A stretch of DNA of 64,000 bases from a virus. Its lineage: Duplodnaviria > Caudoviricetes. Shown here in pieces: positions 1 to 64,000 of this stretch. The DNA lies in the IMG/VR virus record IMGVR_UViG_3300033075_001536, positions 32,001 to 96,000 of that record; one strand, 5' to 3'. A program made the position numbers and the translations under genes. How positions within the stretch are numbered: the stretch's first letter is position 1; every line of letters begins with the position of its first letter. The notes beneath the pieces were generated by a model. The model saw nothing but the letters and a program-made list of their open reading frames with translations. It was not told the origin of the DNA and ran no database searches.

Positions 1-1479
1 CATATATCGAATAGTTTGGAATATTGGTTTAATTTCATACTCACTAAATCCATCACGATCACTTTCTACTATTTCAGAAACCTCATATAATGTGCAATCC
101 TTTGAAGTAACATTATTCCATATAAGATTAAATAAAGTTAGCTCTAGTGAATATTTATTTTGATCATCTCTATCAGAAAATATTCTCTTTTCTCCGACTT
201 TGAAATTGTCTAATTTATTTTTCCACTTGGTATCTGATATAATTTCTGGTTTACCACCACTTACTATTTTATTAAATCTTTTCTCATAATACAATTTAGA
301 TATATTTTCACGAACAAACTTTTCAAATTTTGGGTTGGTAATATAGTTGATGATGTCATTTAAGTAAAATTGGTTACATCTTAATAATAAGTTTTTATTC
401 AAAATTTCTTCATCACTATACTCTTTTAACTTTTCTCTAGTGATTTCAGATTTATCCAATAGATTCCATTTTTCTATTTCTTCTTTTGAGAATTGATTTA
501 AATCATTCGGTTTATAGGAATTTTTATTTTTAATAATTTCTTGTTTTGTCCAACCATATTTTAATAAGATAAAAACAGATGCCTTTTGCATGTCAATGGT
601 GTTTTTATTAATGAAGATACTAAGATTTAATCCATACTCAGATAGTAATTTTGATAGATTTTCTTGAGAAACACTACCATCGTTTATATTGTGTGCTGTC
701 TGAAATGGGTCACTATCCGTTCTACTTAGAGCATAGGTTATTCCTATCTTTCTATTCAGATCTTCTCTGTTCAATAAAAACAAAATAAATTGATAGCAAG
801 TTTTATCATAGACATAACTTTTAAAAGTAGCATCATTTTTAATGCACCACGCTGAATCACCAGCTAAGATTCTAATTTCCGAAGCACTATATACTCTAAC
901 TACTAAAACATCCTTTTCTTCTGAGTAATAAATAACATCTGATCCAATTTCTTTACACTTTTTTATAATATCATTTGCTTTTGCATTTGGATCAACCTTT
1001 AGAAAGTTTTTTAATCCTTCTATTAAATCTTTTCTATTTTTATAAGAGGCAATTTTTCTAAAAAATGTAGAACTATCCTTTCGTTTGGATAGTTGACTAA
1101 GTAAATCACTATCCTGTTTAGTTTTTATGAAGCTTTTTTGTAGCTTTGGAAATTCACTGTAAATATGGTGGATACTAGAGTCCAATTTTAACTTCTCTAT
1201 CTCATCAATCACCTCTTCAATAGTATCATATTTAATAAGTGGCTTAGGAAATTTATTTATTTGTGACTGGCTTTTTTGAATAACATCAAAAAATTCTATT
1301 AAGTCTTCAACACTATTATTCTTTTCATATCTAAGATGTGTGAAAAATCCAATATATCCTGGATTCTTTTTTAAAAGCTCTCTTATTTTTATGAAATCTG
1401 GATCAGTTTCAAAAATCGATTTATTTTTTAAAATAGATCTTGCCTTATTAATATCCTCAAATAATTTTATAAATTGCAT
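1..1479 (-). CDS. CTS-like-tagged hypothetical protein with G-x(3)-WCIK motif, runs off the left edge; paralog of 31106..32710
   Basis: Not in ORF track. Read manually from ATG at 1479: MQFIKLFEDINKARSILKNKSIFETDPDFIKIRELL... LAGDSAWCIK; matches MVTKFHLFENLNYARSVLRKKG...DEDFIKIREM...GSPSWCIK; AATATATA just upstream. Confidence 0.85.
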   Translation of the reverse strand, partial: MQFIKLFEDINKARSILKNKSIFETDPDFIKIRELLKKNPGYIGFFTHLRYEKNNSVEDLIEFFDVIQKSQSQINKFPKPLIKYDTIEEVIDEIEKLKLDSSIHHIYSEFPKLQKSFIKTKQDSDLLSQLSKRKDSSTFFRKIASYKNRKDLIEGLKNFLKVDPNAKANDIIKKCKEIGSDVIYYSEEKDVLVVRVYSASEIRILAGDSAWCIKNDATFKSYVYDKTCYQFILFLLNREDLNRKIGITYALSRTDSDPFQTAHNINDGSVSQENLSKLLSEYGLNLSIFINKNTIDMQKASVFILLKYGWTKQEIIKNKNSYKPNDLNQFSKEEIEKWNLLDKSEITREKLKEYSDEEILNKNLLLRCNQFYLNDIINYITNPKFEKFVRENISKLYYEKRFNKIVSGGKPEIISDTKWKNKLDNFKVGEKRIFSDRDDQNKYSLELTLFNLIWNNVTSKDCTLYEVSEIVESDRDGFSEYEIKPIFQTIRYM

Positions 1480-1500
1480 TTGAGTATATATTAAACAAAT

Positions 1501-2163
1501 TTAATCGTTAATATAAGTGAATTTTGGATTGGCTCTAAAACTAATCCCAATACAATCTGTTTTTCTACCTGGGTTGGAATAATACTGTGCTCGACCAACC
1601 ACTAATTTTTCTCCCTCAATTTCTAAGTTATTTATCACATCAGTAATTCTTTGAACTTCGGTAGAATTCCCCCTATATCTTATATCTGAGTCAATTTGTC
1701 CAGATGGGTATTCACCCTCAAATGTTGAATAGGTTCGACTCATGTGAAGATTATAATTTCCACCAACTACTTTCTTAAATCTACTAGAAACAATTCTAAC
1801 ATCATTTCCACGAATCTGATAAAATGATCCCTCTTTGAATCCAATTCTTATTTTTAGATGTAAGTTACTACTATATTCATGAAAATAAGCTGGTAAATTT
1901 GGATATTCTTCTTTAAGTCTATCATAAGCAACTTTAAATTCGTCTATTACCTTTATATTTTCTTCAAATGCTTTAAAATATTGATCTATATTTCCTTCTT
2001 CAGATGGATGTAAACTAACTTCAATAGTAATGACCCCATCTTTTTCATGGAAATATCCCAATTTTTCATCCACCATATCCTGGAATATATTTCTTATCAT
2101 GGACACCATATCCTCAGTAGATGAAGATTCCAAAAATTTTTTTATTTTATTTCTGTTTTCCAA
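1501..2163 (-). CDS. CTS-like-tagged paralog-family protein
   Basis: KIKKFLES N-terminus; IRNIFQDMVDEKLG...YDRLKEEY family motifs. Confidence 0.75.
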   Translation of the reverse strand: MENRNKIKKFLESSSTEDMVSMIRNIFQDMVDEKLGYFHEKDGVITIEVSLHPSEEGNIDQYFKAFEENIKVIDEFKVAYDRLKEEYPNLPAYFHEYSSNLHLKIRIGFKEGSFYQIRGNDVRIVSSRFKKVVGGNYNLHMSRTYSTFEGEYPSGQIDSDIRYRGNSTEVQRITDVINNLEIEGEKLVVGRAQYYSNPGRKTDCIGISFRANPKFTYIND

Positions 2164-2536
2164 AGTAAAGTGTTAAATATTTTTGTGTGAAGTAATCATC
2201 TCCATCATCTGTTGAGAATCCTCCAAATGTCCATCCATCACCAACAATTCTATCTTTTGATTCAATAGAGGTGGTCATTAATTCTGCTAGATTTTCAAAA
2301 TCTTTTTCCAACTCATCATTATCTGAATTACCATAGATAATTTTAATGGATAGAGAGAGGTATGGGGGATGTCCTTTAACATCCGATAAAGTACACTCAA
2401 CTATAATCTCTGTATATCCTAAATCTAAAATGTCTTGTAAATATTCTTCTAGATTTGGAATTTCCTTTAAAGATCTATTTGTTTTATAGTCTTTAAATGT
2501 TAATCGATTAAAATTTTCAAATAGTTTAATTTCCAT
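2147..2536 (-). CDS. CTS-like-tagged paralog-family protein
   Basis: MEIKLFENF; LEEYLQDILDLGY...DRIVGDGW. Confidence 0.75.
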   Translation of the reverse strand: MEIKLFENFNRLTFKDYKTNRSLKEIPNLEEYLQDILDLGYTEIIVECTLSDVKGHPPYLSLSIKIIYGNSDNDELEKDFENLAELMTTSIESKDRIVGDGWTFGGFSTDDGDDYFTQKYLTLYFGKQK

Positions 2537-2542
2537 TAAATC

Positions 2543-2567
2543 TATATATTAAGTATTTTAATATATA
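2543..2567. promoter_or_regulatory. Divergent pair of TAATATATA boxes (putative phage late promoters)
   Basis: tatatatta at 2543-2551 (minus strand) and taatatata at 2559-2567 (plus strand), each 4-6 nt from a start codon; recurs before about 30 genes. Confidence 0.7.
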
Positions 2568-2571
2568 AATT

Positions 2572-3018
2572 ATGTCTAAAAAAGTAGATAGGTTATCCCA
2601 AATTGTTCCAGAAGTTTTTCCCAATATGGTTCGTACCTATAATGGGTTGTTATACGATGGAAATGGAAATTTAATAACAGTCTTATCCCAATTATCATAT
2701 AAAGTTTACACCTGTCTATTAACACAAAATGCTACATCAGACCCAACAGTTGTTGTCTTAGAAAATACAATCGGTGATATAAAATGGATAAGACATTCGA
2801 GTGGTGTATATCATGCATATTTAATAGATGCTTTCCCAGAAAATAAGACTTTCTATTTTTCACAAGCTACACAAAACAACACACCTGATAACGTTTGTGT
2901 CTATATGTCTAGAGGAAATAATGATATAATATCTATATCTACTTTATGGCAAGGATCTGGTGAAATTGATGGTTGGTTATTGAACACTCCTGTTGAAATA
3001 AGGGTTTATAATACCTGA
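2572..3018 (+). CDS. Putative minor virion/tail-associated protein
   Basis: VYTCLLTQ...P..VVLENTIG.I.W.R...G.Y...TPVEIRVY beta-rich module typical of phage fibre C-termini; late box upstream. Confidence 0.5.
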   Translation: MSKKVDRLSQIVPEVFPNMVRTYNGLLYDGNGNLITVLSQLSYKVYTCLLTQNATSDPTVVVLENTIGDIKWIRHSSGVYHAYLIDAFPENKTFYFSQATQNNTPDNVCVYMSRGNNDIISISTLWQGSGEIDGWLLNTPVEIRVYNT

Positions 3019-3197
3019 GATCCCTCTTGATTTTGCTCTAATCCATTCAAATATTCTTGAACTTTGTCTTTGTGAATAATTTCATCGGACCATTTGTAAG
3101 AGGTTCCTTTTTTTCTAGCTACAATTACCTTGACCCAATCTTTGGATCCTTCTTGTGTCTTTCTACCGGTATTTGCGTTTTTTGATACTTTTGCCAT
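3006..3197 (-). CDS. DUF4295 family protein / ribosomal protein bL38-like
   Basis: MAK...KDWVKVIVARKKGTSYKWSDEIIHKDKVQEYL resembles Bacteroidota DUF4295 (MAK..K...KVI..K....G.Y...E.....V.E.L); 63 aa. Confidence 0.65.
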   Translation of the reverse strand: MAKVSKNANTGRKTQEGSKDWVKVIVARKKGTSYKWSDEIIHKDKVQEYLNGLEQNQEGSQVL

Positions 3198-3210
3198 AAT
3201 TTCTTATATA

Positions 3211-3801
3211 TTAATTTTTTTCAAACTCTTTAAAACTTTCCACATGTTGAAGTTGATATCTTTCCTTCATTCTATCAAGAACCCCATTAATTTGTGAGAG
3301 TATATTGAGTTGTTTTTTATTTAGTTGACGAAGTTCAATAAGTTTTGAAACAATAAATTTTGTCTCATTAAAATATTTTGTTCTAAATTTATCCGAAGCA
3401 GTTGGGTGATCAGATATATTTTGAAGTCTATCACACAATTTAATTAAAAGTGCACCATCCGACATATTAATCATTTTATGTAGAAGATAATTTGCTTTTC
3501 CAACTGATTTAATTTTTTTGTCCGAGGATGAAAGTTCTTGTACAATATCAGCAATTTCTTTTCCAAACTCTTTTAACAAAACTTCATAGGTCACATCATC
3601 AACATCCTCTATTGAATCATGGAGTAAAGATGCGGCTCCTAAAATTGGATTGGTATCTACTCCCTTTAAAATTTGAAAAACTTTACGAACATGTCCATCA
3701 AAATAGGACATTTTTGTGAATTTTCTATTTACACCATGATGGGCTTTAATTGCAAAGTCCCAAGCTTTCTTTTCTAAGTCTGTAATTGGTTTGACTGCCA
3801 T
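3211..3801 (-). CDS. RelA/SpoT-type HD hydrolase (small alarmone hydrolase, Mesh1-like)
   Basis: FAIKAHHG..RK...Y..H...V; AASLLHDSIED; LIKLCDRLQN. Confidence 0.9.
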   Translation of the reverse strand: MAVKPITDLEKKAWDFAIKAHHGVNRKFTKMSYFDGHVRKVFQILKGVDTNPILGAASLLHDSIEDVDDVTYEVLLKEFGKEIADIVQELSSSDKKIKSVGKANYLLHKMINMSDGALLIKLCDRLQNISDHPTASDKFRTKYFNETKFIVSKLIELRQLNKKQLNILSQINGVLDRMKERYQLQHVESFKEFEKN

Positions 3802-3805
3802 TAAC

Positions 3806-3848
3806 TATATATTTATTTAAAGATACGGAAAATTTTCTTTAATATATA
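3806..3848. promoter_or_regulatory. Divergent AATATATA boxes serving the HD hydrolase and rnpA
   Basis: tatatatt 3806-3813 and aatatata 3841-3848, each 4 nt from ATG. Confidence 0.65.
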
Positions 3849-3852
3849 AGAG

Positions 3853-4146
3853 ATGATGTCAAAAACCGAAATGGATGAACTTTTTAAATCAGGTAAGAAA
3901 TTATACTCACCTTTGATTAAATTAGTTTATTTACCAGCTGCTGAAAAAGAGATAATTATATCTGCACCAATACGGACATTTAAAAGAGCTGTAGATAGAA
4001 ATAGAATTAAAAGACTCATTAGAGAATCTATCAGAAAGATGGAAATTGGTAAATATCATCTAGCTATTATCTATATTGGAACTAAAGTGGAATCATTTGA
4101 AAATATAAAAGCTGAATTAGAAAAAATTATTCCTAGAATAAAATGA
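3853..4146 (+). CDS. rnpA: Ribonuclease P protein component (N-terminally short)
   Basis: RNR motif FKRAVDRNRIKRLIRES; LFKSGK; size 97 aa. Confidence 0.9.
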   Translation: MMSKTEMDELFKSGKKLYSPLIKLVYLPAAEKEIIISAPIRTFKRAVDRNRIKRLIRESIRKMEIGKYHLAIIYIGTKVESFENIKAELEKIIPRIK

Positions 4147-4715
4147 AATATTTGAGGAAATTTAATGAAGCAATTATGACTTCTCTTGACAAAATAAAAT
4201 CGGAAATTGATGATGTTTCTTATATTTTAGAAGATGAAAATCTCAATGTGCGCTCTTTTAGAAGGGGCTCAGAATATGTTGTTATTAATATAATAAACCC
4301 CGAATTAAACACCAATGGATTTGTAAATGCTCCAGGATATGTTCCCACCCCAACTAGATGGGATAAACGTGGATACCTCAAAAGAAGTTGGTTAAAATCA
4401 TTAGCCTTTAACGATGCTTTCGTTGAATTTATCGATCGTGTTGATGAAATTTGCAAAAAGAATGAATATGTTATTTTTGTTAATGGGTGTTCAAGTAGAT
4501 TTAAAGGGGATGATGAGATTGTAAAGTATTATAATTTTGATGAAATGTATATTGGTTCAAAAAATAGACCATTTACTCACATTGAAACTTTTATTGATGT
4601 TAAGAAAGCTATTAGAAATGAGCATAGATGGGCATATCCTGGAAAAATCGATAAAGGTATTAAATGGATAAATAAAAATATAGTTTATCCAGCAGCGGAT
4701 CTTATTGGAATTTAG
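4143..4715 (+). CDS. CTS-like-tagged paralog-family protein
   Basis: MKYLRKFNEA; EIDDVSYILEDEN...EFIDRVDEIC. Confidence 0.8.
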   Translation: MKYLRKFNEAIMTSLDKIKSEIDDVSYILEDENLNVRSFRRGSEYVVINIINPELNTNGFVNAPGYVPTPTRWDKRGYLKRSWLKSLAFNDAFVEFIDRVDEICKKNEYVIFVNGCSSRFKGDDEIVKYYNFDEMYIGSKNRPFTHIETFIDVKKAIRNEHRWAYPGKIDKGIKWINKNIVYPAADLIGI

Positions 4716-4724
4716 TTTAATGAT

Positions 4725-5040
4725 ATGATTGAAAAATATTTAAAATTTTTTGAAAAGTTAGGAGATGGTGAGTTTTATAAATTCTCTAAAACTATTAATG
4801 AGTATAGATATATTTTAGAGGATGAAGGATTTGAGGTTGAAATTATAGACTCATCGAGCTACTAACTTCAATTCGGATGAACTTTTTGAATTTATGGATA
4901 GAATCCAAGGAGATCTTCCTGATTATGAAATTGTTGCTGATCCACCACTGCCAGCTTTTGAAAACGAAATATTTGGATCTCTCTATGTAGATAGTATGAC
5001 TAATAAAAAGTATATTAATGTTTTCTTTAGAAAAAAATAG
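4725..5040 (+). pseudogene. Frameshifted paralog-family gene
   Basis: MIEKYLKFFEK...YILEDEGFEVEIIDSSSY* (stop 4863-4865); family C-half ...SDELFEFMDRIQ...FFRKK* continues in another frame to 5040. Confidence 0.75.
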
Positions 5041-5051
5041 ATATATAGATT

Positions 5052-5474
5052 ATGATTAAAAAATATTTTCAATTCTTAAAAGAGCAAGATGAATTTGTGG
5101 ATGACTCTATTAATTTAGATATTCCTAAAGAAGAGGAAAAAGAACCCAAAGAAGAAAAGTCATCTTCCAATTTTGAAGAAGTAATTTCTGGAATAAAAGA
5201 ACTTATTGAAGGAACGGTTGAGAAATCTGGTGGAGAATTTGAAACACTTAAAGATTCATTTTTAAAAGATCCAAAAGAAATTAAAATAGAAGGACTCATC
5301 AATGATTCGGATGTCTATGATTTTTATTTAAAATACAGAAATGATATTGATGAGGTTCTAGGTGATATTAATTTTTATGATGAAGTTCCTTCAGAAATGA
5401 ATACATTTGGTCTATATGAATATACCATCAAAGGCACTATGAAAGCTGTTGAGGAATTTGTTAAAAAAATGTAA
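5052..5474 (+). CDS. Acidic CTS-like-tagged hypothetical protein
   Basis: MIKKYFQFLKEQ; AGATATATA upstream. Confidence 0.75.
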   Translation: MIKKYFQFLKEQDEFVDDSINLDIPKEEEKEPKEEKSSSNFEEVISGIKELIEGTVEKSGGEFETLKDSFLKDPKEIKIEGLINDSDVYDFYLKYRNDIDEVLGDINFYDEVPSEMNTFGLYEYTIKGTMKAVEEFVKKM

Positions 5475-5477
5475 TTT

Positions 5478-5915
5478 ATGAAATATTTAACCAAATTTAA
5501 TGAATCTGATTATTTAAAGATAGGAGATGTAAAATCAACTCCAGTGGATGTTTCAAGTGATTGTAAAAAATTTTTAGATAAATATTCTAATAAGTTACGA
5601 GGGTGGAAAAATGCTCTCGAATCTATAAATAATTTATCCACCAAATACCCAACACCAACACTCGATTATAGTTTTTATATTATCAAATCATATGACTGTG
5701 AAGGAAGATATGTTACTGGAAATATTGGTTATGAAAGAGGTGTTAATAAGTCACATGCCAGACTTAGATGTGCTCTTGATCATGGATTTGAGGTATTTGC
5801 AACTGGATTTTATGATGCTGATAAAATAGATATTGATAAAGAAATATCCGGAGCTTTAAAAAATCTAAAAAATGCTCAAAGTAGAGTAGAGAATCTATAT
5901 CGACTAAAAGAATAA
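5478..5915 (+). CDS. CTS-like-tagged hypothetical protein
   Basis: MKYLTKFNES. Confidence 0.75.
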   Translation: MKYLTKFNESDYLKIGDVKSTPVDVSSDCKKFLDKYSNKLRGWKNALESINNLSTKYPTPTLDYSFYIIKSYDCEGRYVTGNIGYERGVNKSHARLRCALDHGFEVFATGFYDADKIDIDKEISGALKNLKNAQSRVENLYRLKE

Positions 5916-5916
5916 A

Positions 5917-6639
5917 CTATTTATTCAACACTTCTTTATTATAATACTCTTCAAATCCCTCCAACATATTTGAAACAGATGGTGATTTATCCAATCCGAT
6001 AATTTCATCCACTAATCCAAATTTCAAAGATTCATCAGAATTATACCAACGGTCTCTTCTTGAAAATTCAAGAACTTCATCAAATGTCTTTCCGCAATTT
6101 TTAGCTAAAATTTTAAATAAAATATAATTATACTTTTCTGCTTCCATTTGATTAATTCTGGTATCTTGGACATTTCCTTGAGTTCCATGACTTACCTGAT
6201 GTGTCATTACCTTTGAATAAACCAAGGAAGATCTTTTGCCTTTAGTTCCAGAGGATAACAATACAGATCCCATAGAAGCACACATACCGATATTGACGGT
6301 GGCTACATCCGAACTAATATAGTTCATAAGATCAACAATTCCTAGACCACACAAAACAGAACCACCTGGAGAGTTAATATAGAGAGTTATATCTTTCTTT
6401 TCCACATTATCTAAAAATAAAAGCTGCGCCTGAACAACATCTGACATATATTGATCAACAACTCCAGATACCCAAAGAATTCTATCTCTCATGAGTCGAG
6501 AAAAAATATCCATTTGTGTAACTCTCATTTCTCTTTCTTCGAGAATATAAGGTGTTAATGAGGTTTCAAATTGGTCTAATACGATTGAAGAAATTCCTTC
6601 ACTTTTTCCGAATTTTTTAAAATCTTGTCCTAAAGTCAT
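5917..6639 (-). CDS. clpP: ATP-dependent Clp protease proteolytic subunit
   Basis: LTPYILEERE..MDIFSRLMRDRI; YINSPGGSV; CASMGSVLL (catalytic Ser); MTHQ. Confidence 0.95.
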   Translation of the reverse strand: MTLGQDFKKFGKSEGISSIVLDQFETSLTPYILEEREMRVTQMDIFSRLMRDRILWVSGVVDQYMSDVVQAQLLFLDNVEKKDITLYINSPGGSVLCGLGIVDLMNYISSDVATVNIGMCASMGSVLLSSGTKGKRSSLVYSKVMTHQVSHGTQGNVQDTRINQMEAEKYNYILFKILAKNCGKTFDEVLEFSRRDRWYNSDESLKFGLVDEIIGLDKSPSVSNMLEGFEEYYNKEVLNK

Positions 6640-6677
6640 TTAATTTATTTTAAGGTGTGAATAATAATATATAATAG

Positions 6678-7166
6678 ATGCGATATATCAAAATGTTTGA
6701 ATCTTTCTCGAAAAAATTTACCGAAAGAATAAGTAATCTTGAAAAAGAGGCTATGGACGATCTAATGGATTATCTCTATGATATAAAAGACGAATTTCCA
6801 GATGTGGATATATCCAAGGACACTTGGGCGAACAATAAGTGCTTTCAAATTGAAATTAAATTTAAAGTATCTGATTTGGAAAAATTTAAAAATCTTTTTC
6901 ACGAAGGCATATTTGATAGAATAAAAGACGATCACATAGGAACCGAAATAATATATAGCGTCAGTTTAGAATGGTATAGCAATGAGTCAAATAGTTGGGG
7001 AAATTCTTTTATGTCTAGTAAGTCTATAAAATTATCAAATCCACTTGATGATTATCCAAACTATTCTATGGATATAAATTCACTATTAAATGCAATGGAT
7101 AAAAATAAAGTGATAGAGACAAAATCATCAACCCCACTTTTCAATATTCAAATACATATTATCTAA
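6678..7166 (+). CDS. CTS-like-tagged paralog-family protein
   Basis: MRYIKMFESF; DDLMDYLYDIKDEF...IFDRIKD. Confidence 0.75.
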   Translation: MRYIKMFESFSKKFTERISNLEKEAMDDLMDYLYDIKDEFPDVDISKDTWANNKCFQIEIKFKVSDLEKFKNLFHEGIFDRIKDDHIGTEIIYSVSLEWYSNESNSWGNSFMSSKSIKLSNPLDDYPNYSMDINSLLNAMDKNKVIETKSSTPLFNIQIHII

Positions 7167-7602
7167 ACCACCCAATAATTATTTGCCAAGTATCATAGTG
7201 TAGATGAAAATGGTTAATCACCAAATAAGATGAGGCAATAATTTTTACCCAAACTAGTTGTAGAGATATTAATTTTGAAATAGGTTCTGTATTAATTTTT
7301 AATTTTAGTAGATTGGATAGAATAGTATATAAAATAAGTCCCAAAAACACATACCAAGATCCAGTTAAAACACCACAGACCAACCATATAAAATCAATTA
7401 TATCAAATAGTGAATAAATACTAAAATCAGAATATTCTTGTTCACTTCTGAAATCTTCTCTAACTGGTCTTTTACCAGTAACCCTTTGGTATTTCTCAAC
7501 CCATTCTTTTACATTATAAAAGGATCCAAATTTAGAAGCAATACTAAATAAAACCAAAACGATAAGAAGTCCGATAGCATAGTAGATGTGTCCTAAAAAC
7601 AT
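7159..7602 (-). CDS. Membrane protein, about 4 TM helices
   Basis: Multiple hydrophobic segments. Confidence 0.7.
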   Translation of the reverse strand: MFLGHIYYAIGLLIVLVLFSIASKFGSFYNVKEWVEKYQRVTGKRPVREDFRSEQEYSDFSIYSLFDIIDFIWLVCGVLTGSWYVFLGLILYTILSNLLKLKINTEPISKLISLQLVWVKIIASSYLVINHFHLHYDTWQIIIGWFR

Positions 7603-7692
7603 AGATGTAATTTATAGAGATAAAACCAAATTTGTTTTAATAGAAAGAGAATTGCATTTTAATATATAATTAAAAGTTTTTAACTCTAAAAC

Positions 7693-10371
7693 ATGGTAAC
7701 TCCATTATATTCATATTTAAAAGAAAACGGCACTTCATTTTATGCTTTTCCTGGTGCATCGGAAGACATTTCAGCTTCCTATCAGAATCAAAATTATAAA
7801 ATGTATTTTTCTAAATACATTCTTTTAAATTTTCCAAAACAGCAATTAGTTCCTGGATCCACTGGATCTTGCAATCCAGTTCATTGGGATTTTGATAATA
7901 CTTCTGGGCTTGGATATGGATTCATTGAATCAAGCTCTTACACCGCACCAGCGACTTTTCAAGATGCTGTGATTGAATCGCTTAGAAATTATGTGGCTAA
8001 TCAAGAGGTTACGATTAGAGATTCTAGAATTAATAATACCGAATTTTATTATAACCCAAATGAACTTGGAACTACTGCCGAAAAAATATTTTTCAAATGG
8101 TGTAAAAAATTAGGACTTATTGACTTTGAACCGGCTATTGGTGGTGCTGTTCAATATTTTGATACACTGGATGAATTTAAAAGAAATAATGAAAATGATG
8201 ATTCTTATTTTCCAGAGTATTTATGGCAAGAAAGAAGAACAACTTCATATGATATTTCTAGTTGGTCTAATCCATCTGGTAATATTCAAGCTAATTTTAT
8301 AACCACTACCAATTTTAGAGAAGGTGATGTTATTACTATTACCGATGTTGTTAATACGGACATCACTACTGATTTGGGAACACATTCAAATGTTAGAGTG
8401 ATTTCGGTCACCACACTTCCGAGTGGAGATCAACATGTTGTTTTAGATGTTCCAGCTTCTATTTTATCTGGAACAGCTTCTGAAGGAACCGCTAAGGCAT
8501 CTTTAAATTACAATCGACTTGTTCAATATGTCGGTGAAGTAAATGGGGTGAGTAATGTAAATGAGTCTAATAAATCATATACTGAAGTTTACGCACATGT
8601 TCCAGATCATTCAGGATTAACTCCAGATATTTTATTTAGAACCATGGTGGATAGTAATTACAAACCAAACATGGTCTTCCCAATTGTCCCATCACAATAT
8701 CAACCAGAAATTATTGGGGCTGAATTATTTAATTCACCAATTGTATTAGCTCCACAAAATTATCCTGGATCTTATTTCGCACAATTCGATGTGAATGATT
8801 TTACCTATGATATTAATAATGGAGACTCAATTAGAAGAAGTGGTGACTACTTTGGAATAAATGGTGATATCAATTCTCCAATTGTAGATGGAAGAACATT
8901 AGACGGAATTTCCATAGATTTTAATACTTCTCACTATGCAAAGATGAATATTCCAAATAGGAATTTAACTAACTTTGATCAATTCAATGCTCTTGAGGTA
9001 GACAATAACCCGCCAAAAGATTTCGAATTTAATGCTATTCTTTGGTACTACACAACTATGGATCCAACAGGAACCATGTCAGAAAATCTATATGGTATAT
9101 CATTTTTGGATAATCCAAATAATAATCCAAAAGAATCTGAAGTTGGGATTGCTTTTCCAAAATTTAATAAATTGGTAGCTAATGGGTCTCAAGATGGAAC
9201 ATCTTATGCATTTGGATTAAATATCAATTTTAATATTGTTTCTGATAACCCGGTAGAAGCGTATAATCCAGAAGCTATTAACTCTTTATTTGGTATGAAC
9301 TTATTTAATGATGCGATGGAGAAACTTTCCAGTATTAATGATACATTTATACAAATGTTGGCAGATAACGCTACACTTGCTCAACAAGTTTCCGGACTAC
9401 AAAGTTTGTTGTATAGTCAAACCGATTTAAACACCATCAACCAAAGAATAAATAATCTAACCTCTTTAATTAATTTATATCAAACAAATCAAATTGTGGA
9501 TTCCGAGTCGGTTGTTGTTAATTATAACGGACAAACATCCCCACCAACTATTCAACTTAGTACGCAAGATCCAAGCTATGTTCAATTAAATTCCATAGCA
9601 ACCTCTAATATGTTTAATATAAATGGAATTATACCATACACTGTAAATGTTCCGGTAAATAAAAATTTCTTAACTTATATAACAAATGATGACCAAGTAT
9701 CATTCGATCTTCCAAATAATGATAAACTAACAATTGTGTTGGATAAGGATTTGTATTATAAGCAAAAGGCAGACTTTACCATCACTTCCTCTGACTTAGC
9801 TACGGAAAATAAAAAGTTAGATATTTATATGATGAGTATTTCGGAAGGAACATCTGTTCCAGTTGAAACGCTATTAATTGGTGATATTGATCTTCCGATA
9901 TTTTTTAATAAAAATACTCAGCAACCAAATTCAGCTAAGACTTGGAATAGTTTTGATTTTAAAATTGATTTTTCTCAAGATATAACATTAAAGTCAAATG
10001 CTATTTTACAATTAAACATTGATGCTCGATTTGATATCTTAACAAACTCAATAAAAGCAGGAGATGCTTTGGTTCTAAATAATTTATTTATTGGGACAAC
10101 TTCTGTATTTAATTTTTCTGGGCAATATGTGGTAGATTCTGTCTCAACTACTCAATCACAAATTAATTTAGATATTTCATCTAATCAAACATTCGTGAAT
10201 TATGGTGCTTCACAATCTTTGCCAATGACTCTACATGGATCATCAACTACTCTACTATCTAATCTTCCGTATATTTCTTTAAATAAAGGATATAAAATTT
10301 CTATCACTAGAATAGATTCTGATTTAGTTGCACTTTCTGATAGATATAATATTCAGATTAGTCACCTATGA
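7693..10371 (+). CDS. Large putative virion structural protein
   Basis: 892 aa, N/S/T-rich beta regions plus central coiled coil; late box upstream; clustered with other structural-like genes. Confidence 0.6.
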   Translation: MVTPLYSYLKENGTSFYAFPGASEDISASYQNQNYKMYFSKYILLNFPKQQLVPGSTGSCNPVHWDFDNTSGLGYGFIESSSYTAPATFQDAVIESLRNYVANQEVTIRDSRINNTEFYYNPNELGTTAEKIFFKWCKKLGLIDFEPAIGGAVQYFDTLDEFKRNNENDDSYFPEYLWQERRTTSYDISSWSNPSGNIQANFITTTNFREGDVITITDVVNTDITTDLGTHSNVRVISVTTLPSGDQHVVLDVPASILSGTASEGTAKASLNYNRLVQYVGEVNGVSNVNESNKSYTEVYAHVPDHSGLTPDILFRTMVDSNYKPNMVFPIVPSQYQPEIIGAELFNSPIVLAPQNYPGSYFAQFDVNDFTYDINNGDSIRRSGDYFGINGDINSPIVDGRTLDGISIDFNTSHYAKMNIPNRNLTNFDQFNALEVDNNPPKDFEFNAILWYYTTMDPTGTMSENLYGISFLDNPNNNPKESEVGIAFPKFNKLVANGSQDGTSYAFGLNINFNIVSDNPVEAYNPEAINSLFGMNLFNDAMEKLSSINDTFIQMLADNATLAQQVSGLQSLLYSQTDLNTINQRINNLTSLINLYQTNQIVDSESVVVNYNGQTSPPTIQLSTQDPSYVQLNSIATSNMFNINGIIPYTVNVPVNKNFLTYITNDDQVSFDLPNNDKLTIVLDKDLYYKQKADFTITSSDLATENKKLDIYMMSISEGTSVPVETLLIGDIDLPIFFNKNTQQPNSAKTWNSFDFKIDFSQDITLKSNAILQLNIDARFDILTNSIKAGDALVLNNLFIGTTSVFNFSGQYVVDSVSTTQSQINLDISSNQTFVNYGASQSLPMTLHGSSTTLLSNLPYISLNKGYKISITRIDSDLVALSDRYNIQISHL

Positions 10372-10742
10372 TCAGTAAATTTGATGAATATGTTTCTCCA
10401 GAAAAAATAATTTCAGAAATAAAAGAAATTTCTTATATTTTGGAAGATGAAGGATTCAATATAAATTATACAGTATCAAAAAATATTTATATAGGATATC
10501 TTTTTATAGTGATATCTAGATATCATAGAATAAATTACAAATTCCAAAAAAATCTCATGGAGTCTGAGTATTGGTTGGAATATATAGACAGATTAAAAGA
10601 AATTTTGGATAGATTTGGATTTTATCCAAGATTACCATGTTTATCGAGATTACACTTCGAAAACCGTCCCATAAATATAACTATTGTGATAGAAAAGTTT
10701 ACTCCAAGACAAAAAAGAAAAATGTTAAATAAAAACAAATGA
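10368..10742 (+). CDS. CTS-like-tagged paralog-family protein
   Basis: MISKFDEY; EIKEISYILEDEGF...EYIDRLKEILDRFGF. Confidence 0.8.
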   Translation: MISKFDEYVSPEKIISEIKEISYILEDEGFNINYTVSKNIYIGYLFIVISRYHRINYKFQKNLMESEYWLEYIDRLKEILDRFGFYPRLPCLSRLHFENRPINITIVIEKFTPRQKRKMLNKNK

Positions 10743-11092
10743 TTTGTAAATTTAACGAATTAAATCTTGAGAACGAAATAAAAGAAATATCTTATATCAT
10801 AGATGATGATTTTGGATATTTAAAAATTTCAAAAGCATATGGTAAGATATACATAACCATTTTGAACAACAGCTCTCCACCATCTAACAGCGCTTGGAAC
10901 CGGAAACCAAAAGTATCTAAATCACTAATTGATAGTGATCAGTATATTGAATTTTATGATAGGTTGAAGGAAATATTCTTTAAATTTAATTACAATTTAT
11001 ATCATCTAAAAGATCATAAGAATATTATCGTCCTTTCACCAATGACTGATATGCAAGTAAAGAGAAAATTAAAAAAGAATTCCAAATTATAG
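10739..11092 (+). CDS. CTS-like-tagged paralog-family protein (tandem with previous)
   Basis: MICKFNEL; EIKEISYIIDDDFG...EFYDRLKEIF. Confidence 0.8.
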   Translation: MICKFNELNLENEIKEISYIIDDDFGYLKISKAYGKIYITILNNSSPPSNSAWNRKPKVSKSLIDSDQYIEFYDRLKEIFFKFNYNLYHLKDHKNIIVLSPMTDMQVKRKLKKNSKL

Positions 11093-11134
11093 AATTTAGA
11101 TTTTAATATATACTAAAAATATTAAACTTAATTC

Positions 11135-12313
11135 ATGGGATGTGGAAACGATAGTCTTTTTGGTGGAACTAGCCAATTTATAAAAACAAATGCTGGTGAT
11201 TTAATTGCGGTTCTTGGATCTAATACAATTGAAAGACAAATGCTTGCTGATCTAAGAATTCCTTATAAGCAAATTTTACATTCTAGGGTTATTTTAAAAG
11301 CTGGTCAAATTAATTATCTACTTAATTTTTTAGGCATGGGTGATAATGCAACTTTTCTTTCTATGAAAGCAACCTATGATCCAAAGTCTGTAAATGAAGA
11401 GTCTAATTATATTAATTGGAGCTTTTTTGATAGCTTATCAACGGTTAATCATATGGATCAATTGATGATCTTAACTGGTAACTCTACAAACAGAATTAAG
11501 CAATTGTACCTAACAAATCCAAATTCAACCTATCCGGTCATTATAGATGTTTTGGTGGCAAGTATTGATGATACTTATTCTTATTTTCAAGATACGGTTA
11601 ATCAAACTGGAACCATGTTTACTGGATTGTCTTATACAAATATTGAAACTTATGTGGTGGATGAGTCGATTGTTATTTTTGATTCAAATTCTCCTAGAAA
11701 TGCATTAATGTATATCGTTTTGACAAATATAAATTCAATTACAAGAACATCAACTATGTTAGTCATTGAAGATGTTTCTGCTGGTATGATATATTTAACA
11801 TTTTTAACAGAATGGGATGCGATGCAGGCTCAATCTGCTTTGAATTATGTTTTGCAAAATTCTGGAGCAATACTCCCAATGACATCTGATTTGGTTCCAC
11901 CAGTAGTTTATTTATTAAATCAAGTTGGAGCATCGTCATCAGGAGCGACCTTATCTATTATTGGAACAGGAGCAACTGGTCCATATAACACATCATGGTT
12001 TGGATATACCTATTCAAGCACTATATCAACTAGCATTTTAGCCACATTTGGGGCAACCATTTCGTTAGCTGACTTTGGTGATAGTGGAACGATTACCTTA
12101 CCAAGATTGAATTCACTATTAGTTGGATCAGCATCTGATAATAGAGACGGTGATTTAACACTTTCAGACAGCAATTTTGTTTTAACAAACTATGCTGGAA
12201 ATTCGGTTGTTTCTATAATAGCTACTGGAACATACTCATTAAAGTTTGTCCTCAAAGATATTGCCGGAAATGAAATAAATTCCTTGACAAAAATTGAATT
12301 ATATATAATCTAA
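11135..12313 (+). CDS. Putative virion protein with C-terminal Ig-like (HYR/DUF5011-type) domain
   Basis: D.VPP...ASDNRDGDLT...GTYSLKFVLKDIAGN motif. Confidence 0.6.
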   Translation: MGCGNDSLFGGTSQFIKTNAGDLIAVLGSNTIERQMLADLRIPYKQILHSRVILKAGQINYLLNFLGMGDNATFLSMKATYDPKSVNEESNYINWSFFDSLSTVNHMDQLMILTGNSTNRIKQLYLTNPNSTYPVIIDVLVASIDDTYSYFQDTVNQTGTMFTGLSYTNIETYVVDESIVIFDSNSPRNALMYIVLTNINSITRTSTMLVIEDVSAGMIYLTFLTEWDAMQAQSALNYVLQNSGAILPMTSDLVPPVVYLLNQVGASSSGATLSIIGTGATGPYNTSWFGYTYSSTISTSILATFGATISLADFGDSGTITLPRLNSLLVGSASDNRDGDLTLSDSNFVLTNYAGNSVVSIIATGTYSLKFVLKDIAGNEINSLTKIELYII

Positions 12314-12708
12314 TGGCATATAATGTAAGTAATTTTTTATTATCTAAATCATCTTCTGATTATAATATTGTTATTCAAAACTCACTTGGTGAGTTAATGA
12401 CAATTAAGACATTTAATATTATTAATATTTTTAGTATTAATAACTTAGTTAAAATTAAACTAAAGGGTAATGAGGTAACAACACTTGATTTTAATACTCA
12501 AGTGGAGGCATTTACTGCTTTGCAAATTTTAAAAGAGCAATGGACAACAGCAAGAGAATTAAAACCTTATTTAATTGATAAAGAGGTTGTTAATTATGTT
12601 TCTGGTAAAACATTTTCAAATATCTCCATGACTATGTCTGTTCTATTAGCCGAGGGAGGATATTCTACACTCTATATTGAAAATGGTATTGTTATAAATA
12701 TAATATAA
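12313..12708 (+). CDS. Hypothetical protein, possibly structural
   Basis: TAATG coupling to upstream gene. Confidence 0.6.
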   Translation: MAYNVSNFLLSKSSSDYNIVIQNSLGELMTIKTFNIINIFSINNLVKIKLKGNEVTTLDFNTQVEAFTALQILKEQWTTARELKPYLIDKEVVNYVSGKTFSNISMTMSVLLAEGGYSTLYIENGIVINII

Positions 12709-12738
12709 ACAATTATTATATTTTTTATAAAATATTTA

Positions 12739-14571
12739 ATGCACATCTTAAATATAATCACTCGATGCTCAAGAACAAAAAATATTTTAAAAGTTAAAGA
12801 ATCTATTTTTAAAAATATACCAGAAAATTTTGAAATATTCTGGCACATCACATTTGATACAACCGTTCTAAAAGACATATCAGCAGAAATTCTATCTGAA
12901 TTGGAACATGATTTTATTTCTCTAAAATTTAGAAAGTCAATACCAGGTGATTATGGTCATAATTTTATAAACATATCATTGGGACAAATTTCTTCTGGAT
13001 GGATTTATATTTTAGATGATGATAATATTTTACATCCAGATTTATTAAAAACAATTTCGGAAAAAATAGAAGAATTTCCAGAAAAAAGAGGATTTATTTT
13101 TAATCAAAAAATTGGTGGGAAAGATTTTTCTGGGTTGGACATAAGAGAAGCTAAATCGGAAAATATAAAAGTTGGATCCATTGATATGGCACAATTTTTA
13201 CTACGAAGGGATTTAATAGGATTTAAACGACTAACATCAAATGAATATAAAGCAGATGGGTATTTCATAGAAGACCTTTTTCAATTCAATCAAGATGATT
13301 TTTTATTTATTGAGAAAGAATTGTGTTACTATAATTATCTACAATCTGAAAAAATGCCAATTTCATTACCAAGGGTTTTATTACTAGGTGAAGATTTTGA
13401 TTTAAAATCCAAAAAATTCTATGATTATGAAGAAGATAGAATAAATAAAAAATTTATAGAAGATAAAGATATAAATAAAGAAGTGATAAAATTTAACCCA
13501 GATGCAATTATTTCTATTGGTGATAATTATAATCAATTTACAATACTTAGTCACTCACCAACCGATATTCGAAAGAGATGGATGCATATAGGAGGTGATG
13601 TTCCAAATAAAGGAGAAATTGCCTACCAATGTGCTATGTCATATATTTTAAAAGGACAAGATCAAGAAACCCCATTAGTTTCATTCTTTACTCCGTTTTT
13701 TAACACTGGTGATAAATTATATAGAACTTATGAGTCTCTAAAAAATCAAGCCTACTCAAATTGGGAATGGGTCTTAGTAAACGACTCAACGGATGAAGGA
13801 AAGACTTTAAAAATAGCTGAACACATTGCTTCAGAAGACCCAAGAGTTAAAGTGTATGATTTTAGAGAAAAATCTGGTGGAATTGTAGGAGAAGCTAAGT
13901 ATAGAGCCGCTTCTTTATCGAGAGGTAAATATATTATGGAGTTGGATCATGATGATGTTTTAACTAATTATGCAACAGAATTAATGGTACAAGCTTTCAA
14001 AGAACATCCAGATGCTAAATTTGTTTATTCTGATTGTTCAGAAATTGATGAAAATCATAATTCACTTACTTATGGAGACGGATTTGCTTTTGGATATGGT
14101 AAATACAGAACAGAAAACTATAACGGTAGAGACTATCAAGTAGCAGCCACACAAAATATAAATCCAAAAACAATAAGACACATTGTTGGGGTTCCGAACC
14201 ATTTTAGAGCATGGGATAGGGAATTTTATCACTCTATTGGAGGACATAATAGAAGGCTAACCATTGCGGATGATTATGAGTTAATAATAAGAACATTTTT
14301 AAAAACTCGAATGGTTGGAATTAGAAAACTTTGTTACTTGCAATTTTATCACAATTCATCTACTCTAAATAACACACAAGACTCATCAAGAGCAGATATT
14401 CAAAGAAGAGTTAGGTCTATTGCACAATATTATAATATAGATATTAAAAACAGATTTGAAGAACTTGGTGTAAAAGATTGGGCATATGAATTTAGTCCAC
14501 ATTTCCCACTTTTAACCGAATCAAAATTCGGTGAAGAGGAAGGTTATGTTAATTATATTTTTAATATATAG
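12739..14571 (+). CDS. Tandem two-domain GT2 (GT-A) glycosyltransferase
   Basis: N-domain GWIYILDDDN; C-domain PLVSFFTP..N, WVLVNDS, ELDHDD, ADDYEL. Confidence 0.85.
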   Translation: MHILNIITRCSRTKNILKVKESIFKNIPENFEIFWHITFDTTVLKDISAEILSELEHDFISLKFRKSIPGDYGHNFINISLGQISSGWIYILDDDNILHPDLLKTISEKIEEFPEKRGFIFNQKIGGKDFSGLDIREAKSENIKVGSIDMAQFLLRRDLIGFKRLTSNEYKADGYFIEDLFQFNQDDFLFIEKELCYYNYLQSEKMPISLPRVLLLGEDFDLKSKKFYDYEEDRINKKFIEDKDINKEVIKFNPDAIISIGDNYNQFTILSHSPTDIRKRWMHIGGDVPNKGEIAYQCAMSYILKGQDQETPLVSFFTPFFNTGDKLYRTYESLKNQAYSNWEWVLVNDSTDEGKTLKIAEHIASEDPRVKVYDFREKSGGIVGEAKYRAASLSRGKYIMELDHDDVLTNYATELMVQAFKEHPDAKFVYSDCSEIDENHNSLTYGDGFAFGYGKYRTENYNGRDYQVAATQNINPKTIRHIVGVPNHFRAWDREFYHSIGGHNRRLTIADDYELIIRTFLKTRMVGIRKLCYLQFYHNSSTLNNTQDSSRADIQRRVRSIAQYYNIDIKNRFEELGVKDWAYEFSPHFPLLTESKFGEEEGYVNYIFNI

Positions 14572-14574
14572 TGG

Positions 14575-16212
14575 ATGGATATTTTAAGATTCAAACAGTT
14601 TGAGAAAAAACTTTCTATTTCCGAATTATCTGAACCAGCACCTTCTAATTTTAACGGAAACGGAAATAAAAGAGGTGATGTTTTGATAAAGAAAGTAGAA
14701 GATGGCGATCCTTTAATTATTGGGCCTGTTGGTAATCGAAAATCTGTTATTGTGGATGAGATTAGAGACCCAGAAGGTGTTGTATTGGATAATTTGGATG
14801 GCATGGATGGTGTAAAAGATAATGAGGATAGATACGATCCTAGCCTAGCAACTAACTTTTTTAAAAATGGAAGAGGACACTATATAAATACATTTATTGG
14901 GCAACAGGCCGATGGGACAGATTGTGAATTCACATTAAATAATATTGAAAAAACAACCGATTTCGGATCCTCTGGTCCTGGAAGAAATATAGATAAATGT
15001 GAAGTAATACAAGCTATTTTTATACATCTAAACAGAGTTAATCCACAGATAGCTTTATCTGTTAAAAACGCTGTTCAAATATTTCAACAATTTGTTTTGG
15101 ATACACCAAATTTAACCGACTTCATAAAAACTAATATGGAAATAACTCCAGATATGATTAATGATCTGGATAGTGATTGGTTATATACTTTTTCAGAAAT
15201 TCCTGGTGAGATTGAACATTTATTAAGAGATCATAAAAAGAGCCAATATGTTATTATACATAACAAGTATAATCGACCATCTCCATATAGATCAATAAAA
15301 AATAAAGTTAAGCAGTTTTTACCAGGTACAGAAATTTCAAAATTTTACCCAGGTGATTTAATTGTTGTTTCTGATCATAGACTAGTTATAGATGTTGTGA
15401 ATGGAAATAGAAATGGTGGATTTGGATATTTAATGGGTAAAATAGAAGCAACCCAAAATATAAACGAATTGATTTCTCTTTTAAATAACCTATTTAATGA
15501 AAAGGTAATGTGCTCATTGTCATTAAAGAAATTAAAAGCTGGGCTAGATTATAGTGTTATTATTAATAATGATAGTATTATTGGTAATAATATTCCAGAT
15601 CCAGTTAATTTTGAATTTAATGGGTTTGAAATAAGTAGAGTTCCGGAAAGAGGAAGGTCTTCAAAAGTTTCAACAATATCTAGATATCGTGGTGTTCCAA
15701 GGTATAGAATAATGATATTTAGAGGTGATAAGGGAGGAGATCTAAATGGTGAAGTAGAAGGATCAACTTCTAGACATGGTAAAATATCTTTACAGATTAT
15801 AAATAAGATAATTAGAAGACACTTTCAAGACTTTGGATTACAAACGCAAGATTTTGAATTTGTTAGAAGGAGAGTTGTTTTAAATGATTTAAATAATAAT
15901 CAATTATTAAATCAAATAAACTCTCTTATTGGTGATGTTGCAGAGCTTGTAAATCATGGATTTAATATAGATAGAAATTTATCTGGAAGAGATGATATAT
16001 CTAATAACAGAGATGGACTAATTTCTAAATTACAGTCTTTGGAAATGATTAAATTATTAGCAGATATATCAATGGAAAACAATGAGTGTTTTGATTTAAT
16101 TATTAATGATATTTTTAAATATGCGATGTCAATACAAGTTTGGCATGATCAGAACACCCCACCAAATCGCCAAGGAAATTTATTAACTCCTAAATATTTT
16201 AGGACAGTTTAA
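14575..16212 (+). CDS. CTS-like-tagged large hypothetical protein
   Basis: MDILRFKQFEK; TAATATATA 4 nt before ATG; no recognised domain. Confidence 0.75.
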   Translation: MDILRFKQFEKKLSISELSEPAPSNFNGNGNKRGDVLIKKVEDGDPLIIGPVGNRKSVIVDEIRDPEGVVLDNLDGMDGVKDNEDRYDPSLATNFFKNGRGHYINTFIGQQADGTDCEFTLNNIEKTTDFGSSGPGRNIDKCEVIQAIFIHLNRVNPQIALSVKNAVQIFQQFVLDTPNLTDFIKTNMEITPDMINDLDSDWLYTFSEIPGEIEHLLRDHKKSQYVIIHNKYNRPSPYRSIKNKVKQFLPGTEISKFYPGDLIVVSDHRLVIDVVNGNRNGGFGYLMGKIEATQNINELISLLNNLFNEKVMCSLSLKKLKAGLDYSVIINNDSIIGNNIPDPVNFEFNGFEISRVPERGRSSKVSTISRYRGVPRYRIMIFRGDKGGDLNGEVEGSTSRHGKISLQIINKIIRRHFQDFGLQTQDFEFVRRRVVLNDLNNNQLLNQINSLIGDVAELVNHGFNIDRNLSGRDDISNNRDGLISKLQSLEMIKLLADISMENNECFDLIINDIFKYAMSIQVWHDQNTPPNRQGNLLTPKYFRTV

Positions 16213-16664
16213 AGATTTCTATCTCTATTTATCTGTTCAGACCTCACAATAGCAGTGTGTCCATAATATCCATTATGACAGTTATAAGCAGTAAATTGCA
16301 ATAATCCTTCAGATGTTTCTATGTTTACAAACATAGTTTCTCTTTCTTCAGGACCATCAGTTATCTCATCTAATCTACTAACATTTAAACACTCATCTAC
16401 AATTTTAACACCTATTAATTTTGACCCTATAAAAGATTTATATTCATCATTGGTGAAAAAATATCCAAATTTTTCACAACAGTTTTGATCATTTTCAATC
16501 AAAAGATATATGGTTTGTTTATTGGTGTGAATAGCAAATCCATCATAAGAAGACATACTACCTCTCAAATCTATCTCATCTCTTCCAAACAGCTCCTCTA
16601 TTTCTTCAATAATTTCATCAGAAGAGTTCTCAAATAGTTTAAATTTCTTGATAATTTTAGACAT
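16209..16664 (-). CDS. CTS-like-tagged phage protein with NGYYG motif
   Basis: MSKIIKKFKLFEN; IETSEGLLQFTAYNCHNGYYGH. Confidence 0.7.
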   Translation of the reverse strand: MSKIIKKFKLFENSSDEIIEEIEELFGRDEIDLRGSMSSYDGFAIHTNKQTIYLLIENDQNCCEKFGYFFTNDEYKSFIGSKLIGVKIVDECLNVSRLDEITDGPEERETMFVNIETSEGLLQFTAYNCHNGYYGHTAIVRSEQINRDRNL

Positions 16665-16696
16665 AAACTATATATAAAAATATTTATATAATATTA

Positions 16697-17665
16697 ATGC
16701 TAACTGATTTAATCATTGATGGAAATTATATCTTATCTAAATCCGTTTTTGTTTTACATAAAAACAATTTGCTTTATGGTGCTCTACACAAAGCTTTAGA
16801 AAACACAGTGATGAATTATAGGAAATGGTATCCATTTCAAAATGTCTATTTGGTTTCTGATTCCAAGGAAAGATCATGGAGAAAAGATATTAATGAATTT
16901 TATAAAGCAAATAGAAAAAAGGATTCAGATATTGATTGGAACTTTGCCTATACAGCTTATGGTGAATTTAAACAAGGATTAAAGGGAATTAAAGTGTTGG
17001 AGCAGTCTTCTATTGAAGGAGATGATTGGATATCTTTCCTCATCAATAAATCGAATTCTAGTGGTCGTGGCACCATCACCGTATCCAATGATGGAGATAT
17101 TAAACAATTGGTTTCTTATTCACTGGATCCACTCTATATCAATATAATGACCAATGAAATGTATAATAAAGAGAAAGTATTTTTACCAACAAATTATCAG
17201 CTATTTTTAGATAAATTAAATAAGCTTCCAAATGATGACATTTTCTCTTTGAACAATCACTCTGAGTTCAATCAACTTTTTAACAATTTTTTAAATAAAT
17301 ACGAATCAGTTGAGGTAAATCCAGTGAAGTCTTTGGTGATTAAATTAATCTCTGGGGATATTTCTGATAATATAAAATCGGCATGGGTGGTTGAGAAAGA
17401 AGGCAAAACTAGAGGAATTGGACAAGCTGGTGCTGAATCAATTTATGAAAATTATTTAACCGAATTTGGAGAGATTAATTTATCAGATCCAGATGTTTTT
17501 GAAAATATAGCAGATCTAATTTGTGAAAAAAAGAAGTTATCAAAAACATTTATTTCAGAAATTGTAGAAAATATAAAATTTAATATGCGATTAATTGATT
17601 TAAGAATTGATCAGCTACCAAAAGAAATTGTAGAAAAAATGGAAGAAAAATATAAAATTAGTTAA
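16697..17665 (+). CDS. 5'-3' exonuclease / T4 RNase H-like flap endonuclease
   Basis: LIIDGN; SWRK....YKANR; IEGDD; SNDGDIKQL; GDISDNI. Confidence 0.88.
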   Translation: MLTDLIIDGNYILSKSVFVLHKNNLLYGALHKALENTVMNYRKWYPFQNVYLVSDSKERSWRKDINEFYKANRKKDSDIDWNFAYTAYGEFKQGLKGIKVLEQSSIEGDDWISFLINKSNSSGRGTITVSNDGDIKQLVSYSLDPLYINIMTNEMYNKEKVFLPTNYQLFLDKLNKLPNDDIFSLNNHSEFNQLFNNFLNKYESVEVNPVKSLVIKLISGDISDNIKSAWVVEKEGKTRGIGQAGAESIYENYLTEFGEINLSDPDVFENIADLICEKKKLSKTFISEIVENIKFNMRLIDLRIDQLPKEIVEKMEEKYKIS

Positions 17666-17670
17666 TAAAT

Positions 17671-17901
17671 ATGGAACATTATATCGCTTTTTATATAACA
17701 TTTATATTTTTTACATTTATTATTTTATTTGATTTATCACCAATTAATATTGTAAAATTTATTTGTAGAGATAAAAATACCACTTTTGGCATTTTGACTT
17801 TTGGTATCCATCAGTATAGAAAATATAAAGAGAAGAAACTTTCTGAAAGAAACACTTTACAATATATTAGGAATAAAAAATTAGAAAAAATTTTAAAATG
17901 A
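17671..17901 (+). CDS. Small membrane-anchored protein with C-terminal tag
   Basis: N-terminal TM helix; ends IRNKKLEKILK. Confidence 0.65.
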   Translation: MEHYIAFYITFIFFTFIILFDLSPINIVKFICRDKNTTFGILTFGIHQYRKYKEKKLSERNTLQYIRNKKLEKILK

Positions 17902-18137
17902 AAGAAAATAATACAATTATTGCTATAAAAAATAGTATAGATTTTTATATGGATAGTGGAAAAAAGATTTTATATTATTATAAATATGATAATTTTAAAG
18001 TTATAAGGACATTTTTTGGAACAGATGAAATATCGATTTTTAACCCGATTTTAAATGAAAAAATATTTGTAGATAGTAAAGATTTTATAACCTTATTCGA
18101 ATATAGAGATCAAAAATTAGAAAATATTCTAAAATGA
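17898..18137 (+). CDS. Small protein with C-terminal tag
   Basis: Ends YRDQKLENILK. Confidence 0.65.
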   Translation: MKENNTIIAIKNSIDFYMDSGKKILYYYKYDNFKVIRTFFGTDEISIFNPILNEKIFVDSKDFITLFEYRDQKLENILK

Positions 18138-18556
18138 AAAAAATAGATAATAATTTATTAGCAATTTCTAAAGCAATGTTGGTTGATAGAGATGACTGGC
18201 AATATGTTTCTGATGAACAAAAATCTACATTTTTCTTTATTACTTCTCGTTATTTAAGTAAGATATATCCAAAAGAATCTAAACTTTTGAATTCAAAATT
18301 AATAGATAAGGCTACAGGTATGGACATTTGGTTCCATTTTTTAAAAGATAAGCCTTATCCTAAATTGATGTGGTCTAAATCTGAAAAAGAAAAATCGGAA
18401 GATATTCCAGAAAAAGATTTCGAATTACTCTACGAAAAGCTTGGTCTAAATAAAAAAGAAGATCTAAATTTCCTAATAAATAGGTTTCCTGAATATATTG
18501 AAGAGGAATTGGATTATTATAAAAAACAATTAAAATCAAAAAAGAAAAATGGTTAA
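18134..18556 (+). CDS. Hypothetical protein, possibly T4 gp62-like clamp-loader small subunit
   Basis: FFFITSRYLS weakly resembles gp62-type motif; size fits; near RNase H. Confidence 0.35.
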   Translation: MKKIDNNLLAISKAMLVDRDDWQYVSDEQKSTFFFITSRYLSKIYPKESKLLNSKLIDKATGMDIWFHFLKDKPYPKLMWSKSEKEKSEDIPEKDFELLYEKLGLNKKEDLNFLINRFPEYIEEELDYYKKQLKSKKKNG

Positions 18557-19097
18557 AGAACAAAAAATGAGTTGGTATGTCATAAAGACACAATCAAACA
18601 AAGAAAGAAGTGTTGTAGAAAAATTAAACCTAGAAATGTCTAGAAGTAGTATTCAAGATAAGGTGGGTCGAATTGTCATTCCAACCGAAAAAGAGGTTCA
18701 GATTAAAGATGGTAAAAGAGTATTTAGAGAGAAAATTACCATGCCTGGATATGTTTTTATACAAACCGGTGCTATTGGTGAATTAACACATATCTTAAAA
18801 AATATAAACGGGACCTCTGGATTTTTAAGAACAAAGGATGGTAACCCACAAACGATGAAAGATATAGATGTTGCTAAAATGTTAAACGAGCAAGAATTAG
18901 TTGATTCTAAAGAGCTTAATTCTTCCTTCATTCTTAATGAAGAGGTTAAAATTATTGACGGGCCTTTTGCATCATTTAAAGGAAATGTTGAATTTGTGGA
19001 TAAAGATAGAAATAAAATAAGGGTCTCGGTTTCTATTTTTGGTAAAAAGACGATGCTTGATTTACACTTACTTCAAGTTGAGAAGGTAGAAAACTAA
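18549..19097 (+). CDS. nusG: Transcription termination/antitermination factor NusG
   Basis: WYVIKTQSNKE; MPGYVFI; KOW motif VKIIDGPFASFKG; VSIFGK. Confidence 0.93.
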   Translation: MVKEQKMSWYVIKTQSNKERSVVEKLNLEMSRSSIQDKVGRIVIPTEKEVQIKDGKRVFREKITMPGYVFIQTGAIGELTHILKNINGTSGFLRTKDGNPQTMKDIDVAKMLNEQELVDSKELNSSFILNEEVKIIDGPFASFKGNVEFVDKDRNKIRVSVSIFGKKTMLDLHLLQVEKVEN

Positions 19098-19098
19098 G

Positions 19099-19866
19099 AT
19101 GGCTAGATTTGGATCACTTATTGAAAAGGATAGGAAAATCTACGGAAATTGTCAAGTTTTATCACCTGATGGAATTCTTATGTTCAGATGTGATGATAAG
19201 AAATTAAATTGGTATCTAAAGAGAGATTTGGCCGAATTAGTGGAAGAGGATCCAAAAACAATTAAATTAAAATTTACTCCAAATGGTCTTGGTAATCATA
19301 ATAAGCAATATGGTCTCACCGTTATGGAAAACAAATGTGTTTGTTGTGGTGGTATAGAGTTTTTAACCCGTCACCATGTAGTGCCTTATTGTTATAGAAG
19401 ATATTTTCCAACCGAGATAAAATCACATAATTTTCACGATGTTTTATCACTTTGTGTGGATTGTCATGAGAAATATGAAGTATTCTCCTTTGAGAAAAAG
19501 AGAGAGCTAGCTAATATACACTCAGCCCCAATTAATGGGGATATTATTGATAATAAAGACATTATAAGGATGCGGAGAATTGCTTCTGGAATTTTATTTA
19601 ATTCTAATATCCCTGATAATAGAATTAGAGAAATGAAAAAAGAAATTAAAAATTTCCTTGGTTTGAAGAGATTATCTTTCAAAAAGATTAAACAATTATC
19701 TGATTTAGATATACCAATTTATAGTAAAACACATGGTGAAATGGTAGTTGCTAAGATTGAGAATCTACAAGAATTTATCCAAATGTGGAGAGAACATTTT
19801 ATAGAAAATTCAAATTGCAAATATTTACCAGATAACTGGAGCACAAAAAATGAATTTGGTAAATAA
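19099..19866 (+). CDS. HNH-type nuclease resembling the C-terminal domain of eukaryotic EXD2
   Basis: YGNCQVLSPDG...WYL...FTP.G...ENKCVCCG...RHHVVPYCYRRYFP...KSHNFHDVLSLCVDCH...WREHF...LPDNWS. Confidence 0.75.
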   Translation: MARFGSLIEKDRKIYGNCQVLSPDGILMFRCDDKKLNWYLKRDLAELVEEDPKTIKLKFTPNGLGNHNKQYGLTVMENKCVCCGGIEFLTRHHVVPYCYRRYFPTEIKSHNFHDVLSLCVDCHEKYEVFSFEKKRELANIHSAPINGDIIDNKDIIRMRRIASGILFNSNIPDNRIREMKKEIKNFLGLKRLSFKKIKQLSDLDIPIYSKTHGEMVVAKIENLQEFIQMWREHFIENSNCKYLPDNWSTKNEFGK

Positions 19867-20276
19867 TGGATGTTGATAAAGTTATAGAAATTTATAAAAA
19901 TTATAAACTAAGATGTTCCACTATCTTGGAAATGTCCAAATTGTACTATAAATATGAACAAAAATATATTCAAGACTCTCATCAAGAAATAAGAAAGGAG
20001 TTGGAGCTAAAATTTAAAGATGTTGATTTTAGAGAATTTACTAAAGAAACTTTAATAAAAGAATTTAATTTTGGACCATGGGATGACGATTTAGTGTTGT
20101 GTCCAATCTGGACAGATGGTTTAATAAAAGAGGGAACTGAGTTATATACCATTAGTGAAAATATGGTAATATATAAAAAGGGAGAGTTGAGTAATGACTC
20201 TAGATTTGGCTGCTTCTGTTACGGATTTAGAACATCTGATTTGAGGGACTACAAGTTAAAAAATTTAACAGAATAA
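19866..20276 (+). CDS. Hypothetical protein with C-terminal tag
   Basis: D.RFG...YG motif; ends LRDYKLKNLTE. Confidence 0.7.
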   Translation: MDVDKVIEIYKNYKLRCSTILEMSKLYYKYEQKYIQDSHQEIRKELELKFKDVDFREFTKETLIKEFNFGPWDDDLVLCPIWTDGLIKEGTELYTISENMVIYKKGELSNDSRFGCFCYGFRTSDLRDYKLKNLTE

Positions 20277-20277
20277 T

Positions 20278-20745
20278 ATGCAATTAATAACAACAAAAAC
20301 AGTTTTGGCAATGGATATGGGAGTATCTAACAATTTATTCGGTGGAATAATGCTTTCATGGCTAGATCTTTCTGGAGCAGCCTATGCTGCCCAAGTTTGT
20401 GATTCACCTAGATTAGTTACTAAGAAATTTGAAGAAGTTGTATTCGAAAAACCTTGCAAAATCGGAAATCTAATTAAGATATATGGAACAGTTGTAAAAT
20501 TTGGAAACACCTCTATTACTATAAAATTAGAAGCTAGAAAACATAATGTAGAAACTGGATCGCAACAAATTGTTTGTACTACCAAAGTGGTTTTTGTAAA
20601 AATAAATGATGAGGGAGAGCCTGTTCCTATTTCAGATCGTGTAAAAGACCGATATAAAGAAAGAGTCAAAAAGTTCGGAAAAGGACTTCTTACACCAGAA
20701 GAGCTGGAATCTGAAATAAAATCAAAACTAGAAAAATCTTCATAA
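20278..20745 (+). CDS. Acyl-CoA thioesterase (hotdog fold, YciA-like)
   Basis: NLFGGIMLSWLD; F..P.KIG; GNTSI; VFVKINDEG.P. Confidence 0.88.
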   Translation: MQLITTKTVLAMDMGVSNNLFGGIMLSWLDLSGAAYAAQVCDSPRLVTKKFEEVVFEKPCKIGNLIKIYGTVVKFGNTSITIKLEARKHNVETGSQQIVCTTKVVFVKINDEGEPVPISDRVKDRYKERVKKFGKGLLTPEELESEIKSKLEKSS

Positions 20746-20814
20746 GTAAAATAGTAAAAAATCGATTTTGGAATATAATATATATTATAATTAAAAAAAT
20801 AATTAGAAGCCAAA

Positions 20815-21219
20815 ATGAGCAATATTTACATTAAAATCGATTCAGCACAGTATTTAACATCTTCAGCAGGTCCATCATTGAGACACATTGCTGGGACAAT
20901 TTCCCTAACCTATTCTTACGCTAGAGTAAGAGGATCTGCGGACACTATCCTTTTAAAAGGAACTCAATCAACAGGCTCTGCAATGGTTTTTGAAGGAGCT
21001 AGCTCAACTGGGGCAACTGCTGATACATCATCTGCTGCGACATCAAGTTTATTTAGAAGTTTCTTTGTTGGAACTTGTTCGGCTACTTATAGTGGAAGTA
21101 CTGGTATTGGAGGTGGAACTAATTCACACGGACCACTCATCGCTGGTAATTATCCATTGACACTCTCATTTGCATCACATGGTAATGTGTCACCTGGTTA
21201 TATTTTAACAGTATCTTAA
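20815..21219 (+). CDS. Ser/Gly/Thr/Ala-rich protein, putative abundant virion decoration protein
   Basis: Small-residue-rich composition; own late box; followed by a strong terminator. Confidence 0.55.
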   Translation: MSNIYIKIDSAQYLTSSAGPSLRHIAGTISLTYSYARVRGSADTILLKGTQSTGSAMVFEGASSTGATADTSSAATSSLFRSFFVGTCSATYSGSTGIGGGTNSHGPLIAGNYPLTLSFASHGNVSPGYILTVS

Positions 21220-21247
21220 TTTTTATAAATTAAATTATTTTATATTT

Positions 21248-21287
21248 TTCACCAATTCCTGTAAAAAGAATTGGTGAATTTTTTTTT
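21248..21287 (+). terminator. Rho-independent terminator
   Basis: ttcaccaattc-N9-gaattggtgaa perfect 11-bp stem followed by T9. Confidence 0.85.
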
Positions 21288-21391
21288 ATTCTAATACATT
21301 CTCCAATTTTAAGTCTCTTAAAACTGATTTATTACTAATAACATCATTTATTTTCAAACTTACAATATGGACAAGTAAAATATCCCGGCAT
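21286..21391 (-). pseudogene. Deleted/frameshifted remnant of a CxxC protein with C-terminal tag
   Basis: MPGYFTCPYCKFENK* then, in a shifted frame, LKINDVISNKSVLRDLKLENVLE*. Confidence 0.55.
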
Positions 21392-21393
21392 AT

Positions 21394-21741
21394 TTAAAAT
21401 ATTTTTTCAGACTTTATCTCTATATCAACTAAATGGTTTTTTAAAAATTTTTCACGATTATGCCCTCCAATTGGCATTCCAGTTTTTGGACTAATAAATT
21501 GCCAACCATACTTACCATCTAAGTCTAAAAATTCTCTAACTCTATAATTCCCAGAGTGGATTGGATTAAATTTTAAAGCTTTATCATTTGATAAAATCAT
21601 TACCCTGTGTATTGGTCTGCGAACATATACCTCTAGTATACGAGTGGTTACTTTAGGATTTTTTTGACCAGACTTTCTTAATTCTCTTAGATGAGCTTTA
21701 TTTCCCTCACTACCATACCTAAAAATATCAATATGTTTCAT
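21394..21741 (-). CDS. Basic hypothetical protein
   Basis: ATG at 21741 lies 6 nt after a TAACTTTG element; ORF track start of 21750 is less likely. Confidence 0.65.
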   Translation of the reverse strand: MKHIDIFRYGSEGNKAHLRELRKSGQKNPKVTTRILEVYVRRPIHRVMILSNDKALKFNPIHSGNYRVREFLDLDGKYGWQFISPKTGMPIGGHNREKFLKNHLVDIEIKSEKIF

Positions 21742-21747
21742 TTTGAA

Positions 21748-21755
21748 CAAAGTTA
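21748..21755 (-). promoter_or_regulatory. Bacteroidota sigma-A -7 element (TAnnTTTG)
   Basis: TAACTTTG on minus strand upstream of 21741. Confidence 0.5.
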
Positions 21756-21801
21756 ATTATTAATTTCAACTTTTCAAAAATTATATATACATTTGTATAT
21801 A

Positions 21802-21847
21802 AGTTTGCCTCATTGTGTGTTTGAAGAGTGTGTTTGAGAGGTAAATT
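21802..21847 (+). other. Hairpin leader enclosing a 10-nt direct repeat
   Basis: tttgcctc/gaggtaaa stem; gtgtgtttga at 21815-21824 and 21828-21837. Confidence 0.55.
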
Positions 21848-21892
21848 CAAAAAATAATCCATTTATGGACGACCCTAGTTATTTAAAAACCA

Positions 21893-22156
21893 ATGAAGAA
21901 AAATCTCAAAGAAATGTTAAGTCACAGAGAGAAGATAGCAGCAATATGCCTTCTAATGGGCTCGTTTTTCCTTCCATTTGGATACGATGCCCTTTTTGCT
22001 ATTATCATGAAATTAACCAATTCATATTGGATTACGGATTTTATTTTCTATTGTATTTCGGCAGCTTTCTTTGGGTTCTATTTTTACTTATCTGGATATA
22101 ATCCATTTAGTCGAGTTTATTTAAAGATCAGGGGAATCTTTTTTTCTAAGTTTTAG
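21893..22156 (+). CDS. Small 2-3 TM membrane protein; overlapped by a second open frame 21865..22101
   Basis: FFLPFGYDALF...SYW...FY...FFG.YFY hydrophobic pattern. Confidence 0.7.
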   Translation: MKKNLKEMLSHREKIAAICLLMGSFFLPFGYDALFAIIMKLTNSYWITDFIFYCISAAFFGFYFYLSGYNPFSRVYLKIRGIFFSKF

Positions 22157-22918
22157 AATTTCTTTATATGTTGGATTTCCACTATCAAATTTGTTCGATT
22201 TTATAATATTTTCACTAGACCACATTGGTATAATATTTTTATAATGGCTTAAAATTTTTAACTCTTCCTCTGTTTTAGCAATAGATATTGGTATGGTGTG
22301 ATCTAGGTGCCAAAGGCTTCTATTTTCCCAATTCATTCCTTCTACAAAATTATCTTCGATATGTTTTTTAAACTCTTGCATTGAACATCCTAATATATCT
22401 TTCGATTTAAAATCTTTTTCCATACCTATTAGTTTTAAATATTTTCTTATTCGACTACTATATCTCAATTTCAAGTTCCAAATAGGGTCTTTTTCGAGGA
22501 CTTCTCTTTTGTATATCTTTCTTGTTGCATTTATTTTCCTTCTATTATTCTTTGAATATTCTTTGCTGTATCTTTTCTTTTCATCTGGAGAAAGTAGATA
22601 TTTCATTTTTTGATTATTGGATATTTTTTCCTTGTTTTTTATATTATATTTTTTTAGATATTCTTTTTTACATAATTTACAAATTCTTTTTTGATGTATA
22701 AACTCCTCTATTTTCTTTTCTTTATCACACGAACTACAAATTTTTTTATCTGGTTTAATACCCTTTTTAATAGTAAATTCTTTGTTTTTGTTCCCTCTTC
22801 GATATTCCCTTAAATATTTTATACGACACATTTTACACTCATTTCTTATCTTTCCTGATCCTCTTTTACCAAACTCGGTAGTGTCCTTTTCAATTTTACA
22901 AACTTGACAAATTTTCAT
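22121..22918 (-). CDS. HNH homing endonuclease with N-terminal CxxC repeats
   Basis: CQVCK/CKMC/CSSC/CKLC; GMNWEN...WHLDHTIP...HYKN..PMW..EN..K. Confidence 0.85.
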   Translation of the reverse strand: MKICQVCKIEKDTTEFGKRGSGKIRNECKMCRIKYLREYRRGNKNKEFTIKKGIKPDKKICSSCDKEKKIEEFIHQKRICKLCKKEYLKKYNIKNKEKISNNQKMKYLLSPDEKKRYSKEYSKNNRRKINATRKIYKREVLEKDPIWNLKLRYSSRIRKYLKLIGMEKDFKSKDILGCSMQEFKKHIEDNFVEGMNWENRSLWHLDHTIPISIAKTEEELKILSHYKNIIPMWSSENIIKSNKFDSGNPTYKEILKLRKKDSPDL

Positions 22919-23079
22919 CTAATATATATTAATGACACCATAACCCCTTTGGGTTTGTTTTATTTGATTTATTATTCCAAATCTTGAATTATAATTCCTA
23001 TTTTAGCCTAAATCATTTTTATATATAATAGAAAGGATAAATTAACAAAATTAATTTAAACTTTTTATATATAGTTAAT

Positions 23080-24348
23080 ATGAAATTGACAGGATACAAT
23101 GAATTTATTTTAGAGAACCAAATCGCAGAACTACTAGTGGAATCACAAATTGTTTATTCGCAGAAATTTCTTAACCTATTAAACACTATGGGTAGAACTC
23201 CAATAGTTCCTAAACTATTGACACTACAATCACAAGATAAAGAAATTCAACAAAATTATATTGATGTTGGTGGTGCTAAAGACACCGTCACTTTCACACC
23301 AGAAAGAAAGGTTAGAGAGCTAACTGGCAATAGAAATATTGTCTATGTTAGACAAGGAACTGGTGGGTGTTTAAGTCACATGAGTCGAAATCGATTTATT
23401 TTTGGAAGACTTGGATATACACCAGAGGGTGGATACATTACTGATGAGACACAATCACCACACTACAAACCACAAGAAGGAGAAGTTGGTAAAATTGTTG
23501 CTACTACACAAGGTATTAAAGCTCCCATTCAGACCTATGTCTTATTTGAGTGTACCGAAGGTGCTAATAAAGGTAAACAGTGTGTTATTAATAGAAGAAA
23601 GTTGAATGAAAGAGATGATACCTTTTCACAGATTTGGACAACTCAAAGAAATTCAATTAAAGTTGGAAGACTTGCAAGAGCTTTGATAACTCTACTCGGA
23701 GAAACTGTTACTGATGCTCAAGTAGAAGACTTTGTAAACAAATACAAATCTGCCTATGATGTAATGAATGATGCTTTCTCAAGATTTGATATTGTCGAAG
23801 GAAATAAAATTGCTTACTGGTATAACTATGAAAGATATGAGGATGAAAATGAAGGTGTTTTAGGATCTTCTTGTATGAAAAATGCTAGTTCTAGTTGGCT
23901 TAAAATTTATACAAAAAATCCAGAACAATGTAAATTAGTAATTTTGTATTCTGATGCTGGATCTATTGTGGATGGTAAATTTAAATCTGAAAAGATTAGA
24001 GGAAGAGCAATTCTATGGAAAACAGATCAAGGTGATATGTTTATGGAAAGAATCTATACCAAAGATGATTCTGATGTTGATTTATATAAACAATTTTGCT
24101 TCCACAATGGTTGGTGGTGTAGAACTCGTCAACAATATGGAACCGAATTCCAAGTTGAGAATGGTCACCAAACCAAAACAGCTCAATATGTAGTTACATT
24201 AGCAGAGTGTGATTTTAATCACTATCCATTTGTTGATTCTCTATGTTATTTGAATACATCAACTAAGAAAATATCCAATGTTCGGAGCTTAGTCTCTCCA
24301 GATAGAGTTATACAAAATACGGGTGGTGGATATAGTCCGTGTAGATAA
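23080..24348 (+). CDS. CTS-like-tagged protein of the SCM/RA(I/L)LW/M(D/E)RIY phage family
   Basis: MKLTGYNEFILEN; LGSSCM; GRAILW; FMERIY; YPFVDS; paralog of 44495..46162. Confidence 0.8.
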   Translation: MKLTGYNEFILENQIAELLVESQIVYSQKFLNLLNTMGRTPIVPKLLTLQSQDKEIQQNYIDVGGAKDTVTFTPERKVRELTGNRNIVYVRQGTGGCLSHMSRNRFIFGRLGYTPEGGYITDETQSPHYKPQEGEVGKIVATTQGIKAPIQTYVLFECTEGANKGKQCVINRRKLNERDDTFSQIWTTQRNSIKVGRLARALITLLGETVTDAQVEDFVNKYKSAYDVMNDAFSRFDIVEGNKIAYWYNYERYEDENEGVLGSSCMKNASSSWLKIYTKNPEQCKLVILYSDAGSIVDGKFKSEKIRGRAILWKTDQGDMFMERIYTKDDSDVDLYKQFCFHNGWWCRTRQQYGTEFQVENGHQTKTAQYVVTLAECDFNHYPFVDSLCYLNTSTKKISNVRSLVSPDRVIQNTGGGYSPCR

Positions 24349-24415
24349 TACTTGAATTTATTTAAATTTAAACACTTTTAATTTTTTACTTATTTTTAAT
24401 TAAATATATAATTTA

Positions 24416-24664
24416 ATGACTAGTTCAACCAAAGAAGAATTGTCGAATACTATTAAAATAATGGGTATAGATACCAATGAAATAGAGGTAGATATAACTC
24501 TCGGTGGACTTTTTTTTAACACCGTAGAACTTGTTCCAGAAGAAGATAAGATTATTCTTCATTATTTTGAAGATAACTATGATTATGAGTTTGACTTTGA
24601 TGACTTTGATGAAGAGAATCAAAAACAAATCTATAATTTGATTTCAATAACTTTACTAAATTAA
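24416..24664 (+). CDS. Small acidic hypothetical protein
   Basis: Late box upstream; D/E-rich. Confidence 0.65.
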   Translation: MTSSTKEELSNTIKIMGIDTNEIEVDITLGGLFFNTVELVPEEDKIILHYFEDNYDYEFDFDDFDEENQKQIYNLISITLLN

Positions 24665-24781
24665 TTTATAAAAAATCCACTAATCTATAAACTTTATTAA
24701 TTTAATATCATATATACAAAGATAATTTATCGGAAACTATTTTTTGACTAAGACTACTTAGTTCAAAAAAAAAATTTCAAA

Positions 24782-25666
24782 ATGGTAAAAGAAAAGAAGA
24801 TTTCAGCTCGACCTTACGAGCAAACAATGATTAAGCCTCTAGATTTTGACAAAATGACTCAAAAATTAAGAGGTTTTTTTATGCCACTTGGCTTTAAAGA
24901 AACATTTCCACAACCTAGAGTATCTATTCTAGCAGCCTGTGAGGATCCAAAAACAATTAGAAAGTACACATTTTCTGGAACAGAATGGCCTCTCATTCAA
25001 ACCAATCAAATGTGGTTAGAACATGACATTTTAAAAGAACCAGAATTGGAAGGTGTTTTTTGTTTATCTACCTCATATAGAGACGAGCCAAATCCAATAG
25101 AAGGAAGACACAATAAAATATTCCCAATGTTTGAAGCGGAGCACCTTGGAGATTACGAACATTTATTAAAAACATTATCAGACTTATGTGTTCACCTAGG
25201 ATTTGTCAAATCAACAAAAGATATTCCATTTTTTACTTATGATGAGCTTTGTGAAAAATATGGAACTTTAATACTTGAATCTGAACACGAAACAAAAATG
25301 TGGGAGGAGTATGGTGATGTGGTTGCAATCACACATTTCCCTCAACGAACAAGTCCATTTTGGAACATGAAATCAATTGGCAAAAATAAACACGGTGAAA
25401 AAATATATGCAAAATGTGATTTCATTATTTGTGGACAAGAAACCATTGGATCTGCTGAAAGAGATACAGACATTGAAACGATGAGGAAAAATTTCCATAC
25501 TATTTCTGGTGGGGAATATGCTAAAATTTTGTTTGATCAATTCTCAGAGGAAAGAGTAGAGTCAGAACTAGAAGACTTCTTTAGTTTACCAATGGTTGAG
25601 AGATGGGGATTTGGGATGGGACTTACAAGACTTCATAGAGCTTTAAAAATTAAAAATCTGATTTAA
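24782..25666 (+). CDS. Class IIb aaRS catalytic-core paralog (Asp/AsnRS-like; archaeal-type asparagine synthetase AS-AR-like), no anticodon-binding domain
   Basis: Motif 2 YRDEPNPIEGRH..IFPMFEAE; ETIGSAER; motif 3 GFGMGLTRL; only 294 aa. Confidence 0.85.
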   Translation: MVKEKKISARPYEQTMIKPLDFDKMTQKLRGFFMPLGFKETFPQPRVSILAACEDPKTIRKYTFSGTEWPLIQTNQMWLEHDILKEPELEGVFCLSTSYRDEPNPIEGRHNKIFPMFEAEHLGDYEHLLKTLSDLCVHLGFVKSTKDIPFFTYDELCEKYGTLILESEHETKMWEEYGDVVAITHFPQRTSPFWNMKSIGKNKHGEKIYAKCDFIICGQETIGSAERDTDIETMRKNFHTISGGEYAKILFDQFSEERVESELEDFFSLPMVERWGFGMGLTRLHRALKIKNLI

Positions 25667-25680
25667 TCAGGTTTTTTTTT
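25652..25680 (+). terminator. Possible weak intrinsic terminator
   Basis: ctgat-tta-atcag hairpin followed by T9. Confidence 0.45.
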
Positions 25681-25693
25681 GTGAATATTTTAA

Positions 25694-25792
25694 TGTTGGG
25701 TGGTGAAATTGGCAAACACACCGTACTGTCTATACGGCATGGATAAAGGAATAAAAACCTCCATATACATCGTTCGAATCGTGTCCCAACAG
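25694..25792 (+). tRNA. Atypical tRNA-Asp(GTC) with long variable arm
   Basis: Acceptor TGTTGGG/CCCAACA with G73; D arm GTG-AAATTGGCAAA-CAC; anticodon stem CCGTA/TACGG with loop CT-GTC-TA; extra arm ATGGA...TCCAT; TTCGAAT T-loop with bulged T-stem; no encoded CCA. Confidence 0.8.
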
Positions 25793-25830
25793 CTGTAGAA
25801 AAAGGTTTTGAAAATTTAATATATAAAATT

Positions 25831-26487
25831 ATGAAACCATTGTTTGATATCAATGATTATAAGAATATAAAATGTTTAGAATTTGAATGTGAATTTTGTG
25901 GAAAGTCATTTGCTCCTTTAAGGAGAAATGCAATACAATCTATTCGTAAAGTTCAAAATGTTCAATTCTGTTCTACTATTTGTAGAATAAATGCTCGTGT
26001 AGAAAAAATAGAAATACCTTGTTCTAATTGTAATAAATTGGTGTATAGAACAAGCTCACACTTTAAAAAAAGCAAAAATAAACGGGCTTTTTGCTCAAAA
26101 TCTTGTTCAGCAATTTATAATAATACCCATAAAGCCTATGGAACAAGACGAAGTAAATTAGAAGCATGGATAGAAAAGAATTTAAAAGATAGATATAATT
26201 TTGAAATAATATTTAACGGAAAAGAAGAAATTAATAGCGAGTTAGATATTTTTATACCGAGTTTAAAATTGGCATTTGAATTAAGCGGAATTTTTCATTA
26301 CGAGCCAATTTATGGAATTGAAAAATTAAATATGGTAAAAAATAATGATAATAGAAAATTTCAAGCTTGTTTAGAAAAAGGAATAAAATTGTGTATAATT
26401 GATACTTCAAATAGTAAAAAATTTAAACCAGAAAGAGATAAAAAATATTTAAATATTATAGAAAAAATAATAGACTCAAAAAATTAA
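25831..26487 (+). CDS. Zn-finger plus PD-(D/E)XK (Vsr/DUF559-like) putative homing endonuclease
   Basis: CEFC/FCS..C repeats; ELDIFIPSLKLAFELSG..HY; late box upstream. Confidence 0.8.
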   Translation: MKPLFDINDYKNIKCLEFECEFCGKSFAPLRRNAIQSIRKVQNVQFCSTICRINARVEKIEIPCSNCNKLVYRTSSHFKKSKNKRAFCSKSCSAIYNNTHKAYGTRRSKLEAWIEKNLKDRYNFEIIFNGKEEINSELDIFIPSLKLAFELSGIFHYEPIYGIEKLNMVKNNDNRKFQACLEKGIKLCIIDTSNSKKFKPERDKKYLNIIEKIIDSKN

Positions 26488-26517
26488 ACCATAAAAACAT
26501 AAAATTAAATTGAGTGA

Positions 26518-26724
26518 TTATAAATTTGACCAAGTTTGATGACTAACAATACCATCTACTTCTATTCCAGCAGATTTTTGGAATTTAGTTACCGATATTA
26601 ATAAATTTTGTGAAAAATTTTCATCTATTTTACCGGTGAAAAGTCCCTTCTCTTTTAATTTAGTTTGGAGATATCTAACATCTTCTCCAGAATCACCTAG
26701 TTTAAGAGTCCTTTTTAGCTTCAT
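26518..26724 (-). CDS. Stand-alone peptidoglycan-binding domain (PG_binding_1)
   Basis: LKLGDSGEDVRYLQ..L...G...ID..F......V..FQ...GI.VDGIV...TW. Confidence 0.85.
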   Translation of the reverse strand: MKLKRTLKLGDSGEDVRYLQTKLKEKGLFTGKIDENFSQNLLISVTKFQKSAGIEVDGIVSHQTWSNL

Positions 26725-27217
26725 ATCTTTCTTTATTTTTTTGATCCATAAATGCTTTTAAATCTTCATATGAAACAGCTCCTGGGTTTTTAAACAACGC
26801 CTCAGCATTGGCTTTTTTCTTCTCATCCTCTTTTCTTTTTTGACCGTTTAGAGATCTTTCCTCTATTTTCTCATCTAGCTCTTTTAATAGACATCCTAGA
26901 TAGGCATCAATTCCCTTTTCATTTAGTATTATTTTACTAAACTCTAAAATATATTCTTCATTTTTCTCAGTATAGATTGCTAATTTTGAATCGGTAATAT
27001 AATAATCCACATAGAAATGTAAATCTCCAATAATACCTTGTCCATAAATAGTCGTCTTGTATAAATTGTTATAGAAAAAAGCAAATCCATCTTTATCAAA
27101 ATTTTTACGATTTCCAGAATTATCCGGCATCGTTGCAGTATATCCTAGGGACATTTTAAAATATTTTGATTTCTTTACTTCTTGAATAATTTGTAGGTTG
27201 GTAACAATGCTATACAT
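26702..27217 (-). CDS. Hypothetical protein
   Basis: 171-aa ORF with late box. Confidence 0.7.
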   Translation of the reverse strand: MYSIVTNLQIIQEVKKSKYFKMSLGYTATMPDNSGNRKNFDKDGFAFFYNNLYKTTIYGQGIIGDLHFYVDYYITDSKLAIYTEKNEEYILEFSKIILNEKGIDAYLGCLLKELDEKIEERSLNGQKRKEDEKKKANAEALFKNPGAVSYEDLKAFMDQKNKERYEAKKDS

Positions 27218-27232
27218 GAATGTATATATTCT

Positions 27233-27793
27233 TTACTCTGTTGTTTCGATGGAAAATTCCTCATCTTCTTCACCAAAATCCTTATCCAATTCTAATTTTA
27301 GTTCAATTAATTTATCTTCGTTTAGGTCTTTAATTTTAATTGTTTTAGAAACTTGTCCAATTAATTCGTTGTTTTTGTCTTGATCATATTTCTTAAATTT
27401 AACATAACAATTTTCTATATCCTTCCAAGAAAAATCTTTTTCTTTATCTTCTGGTATAGCATCTTTTAGTTGAATCATGACAAATAGATTATAGAAATAT
27501 TTAGCATCAGTAAATTTAAAAGTTACAGAATCATATTGTTTAGAATATTTAGAAATTTCTGAGGATTCTAGTCTTAGATTTAAATCCTTAAAATTCATCT
27601 TATCACCTTTTTCTTTTTTTTCACCTTTAGCCTGAGCATCTGCCAATGTTTCAACTTTCTCAGGTTCTCCTTCGGATTCACCAAAGTAAGAATCTATTTT
27701 TGTTTTTATTTGTTGCAAGGCAGTGGATACATAGGTCTCTGGAGTATCTTGGAAATTCTCTAAAACAAATTGTTTATATTTTACGATCTTCAT
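27233..27793 (-). CDS. Acidic CTS-like-tagged hypothetical protein
   Basis: MKIVKYKQFVLEN. Confidence 0.75.
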   Translation of the reverse strand: MKIVKYKQFVLENFQDTPETYVSTALQQIKTKIDSYFGESEGEPEKVETLADAQAKGEKKEKGDKMNFKDLNLRLESSEISKYSKQYDSVTFKFTDAKYFYNLFVMIQLKDAIPEDKEKDFSWKDIENCYVKFKKYDQDKNNELIGQVSKTIKIKDLNEDKLIELKLELDKDFGEEDEEFSIETTE

Positions 27794-27799
27794 ATTTTT

Positions 27800-27829
27800 T
27801 ATATATTAAAATTCATAAATCAATATATA
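27800..27829. promoter_or_regulatory. Divergent AATATATA boxes
   Basis: tatatatt 27800-27807; aatatata 27822-27829. Confidence 0.65.
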
Positions 27830-27833
27830 AGTA

Positions 27834-28268
27834 ATGTTAAAATATGATAAATTTATAATTGAGAAGTTATGGAAGGACATTGAAGAGCTTGGATACATTC
27901 TATCAGATGAAAATATCCACCACACTATTGTTCAATATCATGCTGAATTTGATTGGAGAATTAAAAGTGGTATAGGAGAAGTTTTAAAAATGGGTCGTAT
28001 TATTAGGCGTTTACTTGGATCAGAATTATTTACAAATTTGGAAATTTCTAATGTAATAAGGAAAATAAATAAAAACCAAAATTATTTAGGAACAATAATT
28101 ATACACCCACAAAATACAGGATTTTCATACATCACATCTAAATGGTTCAGAAATATTGACGATGATCCAAACTATCTAGAATACTTGGATAGAGTGGAGG
28201 AGACCATCCAAGGGTATGGATTCAAACTAGAAATAGATAATAAGGTATTTCTCAATATTTTTAAATAA
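27834..28268 (+). CDS. CTS-like-tagged paralog-family protein with inserted K.GR..R.L module
   Basis: MLKYDKFIIEK; DIEELGYILSDE; LKMGRIIRRLL; EYLDRVEE..QGYGF. Confidence 0.75.
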   Translation: MLKYDKFIIEKLWKDIEELGYILSDENIHHTIVQYHAEFDWRIKSGIGEVLKMGRIIRRLLGSELFTNLEISNVIRKINKNQNYLGTIIIHPQNTGFSYITSKWFRNIDDDPNYLEYLDRVEETIQGYGFKLEIDNKVFLNIFK

Positions 28269-28279
28269 TATATAAGATC

Positions 28280-29041
28280 ATGAAATATTTAAAACTATTT
28301 GAGGGATTTTCCAAAGGTCCAGAATTTAAAGTTACAAAATTAGAACTGTCTCCAGATAAAGAAGGATTTGTGGAAGCTACCATTGAATGGAGTACAGAAA
28401 AAAGAATTCTAGAAATGGAAGATTATTATTTCCTTGCTTATATTCAAAAAGAAAATGAGAATTTAAAAGCATATATAAGTGGTCTAAAAGGAGAATCTCC
28501 AGAAATGATATTGGGTGACTTACAAGAAATTGGGGTTTCTTTAAAACCAATTATGCAAAAATATGTGGATGAAAAAATGACTATGGAAGAATTCGAAAAA
28601 TTAAATTGGGATCCTTCTCAAGTTTCGGATGCTGATGTTAAAGGTATTTTTGATGATGAAGATGGTGATGTTGGATTATTAGAAGAAGGTTGGAAAAGTT
28701 GGGTCGCTGGTGCTTTATTATTTTTAACATCTTGTGATAGTGTTACTATTAAGGACAAAACAGGAAAAGAACTTCCTGTACATTATGTTGATGAAAAATA
28801 TACCACCACCGGAACAATTATTGAACTAACAAAAATGCCAATGAAAAATGCCACTCAATATGAAATTACTGTAAAAGACGATAGTACTGGTAATAACATA
28901 TATATAGAAAAACACGCAATGAATCCATTTCCGGATGATGAAACTCCAGCAAATTGGTGGATGTCTAATCTAAAGGAAGGATCTAGAGTAAAAATAGTTT
29001 GTAGAGATGATTGTAAAGTTTATCTACTTGATAAAAAATAA
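28280..29041 (+). CDS. CTS-like-tagged protein with internal lipoprotein-type signal and OB-like C-terminus
   Basis: MKYLKLFEGF; internal LLEEGWKSWVAGALLFLTSC. Confidence 0.75.
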   Translation: MKYLKLFEGFSKGPEFKVTKLELSPDKEGFVEATIEWSTEKRILEMEDYYFLAYIQKENENLKAYISGLKGESPEMILGDLQEIGVSLKPIMQKYVDEKMTMEEFEKLNWDPSQVSDADVKGIFDDEDGDVGLLEEGWKSWVAGALLFLTSCDSVTIKDKTGKELPVHYVDEKYTTTGTIIELTKMPMKNATQYEITVKDDSTGNNIYIEKHAMNPFPDDETPANWWMSNLKEGSRVKIVCRDDCKVYLLDKK

Positions 29042-29074
29042 AAAACCCTCACAAATTTCTCTGTAAGGGTCTTT
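29041..29074. terminator. Possible bidirectional terminator between convergent genes
   Basis: accct-c-aca / tgt-a-agggt imperfect stem flanked by A and T runs. Confidence 0.45.
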
Positions 29075-29093
29075 CATCCAAGCTGTTGAAAAA

Positions 29094-30992
29094 TTATTCT
29101 TTTACTTCTTCAAAAGTAGCATCTTGAACATTTTCAAATCCACCATTTGGATTCTCTGTGGTTTGAGGATCTTGTTGAGTGGTTTGTGTATTCTGATACA
29201 TTTTTGTGGAAATAGAATTCCAAGTTTCGGTTAACTTTTGTGTTGAAGAGTCGATAGAAGATAAATCTTTTGACTCATAAGCTTTCTTTAAATCCGCTAA
29301 AGCATCCTTTAGACTTGATTTATCTGATTCACTTAATTTTTCATCAAATTCCTTGATCTGCTTTTCAGTTGAAAAGATAAGATTGTCAGCTTGATTTAGC
29401 TTTTCAATTTTTTCTTTTTCTTGACGATCAGATTCAGCATTATCTTCAGCCTCCTTTTTCATACGAGCAACCTCTTCTTTTGAAAGTTGAGATCCACCTT
29501 CAATGCGAATTCTATTTTCTTTAGAAGTTGCCTTATCCTTTGCGGTAACCGATAGAATACCATTAGCATCAATGTCTAATGAAATTTCAATTTGTGGAAT
29601 ACCTCTTGGAGCTGGCATAATTCCTTCTAAGTGGAAACGACCCAAAGAACGATTGTCTTTAGCCATTGGTCTTTCACCTTGAAGAACATGAACCTCAACC
29701 GATGGTTGATTGTCAGAAGCAGTTGAGAATGTTTCTGATTTTTTGGTTGGAATAGTTGTGTTTGCTTCAATTAATTTGGTAAATACCCCACCCATCGTTT
29801 CGATACCAAGTGATAGTGGTGTTACATCAAGTAGCAAAACATCAGTAATATTTCCAGTTAAAACCGCCCCTTGAATAGCTGCTCCGATAGCAACTACCTC
29901 ATCTGGGTTAACAGATTTATTTGGTTTTTTACCAAAGAACTTTTCAACAGCTTCTTGAACAGCTGGAATTCTTGTAGAGCCACCTACTAAAATTACTTCT
30001 TCGATTTCAGATAATTTAATATCTGCGCTCTTGATAGCTGATTTGCAACATTTGATCGTTCTATCTACTAAAGCAGATGTCATTTGATCAAATTTAGCTC
30101 TTGTTAGAGTCTTTACATAGTGTAGTGGAACACCATCTAAAGCAGTGATATAAGGAAGATTGATCTCAGATTGTGTTGTTGAGGACAATTCAATCTTAGC
30201 TTTTTCAGCAGCCTCCTTTAATCTTTGAAGAGCCATTGGATCTTTTGAAAGGTCCATGTTGTGCTCTGATTTGAACTCAGAAACCATCCAATTAATAATT
30301 TCGTTGTCAAAGTCATCCCCACCAAGGTGTGTATCACCATCAGTTGATTTAACTTCAAATACTCCATCACCAATCTCTAGAACAGATATATCGAATGTTC
30401 CTCCTCCAAGATCATAAACGATAATTTTCTGATCTTTTTCTTTCTTATCAAGTCCATAAGCAAGTGCCGCAGCTGTTGGCTCATTGATAATTCTTTCCAC
30501 TTTAAGTCCAGCAATTTGACCAGCTTCAATAGTTGCTGTTCTCTCAGCATCACCGAAATAGGCTGGAACAGTGATAACTGCACGAGTTACTTCATGTCCT
30601 AAATAATCTTCAGCAGTTTTCTTCATTTTTTGAAGAATCATAGCTGAAATTTCTTGTGGGGTGAAGGTTCTATCACCAATTTCAACAGCTGGAACATTTT
30701 TTCCAACCTTAACTACTTTATACGGAACTCTTTTAATCTCATCCGAACAATGAGAAAAATCTTTTCCAATAAATCGCTTGATCGAATAAACTGTTTGTGT
30801 CGGGTTGGTAACAGCTTGTCTCTTTGCTGGATCACCAATTTTACGATCCTTATCAGTGAATCCAACTACTGACGGAGTTGTTCTTTTTCCTTCCGAATTT
30901 GTGATGATGATTGGTTCTCCATTCTCAACAACCGCAACAGCGCTGTTAGTGGTCCCCAAATCAATTCCCAGAATTACATTTTCTTTTGCCAT
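29094..30992 (-). CDS. dnaK: Chaperone DnaK (Hsp70)
   Basis: GIDLGTTNS; TVPAYF; DLGGGTFD; LVGGSTRIP; NPDEVVA. Confidence 0.98.
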
Positions 30993-31020
30993 AATTTAAT
31001 TTGTTTTTAATATATATCTA

Positions 31021-31060
31021 TCAAATATCGTGCCAATTTAAAATCAGACATTTTGACAGT
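31021..31060 (-). promoter_or_regulatory. Putative sigma54-like -24/-12 promoter with upstream TGTC boxes before dnaK
   Basis: Minus strand ACTGTCAAAATGTCTG-N-TGGCACGATATTTGA (GG-N10-GA versus consensus GG-N10-GC). Confidence 0.5.
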
Positions 31061-31105
31061 GTTAGATGAATTAACTGTTTATATATGGTGTATAATTAGA
31101 AAAGT

Positions 31106-32710
31106 TTAATTAAATCCTAACCAATTTTTTACTTTTCTACCGAAGCTTGGATGTGTTCGATCATATTCCTCTTGTTCAAGTCTTTGTCTTTCGATTTCAG
31201 CAAGTCTTTGCCTTTCTTGTTCTTGTCTTTGCCTTTCTACCTGGTCAGCTATTGATTTATCATGTGTCTCTTTTGCCTTTCTTTTTTCCTCTTCGACTCT
31301 TTTCTTTTCAGACTCTTCTTCTAACTCGTTCTTATAAAACTTAATAAGAGCATTTCTTAAATTTTCAAGACCAAAAATAGTATCTATGACATCAGATGAT
31401 TTTTTGCTTATTGGAATGCTTAGATCCGAAAACCCTTTCATATTTGGACCACATATATTATTTAAATCATTAAATAGAGTAGTTGGTCTCCTATTCTTAT
31501 AGATAAAAAATACATTGGTGGTTGTTTCACCATCATAGTTTTCTGGCTTAGTATCTGTTAGATTAACTACTAAGTTATCACGATTGTTAATAAATGGGAC
31601 ACATAACCATTCCCGACCTTTACTATTTTTGAAGATAGAACATTCTGGATTTTTGGTTAAAAATTCCTCTTGTTTCCAAATACCTGTTTTAAAAGCAATG
31701 GATAATAATGGTGTTGGTAGGTATTTTTTTAGTTCCATTCTATGCTTAGTTATTTCGTAATATACTTTTTGATTAATAATTGGGTATAAATTATTTGTTT
31801 TACCATCAAATTCATAGACATAATACCCTTCGAGTCCAATAATTTTATTGAATTGTCCATTCACAGTAAGTAAATAGGAAGGTCCTTCGGTACTTTTAAT
31901 ATCAACTTCAAATATGACATATTCTTCTATTTTTTCAATATCTCCTTTACCCAACAAATACAATTTTTTATTTTTGTCAAATGTTATAATTGCTTCTTTT
32001 CCTAAAATTTTATCATAGGATATAACACCAACTTCTTCACCTTTCATAAATTTTTTAATATTAGAACAAATTCTTTTACCTAACCCATCTGCTATATTTA
32101 ACTCTTTATCATTATCATCAAAAGCATAAATTTTGCTACTATCCACATTAAAAGTAAGTCCAAATCGAATATATGGATTAGATGTATTTACATATTTATC
32201 TAGATAATTTGTATTTGGTGTCAGTAGTTTTTTACCAATCTTTTTAATCACTACCCATTGTTGATTTTTTCCAGGATTGTGGTTGGTATATTTATCAAAA
32301 TAAGATTTGGTTTTTATACACCAAGAAGGAGATCCACAATTAAGAAGTCCTTCGTAAGTCATTACTCTAAAATAATCATAAACCCCATCCGTAAATTGAA
32401 ATTTATACCCATTATCTGCTTGTACAGAGGTTTTGTCCATTAGATAATCAGATAATTGAATGTAGTCTAACTTTAATGCTTCACCAGCATTAATATTTAA
32501 TTCGACCAAAGAATTATAAATAGATTGAAGCTCGTCTAATGGAACATTATCAACAAAATGTAATTTAGTTAGAAGTCCTAGGTATCCAGATTTGTCTTTA
32601 GACATCTCTCTAATTTTAATAAAATCCTCATCCTTATCATATAGTCCTTTTTTTCTAAGAACAGAACGAGCATAATTTAGATTTTCAAATAAATGGAATT
32701 TGGTGACCAT
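31106..32710 (-). CDS. CTS-like-tagged protein with G-x(3)-WCIK motif and C-terminal coiled coil
   Basis: MVTKFHLFEN; CGSPSWCIK; E/R/Q-rich tail; paralog of 1..1479. Confidence 0.8.
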   Translation of the reverse strand: MVTKFHLFENLNYARSVLRKKGLYDKDEDFIKIREMSKDKSGYLGLLTKLHFVDNVPLDELQSIYNSLVELNINAGEALKLDYIQLSDYLMDKTSVQADNGYKFQFTDGVYDYFRVMTYEGLLNCGSPSWCIKTKSYFDKYTNHNPGKNQQWVVIKKIGKKLLTPNTNYLDKYVNTSNPYIRFGLTFNVDSSKIYAFDDNDKELNIADGLGKRICSNIKKFMKGEEVGVISYDKILGKEAIITFDKNKKLYLLGKGDIEKIEEYVIFEVDIKSTEGPSYLLTVNGQFNKIIGLEGYYVYEFDGKTNNLYPIINQKVYYEITKHRMELKKYLPTPLLSIAFKTGIWKQEEFLTKNPECSIFKNSKGREWLCVPFINNRDNLVVNLTDTKPENYDGETTTNVFFIYKNRRPTTLFNDLNNICGPNMKGFSDLSIPISKKSSDVIDTIFGLENLRNALIKFYKNELEEESEKKRVEEEKRKAKETHDKSIADQVERQRQEQERQRLAEIERQRLEQEEYDRTHPSFGRKVKNWLGFN

Positions 32711-32714
32711 TTAT

Positions 32715-32736
32715 TATATATTAAAACTAATATATA
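32715..32736. promoter_or_regulatory. Divergent AATATATA boxes
   Basis: tatatatt 32715-32722; aatatata 32729-32736; both 4 nt from start codons. Confidence 0.7.
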
Positions 32737-32740
32737 AATT

Positions 32741-33196
32741 GTGAAATATTTAAAAAAGTTGAATGAAAGTAAAGATGGTGTCAATCCAATGAATTCTAAA
32801 GATTTGGATGAAGAAATATTGTACATCTGTATGCCCTTAACAGATAGAGGATATAGTTTAGAAGCTCTTCACCAATCAGGATATGTGACTTACAATATTT
32901 TTACACAAAATAGTTTTTTCTTTTATACGAATTATAAAAATGATCTTAAATCAATTGGAAATAAAACTAATAAAGAAAAATTCTTTGAAGACTTTCAATT
33001 ATATACAAAATACTTGAGTATCATAAGCGATGAGTTTCCAGAAGTATTTGATAGAATTTGCTCAATGAAAGGTATAAATGATTTTATGTTCATGGGATGT
33101 GGTATTCAATTTTCATTCAATTATAGTGGTGGGTATATAAAAAGAGCAAATCCGATTATGTTGGCAGGTGATGCTCCATCAAATTATAGAAGTTAA
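32741..33196 (+). CDS. CTS-like-tagged paralog-family protein
   Basis: GTG start, MKYLKKLNES; EEILYICMPLTDRGY...VFDRI. Confidence 0.75.
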   Translation: MKYLKKLNESKDGVNPMNSKDLDEEILYICMPLTDRGYSLEALHQSGYVTYNIFTQNSFFFYTNYKNDLKSIGNKTNKEKFFEDFQLYTKYLSIISDEFPEVFDRICSMKGINDFMFMGCGIQFSFNYSGGYIKRANPIMLAGDAPSNYRS

Positions 33197-33198
33197 AT

Positions 33199-33603
33199 AT
33201 GAATAGTATATACCAACTTATGGAAGAAATAAAATCGATTTCGTATATTATAGAAGATGAAACATTTTCATTTTTTAAACATAAAATTCAATTAAAAATA
33301 TCAGTAGAGCTAGAAAAGGATAGCAATTATGATATTTTTAATATAGTTCTATACCCAGATTGGAGTGAGGAAATATCAAACCGTGGAACAAATTAATATA
33401 TTGTTAGGAAAAGATTTTTATCAAAAATATTAAAGAGTGATCAATTTAAAGAATACTTTGATAGAGTAAAAGAAATTTGTAAATCTGATGGATTTGAATC
33501 ATCAGGAACAAATAATGATGGATCCGAAATACTTATTGGATTTTGGAAAAACAAATCAAGTATAATTAAAGAGTATTACCAGTTTGTCCAAACATTTCTT
33601 TAG
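33199..33603 (+). pseudogene. Paralog-family gene interrupted by in-frame TAA (33394-33396)
   Basis: EEIKSISYIIEDE...; same frame continues YIVRKRFLSKILKSDQFKEYFDRVKEICKSDGF... to TAG at 33603. Confidence 0.75.
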
Positions 33604-34807
33604 CTCTTTCCATCCATCTTTGAGCTTGCTTTAATTGAGAAGTTTCTGACTTAACATATCTTTTGATCATAGTTAGTTTATCACGGCCATCCACCATTCC
33701 CATTACAAATGGGAATAAAGGATGTTTTCTATAATGTAGAGCAAAAGTTTTCCTATCACCATTGATTGGATACTCTGAATATTTTTTATAAAATTCATCT
33801 ATATCATGTGACATTTTATTCACATATCTGGAAACTAAATGTATAACTTGTTCTATTTCAGCAGATTTAGTTGGCTCATCTAACTGAGACATAATATCAT
33901 CAATTTCCTCATCTACAATTAATTTAATTAAAGTGTTTTCACGATTGATTTCAGTGGTAAACAAATGATGTCTATCAAAATACCATTTTGTCTTAACTTT
34001 GATCATCTTACCATTTTCAAATTGCACAATCCATCCTTCTTTTCCTTCTGTAATGTCTGCAGCAGTTACTAAATTATCTAGTACATGCTCTTTCTCAAAA
34101 TTACAAACAGACATAGAATCTAATTTATCCGAAAATTGATTGATATCTAAATACTTACCAGTTTTATTGTCTCTTATTCTAAGTAAAATAAGTTGTGTAT
34201 TTGCATAAGGAACCACAATTCTATTAGTTGGTGAAACATACTCAAAAATTGGAACAATGTCTCTATCAACACAGAATTTTATAAACTCTTGCACGGTCTT
34301 ATCCTCTCCATATATTCTCTGAATTTCAATTGCTTGATCGGATATAAAGGACATTTTAGACCTTCCAACAATCTTTCCATTTGGAAGTGGAATAAAGGAG
34401 GCAAGTGATCCATCTTCTTTATTCATAACATTTAAAACTTTATAATCCTTTACCACCGAATACATAGAATCCGGAGTTTGATTGAGATTAAAAAACTTAT
34501 CTAAAAGTAAATATCTTTTAAATAAAGATCCATCTTTATTAAACACAAAAGTCAGCCCCCTCATTTCAAATGCTTTTACATTTGGTTTTTCTGGAATTGG
34601 GTTAATAAATGAGTTAAAGGTAGCAAAACGATAGTTAAACATGGATATAGGATATCCATCTACTTCTGTTTTAACCTCATAAAAAACACCCTCATCATTG
34701 ACATTACACATCTCCACACACTCTTCATATGTTGGTAGATAGTATTCATGAGGAAATTCTTCCTTTGACTCTTTAATAAATTCCATATATTTAAATACTT
34801 TAATCAC
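33566..34807 (-). CDS. T4 Rnl1-like RNA ligase with CTS-like N-terminus
   Basis: EMRGLTF; KFFNLN; motif I KEDGS; IFEYVSP.NRIVV; EGWIV; KVKTKWY; N-terminus MIKVFKYMEFIKES. Confidence 0.9.
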   Translation of the reverse strand: MIKVFKYMEFIKESKEEFPHEYYLPTYEECVEMCNVNDEGVFYEVKTEVDGYPISMFNYRFATFNSFINPIPEKPNVKAFEMRGLTFVFNKDGSLFKRYLLLDKFFNLNQTPDSMYSVVKDYKVLNVMNKEDGSLASFIPLPNGKIVGRSKMSFISDQAIEIQRIYGEDKTVQEFIKFCVDRDIVPIFEYVSPTNRIVVPYANTQLILLRIRDNKTGKYLDINQFSDKLDSMSVCNFEKEHVLDNLVTAADITEGKEGWIVQFENGKMIKVKTKWYFDRHHLFTTEINRENTLIKLIVDEEIDDIMSQLDEPTKSAEIEQVIHLVSRYVNKMSHDIDEFYKKYSEYPINGDRKTFALHYRKHPLFPFVMGMVDGRDKLTMIKRYVKSETSQLKQAQRWMERAKEMFGQTGNTL

Positions 34808-34811
34808 AAAG

Positions 34812-35225
34812 TTAATCTAATTTTTTGAAAGCAAATATTAATCTATCACTAATTAATATATCTATCATCTTTAATCCAATTTCTTCCATTCTACTGTCTA
34901 TTTCTTCTATAAGTTCTATGTGTTTAGGGTCCACATTTTTTTCAATAAGTTTTTCGTCCCCATTCTCTTTATGAATGTAAATTCCGAAATATAAATAGGT
35001 GTGGAAAAACCATTGAACATCTTTTCTAAGAAGTGTTGCTGGTGGGATTCTAAAGCTAACTTGCACTTGATCAATTTTTAAATTATCTTGATAGTTTCTT
35101 TTTTTACCAAATTCTATTTTAAAGTCATTATCATGAAATCCAAATTCATCTAAAAAGTCATTAAAAATGTTTCTAATTTCTTCTTGATCAATTGATTCCT
35201 TAGTAAATTCTATATACTTTTTCAT
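34812..35225 (-). CDS. CTS-like-tagged paralog-family protein
   Basis: MKKYIEFTKES; EEIRNIFNDFLDEFG...SRMEEIGL. Confidence 0.8.
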   Translation of the reverse strand: MKKYIEFTKESIDQEEIRNIFNDFLDEFGFHDNDFKIEFGKKRNYQDNLKIDQVQVSFRIPPATLLRKDVQWFFHTYLYFGIYIHKENGDEKLIEKNVDPKHIELIEEIDSRMEEIGLKMIDILISDRLIFAFKKLD

Positions 35226-36658
35226 ATAATTTCATCTCTTATTTCCATCCAAAGCCAAACAAACCTTTCAAATCCCTCATCCATTTCCTCTCCTTCCATG
35301 CATCTTTCAATAGTTGTTTTTCTTCTATGATAGTCATCTACACTACCAGCAACAAATAGCACAAATTCTTTCATAATAATATCATAACAACCAATCCATA
35401 TATCTGAATCTTTTCCAACTTTATTTTTATACCAAATATCAAAAAATTGATTTCCTCGATGATTTATCCTAAAATCTGGATACTCCTTCATTAAAGATCT
35501 ACTAGTTTCAATATACTTAGAAAACTCACCTTTAATTTCTGACTCATCTACTATTTCCTCAATATAGCTATTAACATCATTTTCATCCTCACCCAACCTT
35601 TTGTATATTTTAATTGGATTTTTTATTTCTTTTTTGGATTCTTTAATCATAATATTATTTGAAAATAAGACAGAAATTGTCATAGAATCAAATTGCCAAT
35701 ATATGTGAACATTTTTTAGCTTAAATCCATCGTCTTCTAATCTCTCACAAGCAATCATAAATTCTTCATCAGATTTTAACTTTATTTCCGATTCTTCACA
35801 AACTTTTGGAAGCCTATCTAAATAGGAATAGTCCGTATTTTCCTCTCTTTTCTTATGTAGTTTCCAATTAAACATTTTAGAGAATTGTTCATGTGGAACT
35901 TCAAATTCAACTCTAAACTCACATTGACCATTAAGAATATCTAACCTTTTCTTTTTATCCTTTAGACTTTTATATCGATGTTTTTTAACATATTCCTTTC
36001 TAAGCTCAACAAGATCACCAGAAACCTCCATTTTTGAATTGTGTATATCATGTTTATCCAAAAAATCCGTAAATATATTTTTAACATCTTCAAGTGATGG
36101 AATAGATATTTTTGATTCCATGGTTGCTTGATATCCACCAAATTCTCCTCTTTCTTTATACCTTTTAGCTTGACTGTCCATTTTTGAGAATCTAAAAACT
36201 ATTTCGTTATAATTGAAATTATTAAAAATCTTAATATCTGGATATCTTAAATAGTATCCAAGATCTTCCACTCTTTCTGATATATCCAATATCAAGTCTG
36301 AAGCATCATCGATATATTTTTTATGAGCATATTTATTTATATCATCATTAGCTCTATGAAACCCATTGAAATCTACATCACCTTTAAAAACTTTAAATTT
36401 TATCACAACTAGAAAGTGTTTTCTTAACAATAGTTCATCAAATGCAAGTTCTTTTTTAGCATGGAATACATATTTATTTAAATGCTCAGCAGTAAAATTT
36501 TTAACCACCTCAAATCCTTCGTGTAAACTAAAATGATCTAAATAATCTGTAAAAATATTTAAAATATCTTCATCATCAATTGGATGATTATCATCTTGCC
36601 AATTTCCATCCACCCATTTTTCACCAATAAAATCTTTATATTTATTCAGAATTGCCAT
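35222..36658 (-). CDS. CTS-like-tagged multidomain protein with two tandem family domains
   Basis: EDILNIFTDYLD...ERVEDLGY and EDVKNIFTDFLD...ERLEDDGF; internal TMES and IKES junctions. Confidence 0.8.
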   Translation of the reverse strand: MAILNKYKDFIGEKWVDGNWQDDNHPIDDEDILNIFTDYLDHFSLHEGFEVVKNFTAEHLNKYVFHAKKELAFDELLLRKHFLVVIKFKVFKGDVDFNGFHRANDDINKYAHKKYIDDASDLILDISERVEDLGYYLRYPDIKIFNNFNYNEIVFRFSKMDSQAKRYKERGEFGGYQATMESKISIPSLEDVKNIFTDFLDKHDIHNSKMEVSGDLVELRKEYVKKHRYKSLKDKKKRLDILNGQCEFRVEFEVPHEQFSKMFNWKLHKKREENTDYSYLDRLPKVCEESEIKLKSDEEFMIACERLEDDGFKLKNVHIYWQFDSMTISVLFSNNIMIKESKKEIKNPIKIYKRLGEDENDVNSYIEEIVDESEIKGEFSKYIETSRSLMKEYPDFRINHRGNQFFDIWYKNKVGKDSDIWIGCYDIIMKEFVLFVAGSVDDYHRRKTTIERCMEGEEMDEGFERFVWLWMEIRDEII

Positions 36659-37511
36659 TGGAACCTGGTCTTATTTTATAATATATCATAATTGCTAAAA
36701 TGAGTATATTTGTTCCATAGTTCATCATCATTGGTAGATCTAGTTTATCATAAACATATATCATAGCAAATAATTCACCAAATGCCCATAATAATAAAAA
36801 TGCCCATGACATTCCGTGTGAGTGTTTATCTTTATAGGAAGACCAGGCTTGTGGAATTCCACAAGATGCTAACAGGATAGAACCCAACCAACCCATTAAG
36901 GCAAATAAATCTTTTTTACTTAGGCCATTTGAAAGGTCCAAAATAGTTTCATCATTTAATTTTTCTATATTTTGATTTGGAATTTCATATCCATATTTTT
37001 CTTTCATATGAGACGTTAGGTTTCCGAAAAGCTCATTAAACCTAATAGAATCACCACCAGATTTAGCAACACTATCTATATTGGATAAAATTTTCGATAA
37101 AGTATCATCAGATTTTTTCATTGATTTTGAGTATTCCTCTGCTATTTCAGCTTGAAATTTCATTTTACGAACCCAAGCATCTAACTCTTTTTGTAGTTGA
37201 GTAGAATCCATTTTTTTGTACTTATCTGCTCTTCCAGGATCATTATACTCTTCGTTTGGAACTGCTTTATAATTTGATATATCATGATCATTGATATCAG
37301 ACATCGATTTTTGAAAATATCCATTTGGGTTAAGTGGGCTCATTGGGCTTAAAATATTTGTCACATTACTTGGATTGGAATAATCATATGGATTGGTGTA
37401 TTGCCCCTTTGAATCTGGCGAATTTAACAGAAGTGATCCAACTATTCCTAGCTTGGTCAATCCAGACTTAATTCCTTCATTATGTTCTTCATAGCTTTTT
37501 AGATATTTCAT
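36642..37511 (-). CDS. CTS-like-tagged protein with C-terminal PQ-loop (SemiSWEET-like) membrane domain
   Basis: MKYLKSYEEHNEG; GWLGSILLASCGIPQAW...K...GMSW.FL.LW..GE...Y...NY. Confidence 0.8.
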   Translation of the reverse strand: MKYLKSYEEHNEGIKSGLTKLGIVGSLLLNSPDSKGQYTNPYDYSNPSNVTNILSPMSPLNPNGYFQKSMSDINDHDISNYKAVPNEEYNDPGRADKYKKMDSTQLQKELDAWVRKMKFQAEIAEEYSKSMKKSDDTLSKILSNIDSVAKSGGDSIRFNELFGNLTSHMKEKYGYEIPNQNIEKLNDETILDLSNGLSKKDLFALMGWLGSILLASCGIPQAWSSYKDKHSHGMSWAFLLLWAFGELFAMIYVYDKLDLPMMMNYGTNILILAIMIYYKIRPGSNGNSE

Positions 37512-37523
37512 ACCTATTATATA

Positions 37524-37946
37524 TTAAAAATAATGAATCAAAAAATACCCTATGTAAAAAATAAACGACCACAATACCAGAGATAAAGTCATCTTTTTAA
37601 TAATTTCCCACTTATGTGTGGTTAGAGTTAGAGCAATTAAAATAGCTACGGGAAAAGATATGATTGGACTAGCTAAAGCAACTCCCCAAACACCAAATTT
37701 TTCTTTAACATGTACAATAAATCTAGACTTTTTTGAAAATTTCTTCCTTGGGAAAATTCTTAAAAAAAATTTTTCTATAGCTACTCCAACAAATGTAAAT
37801 AAAACTATACCCACAATTCCTCCAAGAATATTAGACATTACCACATGCCAAGATCCTTTTGTGGCAATTACCACAAACATGATGTAAGAAAATTTAAAAA
37901 CAGATGCCAGAAAAACCAGTAAATCTGAAATTATTTTTGTTAACAC
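37524..37946 (-). CDS. Integral membrane protein
   Basis: About 4 hydrophobic helices; KFGVWGVALASP. Confidence 0.7.
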   Translation of the reverse strand: MLTKIISDLLVFLASVFKFSYIMFVVIATKGSWHVVMSNILGGIVGIVLFTFVGVAIEKFFLRIFPRKKFSKKSRFIVHVKEKFGVWGVALASPIISFPVAILIALTLTTHKWEIIKKMTLSLVLWSFIFYIGYFLIHYF

Positions 37947-40900
37947 TTATTGAAAAGATGAATTTTCTACAACTCCATTATACCAAATACCACCATTGAA
38001 ATGTGAATTGTCAAGAATTCCATTGGTCCAAATACCAGAATCAAATATTGCGTTCGTCCATTTACTAACCACTCTAAGTCCAGTATTTGTATTGCTTATA
38101 TTAATACCTAATGGAAAAGGTGTAAAAGATTCATAACTTAATTTAACATCTATAACAATGTGTGTGTTCTCACCTTCTTCTAAGACAAACAAAGCTTTGC
38201 ATCTCCTTGGACTGTCATTACTTCCAAGAGGAGAGTATGAATTATTAACTTCATTATCTATGATCCAAAATTCATCACCCACATTAAATTTAAATATTCC
38301 GTTTAGTGTGATATAATTTGAAAAAGTATTTCCATATAAACTAGAAGTTGCTGAATTTATACCAATAAGTTGGATATCTTCTAGAATTCCTCCTCTCCAT
38401 TCACCTCCTTTAAAGTCAATGTTATAAGCAATTCCTCCCCAGAAATCTCCACTTCCCCAGAATCCAGTTCTCCAAATGGAATATTTATGAATATCCGAAA
38501 CAATTGGAAATCCATTTTCATCTAAATTAAGTTGTGAATGGAATTGACCATTTAACCATTTACCACCATGCCATGTAGATGTTCTGGAGTTATATGATTT
38601 GGTTCCAAATCTAGAAATCTTTCCATATTTTTGATCAAATAGCCCATCATACCACATACCATTTTCAAAATCTCCACCATACCATTTACCATCTAACCAA
38701 TAAGAAGGTGTGTTGTCTGTATTAAATAAACCATCTTTCCATGTTCCATTTACCCAAATACCACCAGAAAATTCACCATCTTCCCATGTTCCGTTATTCC
38801 AAATACCATTATACCAAATACCATTTGACCATGTTCCACCATATGATCTTCCATAGTACCATGTACCGTCTTTCCATTCTCCATCAAACCAACGACCATC
38901 ATACCATTTTGAGAAAGAAGAATCACTTGGTGTAGCAACACTTTGTTGTATAATCATTGGATTGACTATATTCAAAGATTTGGATTCCCATGTTCCTCTA
39001 TACCAATCACCACCTAACCATGTTCCGCTTAACCAATGTCCACCAAACCAACGACCACAGTTCCATATTCCTTTATACCATTGAATATTTTTATTAGAAT
39101 CTAGTCCAATAATAGCATCTTTTATTTCAGCATCTAATATCCAAGGATACTTATTAGTGATATCAGCAAATGTTAGTCCATCTGTTAATTGATAGCAATA
39201 CTTACTCATATCAACATCAATTAAATTATATTTAGATCCATCCAATTCATAATTTTCTGGATCTATTTTAACAGATTGTTTTGCAGTTGATGGTCCTTGT
39301 CCGATATCAAAAATATTGATTGGTTGGAAATTTAAAAATGGATCTTTTTGTATGAATGTTACAGAACCATAATCAGTCACAGTAGCTGGTAATCCGTACG
39401 GAATTTTTATATAAAAATCTTGTGTATTAATAGGATACGCTACATGATATCCCATATATTGTTGATTTAGTTCCTCGGAAGATCCAGGTCCGCCAGTCAT
39501 GCTAATGACCACACCATCTCCAGTTCCGATATGATGACTGTTTGAACAGTTAAATAGAACCCATGTATTTGAACCATCTATATAGAAGTTAGTATTTGTA
39601 ATAGGTGTGATATATTCAATTTCTAATTTAGTAATATCAAGAGCAAGTTCATTTTTGTAATCCACATATACTAAACCAGAAAGATCTTTAACAAATTGAT
39701 CGTCCGATAAAAATGCCTTAGCATATGAGTCAGTTGGTATTTTGAAATTAATATCTGTTTCATAATTTGTGTATGAATATAAACTTTCTATACTCTTAAC
39801 TTGATCTTTATTTCTATGAAGAGTATTTAAATATTGTAAGTCATCAGAAATTTCTTGCAGTGTTCTTCTGGTTCTAATTTGGACTTGGTTAGCATACAAA
39901 GGTATATCCAACATTTTGTGGAATTCAATGACATACCAATCATAAGTCGAATCATAATATTTATCCATCACTAATAATTTTTCAGTAGTGTGTATAGATA
40001 AATCTGTTGCTTCGATAGAAACATCCACAAATGTCCATTTTAAGATGGATGTCCATTGGTCCTTTAGATTTTTACCAAAGAATAATTTATTTGCCCATTT
40101 TGGATTAGCTGATGCGAATTCAGTATAAATATTAGAATCAGTTGCTCCTGTAAATGATCCGTAGTAGGTTCCAGGCATTGGTCCGTAAACTGGTAGTGAT
40201 GAAAGTTCCCTGGTTGGAAAATAATTATTATAATTTAAACTTGATAAATAATCCAATAAATTATAAGTTGGGTTATATCCAAATTGGAAAAAACTAAATG
40301 AATATCTCATCTCAAAATTATTCGAACCAATTTCGATTCCAGTTTGTAGATTATAATAACTACTAAAATTAGTAAATCTAGGAGAAATGGTTATCTGACC
40401 ATCTCTTGAGAAATATAAATTTTGAATTTTATTAGATGGTGATTGTAACTCCAATAATAGATTATTTTGATCAATAAATGAATAGGTATATGTGCTTACT
40501 GGATAAGTATCTGTATATGGGGCATTTTGTATAGTTAATGTATTTGTTCCATAAGATATTGTCTCTGTTCCAGATGAGGGTGTCAATAAGCTTATATTAA
40601 CATCATTTTGTGTAAATGACCAAGTACCACCAATAAATATTCCATTTGAATTGAGTAATGAAAAAGTAGTCTCGCAATTATATGGAACCGGAACAACAGT
40701 GTATGGAAACAATGGTGTTATTATAAAATCATAACATATTCTATTTAAATTCCATACACCTCCCCACTGATTTGTCCATACATTACTATCATTTATACCA
40801 TAATCAATAGTTGCTTTATAAGCATGATGTGCTGGATGTAGATTGAATTTATCAACAAATTCCTGGTATCCGTTATTTGAATATTTGTTCAAATTACTTA

Positions 40901-43424
40901 TTCTAACTGGAGATTTTGTTAAATTGTTTAGTATATTTTGATTAAAATCTGTATAAATATATTGATAGTAGGTAGTCACTCCCATAGATACATTCTTAAT
41001 AATTTTATTAATCATTAAAACCGCTTCTACACAATCAGACGAAATATTCACCATATCACCAACTTCTGGTGGGTTATTCACATCGGTGGTACTAAGTGCC
41101 CAAATTAAAAGATAATCATAAGCATATATCGAGTAGGAATTATTTGGAAAAATAGTGCCTCCTGTATCAATATATCTAGATTGTGTAGATATATCTATAT
41201 TTGGTGCCATCTGAATGATATCTAATAAATTAGTAGAAATAGAGGGTGTTGCATACTCAAATGTTCCATTACAAATATCTGAATAAGAGAATGTAAAATT
41301 TGGTTCGACCTTATAAACATCATCCATGTGTGTGTAATATTCAAAGGTCTTGGATCTATCTTTCCAATAAGTTACCCAATTGCTCTCAGTCACCGAAAAT
41401 GGAACATTACTCTGTGTTAGATGTGTGAACTCTAAGAAGGAACTATCCAACATGGATGCAGTAAATGTGATAGTGTTTGGTAGCCTATATTCACCCAAAT
41501 CATCAAAGAAATTTAATTTAGAACCAATATCATAATCCATGAATAATAGTCTAGATTTTAGTCTATTGTCATAGTTTACATCTATACTTTCTTTTAAATA
41601 GAGGCTTTGTGATGATCCTGTGTATCCATAAACAGAAAATAATGATTTTTCTCCGGTGATTATTAGATCTTCTGATTCAAAATTAGATATTGAGTTTGGA
41701 GAAAAATCACCAACTTTCGACACTGTTCCTAATTGATAAAAAACATTAGAAAAGACCGAACTAGTTAAAGAAAATAAGCTAAGATCTAACATATATGTCC
41801 CATCATAAGAAGATAAATATATTATTCCATCACCAGGTGAATCTATTGAATTAATATCTCCTATATTTGGAGATATAGTTGGGCAGATAAAATTGAATCC
41901 ATAGTAATTTGTCGTATCATATAAAAATATTGTATTGTTATTACAAACAATAGCTATTGTCGAATCATTTGCATTATATTTATCAACATAAATATCATTT
42001 ATATTTTCCACTAAAATATATTCATCATCAATTGAATTAAATTTTGATATTCTTCTTTTATAAGAGATCCAAGTTCCGTGGTCATAAGTTAGTTCCAAGA
42101 ATACACCAGTGTCTCCACCAATGAAGATTTTATCTACCTTAGGGTATAAAACAACATTATAGTTAAAGGATTCAAATTCTCTAACATCAATTTTTGTCCA
42201 ATTATAACCACCATCATCTGTAACATAAATTATATTATACTTACCAACCACTACTCCTCTACTCTCATTATAAAAATCAATTGAATTTAATCGAGTGAGA
42301 ACTCCTATTTCTATTCTTTTGATAGAGAAATCTATTTTAGAAACCCTTAAAAGTGTCCCGTAGTCCCCACATATCCAGTAATAGTTATTGGTTTCGACAA
42401 TTGACTTTAATAAAACTTTATATTTATTTTCTATAATTGTTGGAGCACCTTCTTGATAGTTGGTGATTATTCCAAACTCACCAACTGCAATGGTTCTATT
42501 TGGTATTGAATAAGTCACACCATCTAAATAGATAGATTGTGTGGCATGTTTGATAACATCTTGGTAAGATATTTCAAATAAATTATTATAATCGACTTGA
42601 TTTCTTAAAACATAATTATGACCTTCTTTAAATTCAATAGGTTGTGATAGAGATGTAGTTGGGAAATACCCATCTAATAACCTAGATAAATGAAATTGCT
42701 TTTGTTTATTTATATTTCCAAGTTTAGATAAAACAGAGTATTTTATACAGACATCGTAATTATCGAGTTCAGGATCTCTAACTAGTTTATTTCCTTTATA
42801 AACATAAATTCCATTTTCAGAAGTATAATAAGAATAAACTGTTTCTAAGCTATTGGTTGAATAGACATAGTAATTTGATTTGAAATAAGTCTCTGGATCA
42901 GTTGAATTTGGTAAAGTAACATAAGCAATCTGGTCTTTCACTAAAACACGATGTCCTTCAACTAGTTTTATTCCATCAATTGTTAAATTTATTTTCACTA
43001 CACCAATGATATCAATTAACATTTCTGTGGTAGTAACATCTACTGTATAGTAGTTTTCTACTGAATCAGACAACAACCTTTTTGGAGTGAAAAGTGTCTT
43101 CATGGTTAAGCCATCTTCGGCTAGAAATTGATCATAATATTCAAAAATACTTGATCCATCTATTTTAACCTTATTAGCTTGAACAGGGATATATGGCATT
43201 GGAGTTGAATAGGTAATACCCACATACCAGGTTCTAGGCACATACTCACTCAAAATGTTATAAATATCATCAAATCCATTAATAGAATTATAAAGAGCTC
43301 CACTCAAACATTTTTGGTAGAGTCTGTATGATGACATATCTCTCTTCCAAGATGTAAAATTAAACTCGGTAAGTGAGTCTATTTGTGATGACCATTTTCC
43401 GGTATCCTCGTTTCTTATCCACAT
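37947..43424 (-). CDS. Giant putative tail/baseplate protein with beta-propeller repeats and W-x-x-G pentapeptide repeats
   Basis: VLVKDQ...ENGIY module; G..G.I/TDDGGYNW BNR-like blades; long W(Y/N)xGxW repeats near the C-terminus; 1825 aa. Confidence 0.7.
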   Translation of the reverse strand: MWIRNEDTGKWSSQIDSLTEFNFTSWKRDMSSYRLYQKCLSGALYNSINGFDDIYNILSEYVPRTWYVGITYSTPMPYIPVQANKVKIDGSSIFEYYDQFLAEDGLTMKTLFTPKRLLSDSVENYYTVDVTTTEMLIDIIGVVKINLTIDGIKLVEGHRVLVKDQIAYVTLPNSTDPETYFKSNYYVYSTNSLETVYSYYTSENGIYVYKGNKLVRDPELDNYDVCIKYSVLSKLGNINKQKQFHLSRLLDGYFPTTSLSQPIEFKEGHNYVLRNQVDYNNLFEISYQDVIKHATQSIYLDGVTYSIPNRTIAVGEFGIITNYQEGAPTIIENKYKVLLKSIVETNNYYWICGDYGTLLRVSKIDFSIKRIEIGVLTRLNSIDFYNESRGVVVGKYNIIYVTDDGGYNWTKIDVREFESFNYNVVLYPKVDKIFIGGDTGVFLELTYDHGTWISYKRRISKFNSIDDEYILVENINDIYVDKYNANDSTIAIVCNNNTIFLYDTTNYYGFNFICPTISPNIGDINSIDSPGDGIIYLSSYDGTYMLDLSLFSLTSSVFSNVFYQLGTVSKVGDFSPNSISNFESEDLIITGEKSLFSVYGYTGSSQSLYLKESIDVNYDNRLKSRLLFMDYDIGSKLNFFDDLGEYRLPNTITFTASMLDSSFLEFTHLTQSNVPFSVTESNWVTYWKDRSKTFEYYTHMDDVYKVEPNFTFSYSDICNGTFEYATPSISTNLLDIIQMAPNIDISTQSRYIDTGGTIFPNNSYSIYAYDYLLIWALSTTDVNNPPEVGDMVNISSDCVEAVLMINKIIKNVSMGVTTYYQYIYTDFNQNILNNLTKSPVRISNLNKYSNNGYQEFVDKFNLHPAHHAYKATIDYGINDSNVWTNQWGGVWNLNRICYDFIITPLFPYTVVPVPYNCETTFSLLNSNGIFIGGTWSFTQNDVNISLLTPSSGTETISYGTNTLTIQNAPYTDTYPVSTYTYSFIDQNNLLLELQSPSNKIQNLYFSRDGQITISPRFTNFSSYYNLQTGIEIGSNNFEMRYSFSFFQFGYNPTYNLLDYLSSLNYNNYFPTRELSSLPVYGPMPGTYYGSFTGATDSNIYTEFASANPKWANKLFFGKNLKDQWTSILKWTFVDVSIEATDLSIHTTEKLLVMDKYYDSTYDWYVIEFHKMLDIPLYANQVQIRTRRTLQEISDDLQYLNTLHRNKDQVKSIESLYSYTNYETDINFKIPTDSYAKAFLSDDQFVKDLSGLVYVDYKNELALDITKLEIEYITPITNTNFYIDGSNTWVLFNCSNSHHIGTGDGVVISMTGGPGSSEELNQQYMGYHVAYPINTQDFYIKIPYGLPATVTDYGSVTFIQKDPFLNFQPINIFDIGQGPSTAKQSVKIDPENYELDGSKYNLIDVDMSKYCYQLTDGLTFADITNKYPWILDAEIKDAIIGLDSNKNIQWYKGIWNCGRWFGGHWLSGTWLGGDWYRGTWESKSLNIVNPMIIQQSVATPSDSSFSKWYDGRWFDGEWKDGTWYYGRSYGGTWSNGIWYNGIWNNGTWEDGEFSGGIWVNGTWKDGLFNTDNTPSYWLDGKWYGGDFENGMWYDGLFDQKYGKISRFGTKSYNSRTSTWHGGKWLNGQFHSQLNLDENGFPIVSDIHKYSIWRTGFWGSGDFWGGIAYNIDFKGGEWRGGILEDIQLIGINSATSSLYGNTFSNYITLNGIFKFNVGDEFWIIDNEVNNSYSPLGSNDSPRRCKALFVLEEGENTHIVIDVKLSYESFTPFPLGINISNTNTGLRVVSKWTNAIFDSGIWTNGILDNSHFNGGIWYNGVVENSSFQ
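38390..39080 (-). repeat. Coding pentapeptide repeat (W/F)-x-x-G-x
   Basis: WYKGIWNCGRWFGGHWLSGTWLGGDWYRGTW...WSNGIWYNGIWNNGTWEDG; degenerate 15-nt periodicity. Confidence 0.8.
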
Positions 43425-43429
43425 ATTAT

Positions 43430-43645
43430 TTATTTCTTAACTTTTAATTTCCACATCACGGTTCTGCTATCCACCTCGATTGAGCTATGAACAATAGATA
43501 CCTTTGATTTTTTAAGCACTTTTTTTATTTCTGTGATAAAATCATCATTCTTATAAATATCATCAATATATTCTGATACATCAAGATTATATTCTAGGTT
43601 TTCTGAAAATATCAGATCGTAAATTAGGTCTTCTTTACTCTTCAT
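43430..43645 (-). CDS. Hypothetical protein
   Basis: 71 aa; late box upstream; precedes the giant structural gene. Confidence 0.7.
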   Translation of the reverse strand: MKSKEDLIYDLIFSENLEYNLDVSEYIDDIYKNDDFITEIKKVLKKSKVSIVHSSIEVDSRTVMWKLKVKK

Positions 43646-43711
43646 ATGTTTATATATTAAAATAAATTATTCCTATGAAGAGAGATATGAGAATTAGATA
43701 TATAATTATGA

Positions 43712-44494
43712 ATGTCTAGAAATAGAAACAATAGTTCAAAGGAAAAATTTAAATCTCATATGGAAATAGAGAACGAGAAGTATGAGCTTTTGAAAAGAAG
43801 AGAAATGGAATCTGCTAAGAAGATGAAATTTACTAAACAAGAATTAGATTCAAGACATGTTGAACTAACACCAAAACAACACGAACTTTATAGGGGAATA
43901 AGAGATAATACATTAAGTATTGTTCAAGGACCTGCGGGAACATCTAAAACATTTACTGCTTGTTACACATCTTTGGCTTTACTAGCTGATAAAAAAATTG
44001 ATCAAATTATTTTGACTAAACCAATTCAAGAGAGTGGAGAGCAACTTGGATTTTTACCAGGAACTGTTGAAGAGAAAGTGGATCCATATATGAAGTCTTA
44101 TTTTTCAAATTTTGAAAAAATTATTGGGAAACCGTCTTTTGAGTGGTTAAAGGCAACTGAGCAAATTATTGTTGAGCCGTTAGCATATATGCGTGGAACA
44201 ACCTATGATAGAGCTATTATGTTATTAGATGAGGCACAGAACTGTACTATGACACAATTGATGTTATGGGTCACTCGTCTTGGAAACGAATCAAAAGCTA
44301 TACTAATGGGTGATATTTCTCAATATGATATTAAGAAAAGAGATTCTAGATTCTTAGAATTCATTGAACTAATGGGTGGAATTGAAATGGTCAATAATTT
44401 CTCCTTCAAATCCGAAGACATCGTTAGAAATAAATTCTTAATTGAGGTGGTGAATCGTTATGAAAAGTGGAAATATGAAAATGATTCCAAATAG
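43712..44494 (+). CDS. phoH: PhoH-like ATPase
   Basis: GPAGTSKT; LGFLPG; PLAYMRG; DEAQN; TRLG; GD..Q.D; DIVR. Confidence 0.93.
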   Translation: MSRNRNNSSKEKFKSHMEIENEKYELLKRREMESAKKMKFTKQELDSRHVELTPKQHELYRGIRDNTLSIVQGPAGTSKTFTACYTSLALLADKKIDQIILTKPIQESGEQLGFLPGTVEEKVDPYMKSYFSNFEKIIGKPSFEWLKATEQIIVEPLAYMRGTTYDRAIMLLDEAQNCTMTQLMLWVTRLGNESKAILMGDISQYDIKKRDSRFLEFIELMGGIEMVNNFSFKSEDIVRNKFLIEVVNRYEKWKYENDSK

Positions 44495-46162
44495 TTATTT
44501 TTTATCCTCTATTTTATAATACCAATCATCATAAAATCCAAAAAAATCATCTCCAGATTTCTTTGCTTTTTTTACCTTAAACTTAACTTCTTTTCCAGAT
44601 GGTAACTTTGCCTCAACATCACGATCTTCTACTTTTTTAAGAGACTCTTTTTCCTCCGTTTTAGATTCGGAAAATCTATCATAAGGTATTTTACTAGTAT
44701 TCTTATATTTATCGGAAAAATGTTTTAGTAAATCTTTTTCATCTTTCTCTAGATCGGACTCTTCTTTTTTAGTAACTTCTTTCTTTTCTCGTCCATATCC
44801 ATAGTATTTTTCATATGGATCATAATATGGACGATCATATGGATTTTCAGCTGATTTCTTAGATTCTGACTTCTTAAGCTTTTGAGCCGCTGCTTCAGCT
44901 CTTTCTTGTATATACCTTTGAAATCTTTCTTGTGAGTAACTGCTATCACCAACAACTACCCTTACTTGCCCATCATTATCAACCATACCTTCTTGTCTAG
45001 AGGACACACCGACTAGTTCACCGTGAATGTTTACATTATCAGTACCAGACTGCTGCCCAGACATAGTCACATTGGCCGGAGTGTTTGTAATAGTTGCAGC
45101 TCCTGTTGGTATATAAACAGATCCTGCAATTTGTCCAAACAATCTACTTGTCTGTCTTCTTGTTGATCTTGGTCGTGATTGTTCATCTTGTAAATCATCA
45201 CCATAATCATCCAAGTCTGGAGTATCACCAAATCCGTAGTTATCTCTTTGCTCCGGCTCCAATCCACCCCAATTTTGTACCAAATAGTGTTGATAACTAA
45301 AATTTTCAGAATTGGCAAAAGTTCCATTTTTTGGATCAAAAAACTTAAAAGTATCGAAATAAGGATAGGTCTTAAATTTGAAATTTTCGAGTTTTAAATA
45401 TAGGTGAAGTCTTATATTTTTCCCATCACGAGTAAAATATTGTTCTGATTTGGATGTTTGTTCAGTTTTTGAAAGGTATCCATTTTTTGATGCCCATTCT
45501 TTAAAAAAATTAACATCGTGATCATACAAGCTATATATCCTGTCCATTACTTTATAACTATTACCATACTTATCCAAAGCATTTTCCCATAAAAGTGCTC
45601 TTGCTCGTAATTTATCATTAGCATCCATGTAGATAAGCATTTTACAATCTTTCGGATTTTTTGCATATATCTCCATGAATTTATTTTTTTCTCGATATCT
45701 CATACAAGAGCTCCAAAGAGTTCCCGAATTATGTCCATTCACACTACCATAGCTGCTTTGATCATAATATTTTAGAATCTCATCACCTTCAATAACTCTT
45801 AACTTAGTTTCATCAGAAGAATAATAAGACTTAATTAAATTGACAAACTCTTCAATTTTTTTATCATTTAATCCGACACGAACACACTGATCAATATTTA
45901 AAATTCGTCTAACAAATCGACCAATTTTCATATTGGTTCTACATTTATTATCTTGATATGGATCTGGGTGTGAAATAAATTTAGATTTTGATTTGGGTAT
46001 ATAAGATATCATATCCAAATCAGCATTTTCCTTTTTAACCCAATCACAATCAGCATCTGGTAAGATATATTCTCCTTGATGCACCAATAGTTGTGATATA
46101 ATATTTGATTGTGTTCTTTCTAAGAACTTAAATAGATCTGGATGTATGTGAATTACTGCCAT
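44495..46162 (-). CDS. SCM/RALLW/MDRIY-family protein with long low-complexity C-terminus
   Basis: LWSSCM; ARALLW; VMDRIY; YPYFDTF; no CTS-like tag; paralog of 23080..24348. Confidence 0.8.
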   Translation of the reverse strand: MAVIHIHPDLFKFLERTQSNIISQLLVHQGEYILPDADCDWVKKENADLDMISYIPKSKSKFISHPDPYQDNKCRTNMKIGRFVRRILNIDQCVRVGLNDKKIEEFVNLIKSYYSSDETKLRVIEGDEILKYYDQSSYGSVNGHNSGTLWSSCMRYREKNKFMEIYAKNPKDCKMLIYMDANDKLRARALLWENALDKYGNSYKVMDRIYSLYDHDVNFFKEWASKNGYLSKTEQTSKSEQYFTRDGKNIRLHLYLKLENFKFKTYPYFDTFKFFDPKNGTFANSENFSYQHYLVQNWGGLEPEQRDNYGFGDTPDLDDYGDDLQDEQSRPRSTRRQTSRLFGQIAGSVYIPTGAATITNTPANVTMSGQQSGTDNVNIHGELVGVSSRQEGMVDNDGQVRVVVGDSSYSQERFQRYIQERAEAAAQKLKKSESKKSAENPYDRPYYDPYEKYYGYGREKKEVTKKEESDLEKDEKDLLKHFSDKYKNTSKIPYDRFSESKTEEKESLKKVEDRDVEAKLPSGKEVKFKVKKAKKSGDDFFGFYDDWYYKIEDKK

Positions 46163-46192
46163 TTTGTTTTTTAATATATAATTTACAAACTT

Positions 46193-46402
46193 ATGAAATT
46201 TATTTTAGAATTCAAAAATTATTATAAAATTGATGATATCGTTTTAATCGAATATTGGTATAATGATATGATTACACCAGTAAGGATTATTGATAAAAAA
46301 GGTAATAAGTTTAAAATTTCTCATAATATTCAAGAATCTAAGATTAAAAATGCTCCAGATGAATTTATTAAACAATCTGACATCATTGATAAAAAAAGAT
46401 AG
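46193..46402 (+). CDS. Small SH3/Tudor-like hypothetical protein with weak CTS-like start
   Basis: MKFILEFKNY; late box upstream. Confidence 0.6.
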   Translation: MKFILEFKNYYKIDDIVLIEYWYNDMITPVRIIDKKGNKFKISHNIQESKIKNAPDEFIKQSDIIDKKR

Positions 46403-46534
46403 TTATTTTTTAATTTTTCCACAGTTTTTACACTTTGTATATCCAGGACCACCACCATATCTTTGTGGAATAATATCAACCCAATGATGGATATTTAAAA
46501 AACAAAAAACTTTTAATATAAAATTTATACTCAT
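46403..46534 (-). CDS. 43-aa Zn-ribbon phage protein (DUF1660-like)
   Basis: MSINFILKVFCFLNIHHW...CKNCGKIKK; below the ORF-track size cutoff. Confidence 0.6.
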   Translation of the reverse strand: MSINFILKVFCFLNIHHWVDIIPQRYGGGPGYTKCKNCGKIKK

Positions 46535-46543
46535 TTTAAATAG

Positions 46544-47761
46544 TTAAACACACATACAAGTCATCAAAACATCCATTGCTTTTTTATCATTCAAATTTTT
46601 GAAGTCAATAAATTGCTCTTTAACAGATTGAATTTCTTCAGCTGACAATTTATTATCAATAAACTTATCAATATAGAAATCAAATTTATGTCTTTCATCC
46701 GTATTAATATCATTATAGTCAGGAACAAATTTTAAATCTACTTTATTATTGATGATTGGTATTATCTCACCTCTTGGTCCAGAGTAAAATTCCCTTGGGT
46801 TTTTACGACCTCTTCTATTTCTTTTTCTACCACCCTTACTGGTTCTATCTAAAAATTCATCATCATATCCGTTCCAAGATGATATCCTACCATCTCTTGA
46901 TCCAATATTTGTTCCATAGTTACTTTTTTGAAAGTCATTATCGTCATAATCATCATAGGTCTTGTATCTTTTACTATTATGGTTAGTTTGGGTATATTTT
47001 TTAACAGTAACCACTTTTGGATCTCTTTTAGTTACCAATTTTTCCCAATTGATACCAATAACAGCATTTGCTAACCTTTCTAGGTGTGATATATCTTGCC
47101 TTTCGGTGTGTGTATGTTCTGAGTAATATCCAACAGAAATGTTAGTACATTCTGGTATAACTTCAGTAAATTCAGCTGAATCGGTGTATATTCCACCTTC
47201 ATCCAACTTATAGGTCATTCCATTTTTTCTAAATTCAGATTGAAGACTTCTAGCAAAGTCATCTGAACAACATCTTTTAGAAGATTGGTAGGTAATAATT
47301 GAATCTGTTCCTCGTCTGTCAAATGCCACACATCTATCATATCCTTTGAACATTGGATCTTTTGCTGCTAGTGAAGATCCAACACACCCAACTTCTTCAC
47401 CAAAGAAGAAGTAATATAATCCAGGAACCTTATGCTTTATCATATAAAGCATAACAGTCATTCCTGACTTATCATCAGCTCCCAAAACAGACTTACCATC
47501 TGTCTTGATCATATTTCCTTCTATAACATGTCTAACTTCTACCTGTTCCTTGCAAGCGGTATCAAGGTGAGAGGTAAACATTGTTTTACTTTCTCCAATT
47601 TTTAAAAACCAATTTCCACTTTCATCTTGTGAAATATCATTGGGTATTAAATCATTTTCTCTCAAAAGATCAATAACTTCATTTTCATATCCAAATGGAT
47701 AAGTTCTTGAAGTGAGTTTTAAGAAGGTATTTTTAACAAAATTATTTTTCTCTCTATTCAT
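46544..47761 (-). CDS. M28/M20-family Zn peptidase
   Basis: SHLDT; LGADDK; GEEVG; FDRRG; YTDS; N.SVGY..EH. Confidence 0.88.
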   Translation of the reverse strand: MNREKNNFVKNTFLKLTSRTYPFGYENEVIDLLRENDLIPNDISQDESGNWFLKIGESKTMFTSHLDTACKEQVEVRHVIEGNMIKTDGKSVLGADDKSGMTVMLYMIKHKVPGLYYFFFGEEVGCVGSSLAAKDPMFKGYDRCVAFDRRGTDSIITYQSSKRCCSDDFARSLQSEFRKNGMTYKLDEGGIYTDSAEFTEVIPECTNISVGYYSEHTHTERQDISHLERLANAVIGINWEKLVTKRDPKVVTVKKYTQTNHNSKRYKTYDDYDDNDFQKSNYGTNIGSRDGRISSWNGYDDEFLDRTSKGGRKRNRRGRKNPREFYSGPRGEIIPIINNKVDLKFVPDYNDINTDERHKFDFYIDKFIDNKLSAEEIQSVKEQFIDFKNLNDKKAMDVLMTCMCV

Positions 47762-47780
47762 TCTACACTTTTAGTGGATA

Positions 47781-47788
47781 CAAAGATA
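47781..47788 (-). promoter_or_regulatory. Bacteroidota -7 element TATCTTTG
   Basis: About 20 nt upstream of the peptidase ATG. Confidence 0.55.
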
Positions 47789-47812
47789 AGCATTATATTT
47801 CATATTAACAAA

Positions 47813-48031
47813 TTAATCCACATTCTTGTGATTTATACCAAATTTAACATATTTATACCAAAATCTTTCGTGTAGGAAATAAATAATTGGTTTTATTACC
47901 AATTCTATTATTGAGAAGCTAAAGCCAATTAAGGCACTTCCTGTAACAACATATCCAATGAAAAAAGACGCAATAGAAGATATTATTCTATAAGTTATTG
48001 TTTTTAAAAAGTGTCTTTTAATGTGAACCAT
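47813..48031 (-). CDS. DUF2061 family membrane protein
   Basis: RHFLKTITYR...K..IYFLHER.W. Confidence 0.85.
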   Translation of the reverse strand: MVHIKRHFLKTITYRIISSIASFFIGYVVTGSALIGFSFSIIELVIKPIIYFLHERFWYKYVKFGINHKNVD

Positions 48032-48281
48032 CTATTATCTCCCTTAGATTTCTATCTCTAATTGTCTTTAGAGTTGGTTTGATATTTTCTATCCTTGTTC
48101 CAAATTTTTGTCCAAAGATATTCTGCTTAATGATTATACCTTGTTTATACATTCCATAGTCTGATTGCCACAAGCTCTCTATTTCAACCTCGGTTCCTTT
48201 TAAAAAAATTACTTCACCATAACTACCCATAATATCATCTAGTAAAATAACAGTTTCTCCTATACTATACGGATTTTCCAT
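48018..48281 (-). CDS. Small protein with C-terminal tag
   Basis: Likely start MENPYSIG at 48281; ends IRDRNLREIIDGSH. Confidence 0.65.
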   Translation of the reverse strand: MENPYSIGETVILLDDIMGSYGEVIFLKGTEVEIESLWQSDYGMYKQGIIIKQNIFGQKFGTRIENIKPTLKTIRDRNLREIIDGSH

Positions 48282-48477
48282 TTTTCTTTTTAATGTACTC
48301 TTCAATTCCTCGAATAAATAGCTCCTTAATAACAGATTCGCAGGTATATGTCTTATCATAATAGTACTCTATATTGGAGACAACATTAGCCATACCAACC
48401 CAATAAAGGTCTTCTTTATCAAATCCACGAAATTGTATATTTCTTTCGTTTAAAAGTTGGTATAACTGATGCTTCAT
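48265..48477 (-). CDS. Hypothetical protein
   Basis: Downstream of uvsX, coupled to next gene. Confidence 0.6.
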   Translation of the reverse strand: MKHQLYQLLNERNIQFRGFDKEDLYWVGMANVVSNIEYYYDKTYTCESVIKELFIRGIEEYIKKKNGKSV

Positions 48478-48493
48478 TTATGAAAATTTATTT

Positions 48494-49723
48494 TTATCCG
48501 AAAATATCTTCCGCATCTACCGAGTCTGTAAATCCATTGGTTACATCATCAGATTCAACCATTTTCTCAAATTCTTTTTCCATTTCCTCTTGTTCAGCCA
48601 AACTTTTATACTTGAAATATGAATTAACAATTGGCTCCATTTTATTTAGAACATCTTGTGTGAAAATTTCCGAATTATACATTTGTCCCTCATAAAATGT
48701 TTTATCCAAATGTGATACATACCATTTTCCTGTCCCTGGAATAAAACTCATTTCGCCTGTTTTTTTATCAACATCCATTTTGCCTCTACCAATTCCAATT
48801 TGTTCAAAAAATTCTGGTCGACAAAACTCCAATAGTCCTTTAAATGGGTTCATCCCACTTTCAAATGAAATTTCTATTTTTACTTGCTTTGGCTTAACTG
48901 ATCTATTTTTAACACACTTACATGTTACAATAACGCCTGTATTACTAGCAATGTCTAAATCATCTGCTTTCTTATCATCCTTTAGCTTAGCTTTTGTTAA
49001 AAATGTAATGTTGTTAGATGAATAATATAACTGGCGACCACCTTTCATTATTGTTTGTGAGTAAGTCTCCATTGTCTCGTATGTCTGGTTATTAACGATT
49101 AGTGGAATATCCAAATAATTTATATCAGCTGTTATAGACACAAATAGAGATCCAATTGCCTTTGCTTTGTTGCCAACATCTGCCTTTATATCTCCTTTCA
49201 AAAGGTCTTCTTTCGATTTTTTAGATGCCATCTGTGCTAGTGAATCCAATGCCCATATTTGTTTTGGTAATTCAAATCCGTCTAACTTAGCTTTTTTCAA
49301 CTCATCTATTAATGTTGTTACAGCAACATTTAGCTCCTCAATTTGGTTACCTCTAACAATAATGAATTTTTCAGGAGAATTATCTATACCATATTTTGGT
49401 AAGTCTGCTCTATTTATAGCATATTCGGTATCAATATAGATGACATAATACCCCTTCTTTTGAGCCTCTCTCATTATATTCAGTGCTAAAAATGTTTTAC
49501 CAGATGCTTCTGGGCCTGCGAAAGTGCTTATCCCACGATCACCAACACCACCAAATAATGATCCCGATAGTGCTGCATTTAAAACATAATTTCCGGTTGG
49601 AATATATGTCCTTTCTTTAATTTCCTTATCTATGTGTATAGGAACTGTCTTTGCTATATTATCCAATATAGATCCAACTTTACTGAATTCAAATTTCTTT
49701 TTTGATTCTAATTGCTTTGCCAT
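48494..49723 (-). CDS. uvsX: UvsX/RecA-like recombinase
   Basis: TGNYVLNAALSG; Walker A GPEASGKT; IDTE; LDSL; NQTY...MKGG; KNR. Confidence 0.9.
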   Translation of the reverse strand: MAKQLESKKKFEFSKVGSILDNIAKTVPIHIDKEIKERTYIPTGNYVLNAALSGSLFGGVGDRGISTFAGPEASGKTFLALNIMREAQKKGYYVIYIDTEYAINRADLPKYGIDNSPEKFIIVRGNQIEELNVAVTTLIDELKKAKLDGFELPKQIWALDSLAQMASKKSKEDLLKGDIKADVGNKAKAIGSLFVSITADINYLDIPLIVNNQTYETMETYSQTIMKGGRQLYYSSNNITFLTKAKLKDDKKADDLDIASNTGVIVTCKCVKNRSVKPKQVKIEISFESGMNPFKGLLEFCRPEFFEQIGIGRGKMDVDKKTGEMSFIPGTGKWYVSHLDKTFYEGQMYNSEIFTQDVLNKMEPIVNSYFKYKSLAEQEEMEKEFEKMVESDDVTNGFTDSVDAEDIFG

Positions 49724-49838
49724 TTTATTTAAATATTTTTTAAGATATATATAAAAAATTATCTCCCCCCATTATACTTTTAAATTAAACACCTAATTAA
49801 ATAAAAAAAGAGGGAAATATAATTTAATATATACATCT

Positions 49839-50921
49839 ATGACTAAGCAAGAATTTTTAGAAAAAGCTAGAGGAAAACATGGGTATAAGTATCAATATCC
49901 GAATTTAAATGATAAAATTTTATCTACCGATGATATAGAAGTAGTATATGAAGGAAAAACATACACACAAAAAGTTGTTAAACATATAATGGGTAGGTGT
50001 CCAGAAAAAAATACTTTAAGGAAATCCACTTCTGAATTTATATCAGAAGCCAAATCTATTTGGGGAGATAGATATGACTACTCACTGGTGGATTATAAAG
50101 GGGCATTAAAAAAGGTAAAAATAATTTTTGAAGGTATTATATTTGAGCAAAAAGCTATATCACATTTACAGGGACAGGCTCCAGAAAAAAATTTAAATCA
50201 GGAAAATTTTATAAGAAAATCAAAAATAAAACATGGTGATAAATATGATTACAGATATACAAAATTCAATTCTGGTGATTCTCCTGTTATGATAGGGTAC
50301 AATGGTGTGTTTTATTTACAAAAACCATATCAACACCTAGTTGGAAATTGCCCAGAAAATTTAAGACTATCAACAAGAAAGACAACGAGTTCTTTTATTA
50401 GAGAATCTATGTTGGTTCATGATTTTAAATATAATTATGACAAAACCGACTATATAAAAAACCAAACCAAAGTCATAATCACTTGCCCTATACACGGTGA
50501 TTTCTCACAAAGACCATTATCACATCTACAAGGATCTGGGTGTCCAAATTGCAATGAATCAATTGGTGAAAAAAAAATTGCCAAATTTTTGAATGAGAAT
50601 AAAATCTTATATGATAGACAATATAAATTTCCAGATTGTAGGAATATATTTGAACTACCGTTCGATTTCTATATCCCATCTATGCGCACTATAATTGAAT
50701 TTGATGGTAAACAACACTATGAGCCAATGGAATTTTTTGGTGGGGTAGAATCATATGAAAGACTGAAAGAAAATGATAAAATAAAAAATAATTACTGTGA
50801 AGAAAATTACATTAATTTAATTCGGATTCGTTATGATCAAATTGAAGATATTCAAAATATTTTATGGGAAAACTTAAAAGTTTTTATAAAAATGGTCTCC
50901 AAAAATAAAAGAATTAATTAG
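49839..50921 (+). CDS. DUF723-repeat plus PD-(D/E)XK putative homing endonuclease
   Basis: Repeated F...A...HGD.YDY; ITCPIHG.F.Q...HL.G.GCP.C; LPFDFY..IEFDG.QH. Confidence 0.85.
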   Translation: MTKQEFLEKARGKHGYKYQYPNLNDKILSTDDIEVVYEGKTYTQKVVKHIMGRCPEKNTLRKSTSEFISEAKSIWGDRYDYSLVDYKGALKKVKIIFEGIIFEQKAISHLQGQAPEKNLNQENFIRKSKIKHGDKYDYRYTKFNSGDSPVMIGYNGVFYLQKPYQHLVGNCPENLRLSTRKTTSSFIRESMLVHDFKYNYDKTDYIKNQTKVIITCPIHGDFSQRPLSHLQGSGCPNCNESIGEKKIAKFLNENKILYDRQYKFPDCRNIFELPFDFYIPSMRTIIEFDGKQHYEPMEFFGGVESYERLKENDKIKNNYCEENYINLIRIRYDQIEDIQNILWENLKVFIKMVSKNKRIN

Positions 50922-51459
50922 ATCCTCTGAAATTAAATTCTTCTTTTGGTAAATTTATATGAAATTTAACTGGTTTGAATATGAAATAGTGTATTCTAAC
51001 CCAAGTTACATCATCTGAATAGGAGGTTGAATAGAAATTATTAAAAAATTGATACCCCATTCCTTCAATTCTATCTTCAACTTCTTCAAGGACTTCTATC
51101 ATCTCATTTTTATGTTTTATATTAAATTCGGTTTCCTCACCAAGAGGTGCTGGAAATTCTCCTCTTTTTTTATACAAACCACTTGATGTAAAATCTCTAT
51201 CTAAAGTAACTACCATAAATTCACCAATTTTTCTAAGGACATATAATTTTTCATTACCAACAGAAGTATCATCAAATAGAAATTCGGTTCCGAGACTTCT
51301 TATAAACCTATCAGTATTGGTGTCTTGTCGTGTACCAGATTCATTAATAAAAGTATATTCAAATTTATATCCAAGATCCATCACTGGTATGAATATATTT
51401 TCAATATCTTCAGTATCAACTTCTTGGCTAAAATTTTCAAACAGAGAAATAAACTTCAT
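50914..51459 (-). CDS. CTS-like-tagged paralog-family protein
   Basis: MKFISLFENF; EDIENIFIPVMDLGY...EDRIEGMGY. Confidence 0.8.
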   Translation of the reverse strand: MKFISLFENFSQEVDTEDIENIFIPVMDLGYKFEYTFINESGTRQDTNTDRFIRSLGTEFLFDDTSVGNEKLYVLRKIGEFMVVTLDRDFTSSGLYKKRGEFPAPLGEETEFNIKHKNEMIEVLEEVEDRIEGMGYQFFNNFYSTSYSDDVTWVRIHYFIFKPVKFHINLPKEEFNFRGSN

Positions 51460-51468
51460 GTGAAAAGT

Positions 51469-51924
51469 TTATTTTTTATAATTGGACCACCAAGTATCAA
51501 AGTCTTGATCACTCTCACCTTCATTATAATCCATACCAGCTTCAAAAGCATCCTGAGCTAACTTTTTGCGATTAATAGTGTAGTTATTTGTATCAAATGA
51601 TATTCTATCAGAATATGGTTCATTTTCTTCCTCTTCATCAAATTGATTATGTCTAACCTCATTCATGGACTCGGTAATAGATCCTTTAAAATAGGATTTT
51701 ACAATATCTACCACATCTTCATCATCGGACGGATAACATAATTCACCAGATTTATAGGTGATTCTACCACTGGAAACTAAATTTTGTAGAATAGATTCTG
51801 ATCCAAATAGATTTTCTTCATCTTGGGAAATTTGAATACAAACCATTTTATCATCTGTTTCAGATTCACTTTTAGTCGAATCAACCTGATTCTCATTCAC
51901 AAATTGTCCATATTTTTTGATCAT
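51469..51924 (-). CDS. Acidic CTS-like-tagged protein
   Basis: MIKKYGQFVNEN; internal ITESMNE. Confidence 0.75.
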   Translation of the reverse strand: MIKKYGQFVNENQVDSTKSESETDDKMVCIQISQDEENLFGSESILQNLVSSGRITYKSGELCYPSDDEDVVDIVKSYFKGSITESMNEVRHNQFDEEEENEPYSDRISFDTNNYTINRKKLAQDAFEAGMDYNEGESDQDFDTWWSNYKK

Positions 51925-52028
51925 ACAACTATTATTGGTTTTTAGTATATATTAGTTTTTGTTTTAATAAATATGTTTATCCATGTATATAAGACAAAAA
52001 TCCATAATCCATATTTTATATATAGAAT

Positions 52029-52865
52029 ATGAAATGGAGTGATTATGAAGTAAAATATCTCATTGATAATTATGCTGAATTAGGACCAAAGTCTATTGGT
52101 GAAAAAATTGGTAGAAGCTTTGTATCTGTGACACATAAGGCAAATAGACTCGGAATAAAAATATCAAAGGAAAGAAAAAGTAAGGTGTGTAGTCAGAATA
52201 GTATAAAAAGAAGAGGTAAAAAAGAAAATTATAGAGTTGATGATATAACTAATAATATAAATGAGTATTCGTCCTATCTATTAGGACTGATATGGACAGA
52301 TGGATATCTATCTAAAAATAGAAATACGGTTGGCATAACAATGGTTAGTGATGACTTGAATAAGATTGAATGGATATTTTATAAAACTGGAAATTGGTAT
52401 AAACAATCCAGAAAGCGAAAAGGCAAAAGAGAATCAACATCACTAGATGCTTATAATCCAAATCTATACGATAGTCTTTGTTTGTTGGGATTCTTAGAAA
52501 AATCAAAAATATCTCCTTTCAAAGTATTTGAAATCATACCAAAAAACTATATAAAGTATTTTTTTAGAGGAATAATAGATGGTGATGGTTGTTTCTATGT
52601 TAATAAGAGACAATATACATATCAATTTTCTATATGTTCAACATATGATCAAGATTGGTCATTTTATATTTATTTTTTTAAAAATAAATTTATAGATTTT
52701 AAAATAAAAAGAAGAATACAAAATAAAAAAAGCAGATCATCAATTATACAAATTTGCAAAAAGTCAGAAATTAAGGAATTGATATATTTTGTGTATGATG
52801 GATATGACAGTGATAAAATAGGATTGAAAAGAAAATATGATAAAGCTATGAGTATTTTAAAATAA
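52029..52865 (+). CDS. LAGLIDADG homing endonuclease
   Basis: YLLGLIWTDG and FFRGIIDGDG motifs; N-terminal HTH; L.RK C-terminus. Confidence 0.9.
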   Translation: MKWSDYEVKYLIDNYAELGPKSIGEKIGRSFVSVTHKANRLGIKISKERKSKVCSQNSIKRRGKKENYRVDDITNNINEYSSYLLGLIWTDGYLSKNRNTVGITMVSDDLNKIEWIFYKTGNWYKQSRKRKGKRESTSLDAYNPNLYDSLCLLGFLEKSKISPFKVFEIIPKNYIKYFFRGIIDGDGCFYVNKRQYTYQFSICSTYDQDWSFYIYFFKNKFIDFKIKRRIQNKKSRSSIIQICKKSEIKELIYFVYDGYDSDKIGLKRKYDKAMSILK

Positions 52866-52881
52866 TTATTATCTTAGCTAT

Positions 52882-53451
52882 ATGAATATTTGGTTTTTAT
52901 CAGACACACACTTTAGTCATACAAACATATCTGGTCCAAAAGTATCAAGTTGGGGATCTGGATATAGAACATTTGACAACATACATCAGATGAATGAGAC
53001 ACTTTTTAGGGAAATAAATGATGTTGCCAAAGAGGACGATATTATTTATTTTCTTGGAGATTTTTGTTTTGGTGATCATAGAAGAACACCAGAATATAGA
53101 AATAGAATTGTGTGTAAAACAATTCATTTTATTCGTGGTAATCATGATAATCATATCGACATTTATAAAGATTGTTTTTCTTCTATAAATGATGTTATGT
53201 TTATACAACATGGAAAGCAGAAAATTTTCCTATCTCATTACTCACATAGAGTTTGGCCTGGTAGTCATAAAGGCACAATACATTTATATGGACATTCACA
53301 CTCATCTATTCCAGACTTTGGAAAATCAATGGATGTTGGTGTGGACTCCTATTATAAATTATTTGGAAAATATAAACCATTTCATCTAAATGAAATATTA
53401 AACATAATGTCTAAGAAAGAAATAAAAACCGTTGATCATCACGAATCTTAA
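52882..53451 (+). CDS. Calcineurin-like metallophosphoesterase
   Basis: SDTHF; LGDF; GNHD; HLYGHSH; DVGVD. Confidence 0.9.
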   Translation: MNIWFLSDTHFSHTNISGPKVSSWGSGYRTFDNIHQMNETLFREINDVAKEDDIIYFLGDFCFGDHRRTPEYRNRIVCKTIHFIRGNHDNHIDIYKDCFSSINDVMFIQHGKQKIFLSHYSHRVWPGSHKGTIHLYGHSHSSIPDFGKSMDVGVDSYYKLFGKYKPFHLNEILNIMSKKEIKTVDHHES

Positions 53452-53454
53452 ATT

Positions 53455-53916
53455 ATGAATCCAAAAATGAAACCCATGGTTATTGAACTAATTGATAACC
53501 TATGTTCAGATACCGACACAGATGATTTAAAATGGAAGGAAGAAACCTTTTCTTCTAATAGAAGAAAAGAGAGATATTATTCTTGTGATTTATCTGGAAC
53601 CAAAGTTCAGGTTCGTGTGGAAATAAAAGAAGATCTATCTATGGGTGGAGGATGGATGTCTGTTGAGGATCCAAATTTAAGTGAAAGAATACTTGCCTTT
53701 GAGGTAGAGGTTCCTACCGTTAAGAAAATAGTAGGTGTTCTTTATAATAAATTTGTTTTACCCGAAAAAGTTAAAATACAACAAAAGGATGAAAGTGATT
53801 TGAAGACTATGGGTAATATTCTTGGAAAAACATCAATAAAAAATAAAAGAGATCGTAAACTAGGAGAGATTTTAGGAGACAATATTGTAGATAAAATAAA
53901 AGGTATTTTTAAGTAA
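53455..53916 (+). CDS. Hypothetical protein with near-C-terminal tag
   Basis: KRDRKLGEILG. Confidence 0.7.
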   Translation: MNPKMKPMVIELIDNLCSDTDTDDLKWKEETFSSNRRKERYYSCDLSGTKVQVRVEIKEDLSMGGGWMSVEDPNLSERILAFEVEVPTVKKIVGVLYNKFVLPEKVKIQQKDESDLKTMGNILGKTSIKNKRDRKLGEILGDNIVDKIKGIFK

Positions 53917-53918
53917 TA

Positions 53919-54779
53919 ATGAAAGATGTAAAAGGATTTTGCAGACTATTTGATATAAATGTTCCTTCTTTTAAGGAGATAGATTACTATTTGGATCAAC
54001 TATCCAAAACAGAAAAATATAAAAATATAAAAGATCTAGCAAATTTATATGAGGAAAACGAAAACCAGTTCGGGGATCTTTATCAAATTCGAACTGAAAA
54101 GTCAAAAAGCTTAATTGATTTTTTATCCATTTCTGATGCTTATACGGAAATGACATTCGATCTTATTGTTGATCTACCAACTAGTAAAGAATTTAAACCA
54201 GAGGAAAATAAAAAGTATTTTTCAGTGGATATTGTTCAAGCAAACTGGCAAGCACTTAAAAGGTATGACCATTTTAATAAATTGGGAAACTCCTATCCAG
54301 AATTTTTGAGAAGTTTTGGATTTCCAGAGGTATTGATACATTCAAAATTTTTAAGACAATTTATCTATGGAAATCTAAATCCAAAAAGGCAACAAAAAGT
54401 TCAAAGGATAATCATTCAAGAAATTGTCGAATTAGTTGGTGATCGTTTGAAATTGGAGTGTATTAAAAATGATGAGGTTATTTTCTCTTATGAGAACATA
54501 AATTTGGTAAATGAAGTTTCAAAAGAAATTGATTCATATAGGTTTAAGTCCAAATTATTTTCGGTTCGTCTGGTGGAAGATTTTAAGATTTATGAATATA
54601 TCAACAACAGAGGTGAGTTTTTATATAAAGAGCTAGTTGGATCAGATGGTCTTAAATTTTATATGAGATTAAAGAAATATATTCTAGATGAACCTTTAGA
54701 TATAAGAGATCTTTATTTTCATGTAAATGGTGAGGTAGCTATTTGGATGACAGAAAATTTGAAATTAGAATTGTCTTAA
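53919..54779 (+). CDS. Hypothetical protein (S.D...AN motif)
   Basis: 286-aa ORF; FSVDIVQANWQAL; K..RQ.IYG.LNPKRQ. Confidence 0.7.
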   Translation: MKDVKGFCRLFDINVPSFKEIDYYLDQLSKTEKYKNIKDLANLYEENENQFGDLYQIRTEKSKSLIDFLSISDAYTEMTFDLIVDLPTSKEFKPEENKKYFSVDIVQANWQALKRYDHFNKLGNSYPEFLRSFGFPEVLIHSKFLRQFIYGNLNPKRQQKVQRIIIQEIVELVGDRLKLECIKNDEVIFSYENINLVNEVSKEIDSYRFKSKLFSVRLVEDFKIYEYINNRGEFLYKELVGSDGLKFYMRLKKYILDEPLDIRDLYFHVNGEVAIWMTENLKLELS

Positions 54780-55405
54780 TGGATCTTTTTGAAAAACCAA
54801 AAATTGATTTACAAAATATAACTTGTCACTCTGGTGGTGCTGAGGGTTCTGATACTGCTTGGGAAAAAATAGGTGAGAAATTTGGAGTAAAAACTAAATC
54901 CTATTCTTATAAAACTTCTTATCATCAATCTAAAAATAAAATTGAAATTTCAGAAGAGGACTATCAAGAGGGAATAAATGAGGTTAATAAAGCAAACAAG
55001 TGGCTTGCTAGATTTGGAATTCAAAAATATATGAATCTTTTGTCAAGAAATTGGGCTCAAGTAAAATATTCTAAAGAGATTTTCGCTATTGGATTTATTG
55101 TTGATCCTGGAAAAAAGGGGAATAAAGGATTCTATAATAAATCCAAATATCAGGTGGTAGATGGCGGAACTTCCTACTGTTGCCAAATGGCAATTAATCA
55201 TCTAAAGCCAGTTTTTGTATTTGATCAAAATAAGGATTTTTGGTTCAGATGGTCTTACTCCTCATTAAATTTTGTAAAATTAGATGACACACCATTTATA
55301 AGTGATCAAAATTTTGCTGGTGTGGGTACAAGGGAAATTCTACCTAATGGAATAATGGCTATTAGAAATGTATATGAAAAAACATTCAACACAAATCAAT
55401 CCTAA
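54779..55405 (+). CDS. SLOG-superfamily (DprA/Mo-carrier-like) nucleotide-binding protein
   Basis: HSGGAEGSD; RN; V.GGT..C..MA....KPVFVF; FAGVGTR; start at TAATG overlap 54779. Confidence 0.7.
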   Translation: MDLFEKPKIDLQNITCHSGGAEGSDTAWEKIGEKFGVKTKSYSYKTSYHQSKNKIEISEEDYQEGINEVNKANKWLARFGIQKYMNLLSRNWAQVKYSKEIFAIGFIVDPGKKGNKGFYNKSKYQVVDGGTSYCCQMAINHLKPVFVFDQNKDFWFRWSYSSLNFVKLDDTPFISDQNFAGVGTREILPNGIMAIRNVYEKTFNTNQS

Positions 55406-56243
55406 TATGTTTAATGGAATTTATACTTCTTTTAGTTATACACAAATTGTCTAAATCACCTATGCGTTCAGGATCAATGTTATTAATAAATCCATAATAA
55501 ATAGATATTTTATGATCAATTGTTGGATATTTTTTATTAGACGCATTTAAATTTAAATTATTTAAAATATTTTCATTATCATAATAATCCAACCCATTCC
55601 AATTTTCAAATAATTGTTTTCTAATTCTATTTGTTTTATTTCTTACTTTTTTAGTATATAATTCAAATTCTGTTTTTTTATTATCCGGCACTTGTTGGTT
55701 ATTTTCTATTCTTTTTATTTTACCAATTTCACTAGCTACATAATTTACATTACCATATCTAATTAAATTTGTATTTTTCATTTTTTCTTGAACTTCTATT
55801 GATTTAGATGCCCAACTAACTCCGTAGTTTGATAAACTTGTTAATTTTGATTTTTCTTGTATCTCTTTTGATTGTGATGGATACTCTACCCCATATTTTT
55901 CTAAATTTGTAGCCTTTATTCTATCTTTAATTGTTTCAATTTGCAATACATTATTAACTCCGTATCTTTCTAAATTAGTTAATTTATTTTTAAATTTAGC
56001 ACAATTTGGAGAACAACAATATAAATTTCCATTATTATATGAGTGGATATATTCCCGATATGGCTTTTGTGAGACACTATCACAAATATCACACTTTACA
56101 TTTACTTTAGTGTGTGAGGTGGGTATTATGTCTAATATATTTATTTCATAATATTTATTGTTTTCTATATTTGAAATACATTGTTTATAGTGTTTAAAAT
56201 TTCTTGAATTAATTCTAATTATAACTTTTTCATCTAATATCAT
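55386..56243 (-). CDS. Putative HNH homing endonuclease with T(N/S)L..YGV repeats
   Basis: Repeats TNLERYGV/TNLEKYGV; TIDHKIS...NL.IT.RSINS.K. Confidence 0.8.
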   Translation of the reverse strand: MILDEKVIIRINSRNFKHYKQCISNIENNKYYEINILDIIPTSHTKVNVKCDICDSVSQKPYREYIHSYNNGNLYCCSPNCAKFKNKLTNLERYGVNNVLQIETIKDRIKATNLEKYGVEYPSQSKEIQEKSKLTSLSNYGVSWASKSIEVQEKMKNTNLIRYGNVNYVASEIGKIKRIENNQQVPDNKKTEFELYTKKVRNKTNRIRKQLFENWNGLDYYDNENILNNLNLNASNKKYPTIDHKISIYYGFINNIDPERIGDLDNLCITKRSINSIKHIRIDLC

Positions 56244-56273
56244 ATACTATATATTAAAATTTTCAAGTAAAAA

Positions 56274-56762
56274 GTGATAGATATTGATATAGTTAAAATG
56301 AGGCGAGAAGAAATTGATGAGGTGGCTCAGCTGATTAGTGATGTATATGATTATGAAAAAATTTGGGACGGATATAGATTTGAATTAATAAAAAAAGACC
56401 TTGAATATGATTTTGCACTTGATGATAAAAAATTCCATCATAATCATGTTGATTTTGCTTTTTTTCTTGCTAAAAATGGTGAAAAAATAGTTGGAGTTGC
56501 AGGAATAAAAACATCACCTATGTCATCATCTGTTTTTGAATTATGTTGGGCAACAGTTATTCCTGAATTTCAAAGGAAAGGAGTTGGTTCTAAATTAATA
56601 AAAGCTAGGTTAGATTGGGCCAAAGAAAAAGAAGAACATTCGATCATTATGACAAATACTAGGTTTTTAAATCTTTTTGAAAAATTTAATTTTATAACTA
56701 TATTTGCCTACGAAAATGATCCAGACAGTCCTCTTGGTGGTTTATGCTATTTGCGATTATAA
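56274..56762 (+). CDS. GNAT acetyltransferase
   Basis: V.PEFQRKGVGSKLI acetyl-CoA motif. Confidence 0.88.
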   Translation: MIDIDIVKMRREEIDEVAQLISDVYDYEKIWDGYRFELIKKDLEYDFALDDKKFHHNHVDFAFFLAKNGEKIVGVAGIKTSPMSSSVFELCWATVIPEFQRKGVGSKLIKARLDWAKEKEEHSIIMTNTRFLNLFEKFNFITIFAYENDPDSPLGGLCYLRL

Positions 56763-56826
56763 TACTTCTCTATTGAACTTTTAGCAAAAAATCCATACAA
56801 TAGAAATTAAAAATAAAAATAAATTA

Positions 56827-57303
56827 ATGAAAAATTTTGTAACACAAAGGGGATATAAACAGTTGTTAGATCAACTAACAAACTTAAAAACAGTAGAATT
56901 TAAAAACTGTGTGAATGCTTTAACAGATGCTCGTGATAAGGGTGATATATCAGAAAATGCTGAATATGAAACTGCCAAAGAAGCATTTGATAATATTAAC
57001 AATAGAATATCTGAACTAGAGAATAAAATAAAAAACTCATCTATAATTTCATCAGCTGAAATAGATACTGATTCCGTTGGTATTTTATCTACGGTAAAAG
57101 TTAAAAATAATACTTACAACAAAGAGCAAAAATTTACTTTAGTTCCGGATAATGAAATTGATATAAAACTAGGTAAGATTTCTTACAATTCGCCTATCGG
57201 GGCTGCTTTAATTGGTAAGAAAGTCGGAGAATCTTTAAAAATAAAAGTTCCAAGTGGTGAGTTAAATATGGATGTGATTGAAATTACTGCTGAATATGTT
57301 TAA
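56827..57303 (+). CDS. greA: Transcription elongation factor GreA
   Basis: ARDKGDISENAEY; ISYNSPIGAALIGKKVG. Confidence 0.95.
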   Translation: MKNFVTQRGYKQLLDQLTNLKTVEFKNCVNALTDARDKGDISENAEYETAKEAFDNINNRISELENKIKNSSIISSAEIDTDSVGILSTVKVKNNTYNKEQKFTLVPDNEIDIKLGKISYNSPIGAALIGKKVGESLKIKVPSGELNMDVIEITAEYV

Positions 57304-57313
57304 AAGATAAAAC

Positions 57314-57604
57314 ATGAACTACATAGAAACGAATCTTTATGATCTTATTAAGGAAAAAATTAAAGACTATAAAGGATACACTCTTTTTGAAATAAAGGAT
57401 AATGATCATATGGTAAATATTTTTCATTTTGAAACTAAAGAGGAATTTGATAATAATTTTGAAATGGTAAAACACGGATATTATCCAGGAAAATTTCCTC
57501 GACCTAAAAATATAACTAAAAGTTATGGGGATAGTGTTGAATGTTTAATAGATGGTGAGGAACATTATATTAATTTACGAAATTTTTATTTAGAGGTGGT
57601 ATGA
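57314..57604 (+). CDS. Hypothetical protein
   Basis: ORF in operon. Confidence 0.65.
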   Translation: MNYIETNLYDLIKEKIKDYKGYTLFEIKDNDHMVNIFHFETKEEFDNNFEMVKHGYYPGKFPRPKNITKSYGDSVECLIDGEEHYINLRNFYLEVV

Positions 57605-57936
57605 AAATAGAATGTATCTTTAGAGGAAAGAATTCACTCGGATATGAAAATGGTAAAAAATATAACCTATTCGTAGATTCCATTTCTATGTCAGGAACCT
57701 TTACTATTCAAGATACCAATCCTGTGTATGTACAAAAAGGCCAAAGATGTGAATATTCAAATATAAGAAGTTTTACTAATAATTGGGAAATCACAAATAC
57801 CGAATATGATCCAAGTTTGTATCTTGGAAAAGATGATAGTCATAGATTAATAAAAAATAACTATAATAAATATATCCAGGAAACATTTGGTAAATATATA
57901 CGAGACAAAAAATTAGAAAAGATTCTAAGTGAATAG
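57601..57936 (+). CDS. Hypothetical protein with C-terminal tag
   Basis: Ends IRDKKLEKILSE. Confidence 0.7.
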   Translation: MKIECIFRGKNSLGYENGKKYNLFVDSISMSGTFTIQDTNPVYVQKGQRCEYSNIRSFTNNWEITNTEYDPSLYLGKDDSHRLIKNNYNKYIQETFGKYIRDKKLEKILSE

Positions 57937-58192
57937 AATTCAAAATATACATGAAGATATTCTAAAAAGACAACTTGATTTAGAAAGACTTCTTAAATTA
58001 CCTAAAACAAAATCTGATTTAATTTTAAAGTTATTTGATGATTTAATGGACTCTTTTAAAGATGGTAAATTTTCTCCTTCTACGGGTCAGTCAATGGATA
58101 TAAATCGTTTGGTTATTTTATATAATACTTTGGTAGATGAAGGTTGGTTAGTGACAAGAAGAGAAAAGAATTTAAATAAATTAACAGAGTAA
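57929..58192 (+). CDS. Hypothetical protein with C-terminal tag
   Basis: Ends RREKNLNKLTE. Confidence 0.65.
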   Translation: MNRIQNIHEDILKRQLDLERLLKLPKTKSDLILKLFDDLMDSFKDGKFSPSTGQSMDINRLVILYNTLVDEGWLVTRREKNLNKLTE

Positions 58193-58213
58193 TATTATAC
58201 TATATGTTATATC

Positions 58214-58405
58214 ATGATGTTGCAGCTTTTTATGAATGAGTATATAACAAAAGATGTTTTAAAGGATGTTGTTAAAGAACTTAACAAAGGATTTAAAGGA
58301 TGGCAAACCACTTTTTGTCAGAAGTGTGGTTTGGATTTACCAGGATATGGAATCTACTGTGTTCAGTGTAATAGAGACGAAAATATAAAAGAGATATTAA
58401 AATGA
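58214..58405 (+). CDS. Zn-ribbon protein with C-terminal tag
   Basis: CQKC...CVQC; ends NRDENIKEILK. Confidence 0.65.
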   Translation: MMLQLFMNEYITKDVLKDVVKELNKGFKGWQTTFCQKCGLDLPGYGIYCVQCNRDENIKEILK

Positions 58406-58788
58406 AAATTTCATTTGACTTTGATGGTACGATCTGGGACGAGTTTGACAAAACTCCGAATAGACAAAAAGATGAAATTGGTCGAATTTGTAAAGATTAC
58501 ATTCGCAAAGGACATGATGTTTATATTATAACAAAAAGGTGGGGACCTAAATTTAGAAATGAGGGTTTAAAAAACGAATGTGATATTGTCTATCAAGTTG
58601 GATTATCACTTGGAATAAAAAAGGAAAATATAATATTTACTGATCGATTGTGGAAAGATGTGACTATTAAAAATTTAGGAATTGAGATGCACTTTGAAAA
58701 TTCAGATATGGAAGTTAAAATGATTGAAAAGTTAGGAGTTAAAGTTGTTCCTGTGGAAGATCCATATTGGAGAGATTTGGTTTATTAA
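58402..58788 (+). CDS. HAD-superfamily hydrolase-like protein
   Basis: ISFDFDGT; IIT.R; K; HFEN. Confidence 0.8.
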   Translation: MKISFDFDGTIWDEFDKTPNRQKDEIGRICKDYIRKGHDVYIITKRWGPKFRNEGLKNECDIVYQVGLSLGIKKENIIFTDRLWKDVTIKNLGIEMHFENSDMEVKMIEKLGVKVVPVEDPYWRDLVY

Positions 58789-58789
58789 T

Positions 58790-59022
58790 ATGAAATGCTA
58801 TTGTAAAAAAGTTGGAAAATTTTCAAAGGATCGAATTCTATAATTTTTAATCATGGACAGGAGTATGAATATAGTATAGGTGAACATGAAGAAACAAATA
58901 TTTTGGTATATACAATTCACAATAAAATGGATATTTTACCAGTGGTAGAGTCAAAATTTAGAATTTATTTTGATGATGCTAAGGAAAGAAGAAATAAAAC
59001 ATTAGAAGAGATTTTAAAATAG
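58790..59022 (+). pseudogene. Small gene frameshifted in an A6 run (real lesion or sequencing error), with C-terminal tag
   Basis: One extra A at 58805-58810 gives MKCYCKKSWKIFKG...DDAKERRNKTLEEILK*. Confidence 0.65.
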
Positions 59023-59023
59023 G

Positions 59024-59443
59024 TTATTTAAAATAAAATATAACTTGTTGGTTGGTGTATAAAACATCTATTTGGAATCCTTTTCCAATTTCTTCTAATC
59101 TTTCATAGAACTCCTCAAATTCTTCAAGTTCCATTATTTTATCTAAAGCATAAGAATCTGCTTCTAAATCAGAATCAATATAGTGACTACCTTTAAATAA
59201 ATTGTCCCTTATTTTACTTATAATTGGATTAAAAACTTCAACCGATATCCACAAGTAATTCTTTATATCCTTTCTTATTTCCACTATATGACCTTCGTCT
59301 TGGAGAATGTGTATAATATTTTCAACCTCTGAAATAAGATCATTATTAATAGACTTTCTAGAACTTTTCTTGCTGAACTCATTGGCTGCTTTTGCAAATT
59401 TTTGCATATCATTAAAATTCTCAAACATTTTCAAATATTTCAT
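59024..59443 (-). CDS. CTS-like-tagged paralog-family protein
   Basis: MKYLKMFENF; EVENIIHILQDEG...EFYERLEEIGKGF. Confidence 0.8.
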   Translation of the reverse strand: MKYLKMFENFNDMQKFAKAANEFSKKSSRKSINNDLISEVENIIHILQDEGHIVEIRKDIKNYLWISVEVFNPIISKIRDNLFKGSHYIDSDLEADSYALDKIMELEEFEEFYERLEEIGKGFQIDVLYTNQQVIFYFK

Positions 59444-59472
59444 ACGAAGTATATATTTAAAACAATTTTCAT

Positions 59473-59480
59473 TATATTTG
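59473..59480 (+). promoter_or_regulatory. Bacteroidota -7 element TATATTTG
   Basis: 10 nt upstream of ATG 59491. Confidence 0.55.
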
Positions 59481-59490
59481 TAAAATATAT

Positions 59491-59979
59491 ATGGATGTGA
59501 AAACTTTTACAGATAGAATTGACGAATCGGTTTCTAACAAACCATTCAAACTTGGACTTGACTTCCACGGTGTAGTGGATGCTATACCAAGTTCATTTGC
59601 TTTTCTATCTAATGCTGTTGTTAATGCTGGTGGAGAAGTTCATATTCTAACTGGATCTTCTTGGACAGAGGGACTTACAAAGTATTTAAAAGATAATGGA
59701 ATAAATTGGACACATAGCTTTTCTATTTATGATTATCTAGTTCGATCAGAAGAGCAGGTAATAGGTGAAATTCAGTTTCCTGACGGAACGATTCAAAAGA
59801 AATTTCGGGATGCTGCTTGGGACAATGTCAAAGGTATCTATTGCAGAAAACACGATATATCTCTTCATATTGATGATACTCTAATTTATAATGATCATTT
59901 TTCAACTCCTTTTGCTAGATTATGGACGCACAATAACAAACCAAAGAAAGCTCATAAGGAAAAAAGACATCTGGACTAA
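59491..59979 (+). CDS. HAD-like protein
   Basis: GLDFHGVVD; HILTG; K...C....I.LHIDD. Confidence 0.75.
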   Translation: MDVKTFTDRIDESVSNKPFKLGLDFHGVVDAIPSSFAFLSNAVVNAGGEVHILTGSSWTEGLTKYLKDNGINWTHSFSIYDYLVRSEEQVIGEIQFPDGTIQKKFRDAAWDNVKGIYCRKHDISLHIDDTLIYNDHFSTPFARLWTHNNKPKKAHKEKRHLD

Positions 59980-59982
59980 TTT

Positions 59983-60441
59983 ATGGAAATTCAAAAATCT
60001 AAAAAACCACTAAGAATTTCAGCTGGTTGCCTTATCATATTAAATAAATCTAAAGTTCTTCTTGGTCATCCAAGTAATAATTCTTGGGCAAATTGTTTTT
60101 CTCCACCAAAAGGTGGAGTTGAGGAAGGGGAAACACTCTTAGAAGCTGCGATTCGTGAAACTAAAGAAGAGATGTCTATTGATATTACCCCTTCTATGAT
60201 TTCTAATTTAGATCTACCACATTTGATAGATTATTCTGATAAAAGTGGGAGAGTTTTTAAAAAAGTATATTTTTATGTGGTTCATATTCATTCAATTTCT
60301 CAAATTGGATTAGATAGTGAGGTATTGGAGAAATCTAATTTACAAATAGAAGAGCTAGATTGGGCTGGATTTTTGACCAAGTCGGATTTAAAGGATAAAG
60401 TTTTCCATCGTTTTTGGCCTTTAATAGACTCTCTGGTTTAA
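59983..60441 (+). CDS. NUDIX hydrolase
   Basis: PKGGVEEGETLLEAAIRETKEE Nudix box. Confidence 0.92.
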   Translation: MEIQKSKKPLRISAGCLIILNKSKVLLGHPSNNSWANCFSPPKGGVEEGETLLEAAIRETKEEMSIDITPSMISNLDLPHLIDYSDKSGRVFKKVYFYVVHIHSISQIGLDSEVLEKSNLQIEELDWAGFLTKSDLKDKVFHRFWPLIDSLV

Positions 60442-60489
60442 AAACTTTAACCAATATTTAAAATATAAATAGAAAATTATATTTTATTT

Positions 60490-60795
60490 ATGGGAGCTAT
60501 AAAAAATTCATTAGATAATTTGATTGGAGAGGATATATTTCAATATACTCCAATAAATTTCGAAGAAAAAGAATCAGAATTTTTGGATTTAGATAACCCA
60601 ATTTTTATATATTATGTAAGTATAGGTGGTATGCCAAGGCAAAGAGCAGAGGAGGAAATATCAAAAGTGCGTGCAATGTTTAGATATAAAAATGCAACAA
60701 TTTGGATAGTTCCGACAGAAACAAAAACAACCATCGAATGTATTTGGAAAGGAAAAGAAGTAGAAAAGAATGAAAAAGCGAATAGAACTGTTTGA
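60490..60795 (+). CDS. Hypothetical protein
   Basis: ORF in operon. Confidence 0.65.
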   Translation: MGAIKNSLDNLIGEDIFQYTPINFEEKESEFLDLDNPIFIYYVSIGGMPRQRAEEEISKVRAMFRYKNATIWIVPTETKTTIECIWKGKEVEKNEKANRTV

Positions 60796-61615
60796 TGGTT
60801 TTTGGACGAAGGATGATGTAAAAGCCAATCCAGAAAAGATTTATATTTATGGAGATAATGATCGTAGATCTGGGAAAGGCGGTCAAGCAATTATTAGAGA
60901 CCTTCCAAACACTTTAGGTATTAGAACTAAAAAGAAGCCATCCGACTCAGAAGATTCTTATTGGTCGGATGATGATTTTGAGATCAATAAAAGAAAAATA
61001 ATTGAGGATGTGAATGCCATTAAATTGGAGTTAATGTTTGGTAAAACAGTTGTTTTTTCAAGAGGTGGATATGGAACCGAAAGAGCTAAATTAAAAGAAA
61101 AAGCTCCAAAAACATTTGAATTTCTTTGTCAAGTTTTAAAGGATAATTTTTATTTTGATAATGAGACTGGACAATCCTATATGAGAATACCATCTCATAA
61201 AGAGATGATGGGTGCTAAAGAAGTTCCAATGAATTACGAACACGGAAAATTAGGATTTGGTCAAGAAGTTCCTGGATATTTTAGAAAAGAATTATTAGAT
61301 GCAAATGTTTTAAATACATTTGATGCTATTAAATATGGTTTGAGAACAGCAATGACAAGATCAGAAAGGTTTAAATCTGGTGAACTAATTAAAGTTACAT
61401 CTTCTAAAAATCAGAACTTTTTAATATGTCGTGTGATTATGGATTCTTATCCAGTGAGCTCTATTTCGAAAGAAGACTGGTCAAAATTGGAAGGTTGGGA
61501 TATTGGATACTTTAAATTAAATCCTGGAGTTGAGGATAAATTTCAATTTCAATTTGAGTGGATTTGTGAAATTGATCCTGAAGGTTCTCAAAAATTTAAT
61601 CCTAGATTGATTTAA
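60770..61615 (+). CDS. Two-domain protein: GDN..R.G.GGQA.IR phage domain plus ASCH/PUA-like domain
   Basis: YIYGDNDRRSGKGGQAIIRD..N..GIRTKK; TFDAIKYGLRTAMTR...W...EGW. Confidence 0.65.
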   Translation: MKKRIELFDGFWTKDDVKANPEKIYIYGDNDRRSGKGGQAIIRDLPNTLGIRTKKKPSDSEDSYWSDDDFEINKRKIIEDVNAIKLELMFGKTVVFSRGGYGTERAKLKEKAPKTFEFLCQVLKDNFYFDNETGQSYMRIPSHKEMMGAKEVPMNYEHGKLGFGQEVPGYFRKELLDANVLNTFDAIKYGLRTAMTRSERFKSGELIKVTSSKNQNFLICRVIMDSYPVSSISKEDWSKLEGWDIGYFKLNPGVEDKFQFQFEWICEIDPEGSQKFNPRLI

Positions 61616-61634
61616 TTTTTTAAAAAACTTTTTG

Positions 61635-61642
61635 TATATTTG
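61635..61642 (+). promoter_or_regulatory. Bacteroidota -7 element TATATTTG
   Basis: Intergenic, followed by an AATATATA box and a small ORF. Confidence 0.5.
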
Positions 61643-61661
61643 TGTCCTAAATATATACCCT

Positions 61662-61769
61662 ATGATAGAAATTGAAAATATGAGTAATCCAGAATTTTAT
61701 TTTGATTTTTTGGAAATGGAAAAAGATTTCGAAGCTTCTCAACTTTTATCAGAAATAAATAATAACTAA
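61662..61769 (+). CDS. 35-aa acidic peptide
   Basis: MIEIENMSNPEFYFDFLEMEKDFEASQLLSEINNN; AATATATA 4 nt upstream. Confidence 0.4.
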   Translation: MIEIENMSNPEFYFDFLEMEKDFEASQLLSEINNN

Positions 61770-61772
61770 TCT

Positions 61773-62117
61773 ATGATAGATTTGAGCAAACTTGTAGAGA
61801 TTTTAAATAAAGTTCCAAGCTTTATAATCTCAAAGCAAAATAAAGAAGTTTTGGTTGAAAAGTCCAAAATTCTTTATGAATTGAATGAATTCATTCGTGA
61901 AAAATACAATACAGATGCTGCTGGTGCTGAGTATAAATTTCGTGAATTTTTATCGGTTAAAAATAAAGATGGTGTGCAACCAAATATAAAAACTGTAATT
62001 GGTTGGGCTGGTGAGTTTTCTAGATCAGAAGGATTTCCAAAGGCTGATGAATTTGAAGATTCTTTAAAAACCGTTTTGGATATTTTAGGACCACTTGCAA
62101 ATTTAGGAAAGTCATGA
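61773..62117 (+). CDS. Hypothetical protein
   Basis: 114-aa ORF. Confidence 0.65.
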   Translation: MIDLSKLVEILNKVPSFIISKQNKEVLVEKSKILYELNEFIREKYNTDAAGAEYKFREFLSVKNKDGVQPNIKTVIGWAGEFSRSEGFPKADEFEDSLKTVLDILGPLANLGKS

Positions 62118-62330
62118 AGTTTTTAAGAATTTTTAATTTTTCTGTTGGTATTTTTTGTCTATATATGGGATTCTTCCATCATAGTTACATCAATATTTTC
62201 CTAGGACTTTTAAATATTTTTTTTGGGAATGAACCTTTTGGAAAAACTTTTTAAATTTATTTTAGAAAAACGAAACAAGAATCCAGAAGACAATTTCTTC
62301 GATAATATTGAAGAAGATAAAAATGGTTGA
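62114..62330 (+). pseudogene. Small membrane protein frameshifted in a T8 run (real lesion or sequencing error)
   Basis: Removing one T at about 62217-62224 gives ...NIFLGLLNIFLGMNLLEKLFKFILEKRNK...NG*. Confidence 0.55.
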
Positions 62331-62395
62331 GTGGCCGAGAGAATAGGCGGATCCTCGCAAGGGATTCTACGGTAGTTCAATTCTATCCTCAACCT
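62325..62395 (+). tRNA. tRNA-Cys(GCA) with non-canonical anticodon loop
   Basis: GGTTGAG/CTCAACC with U73; D stem GCC/GGC; anticodon stem GATCC/GGATT with loop TC-GCA-AG; T arm GGTAG-TTCAATT-CTATC. Confidence 0.85.
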
Positions 62396-62438
62396 CAAAT
62401 TTTTCCTTTATTACAATTATTTTCCTTATATTTACATT

Positions 62439-63077
62439 GTGAAATATAACTCTTATCACTATATTTACGGACCTCGTCCAGAAAATGCTATATCACCTTC
62501 TGATATAGATTTCTGGGATAATGGATCTTTGGTTGCTCAACCAAAATTAAATGGGTCAAATTGCCTTATTTTTACCAATGGTCGGGATATGTATGTGATG
62601 AACAGACATAAGGAAATACTAACTAATTTTAGAATTTCAAAAGAAGAAATAGTTTCTGCATTCAAACCAGTTGATGGAACTTGGATGGTACTCAATGGTG
62701 AGTATATGAATAAATCAAAATCAGATGAAAATGGAAATGTTTTCAATCATAAATTCGTTTTATTTGATTTACTTGTTCTAAATTCTGAATATATGGTTGG
62801 AACAACCTTTAGTGATAGAATCAAAATTTTAGATTCTTTATATGGAACTAAAGAATCTGATAAAAGTTATTTATATTCAATTTCTGAAAATATATTTCGT
62901 GTTAAATCTTTTGACAAGGGGTTTAAAAATATTTATGACGAATTATCAAAAATCGATATGGTCGAAGGTTTGATAATGAAGCGCAAGAATGCCAAATTAG
63001 AAATTGGAACAACGGAAAAAAATAATACAAAATCCCAGCTCAAAGTTCGTAAACCAACTAAGTTGTATAAGTACTAG
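62439..63077 (+). CDS. Stand-alone ATP-dependent ligase nucleotidyltransferase domain
   Basis: Motif I QPKLNG; III LNGEY; IIIa FDLL; IV EGLIMK; V KVR; no OB domain. Confidence 0.8.
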   Translation: MKYNSYHYIYGPRPENAISPSDIDFWDNGSLVAQPKLNGSNCLIFTNGRDMYVMNRHKEILTNFRISKEEIVSAFKPVDGTWMVLNGEYMNKSKSDENGNVFNHKFVLFDLLVLNSEYMVGTTFSDRIKILDSLYGTKESDKSYLYSISENIFRVKSFDKGFKNIYDELSKIDMVEGLIMKRKNAKLEIGTTEKNNTKSQLKVRKPTKLYKY

Positions 63078-63765
63078 TTCTTTTCCTTTTCAAATTTTCT
63101 TCTGCCCAAATTGGTCTTAAATTTTCCAAGGCATTTACTTCACTTATTGGAGTATTTACATCAAATGTAAAAATTGGCTTTATATGGTCTATATGCCATT
63201 TCCCCCAATTTTCCCAAGACATACCTTCTACAAATTGATTTTGTATATGAAGTTTTAGATCTAAAGCGGAATATCCAAGTATTTCACTTGTTGATGATTC
63301 TTTCTTTTTATTAAATTTTTTAATTAGCCTATAAACCATTTGTCTCCAAACGACAACATGTGGATTTTCTTTTAGCCAATTTTTTGTATTTTCACAATTT
63401 ATTTTTCTATGTCTATCTTTGTTTTCATCTGACCATCTTTTATTTCTTTTAAGGATTTCCTCTTTATTTTCTTTGTAGTATTTTTTAGCTTTTTCTGGAT
63501 CATATGATTCTCTAGCTCTTTTCCTTATTAATTCTCTATTATCATTATCATATTTTTTCTTTTTTGCTAAATTTATCTCTTGGTTTTTATAATATCTTTC
63601 TTTTCTTTTGGCCAATACAAACTCTCTATTTTCAGAGATGTATTTTTTGGTCCTTTCTGTTTCACACCTTTTACAGTTGGTTGTATATGATTTTCTGTGT
63701 TTATAAAACTCGTCTAAATCTTTTTCTTCCCCACATTTTTTACAAACTTTAGTAGTATTTTCCAT
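63058..63765 (-). CDS. HNH homing endonuclease (paralog of 22121..22918)
   Basis: CKKC..CKRC; GMSWENWGKWHIDHIKP...NLRPIW..EN. Confidence 0.85.
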   Translation of the reverse strand: MENTTKVCKKCGEEKDLDEFYKHRKSYTTNCKRCETERTKKYISENREFVLAKRKERYYKNQEINLAKKKKYDNDNRELIRKRARESYDPEKAKKYYKENKEEILKRNKRWSDENKDRHRKINCENTKNWLKENPHVVVWRQMVYRLIKKFNKKKESSTSEILGYSALDLKLHIQNQFVEGMSWENWGKWHIDHIKPIFTFDVNTPISEVNALENLRPIWAEENLKRKRTSTYTT

Positions 63766-63797
63766 ATCATATATATTAAAATATTATTCTTCCCTAC

Positions 63798-63974
63798 ATG
63801 GTTAAAAAAATATATGAGTCTAAAAAGACCTATTCTAAAAAATACAATAGACTACAAAGTACTATTCAAATTGAAAGAGAATTGTATAATAATTTGAAGA
63901 TGTTTTTAAAGGATAAAAATATAAGCATAAGAGAATATGTTTCTACATTAATAGAAAATTCTTTGGCAGATTGA
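63798..63974 (+). CDS. Ribbon-helix-helix-like small DNA-binding protein
   Basis: STIQIERELYNNLKMFLKDKNISIREYVSTLIENSL; 58 aa, below the track cutoff. Confidence 0.6.
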   Translation: MVKKIYESKKTYSKKYNRLQSTIQIERELYNNLKMFLKDKNISIREYVSTLIENSLAD

Positions 63975-64000
63975 TTAATTTAGATTAAATTTACATAAAT

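Follow-up and report, generated by a model that had tools for sequence, protein, structure and literature searches.

In a stretch of 64,000 nucleotides of phage DNA (Duplodnaviria; Caudoviricetes; positions 32,001 to 96,000 of IMG/VR record IMGVR_UViG_3300033075_001536), hereafter called the window, a gene for a protein that resembles the catalytic core of an aspartyl- or asparaginyl-tRNA synthetase (AspRS, AsnRS) is followed on the same strand by a tRNA with an Asp anticodon and an aberrant body. The question raised by this locus is what such an enzyme does in a phage, and whether the tRNA beside it is its partner. The original prediction had offered three readings, i.e., a plain asparagine synthetase next to a defence-evading or decoy tRNA, an orthogonal enzyme/tRNA pair, or a tRNA body of the Ser/Leu type that misreads Asp codons. 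The anatomy that it described and the question that it asked turned out to be right, and none of its three readings fits the evidence well.

X is a synthetase core without an anticodon-binding domain

The protein encoded by the ORF that precedes the tRNA, together with its homologues, is termed X. A Pfam scan of X gave PF00152 (tRNA-synt_2) as the sole match (E 2.6e-13, residues 24-288), with no N-terminal domain. When the AF2 model (pLDDT 93) was used in a fold search, AsnRS catalytic domains ranked best (Z 27.5), with AspRS at Z 26.2, and the whole model aligned only with the C-terminal catalytic parts of the AsnRS and AspRS chains; the alignment to human AsnRS (8h53), for example, begins at residue 224 as numbered in that entry, i.e., in its C-terminal catalytic part. 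X thus has the class IIb fold with motifs 1-3, as judged from PF00152, the AF2 model and the AsnRS/AspRS Z scores, and with 294 aa in total it lacks an OB-fold anticodon-binding domain. The predicted 294-aa class IIb core without such a domain, placed 27 nt before a tRNA, was therefore confirmed by the ORF, the Pfam match and the coordinates (Table 1).

AsnRS was also the best of the profile matches (E 2e-11). The QTNQMWLE, SYRDE and GRH motifs of X correspond to QSSQLYLE, SYRAE and RRH in human AsnRS, and all the residues of the ATP and amino-acid motifs are intact. With NCBIfam only weak AsnRS/AspRS matches were obtained, the full-length equivalogs scoring 20-23 bits against cut-offs of 353-414; the genX/EpmA equivalogs were not among the matches at E<=1, and AsnA (PF03590) did not match X at E<=1. 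No function for X was found in a protein atlas, and its homologues of about 290 aa, of which there are thousands, appear in NCBI, when cellular, under the PGAP name 'amino acid--tRNA ligase-related protein'. In a comparison of 135 cellular and phage representatives, 79 of the 294 positions were at least 93% conserved, every motif residue included, and no pocket change specific to GUU-linked, GUC-linked or cellular X was observed. This conservation across phages and cells suggests one shared activity.

Table 1. Features of the locus in the window (positions are those of the window)
Feature	Position	Strand	Description
X gene	24782..25666	+	294-aa ORF, ATG start; class IIb AsnRS-like core without anticodon-binding domain
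Hairpin and T run	~25640..25679	+	AT-rich hairpin over the X stop codon, then T9 run; read from sequence
tRNA(GUC)	25694..25792	+	99 nt, type-II body, no encoded CCA; CM match, family covariation
Acceptor stem	25694-25700 with 25785-25791	+	7/7 Watson-Crick pairs, U1-A72
Anticodon GTC, then U37	25728-25730, then 25731	+	loop CTGTCTA
Variable arm	25738..25766	+	29 nt; basal 5-bp stem ATGGA/TCCAT and inner GG/CC (2 pairs)
T arm	25767..25784	+	loop TTCGAAT; stem of 5 bp, broken by a single additional U in its 5' strand
G73	25792	+	read from sequence

An aberrant tRNA that belongs to a phage family

The anatomy foreseen for the tRNA (GTC anticodon, G73, U37, U1-A72, the D arm, a variable arm of about 29 nt and a bulged T stem) was borne out by the sequence. 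In addition to the features of Table 1, the D stem is of the Leu type, with 3 bp (GTG/CAC) and an 11-nt loop, the anticodon stem is CCGTA/TACGG, and position 38 is an A. The element escapes the usual tools. Whether given the window or the complete genome, ARAGORN called a tRNA-Cys only, and under relaxed settings it returned a nonsensical intron-containing tRNA-Val at this place; with Rfam, a threshold as loose as E<=10 brought no tRNA match here. The minimum free energy (MFE) was no better than that of shuffled sequences (z = 0.64), the cloverleaf (-19.4 kcal/mol) lying 0.7 kcal/mol from the MFE structure (-20.1 kcal/mol).

We then used a covariance model (R1) built solely from related phage tRNAs, i.e., from a 22-sequence alignment with a hand-written structure, in which 19 of the 24 pairs show compensatory changes and 98.5% of the cells are paired. 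R1 matched the element end to end (63.3 bits, E 1e-14), as its only match in the 170-kb genome, and well-formed members of the family score in a similar range (52-69 bits). However, R1 is unspecific, given that genuine tRNA-Leu scores 55-67 bits with it, and family membership rests for this reason on U1-A72, G73, a GUY anticodon and U37. In the consensus fold of the GUC clade 17 of the 24 pairs covary, four of them in the basal stem of the variable arm. In the alignment, the extra T-stem base of the window falls into one column with those of the related phage contigs L153 and L154, which makes it a shared feature rather than private damage, and the other four stems of the window tRNA are perfect, with compensatory changes relative to the relatives. 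Judged by this covariation, the window tRNA is a real, structurally constrained member of a phage-specific family, and the retained compensatory pairing speaks against the decaying pseudogene that the original prediction had named as an outcome fatal to its case.

Within this family every member seen has a GUC or GUU anticodon and G73, and the acceptor features are invariant in both groups. Most of the relatives were found with a search pattern that included the loop CTGT(C/T)T(A/C); those found with the covariance model carry U37 as well. The anticodon loop reads CUGUU.A in the GUU tRNAs and CUGUC.C in L148, L152, L153, L154 and L162, where position 38 is a C. The variable arms of the related GUC tRNAs measure 40-66 nt, and the 29-nt arm of the window is a shortened version of them: the motifs GAAATAAAG and CCTAATC, common to L148, L152 and L093, are partly kept in the window, and L154 has GAAACAAAG. 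L168 carries a 26-nt insert in the D loop, and the T stems of the window, L153 and L154 are irregular. ARAGORN calls the relatives in cyanophages and in L136 tRNA-Asn or tRNA-Asp.

X and the tRNA form a co-inherited module in phages

The original prediction proposed to follow the co-occurrence of the two genes across phages, and regarded an unconserved linkage as an argument against a functional pair. The linkage proved to be strongly conserved. Among the IMG/VR contigs with a GUU tRNA and readable upstream DNA, X was found upstream on the same strand in all 107, and the X stop codon lies 5-11 nt from the tRNA in 90 of the 97 cases measured; in the window this gap, from 25666 to 25694, is 27 nt. 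Three cultured Prochlorococcus phages, P-SSM2, P-SSM5 and P-SSM7, carry X and the tRNA, annotated as 'tRNA ligase' and 'tRNA-Asn'. The genome contexts of the module differ between P-SSM2 and P-SSM7, and in the latter it sits inside a tRNA cluster in the order Ile, Arg, Leu, X, Asn. The cyanophage contig L021 carries X, the tRNA, PyrE (TIGR00336, 141 > 107) and PurM one after the other. In the window, none of the neighbours of X is conserved at any related locus, and the downstream 218-aa ORF gave a zf-FCS match only.

The GUC tRNAs are less strictly tied to X. A GUC tRNA follows X in the clade of the window (L148, L152, L153, L154) and in L162, L168 and L136, and GUC tRNAs without X nearby occur in L026, L078, L093 and L137. 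The clade of the window has 13 representatives in the tree; beside X, the tRNA was absent in seven of them and decayed in one, and no copy was found elsewhere in the large contigs of the tRNA-less relatives, whose records are 31-87% complete. Altogether, X has such a tRNA beside it in four or more separate lineages of a tree that was built with FastTree only and in which many forks are unresolved. On the basis of these gene arrangements, the locus of X and the tRNA is a mobile, co-inherited two-gene phage module. A literature search yielded no paper on the X/tRNA pair or on a pyrimidine role of X.

Between both genes, a weak terminator had been predicted at 25652-25680. The AT-rich hairpin and its T9 run are indeed present, but the structure fails the G+C criterion of the terminator scan, and Rfam gave only spurious terminator-like sRNA matches at this place. 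Hairpins that span the stop codon, or lie just after it, were also found in P-SSM2, P-SSM7, L015, L148, L152 and L154. The hairpin could be a weak terminator or a structure that protects the 3' end of the mRNA.

Cellular X lies in a pyrimidine context

X is not restricted to phages. In bacterial and archaeal genome contigs 425 matches were obtained, mostly in metagenome-assembled genomes (MAGs) of symbiont-like lineages; the range of X covers phages, CPR bacteria, DPANN archaea, Rickettsiales, Coxiellaceae, Chlamydiae and Pasteurellaceae. No tRNA of this kind was found beside X at any of the 80 cellular loci examined. Instead, 34 of these 80 loci have a PyrE, PyrF or DHO_dh-like (PyrD) gene next to X, with 25 of 31 in Pseudomonadota; CPR and DPANN carriers had no pyr genes beside X among the same loci. 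At locus L195 the neighbours exceed the NCBIfam cut-offs for PyrE (242 > 208) and PyrF (189 > 92). Furthermore, eight of ten longer X homologues consist of a full-length N-terminal dihydroorotate dehydrogenase (DHO_dh, PyrD) joined to X; three of the fusions were scanned, and their DHO_dh parts scored E 1e-42 to 1e-52.

The complement of pyrimidine genes in the carriers was then analyzed. In 35 carrier genomes from many phyla, most of them MAGs of unknown completeness, ATCase was above cut-off in two, DHOase in two, and DHO_dh was found in 20. Of 81 genomes sampled evenly within one order, 18 have X, and none of these 18 had CarB, PyrB or PyrC, whereas among the 63 X-negative genomes CarB was present in 50, PyrB in 51 and PyrC in 49 (Fisher p ~1e-9 to 2e-10, the genomes not being phylogenetically independent). 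The proposal that X replaces only dihydroorotase is unlikely, given that ATCase and CarB are missing in the carriers as well. AsnRS was above cut-off in 1 of 5 and in about 12-13 of 30 carrier genomes, which leaves about 21 of 35 without it. Two further proposals, that X supplies Asn to AsnRS and that X replaces AsnRS, both fail as simple rules, since X is found with and without AsnRS. In the record of the window's phage, which is 78% complete, no PyrD or PyrF homologue was found, and this phage would hence depend on the host enzymes.

What the enzyme and the tRNA may do

This context suggests that X is probably a metabolic enzyme of pyrimidine synthesis that feeds PyrD, rather than a translational synthetase. 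Because CarB, PyrB and PyrC are missing in the carriers and PyrD, PyrE or PyrF are fused to X or adjoin it, X would most likely make dihydroorotate or a precursor of it. The reaction would be an ATP-using formation of dihydroorotate, or of its immediate precursor, from a substrate of the Asn/Asp type, both substrate and product being conjectural. Dihydroorotate is L-asparagine with both nitrogens bridged by a carbonyl, and owing to this resemblance an AsnRS-like pocket could convert Asn, CO2 or bicarbonate and ATP. Alternatively, X might close N-carbamoyl-aspartate by an AsnA-type activation of the beta-carboxyl. Against the dihydroorotate reading stands the fact that canonical class II chemistry activates the alpha-carboxyl, which is not what dihydroorotate formation needs. 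In a phage, X may act as an auxiliary gene that raises the pyrimidine supply for DNA synthesis.

A plain asparagine synthetase, the first of the readings put forward earlier, is a poor fit: AS-AR, the archaeal asparagine synthetase A and itself an AsnRS paralog, is a distant match (E 1e-5), AsnA is no match at all, the context is that of pyrimidine synthesis, and AsnRS, the only translational user of free Asn, is missing from about 21 of the 35 cellular carriers.

The explanation that we prefer, tentatively and at slightly less than an even chance, is that the locus is a mobile phage module in which the pyrimidine-synthesis enzyme X travels with a co-inherited phage tRNA that possibly serves X as a carrier of Asn. 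According to this proposal, host AspRS would charge the tRNA by reading GUC or GUU and G73, host GatCAB would read U1-A72 and amidate the Asp on the carrier to asparagine, and the tRNA would in this way supply or spare the Asn used by X. U1-A72 is an identity element of bacterial GatCAB (PMC1635274, PMC2811023). If the tRNA acts as an Asn carrier, the exact anticodon, GUC or GUU, would matter little. The coupling has to be weighed against the loss of the tRNA in close relatives, its absence beside cellular X and the related GUC tRNAs without X. A stricter form of the proposal, which we rate as rather unlikely, is a tRNA-dependent branch of pyrimidine synthesis, in which a non-translational tRNA would be used by AspRS and GatCAB to make Asn, and X would take this Asn from the tRNA, or after its release, and convert it with CO2 and ATP to dihydroorotate in one step, so that carbamoyl-phosphate synthetase, aspartate transcarbamoylase and dihydroorotase would be bypassed.

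It is somewhat unlikely, and still to be taken seriously, that X and the tRNA are not coupled directly, X being metabolic and the tRNA an ordinary codon supplement that is charged by host AspRS or AsnRS, is by chance transcribed together with X and hitch-hikes with it in a mobile cassette. Genes for tRNAs are frequent in phages, and AAU and GAU codons are abundant in AT-rich ones; the position of the P-SSM7 module within a tRNA cluster, anticodon loops that copy those of tRNA-Asn and tRNA-Asp except at position 37, the frequent loss of the tRNA and the occurrence of related tRNAs without X all agree with such hitch-hiking. What it leaves unexplained is that a tRNA of the amino-acid class of X, with the same odd features, accompanies X in at least four X lineages, that this tRNA has a type-II body and U37, and that U1-A72 occurs on a GUC tRNA, which in hosts with GatCAB would put Asn at Asp codons (PMC1635274).

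A dedicated orthogonal pair, as envisaged in the original prediction, appears unlikely. X would recognise the tRNA by its acceptor end (U1-A72, G73), perhaps together with the long variable arm, and would attach Asn or Asp to it; the phage would then have a private supply of tRNA for Asn or Asp codons, e.g., when host tRNAs or synthetases are attacked. The conserved linkage, tight in all 107 GUU cases and with a spacing of mostly 5-11 nt, favours this reading, and an AsnRS/AspRS-like enzyme class with intact motif residues fits the GUU and GUC anticodons and the acceptor features that are invariant over both. However, X with its 79 near-invariant positions is present, essentially unchanged, in hundreds of cellular genomes that lack such a tRNA, in pyrimidine operons and fusions, its occurrence does not depend on whether a canonical AsnRS is there, and close relatives keep X and lose the tRNA. 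Furthermore, one unchanged pocket for GUU and GUC tRNAs would mistranslate one codon family, and U37 is unfavourable in decoding. As for the Ser/Leu-type body that would misread Asp codons, the body is indeed Leu-like, but G73 argues against charging by LeuRS; serylation is conceivable.

It is very unlikely that the element is a non-translational RNA of another kind, either a decoy that draws off an anticodon nuclease specific for GUN tRNAs, or a tRNA-like 3' processing, stability or regulatory element of the X mRNA, at which RNase P would cut directly behind the stop codon. In favour of it are the 5-11 nt spacing and the stop-spanning hairpin, which would guard the 3' end of the mRNA after RNase P cleavage, and U37, variable arms of up to about 66 nt, the 26-nt insert in L168 and the irregular T stems suggest relaxed ribosomal constraints; against this, the covariation of the cloverleaf, anticodon stem included, and the strict T loop and acceptor identity exceed what a processing signal needs, and no defence gene or nuclease was implicated by any result of this analysis. 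That the enzyme is functional and the window tRNA a decaying pseudogene is barely credible: the ARAGORN and Rfam misses, the extra T-stem base, the truncated variable arm, the unremarkable MFE, the clearly decayed relative L157 and the many relatives without a tRNA are outweighed by four perfect stems with compensatory changes, an intact T-loop sequence, an extra base common to L153 and L154, and a score of 63 bits within the range of well-formed members.

The X family is widespread, highly conserved and uncharacterised, and a concrete, testable proposal for its function is now available. If the proposal is true, X stands in for the first three enzymes of the pyrimidine pathway and explains how UMP is made in organisms that have PyrD, PyrE and PyrF and lack CarB, PyrB and PyrC; for many symbiotic bacteria and archaea it would be the missing entry to UMP synthesis, and the enzymes derived from aminoacyl-tRNA synthetases (aaRS) would gain a new reaction. 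The tRNA, in turn, combines a type-II body with an Asn or Asp anticodon, U37 and, even with GUC, U1-A72, which breaks several textbook rules of tRNA class and identity. Since over 100 phage contigs, the cultured P-SSM2, P-SSM5 and P-SSM7 among them, carry X and the tRNA as a co-inherited pair, an established phage-host system is at hand.

Comparison with known systems

The catalytic domain of AsnRS (8H53, 1X54, 9SH8) is the best match of X in both sequence and fold, with the motif 2 and 3 arginines, QxxQxxLE and GRH/RRH aligned. Unlike AsnRS, X has no OB-fold domain, is only about 20% identical and occurs in a different genomic context. AS-AR (PDB 3P8T, 3REU; also 1NNH) is, like X, a core-only class IIb protein of about 294 aa without an anticodon domain, and it shows that an enzyme derived from AsnRS can serve in tRNA-independent Asp/Asn metabolism. 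Its similarity to X is nevertheless lower than that of AsnRS, both in fold (Z 24.1-24.6, about 253 residues aligned, 17% identity) and in profile comparison (3p8t, E 1.2e-5, 28 bits, against E 2e-11 for true AsnRS). X differs from AS-AR in that it is mostly found in AsnRS-less genomes, is fused or adjacent to PyrD, PyrE or PyrF and excludes CarB, PyrB and PyrC; the X carriers do not fit the role of AS-AR, i.e., the supply of free Asn to a cell that contains AsnRS. To our knowledge, AS-AR has no link to a tRNA gene.

Other truncated aaRS paralogs have non-canonical jobs: HisZ regulates HisG, EpmA/GenX lysylates EF-P, and YadB/Glu-Q-RS glutamylates queuosine 34 of tRNA-Asp. These share with X an aaRS core without an anticodon domain; GenX resembles X at the fold level only (Z 23.3), and Glu-Q-RS is a precedent for a truncated aaRS core that acts on a tRNA with a GUC anticodon. 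We know of none of them that is tied to PyrD, PyrE or PyrF or encoded beside its own tRNA.

With type II tRNAs the window family shares the 3-bp D stem and the long paired variable arm, and over 22 nt the D arm matches that of a phage tRNA-Leu exactly. It differs from the type II tRNAs for Leu, Ser and Tyr in its GUC or GUU anticodon, in G73 instead of the A73 of the Leu and Tyr tRNAs, which LeuRS needs, and in U37 instead of a purine. Bacterial tRNA-Asp has GUC, G73, G1-C72, a purine at position 37 and C38; the window tRNA has GUC and G73 in common with it, and differs in U1-A72, U37 and A38. With bacterial tRNA-Asn the window tRNA shares U1-A72 and G73 (PMC1635274, PMC2811023); tRNA-Asn, however, has GUU and A37 where the window tRNA has GUC and U37, and the cyanophage members of the family carry GUU.

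A further known system is that of the cyanophages, where, by their GenBank annotations, PSSM2_198 with its tRNA-Asn in P-SSM2, and PSSM7_129/130 (cluster T4-GC 194) in P-SSM7, represent the same module, with an enzyme that is 46-48% identical to X of the window. The tRNA lies 7-9 nt after the enzyme gene, measures 85-88 nt and has the type-II body, U1-A72, G73 and U37 of the window family; in contrast to the window, it has a GUU anticodon, a 17-nt variable arm and a regular T stem, and no T run intervenes between the two genes.

The enzyme is an intact AsnRS-like catalytic core

The only domain match of the window enzyme was PF00152, the core of class II D/K/N synthetases (E 2.6e-13, residues 24-288). 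A domain search of its 294 aa revealed no anticodon-binding domain, and with the full-length AsnRS and AspRS equivalog models its scores were far under the cut-offs. As the original prediction had it, this core ends 27 nt before a tRNA with a GUC anticodon, and all the unusual features listed there for the tRNA are readable in the sequence. An AlphaFold model with 34 homologues as input was confident (pLDDT 93); in this model the predicted fold superposed most closely on AsnRS catalytic domains (Z 27.5), and then on archaeal/eukaryotic-type AspRS (26.2), the archaeal asparagine synthetase AS-AR (24.6) and GenX (23.3). When the enzyme was aligned with human AsnRS, QTNQMWLE, SYRDE and GRH corresponded to QSSQLYLE, SYRAE and RRH, respectively. 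The Leu and Glu that the enzyme has in common with AsnRS are presumably Lys and Gln in AspRS, which we take as a lead only. The window ORF encodes an intact ATP-using AsnRS-like core. Among 135 cellular and phage representatives, 79 of the 294 positions were at least 93% conserved, and no pocket position separated the GUU-linked, GUC-linked and cellular enzymes, which points to a single shared activity. In a longer metagenomic homologue (P0135, 614 aa) the enzyme core is fused to a GIY-YIG/NUMOD3 homing-endonuclease module, which suggests that homing endonucleases accompany or invade the enzyme gene.

Coordinates of the features in the window and in related loci
Feature	Sequence	Positions	Strand	Remark
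Enzyme ORF	window	24782..25666	+	294 aa
tRNA (GUC)	window	25694-25792	+	read from sequence; starts 27 bases past the enzyme stop codon
218-aa ORF	window	25831-26487	+	just 3' of the tRNA
tRNA-Cys(GCA)	window	62325-62396	+	sole canonical tRNA by ARAGORN in the 170-kb phage record
P-SSM2 tRNA	L001 (NC_006883.2)	3624-3711		record 162082-162169
P-SSM2 tRNA	GU071092.1	164085-164180
P-SSM2 'tRNA-Asn' feature PSSM2_199	NC_006883.2	164094-164179		inside CDS PSSM2_205
tRNA of L168/L169	L168	1565-1681		~26-nt D-loop insert
tRNA of L026/L062	L026	3437-3571		variable arm ~66 nt, with its own hairpin
557-aa fusion	L189 (Dependentiae)	4100-5770	-	~750 nt 3' of the enzyme gene, opposite strand

A type-II tRNA follows the enzyme gene in phages

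The window tRNA has an acceptor end with U1-A72 and G73, a D arm with a 3-bp stem and an 11-nt loop, an anticodon loop (CTGTCTA) that provides GUC and U37, a 29-nt variable region that contains a stem, and a T arm with the canonical loop TTCGAAT and one extra U in its stem. Neither ARAGORN nor Rfam called this element, its minimum free energy (MFE) was no better than that of shuffles, and the cloverleaf lies 0.7 kcal/mol above the MFE. A covariance model built from related phage tRNAs (R1) matched it over its full length with 63 bits, as the sole match in the 170,678-bp phage record. An Rfam tRNA search of the entire record gave no match at E<=0.001. The ORF just 3' of the tRNA encodes several CxxC pairs and matches the zf-FCS (MYM-type) zinc finger (E 1.4e-6); no homologue of it adjoins the module in any related locus.

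A DNA search of the phage collection led to the 'tRNA ligase' genes of the Prochlorococcus phages P-SSM2, P-SSM5 and P-SSM7. In P-SSM2 and P-SSM7 an 85-88-nt 'tRNA-Asn' lies 7-9 nt past the enzyme gene, with the same odd architecture as the window tRNA but with the anticodon GUU. The annotated P-SSM2 feature is ~2 kb away from the actual tRNA, and looks like a coordinate carry-over error, because the offset (~2007-2012 nt, by feature ends) fits the 2007-nt shift to GU071092.1. A pattern covering the D arm and anticodon loop common to these tRNAs matched >119 IMG/VR contigs, with 117 GUU elements among the matches. The pairing noticed in the window proved to be conserved across phages, the enzyme gene being upstream on the same strand in all 107 GUU elements with upstream sequence (the remaining 10 are at locus edges), and 90 of 97 measured stop-to-tRNA distances were 5-11 nt. 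A 22-sequence alignment backed the type-II cloverleaf, with 98.5% of cells paired and compensatory changes in 19 of 24 pairs, far above shuffled and slid controls.

The GUC version follows the enzymes of four loci (L148, L152, L153 and L154; 81-83% identical to the window enzyme) as 110-111-nt tRNAs with U1-A72, G73, U37 and variable arms of ~40 nt, and also lies beside more distant enzymes (L162, L168/169 and L136). At L157 only the 5' half of a decayed tRNA remains, and at L147, L149, L151, L150/L002, L155/L003 and L156 the enzyme is followed by a terminator without a tRNA. Within the window's clade the association is non-obligatory. GUC tRNAs with giant arms are also found at L026, L078, L093 and L137, where no enzyme gene is nearby. 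No other conserved genes were found around the module among related loci.

The body of the family tRNAs is Leu-like: 22 D-arm bases are identical to those of a phage tRNA-Leu, and the R1 scores of genuine tRNA-Leu equal those of family members. Their acceptor end (U1-A72, G73) is that of bacterial tRNA-Asn, and their anticodon loops copy tRNA-Asn (CUGUU.A) or, in several GUC members, tRNA-Asp (CUGUC.C), with U always at position 37. Bacterial GatCAB picks Asp-tRNA(Asn) and refuses Asp-tRNA(Asp) by U1-A72 (PMC1635274, PMC2811023), so that a strict U1-A72 on GUC tRNAs is an anomaly. G73 argues against charging by LeuRS; charging by SerRS is conceivable. The long variable arms of L148, L152 and L093 share the motifs GAAATAAAG and CCTAATC, a hint of a specific binding site.

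Cellular relatives are linked to the late pyrimidine genes

A scan of prokaryotic genomes, with each species represented once, revealed 425 cellular loci that encode proteins ~50% identical to the enzyme, named 'amino acid--tRNA ligase-related protein' at NCBI, in CPR bacteria, DPANN archaea, Rickettsiales, Coxiellaceae, Chlamydiae, Dependentiae and Pasteurellaceae. Of 80 cellular loci, 34 (including 25 of the 31 from Pseudomonadota) have the enzyme gene next to genes for orotate phosphoribosyltransferase, OMP decarboxylase and/or a DHO_dh-like protein; at L195 both neighbours, PyrE and PyrF, were above NCBIfam cut-offs. Eight of ten longer homologues are a full-length dihydroorotate dehydrogenase fused to the enzyme core. 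Among 35 carrier genomes across phyla, mostly MAGs, ATCase was found in 2, dihydroorotase in 2 and DHO_dh in 20. In an even sample of 81 genomes from a single order, CarB, PyrB and PyrC were present in none of the 18 enzyme-bearing genomes versus 50, 51 and 49 of the 63 others (Fisher p ~1e-9 to 2e-10, uncorrected for shared ancestry). The cellular relatives are tied, both physically and phyletically, to PyrD-PyrE-PyrF where the three upstream enzymes are absent. In phages, a cyanophage contig (L021) has the order enzyme, tRNA, PyrE, PurM, and a PyrE-like gene is in the flanks of four further cyanophage loci.

The Dependentiae fusion at L189 joins a partial DHO_dh and a PRTase to a complete OMP decarboxylase, all from the same pathway segment. 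A cassette of enzyme, PyrF, short PRTase and DHO_dh-like gene is nearly alike in Rickettsiales/Midichloriaceae (L187, L188, L190, L201, L230, L235) and Pasteurellaceae (L196, L228, L250); since their enzymes are also sisters in the tree, this suggests horizontal transfer of the whole cassette. In nine CPR loci (L181, L182, L204, L208, L213, L219, L243, L249, L258) a tRNA-dihydrouridine synthase gene (Dus, E 6e-61) precedes the enzyme gene, DNA pol III gamma/tau often follows it, tRNA-Gln(UUG) is within 2.5 kb in five, and no pyr gene adjoins the enzyme; this arrangement may be plain synteny.

Proposed function and alternative readings

We propose that the enzyme converts an Asn/Asp-type substrate into dihydroorotate or the compound directly before it. 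Asn, CO2 and ATP would be the economical choice, because dihydroorotate holds all asparagine atoms plus one carbonyl; alternatively, an AsnA-like activation of the beta-carboxyl of carbamoyl-aspartate might operate, which would require a source of this compound. As an auxiliary metabolic gene, the enzyme gene would serve the phage's nucleotide supply, with PyrD/E/F coming from the host, since DHO_dh and OMP decarboxylase are both absent from the phage record. The readings that the enzyme supplies Asn to AsnRS or replaces it do not fit, since AsnRS is present in only ~13-14 of 35 carriers, and GatB in four and AsnA in none of five.

The weak point of the proposal is the tRNA. Our preferred idea is that it serves as a carrier for tRNA-dependent Asn formation, in which AspRS would recognise GUC/GUU and G73, and GatCAB U1-A72. 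Such a role would account for the acceptance of either anticodon, the invariant U1-A72, the relaxed decoding features (purine 37, regular T stem, compact arm) and the common amino-acid class of enzyme and tRNA. Judging from its frequent loss, however, the tRNA can be useful under some conditions at most.

The best-surviving rival, an ordinary tRNA that hitch-hikes with the enzyme, has perhaps one chance in a handful or slightly better. A FastTree phylogeny of 135 representatives, in which many forks are unresolved, placed the phage enzymes in several groups, with cellular enzymes interspersed between them. These groups are a cyanophage clade in which every tRNA is GUU; the clade of the window (support 100), with five GUC, one decayed and seven without tRNA; a clade with L162 and L168 (GUC) and near-identical tRNA-less relatives alongside; and L136, which sits on a long branch. 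That this unusual tRNA is found beside the enzyme in separate lineages speaks more for a functional link than for synteny that was simply inherited. It is unlikely that enzyme and tRNA form an orthogonal synthetase/tRNA pair; a type-II GUY tRNA adjoined the enzyme in none of 80 cellular loci examined. Less probable still is a decoy or a 3' processing element. That the window copy is dead is very improbable; its extra T-stem base falls in the same alignment column in L153 and L154, which makes it a trait common to all three rather than damage of the window copy alone.

Comparison with known systems

A literature search found no paper on the enzyme-tRNA pair or on a pyrimidine role of the enzyme. 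What we describe is an aaRS-derived metabolic enzyme with an aberrant phage tRNA; the system has a modest chance of being categorically new, should the tRNA turn out to take part in the pathway. The nearest described systems are AS-AR, AsnRS and the truncated aaRS paralogs HisZ, EpmA and Glu-Q-RS, together with the GenBank annotations in P-SSM2, P-SSM5 and P-SSM7.

Follow-up and report, generated by a model that had tools for sequence, protein, structure and literature searches.

The window analysed here, a stretch of 64,000 nucleotides, is part of a 170,678-bp IMG/VR record, itself a fragment of a huge AT-rich phage (~29% G+C) whose nearest complete relatives are the uncultured phages LR756502 (642 kb) and LR745206 (634 kb). 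Positions 28280–29041 on the plus strand form a single open frame of 253 amino acids with 0 stops and 0 frameshifts. This ORF starts 11 nt past the stop of an upstream 144-aa gene and is convergent with the phage dnaK gene (29094–30992, minus strand). Its parts and its immediate downstream flank, in window coordinates, are listed below.

28280..29041, plus strand: the whole fused ORF, 253 aa plus stop; a 98%-identical variant, P0001, comes from another assembly
28280..28309, plus strand: N-terminal tag MKYLKLFEGF (residues 1–10), a motif found on about a quarter of the phage's ORFs
28310..28624, plus strand: folded N-domain (residues 11–115), a three-stranded sheet with five helices; a stand-alone family in relatives
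28625..28690, plus strand: disordered acidic linker (residues 116–137) ending in GLLEEG; it was once the tail end of the N-domain gene and holds the fusion junction
28691..28732, plus strand: displaced lipoprotein signal core (residues 138–151), W-K and then the uncharged SWVAGALLFLTS, which includes L-T-S of the lipobox
28733..29038, plus strand: predicted mature lipoprotein (residues 152–253), an all-beta barrel of OB-like type preceded by the lipobox Cys152
29045..29070, no strand assigned: hairpin, accctcaca / tgtaagggt with one mismatch, between the convergent target gene and dnaK; read from the sequence

On the minus strand a T-run comes after the hairpin, which is probably the terminator of dnaK and may be bidirectional; it is not among the reports of the terminator scan. 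The DnaK encoded here is full-length, its gene sharing 77% DNA identity with the dnaK genes of LR756502 and LR745206, and a DnaJ-like protein starting MTQKDYYEVLGV is encoded at G000:C1:23218–24264 (minus strand).

Bacterial-type lipoprotein precursors have a net positive n-region, and are modified with diacylglyceryl by Lgt and cleaved by LspA. Under a rule of the PROSITE PS51257 type, an uncharged hydrophobic stretch precedes a lipobox, [LVI][ASTVI][GAS]-Cys, whose cysteine lies at residues 15–35, and a Lys or Arg occurs among the first seven residues. In the target ORF, residues 133–153 read LLEE-GWKSWVAGALLFLTSC-D, in which Lys139, the sole basic residue of the n-region, is followed by an uncharged stretch of 12 residues (140–151, SWVAGALLFLTS) that runs into the lipobox L149-T150-S151-C152. 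The lipobox conforms to the rule and its cysteine is kept in all complete homologs; the uncharged stretch also conforms, measuring 10–15 residues in relatives. The position is at odds with it, as the cysteine stands at residue 152 in the target and in P0001, and at residue 375 in the homolog P0007. As had been read from the sequence originally, the signal sits behind a tagged and acidic N-terminal part: MKYLKLFEGF occupies residues 1–10, residues 1–137 carry a net charge of −16, and residues 100–137 contain 13 Asp/Glu versus 2 Lys/Arg. The 15 residues ahead of the h-region have a net charge of −6, compared with −1 to +2 in the stand-alone relatives, and the 15 residues after the cysteine have a net charge of 0. 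This pattern opposes the positive-inside rule and so argues against efficient direct export. The residue at +2 is Asp (CDS...), as it is in P0005, P0006, P0007, P0009 and P0017, a hint that under E. coli rules, possibly not those of the host, the product would be retained in the inner membrane.

To place this element against background, 227 ORFs of the 170,678-bp record were scanned for a hydrophobic stretch plus lipobox, which gave 4 matches, the expectation from shuffling the proteome 200 times being 0.11. Two of the four are classical N-terminal lipoproteins, one is the target element and one is a helix in a PQ-loop protein; this last, a second mid-protein 'lipobox' (window 36642–37511, minus strand), was rejected because it is helix 1 of the PQ-loop domain. 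The two classical lipoproteins are encoded by adjacent, untagged genes just past the end of the window (G000:C1:96002–96427 and 96661–97167; products starting MKKLLTIVLLVVASLSSC and MKKLIYLLTFIGLISITSC). Together with six such genes in LR756502, these untagged genes indicate that the clade also makes ordinary lipoproteins.

Both halves of the ORF have stand-alone relatives. An exhaustive HMMER search over 1.84 billion representatives and word-index searches returned 13, 3 and 2 matches, respectively. Five free-standing proteins of 135–154 aa are homologous to the N-terminal half: P0004 (136 aa, the closest at 90% identity, ending GLLDV), P0002 (146 aa, ending DPDFK), P0003 (145 aa, ending DPDFK), P0008 (135 aa, ending DDEPDDE) and P0010 (154 aa, ending GDDDKY). 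All five end 0–12 residues past an acidic GLL[D/E], the very motif that directly precedes the signal in the target; the contig behind P0004 measures 941 bp, and the C terminus of this protein might in principle be a contig end. The tail of this family has a conserved [G/D]-L-[L/M]-[D/E], often with a terminal D-P-D-F-K or D-D-K-Y (P0002, P0003 and P0010). By analogy, such an acidic, disordered tail may recall the interaction tails of single-strand-binding proteins.

Homologs of the C-terminal half comprise seven stand-alone proteins of 119–152 aa, namely P0005 (132 aa), P0006 (125 aa), P0009 (130 aa), P0011 (126 aa), P0015 (119 aa), P0017 (135 aa) and an ORF of LR756502 (580926–581384, 152 aa). 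In these proteins the WK, hydrophobic and lipobox element is N-terminal, right after a short tag of 12–16 residues, as in MKIKNWDQFKNVNES-WKSFVAGCMLLFAASC-DG. Six of the seven, which are the six on which the test was run (P0017 was left out), satisfy the full classical lipoprotein rule, with the cysteine at 29–32 and a Lys or Arg within the first 7 residues. The signal core of the target can be aligned to the signals at the N termini of P0005, P0006, P0009, P0015 and the LR756502 ORF. Because of this homology, we regard the target element as a real signal and not a chance match; the lipoprotein-type signal that had been proposed in mid-protein is genuine, and it also stands above the shuffled expectation.

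The family is sparsely represented. Neither the target ORF nor its homologs matched Pfam or PHROGs, tblastn against phage records found the LR756502 ORF alone, and scans for both halves gave no relatives in IMG/VR viral contigs and one locus in the metagenome, contig L003, on which P0005 is free-standing and adjoins a divergent cold-shock gene. A search for longer homologous proteins returned none, which is weak evidence. P0007, a 472-aa protein from a single 2.5-kb contig, has its Cys375 behind a long pre-sequence; it may be a second, independent form of this kind, in which case the architecture could perhaps be selected rather than accidental. In the metagenome protein P0009 (130 aa), similarity is lost after about residue 85 in a frameshift-like manner, and this scrambled C terminus indicates that at least one member of the family is decaying.

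Given that both halves are separate genes in relatives, the target ORF is a fusion in which the tail of gene 1 was joined at the point where the tag of gene 2 ended. P0001 has the identical 253-aa architecture and differs by four substitutions (P14T, P74S, V198I and S202I), none of which falls in the linker or the signal; an assembly chimera was rejected on this ground. A contig from the same sampling campaign is identical to the window across the junction, and among the sequencing runs it is this contig that covers the junction, the lake and river runs covering other pieces. The original prediction had named as a weak point that the locus might be an annotation fusion of two genes that are separate in relatives. 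In the evolutionary sense this is what we found, as the halves are separate genes; as an annotation artefact it fails, as the frame is continuous and P0001 is fused as well. On the strength of these alignments, we consider the fusion, with its displaced but intact lipoprotein-type signal at residues 138–152, to be established. The fusion is real and lineage-specific on these comparisons, and the mid-protein position of the signal is accordingly read as a recent derived state, not as a conserved design.

Other ways in which the C-domain might be produced separately were also considered. The stretch from Met102 to the signal lacks any in-frame ATG, GTG or TTG, and the homologs conserve neither Met100 nor Met102; an internal translation start for the C-domain was rejected on both counts. 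The lack of a start codon in this interval means that the C-domain can be made only within the fusion. A frameshift, or a tag hidden in another frame, was likewise rejected, the other frames containing neither a tag nor a stop-codon remnant. The idea of an internal promoter was dropped because sigma-70-like sites are not above chance; one TAnnTTTG occurs at 28645, and its background frequency is about 1 per kb.

The genomic setting is one of gene turnover. The ortholog of the gene at window 23080–24348 (41% identity, E 7e-109) directly flanks dnaK in both LR756502 and LR745206, so that window 24349–29093 (~4.7 kb) constitutes a variable island. The conserved gene that borders it encodes a tagged, 422-aa product. 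Besides the target, the island carries an AsnRS-like gene and a gene for an HNH homing endonuclease, a PG-binding mini-gene and three small ORFs, with tagged ones among its small ORFs. LR756502 and LR745206, the two complete relatives, lack the N-domain, and LR756502 carries the C-domain gene elsewhere in its genome. This distribution makes both halves patchy accessory genes, the setting in which fusions arise. Within the island, a 68-aa ORF (window 26518–26724, minus strand) consists of a PG_binding_1 domain only (E 6.6e-13). A similar N-terminal PG-binding domain occurs in LR745206 (L005:126–1139) on a 337-aa protein with an amidase-like C-part, and the 68-aa ORF may be a domain-only mini-gene or a remnant.

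The model of the N-part has pLDDT values of 79–91 over residues 11–110, and no Pfam, PHROG or fold match was found for this domain. Confidence is low for the MKYLKLFEGF tag and drops again in the linker, where pLDDT is below 50 for residues 116–125 and 134–138 and averages ~47 for residues 121–130. The C-part (residues 152–253, model m347e9e997119) is modelled as an all-beta barrel with a pLDDT of 75, and its best fold matches are the OB domains of PolC, AsnRS and SSB (Z 6.7–7.3, Foldseek E ~0.01). The OB fold is a closed beta-barrel of five strands, and these matches to it are generic, lying within the range of hits to a common arrangement, and indicate no function. A search of the ESM Atlas yielded weak leads only.

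We favour, with high though not full confidence, the reading that two small accessory genes of huge T4-like phages were naturally and recently fused in frame to give the ORF, and that its internal signal is most likely still used. Gene 1 codes for a tagged domain of the alpha/beta type, whose acidic, disordered tail closes with GLL[D/E]. Gene 2 codes for a small lipoprotein composed of a short N-terminal tag, W-K, a hydrophobic stretch of 12–13 residues, the lipobox cysteine and an OB-like barrel of about 100 aa. In the fusion gene 1 lost its end and gene 2 its tag, presumably through an in-frame deletion. The internal signal would then most likely insert into the Sec translocon in hairpin form, the N-domain remaining cytoplasmic, and host Lgt and LspA would lipidate and cut at Cys152, freeing the same lipoprotein as in the relatives; the strongly acidic flank probably lowers the efficiency of this processing. 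We infer, from the sequence features described above, that the signal of the fused protein either engages Sec in this way, as an internal hairpin, or works poorly. As for the lipoprotein itself, we would guess at a role in envelope modification or superinfection exclusion, because other phage lipoproteins act so.

Two readings would deprive the signal of its function as a lipoprotein signal. Bacteria commonly have proteins in which one membrane span follows a cytoplasmic N-domain of ~100–140 aa, and the segment is the sole hydrophobic stretch of the protein, so that it might serve as an uncleaved anchor in a bitopic, N-in/C-out protein resembling an anti-sigma factor, the lipobox being irrelevant. 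However, the uncharged stretch has 12 residues, short of the ~18 or more of a signal anchor, and its best 19-residue Kyte–Doolittle mean of 1.09 is h-region-like and weak for a stable span; the lipobox cysteine is, moreover, kept in all complete family members. We consider such an anchor very unlikely. Alternatively, the fusion could have disabled the gene, leaving a dead, displaced signal in an ORF that is a recent, tolerated defect of a dispensable accessory region. The fusion is rare (this lineage and P0007) and lies within a variable island, the flank ahead of the signal is strongly acidic, and P0009 shows that members of the family do decay. Against this, two variants that are four substitutions apart both preserve the frame, the signal and the lipobox, with no stop or indel, and we judge a dead gene to be extremely improbable.

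A further possibility derives from the original prediction, which held that maturation cleavage at LLEE in the phage head unmasks a hidden signal. In its full form, the tag and the lipoprotein signal would make up a two-step address. Loading into the prohead would depend on the tag; there, cleavage behind hydrophobic-x-Glu by a gp21-like protease, ahead of W-K, would leave a fragment with a minimal lipoprotein signal at its new N terminus. Once injected, this fragment would be exported and lipidated by Sec, Lgt and LspA of the next host, which would thus receive the lipoprotein before expression of any phage gene, the N-domain being a second cargo. Several observations speak for it. A hydrophobic-[N/E]-E lies 1–7 residues from the lysine of the signal in every member (VNES, FNES, HNEG, VNEE, FNEG, IEES and LLEE), direct export would be hampered by the acidic residues ahead of the fused signal, and MKNIKTYEDFVNEE, with which the LR756502 homolog starts, is similar to the leader of T4 IPIII, reportedly MKTYQEFIAE. 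In T4, cleavage by gp21 takes place after L/I-x-E, and a leader of 10 residues suffices to have a protein packaged and injected (PMC9026906). Yet [L/I]-x-E is not specific as a prohead-protease site: it occurs at 7 places in the target, against 4.1 ± 1.7 expected by composition, ending at E8, E45, E83, E135, E136, E182 and E233, two of which are inside the mature domain. Asp at P1 blocks T4 processing (PMC9026906), and of the four stand-alone members with a preserved LL[D/E] in the N-domain tail, three (P0004, P0002 and P0003) have Asp there. No gp21-type Peptidase_S77 gene was found on the 170-kb fragment; LR756502 has a weak Peptidase_S77-like match, which at 22.7 bits falls under the 27-bit cut-off. 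Six of the seven stand-alone relatives, those that were put to the N-terminal lipoprotein rule, pass it uncut, so unmasking is not needed there, which counts against the mechanism. The tag is also carried by 15–24% of all ORFs, including membrane proteins that are unlikely head cargo, tag and lipobox are combined in LR756502 only in the C-domain family of the target (the six other lipoproteins have plain MKK-type signals), and the hydrophobic signal peptide would need to remain soluble in a DNA-filled head. Maturation cleavage as the purpose of the displaced signal is unsupported, given the separate halves in relatives, the non-specific site and the missing protease gene; the signal is not demonstrably designed for protease unmasking, and we hold the two-step address to be improbable. 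A weaker form survives because every family member has hydrophobic-[N/E]-E before the signal, namely putative removal of the tag at this conserved motif. Peptides that span the candidate cleavage sites are GDVGLLEEGWKS and FKNVNESWKSF.

The tag is a widespread feature of these phages. A strict tag pattern occurs on 54 of the 227 ORFs of the record and on 148 of the 959 ORFs of LR756502 (15–24%), and among its carriers are an integral membrane protein of the PQ-loop type and, in LR756502, about five proteins whose tag leads straight into a transmembrane helix. The first of these (window 36642–37511, minus strand) is a tagged 289-aa protein that starts MKYLKSYEEHNEG, continues with a weakly hydrophobic stretch and has a C-terminal PQ-loop membrane domain (PF04193, E 1.5e-9). 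That an integral membrane protein is tagged argues against the tag being a head-loading signal only. The tagged LR756502 (W01) proteins with a transmembrane-like helix are encoded at 79261–79800 (minus), 383506–384339 (plus), 400000–400521 (plus), 531708–532832 (minus) and 544849–545472 (minus). In these proteins the helix follows an [I/C]NEE-type motif and a basic residue, as in MKNIKNYNDFCNEEVDMKKFTVPAKLLIGGALVGGLAAGI, and the order of tag, acidic, basic and hydrophobic elements is that of the lipoprotein family. The residues of the tag have nearly all A/T-only codons (M, K, Y, L, F, N and I), plus Glu, and the motif could partly reflect selection for an unstructured, AT-rich mRNA start in a genome of 29% G+C. 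In principle, a basic-hydrophobic tag could also be a chaperone-binding site, given the phage DnaK and DnaJ-like protein.

Phage lipoproteins with a signal for signal peptidase II include T5 Llp and Cor of phi80 and N15. The protein described here is like them in being a small phage protein in which a short hydrophobic stretch lies between a basic residue and a lipobox cysteine; its stand-alone relatives have this signal at the N terminus, and its gene lies in a variable accessory region. It differs in that no sequence or fold relationship to them was found, its mature domain being a generic OB-like barrel, and in that the signal comes after a 12–16-residue tag in the relatives and is displaced to 138–152 in the target. 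We know of no T4 internal protein with an export signal behind its leader. In T4, the capsid-targeting sequence of IPI, IPII, IPIII and Alt is removed by the gp21 prohead protease (PMC9026906, PMC3012670). The tag is comparable in that a short Met-Lys leader has aromatic or hydrophobic residues and a Glu similarly placed, followed by hydrophobic-x-Glu, in a clade that is T4-like; MKYLKLFEGF shares with the IPIII leader the Met-Lys, a hydrophobic or aromatic residue at positions 4 and 7, and Glu at position 8, although a likeness of this kind does not by itself make the tag a capsid-targeting sequence. By contrast with the T4 proteins, the tag marks about one protein in five, membrane proteins among them, and packaging and cleavage in this clade are putative. 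Flavivirus and alphavirus structural polyproteins contain internal signal peptides that are cut by host signal peptidase. The favoured fate of the fused protein would be similar, with a mid-chain signal that starts translocation of the downstream part and a host signal peptidase that splits the two; in the eukaryotic viruses, however, the enzyme is signal peptidase I of the ER, acting co-translationally, whereas the signal of the target is of the bacterial lipoprotein type. A search of the full-text literature found no paper on a natural internal lipoprotein-type signal in bacteria.

The family of tagged lipoproteins touches on the role of a tag that is carried by a fifth of the proteins of these phages. 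If the tag is a head-loading signal, the family carries two conflicting addresses and protease unmasking becomes testable; if the two-step address were true, the fused ORF would be a two-cargo polyprotein with a single tag. If the proteins of the family are simply exported, the tag cannot serve head loading alone. The fused ORF is a clear example of the reshuffling of accessory genes in huge phages, which has here placed what looks like a functional export signal behind the first 137 residues of a protein, and it provides a natural test case for whether the bacterial Sec, Lgt and LspA machinery can accept an internal lipoprotein signal.
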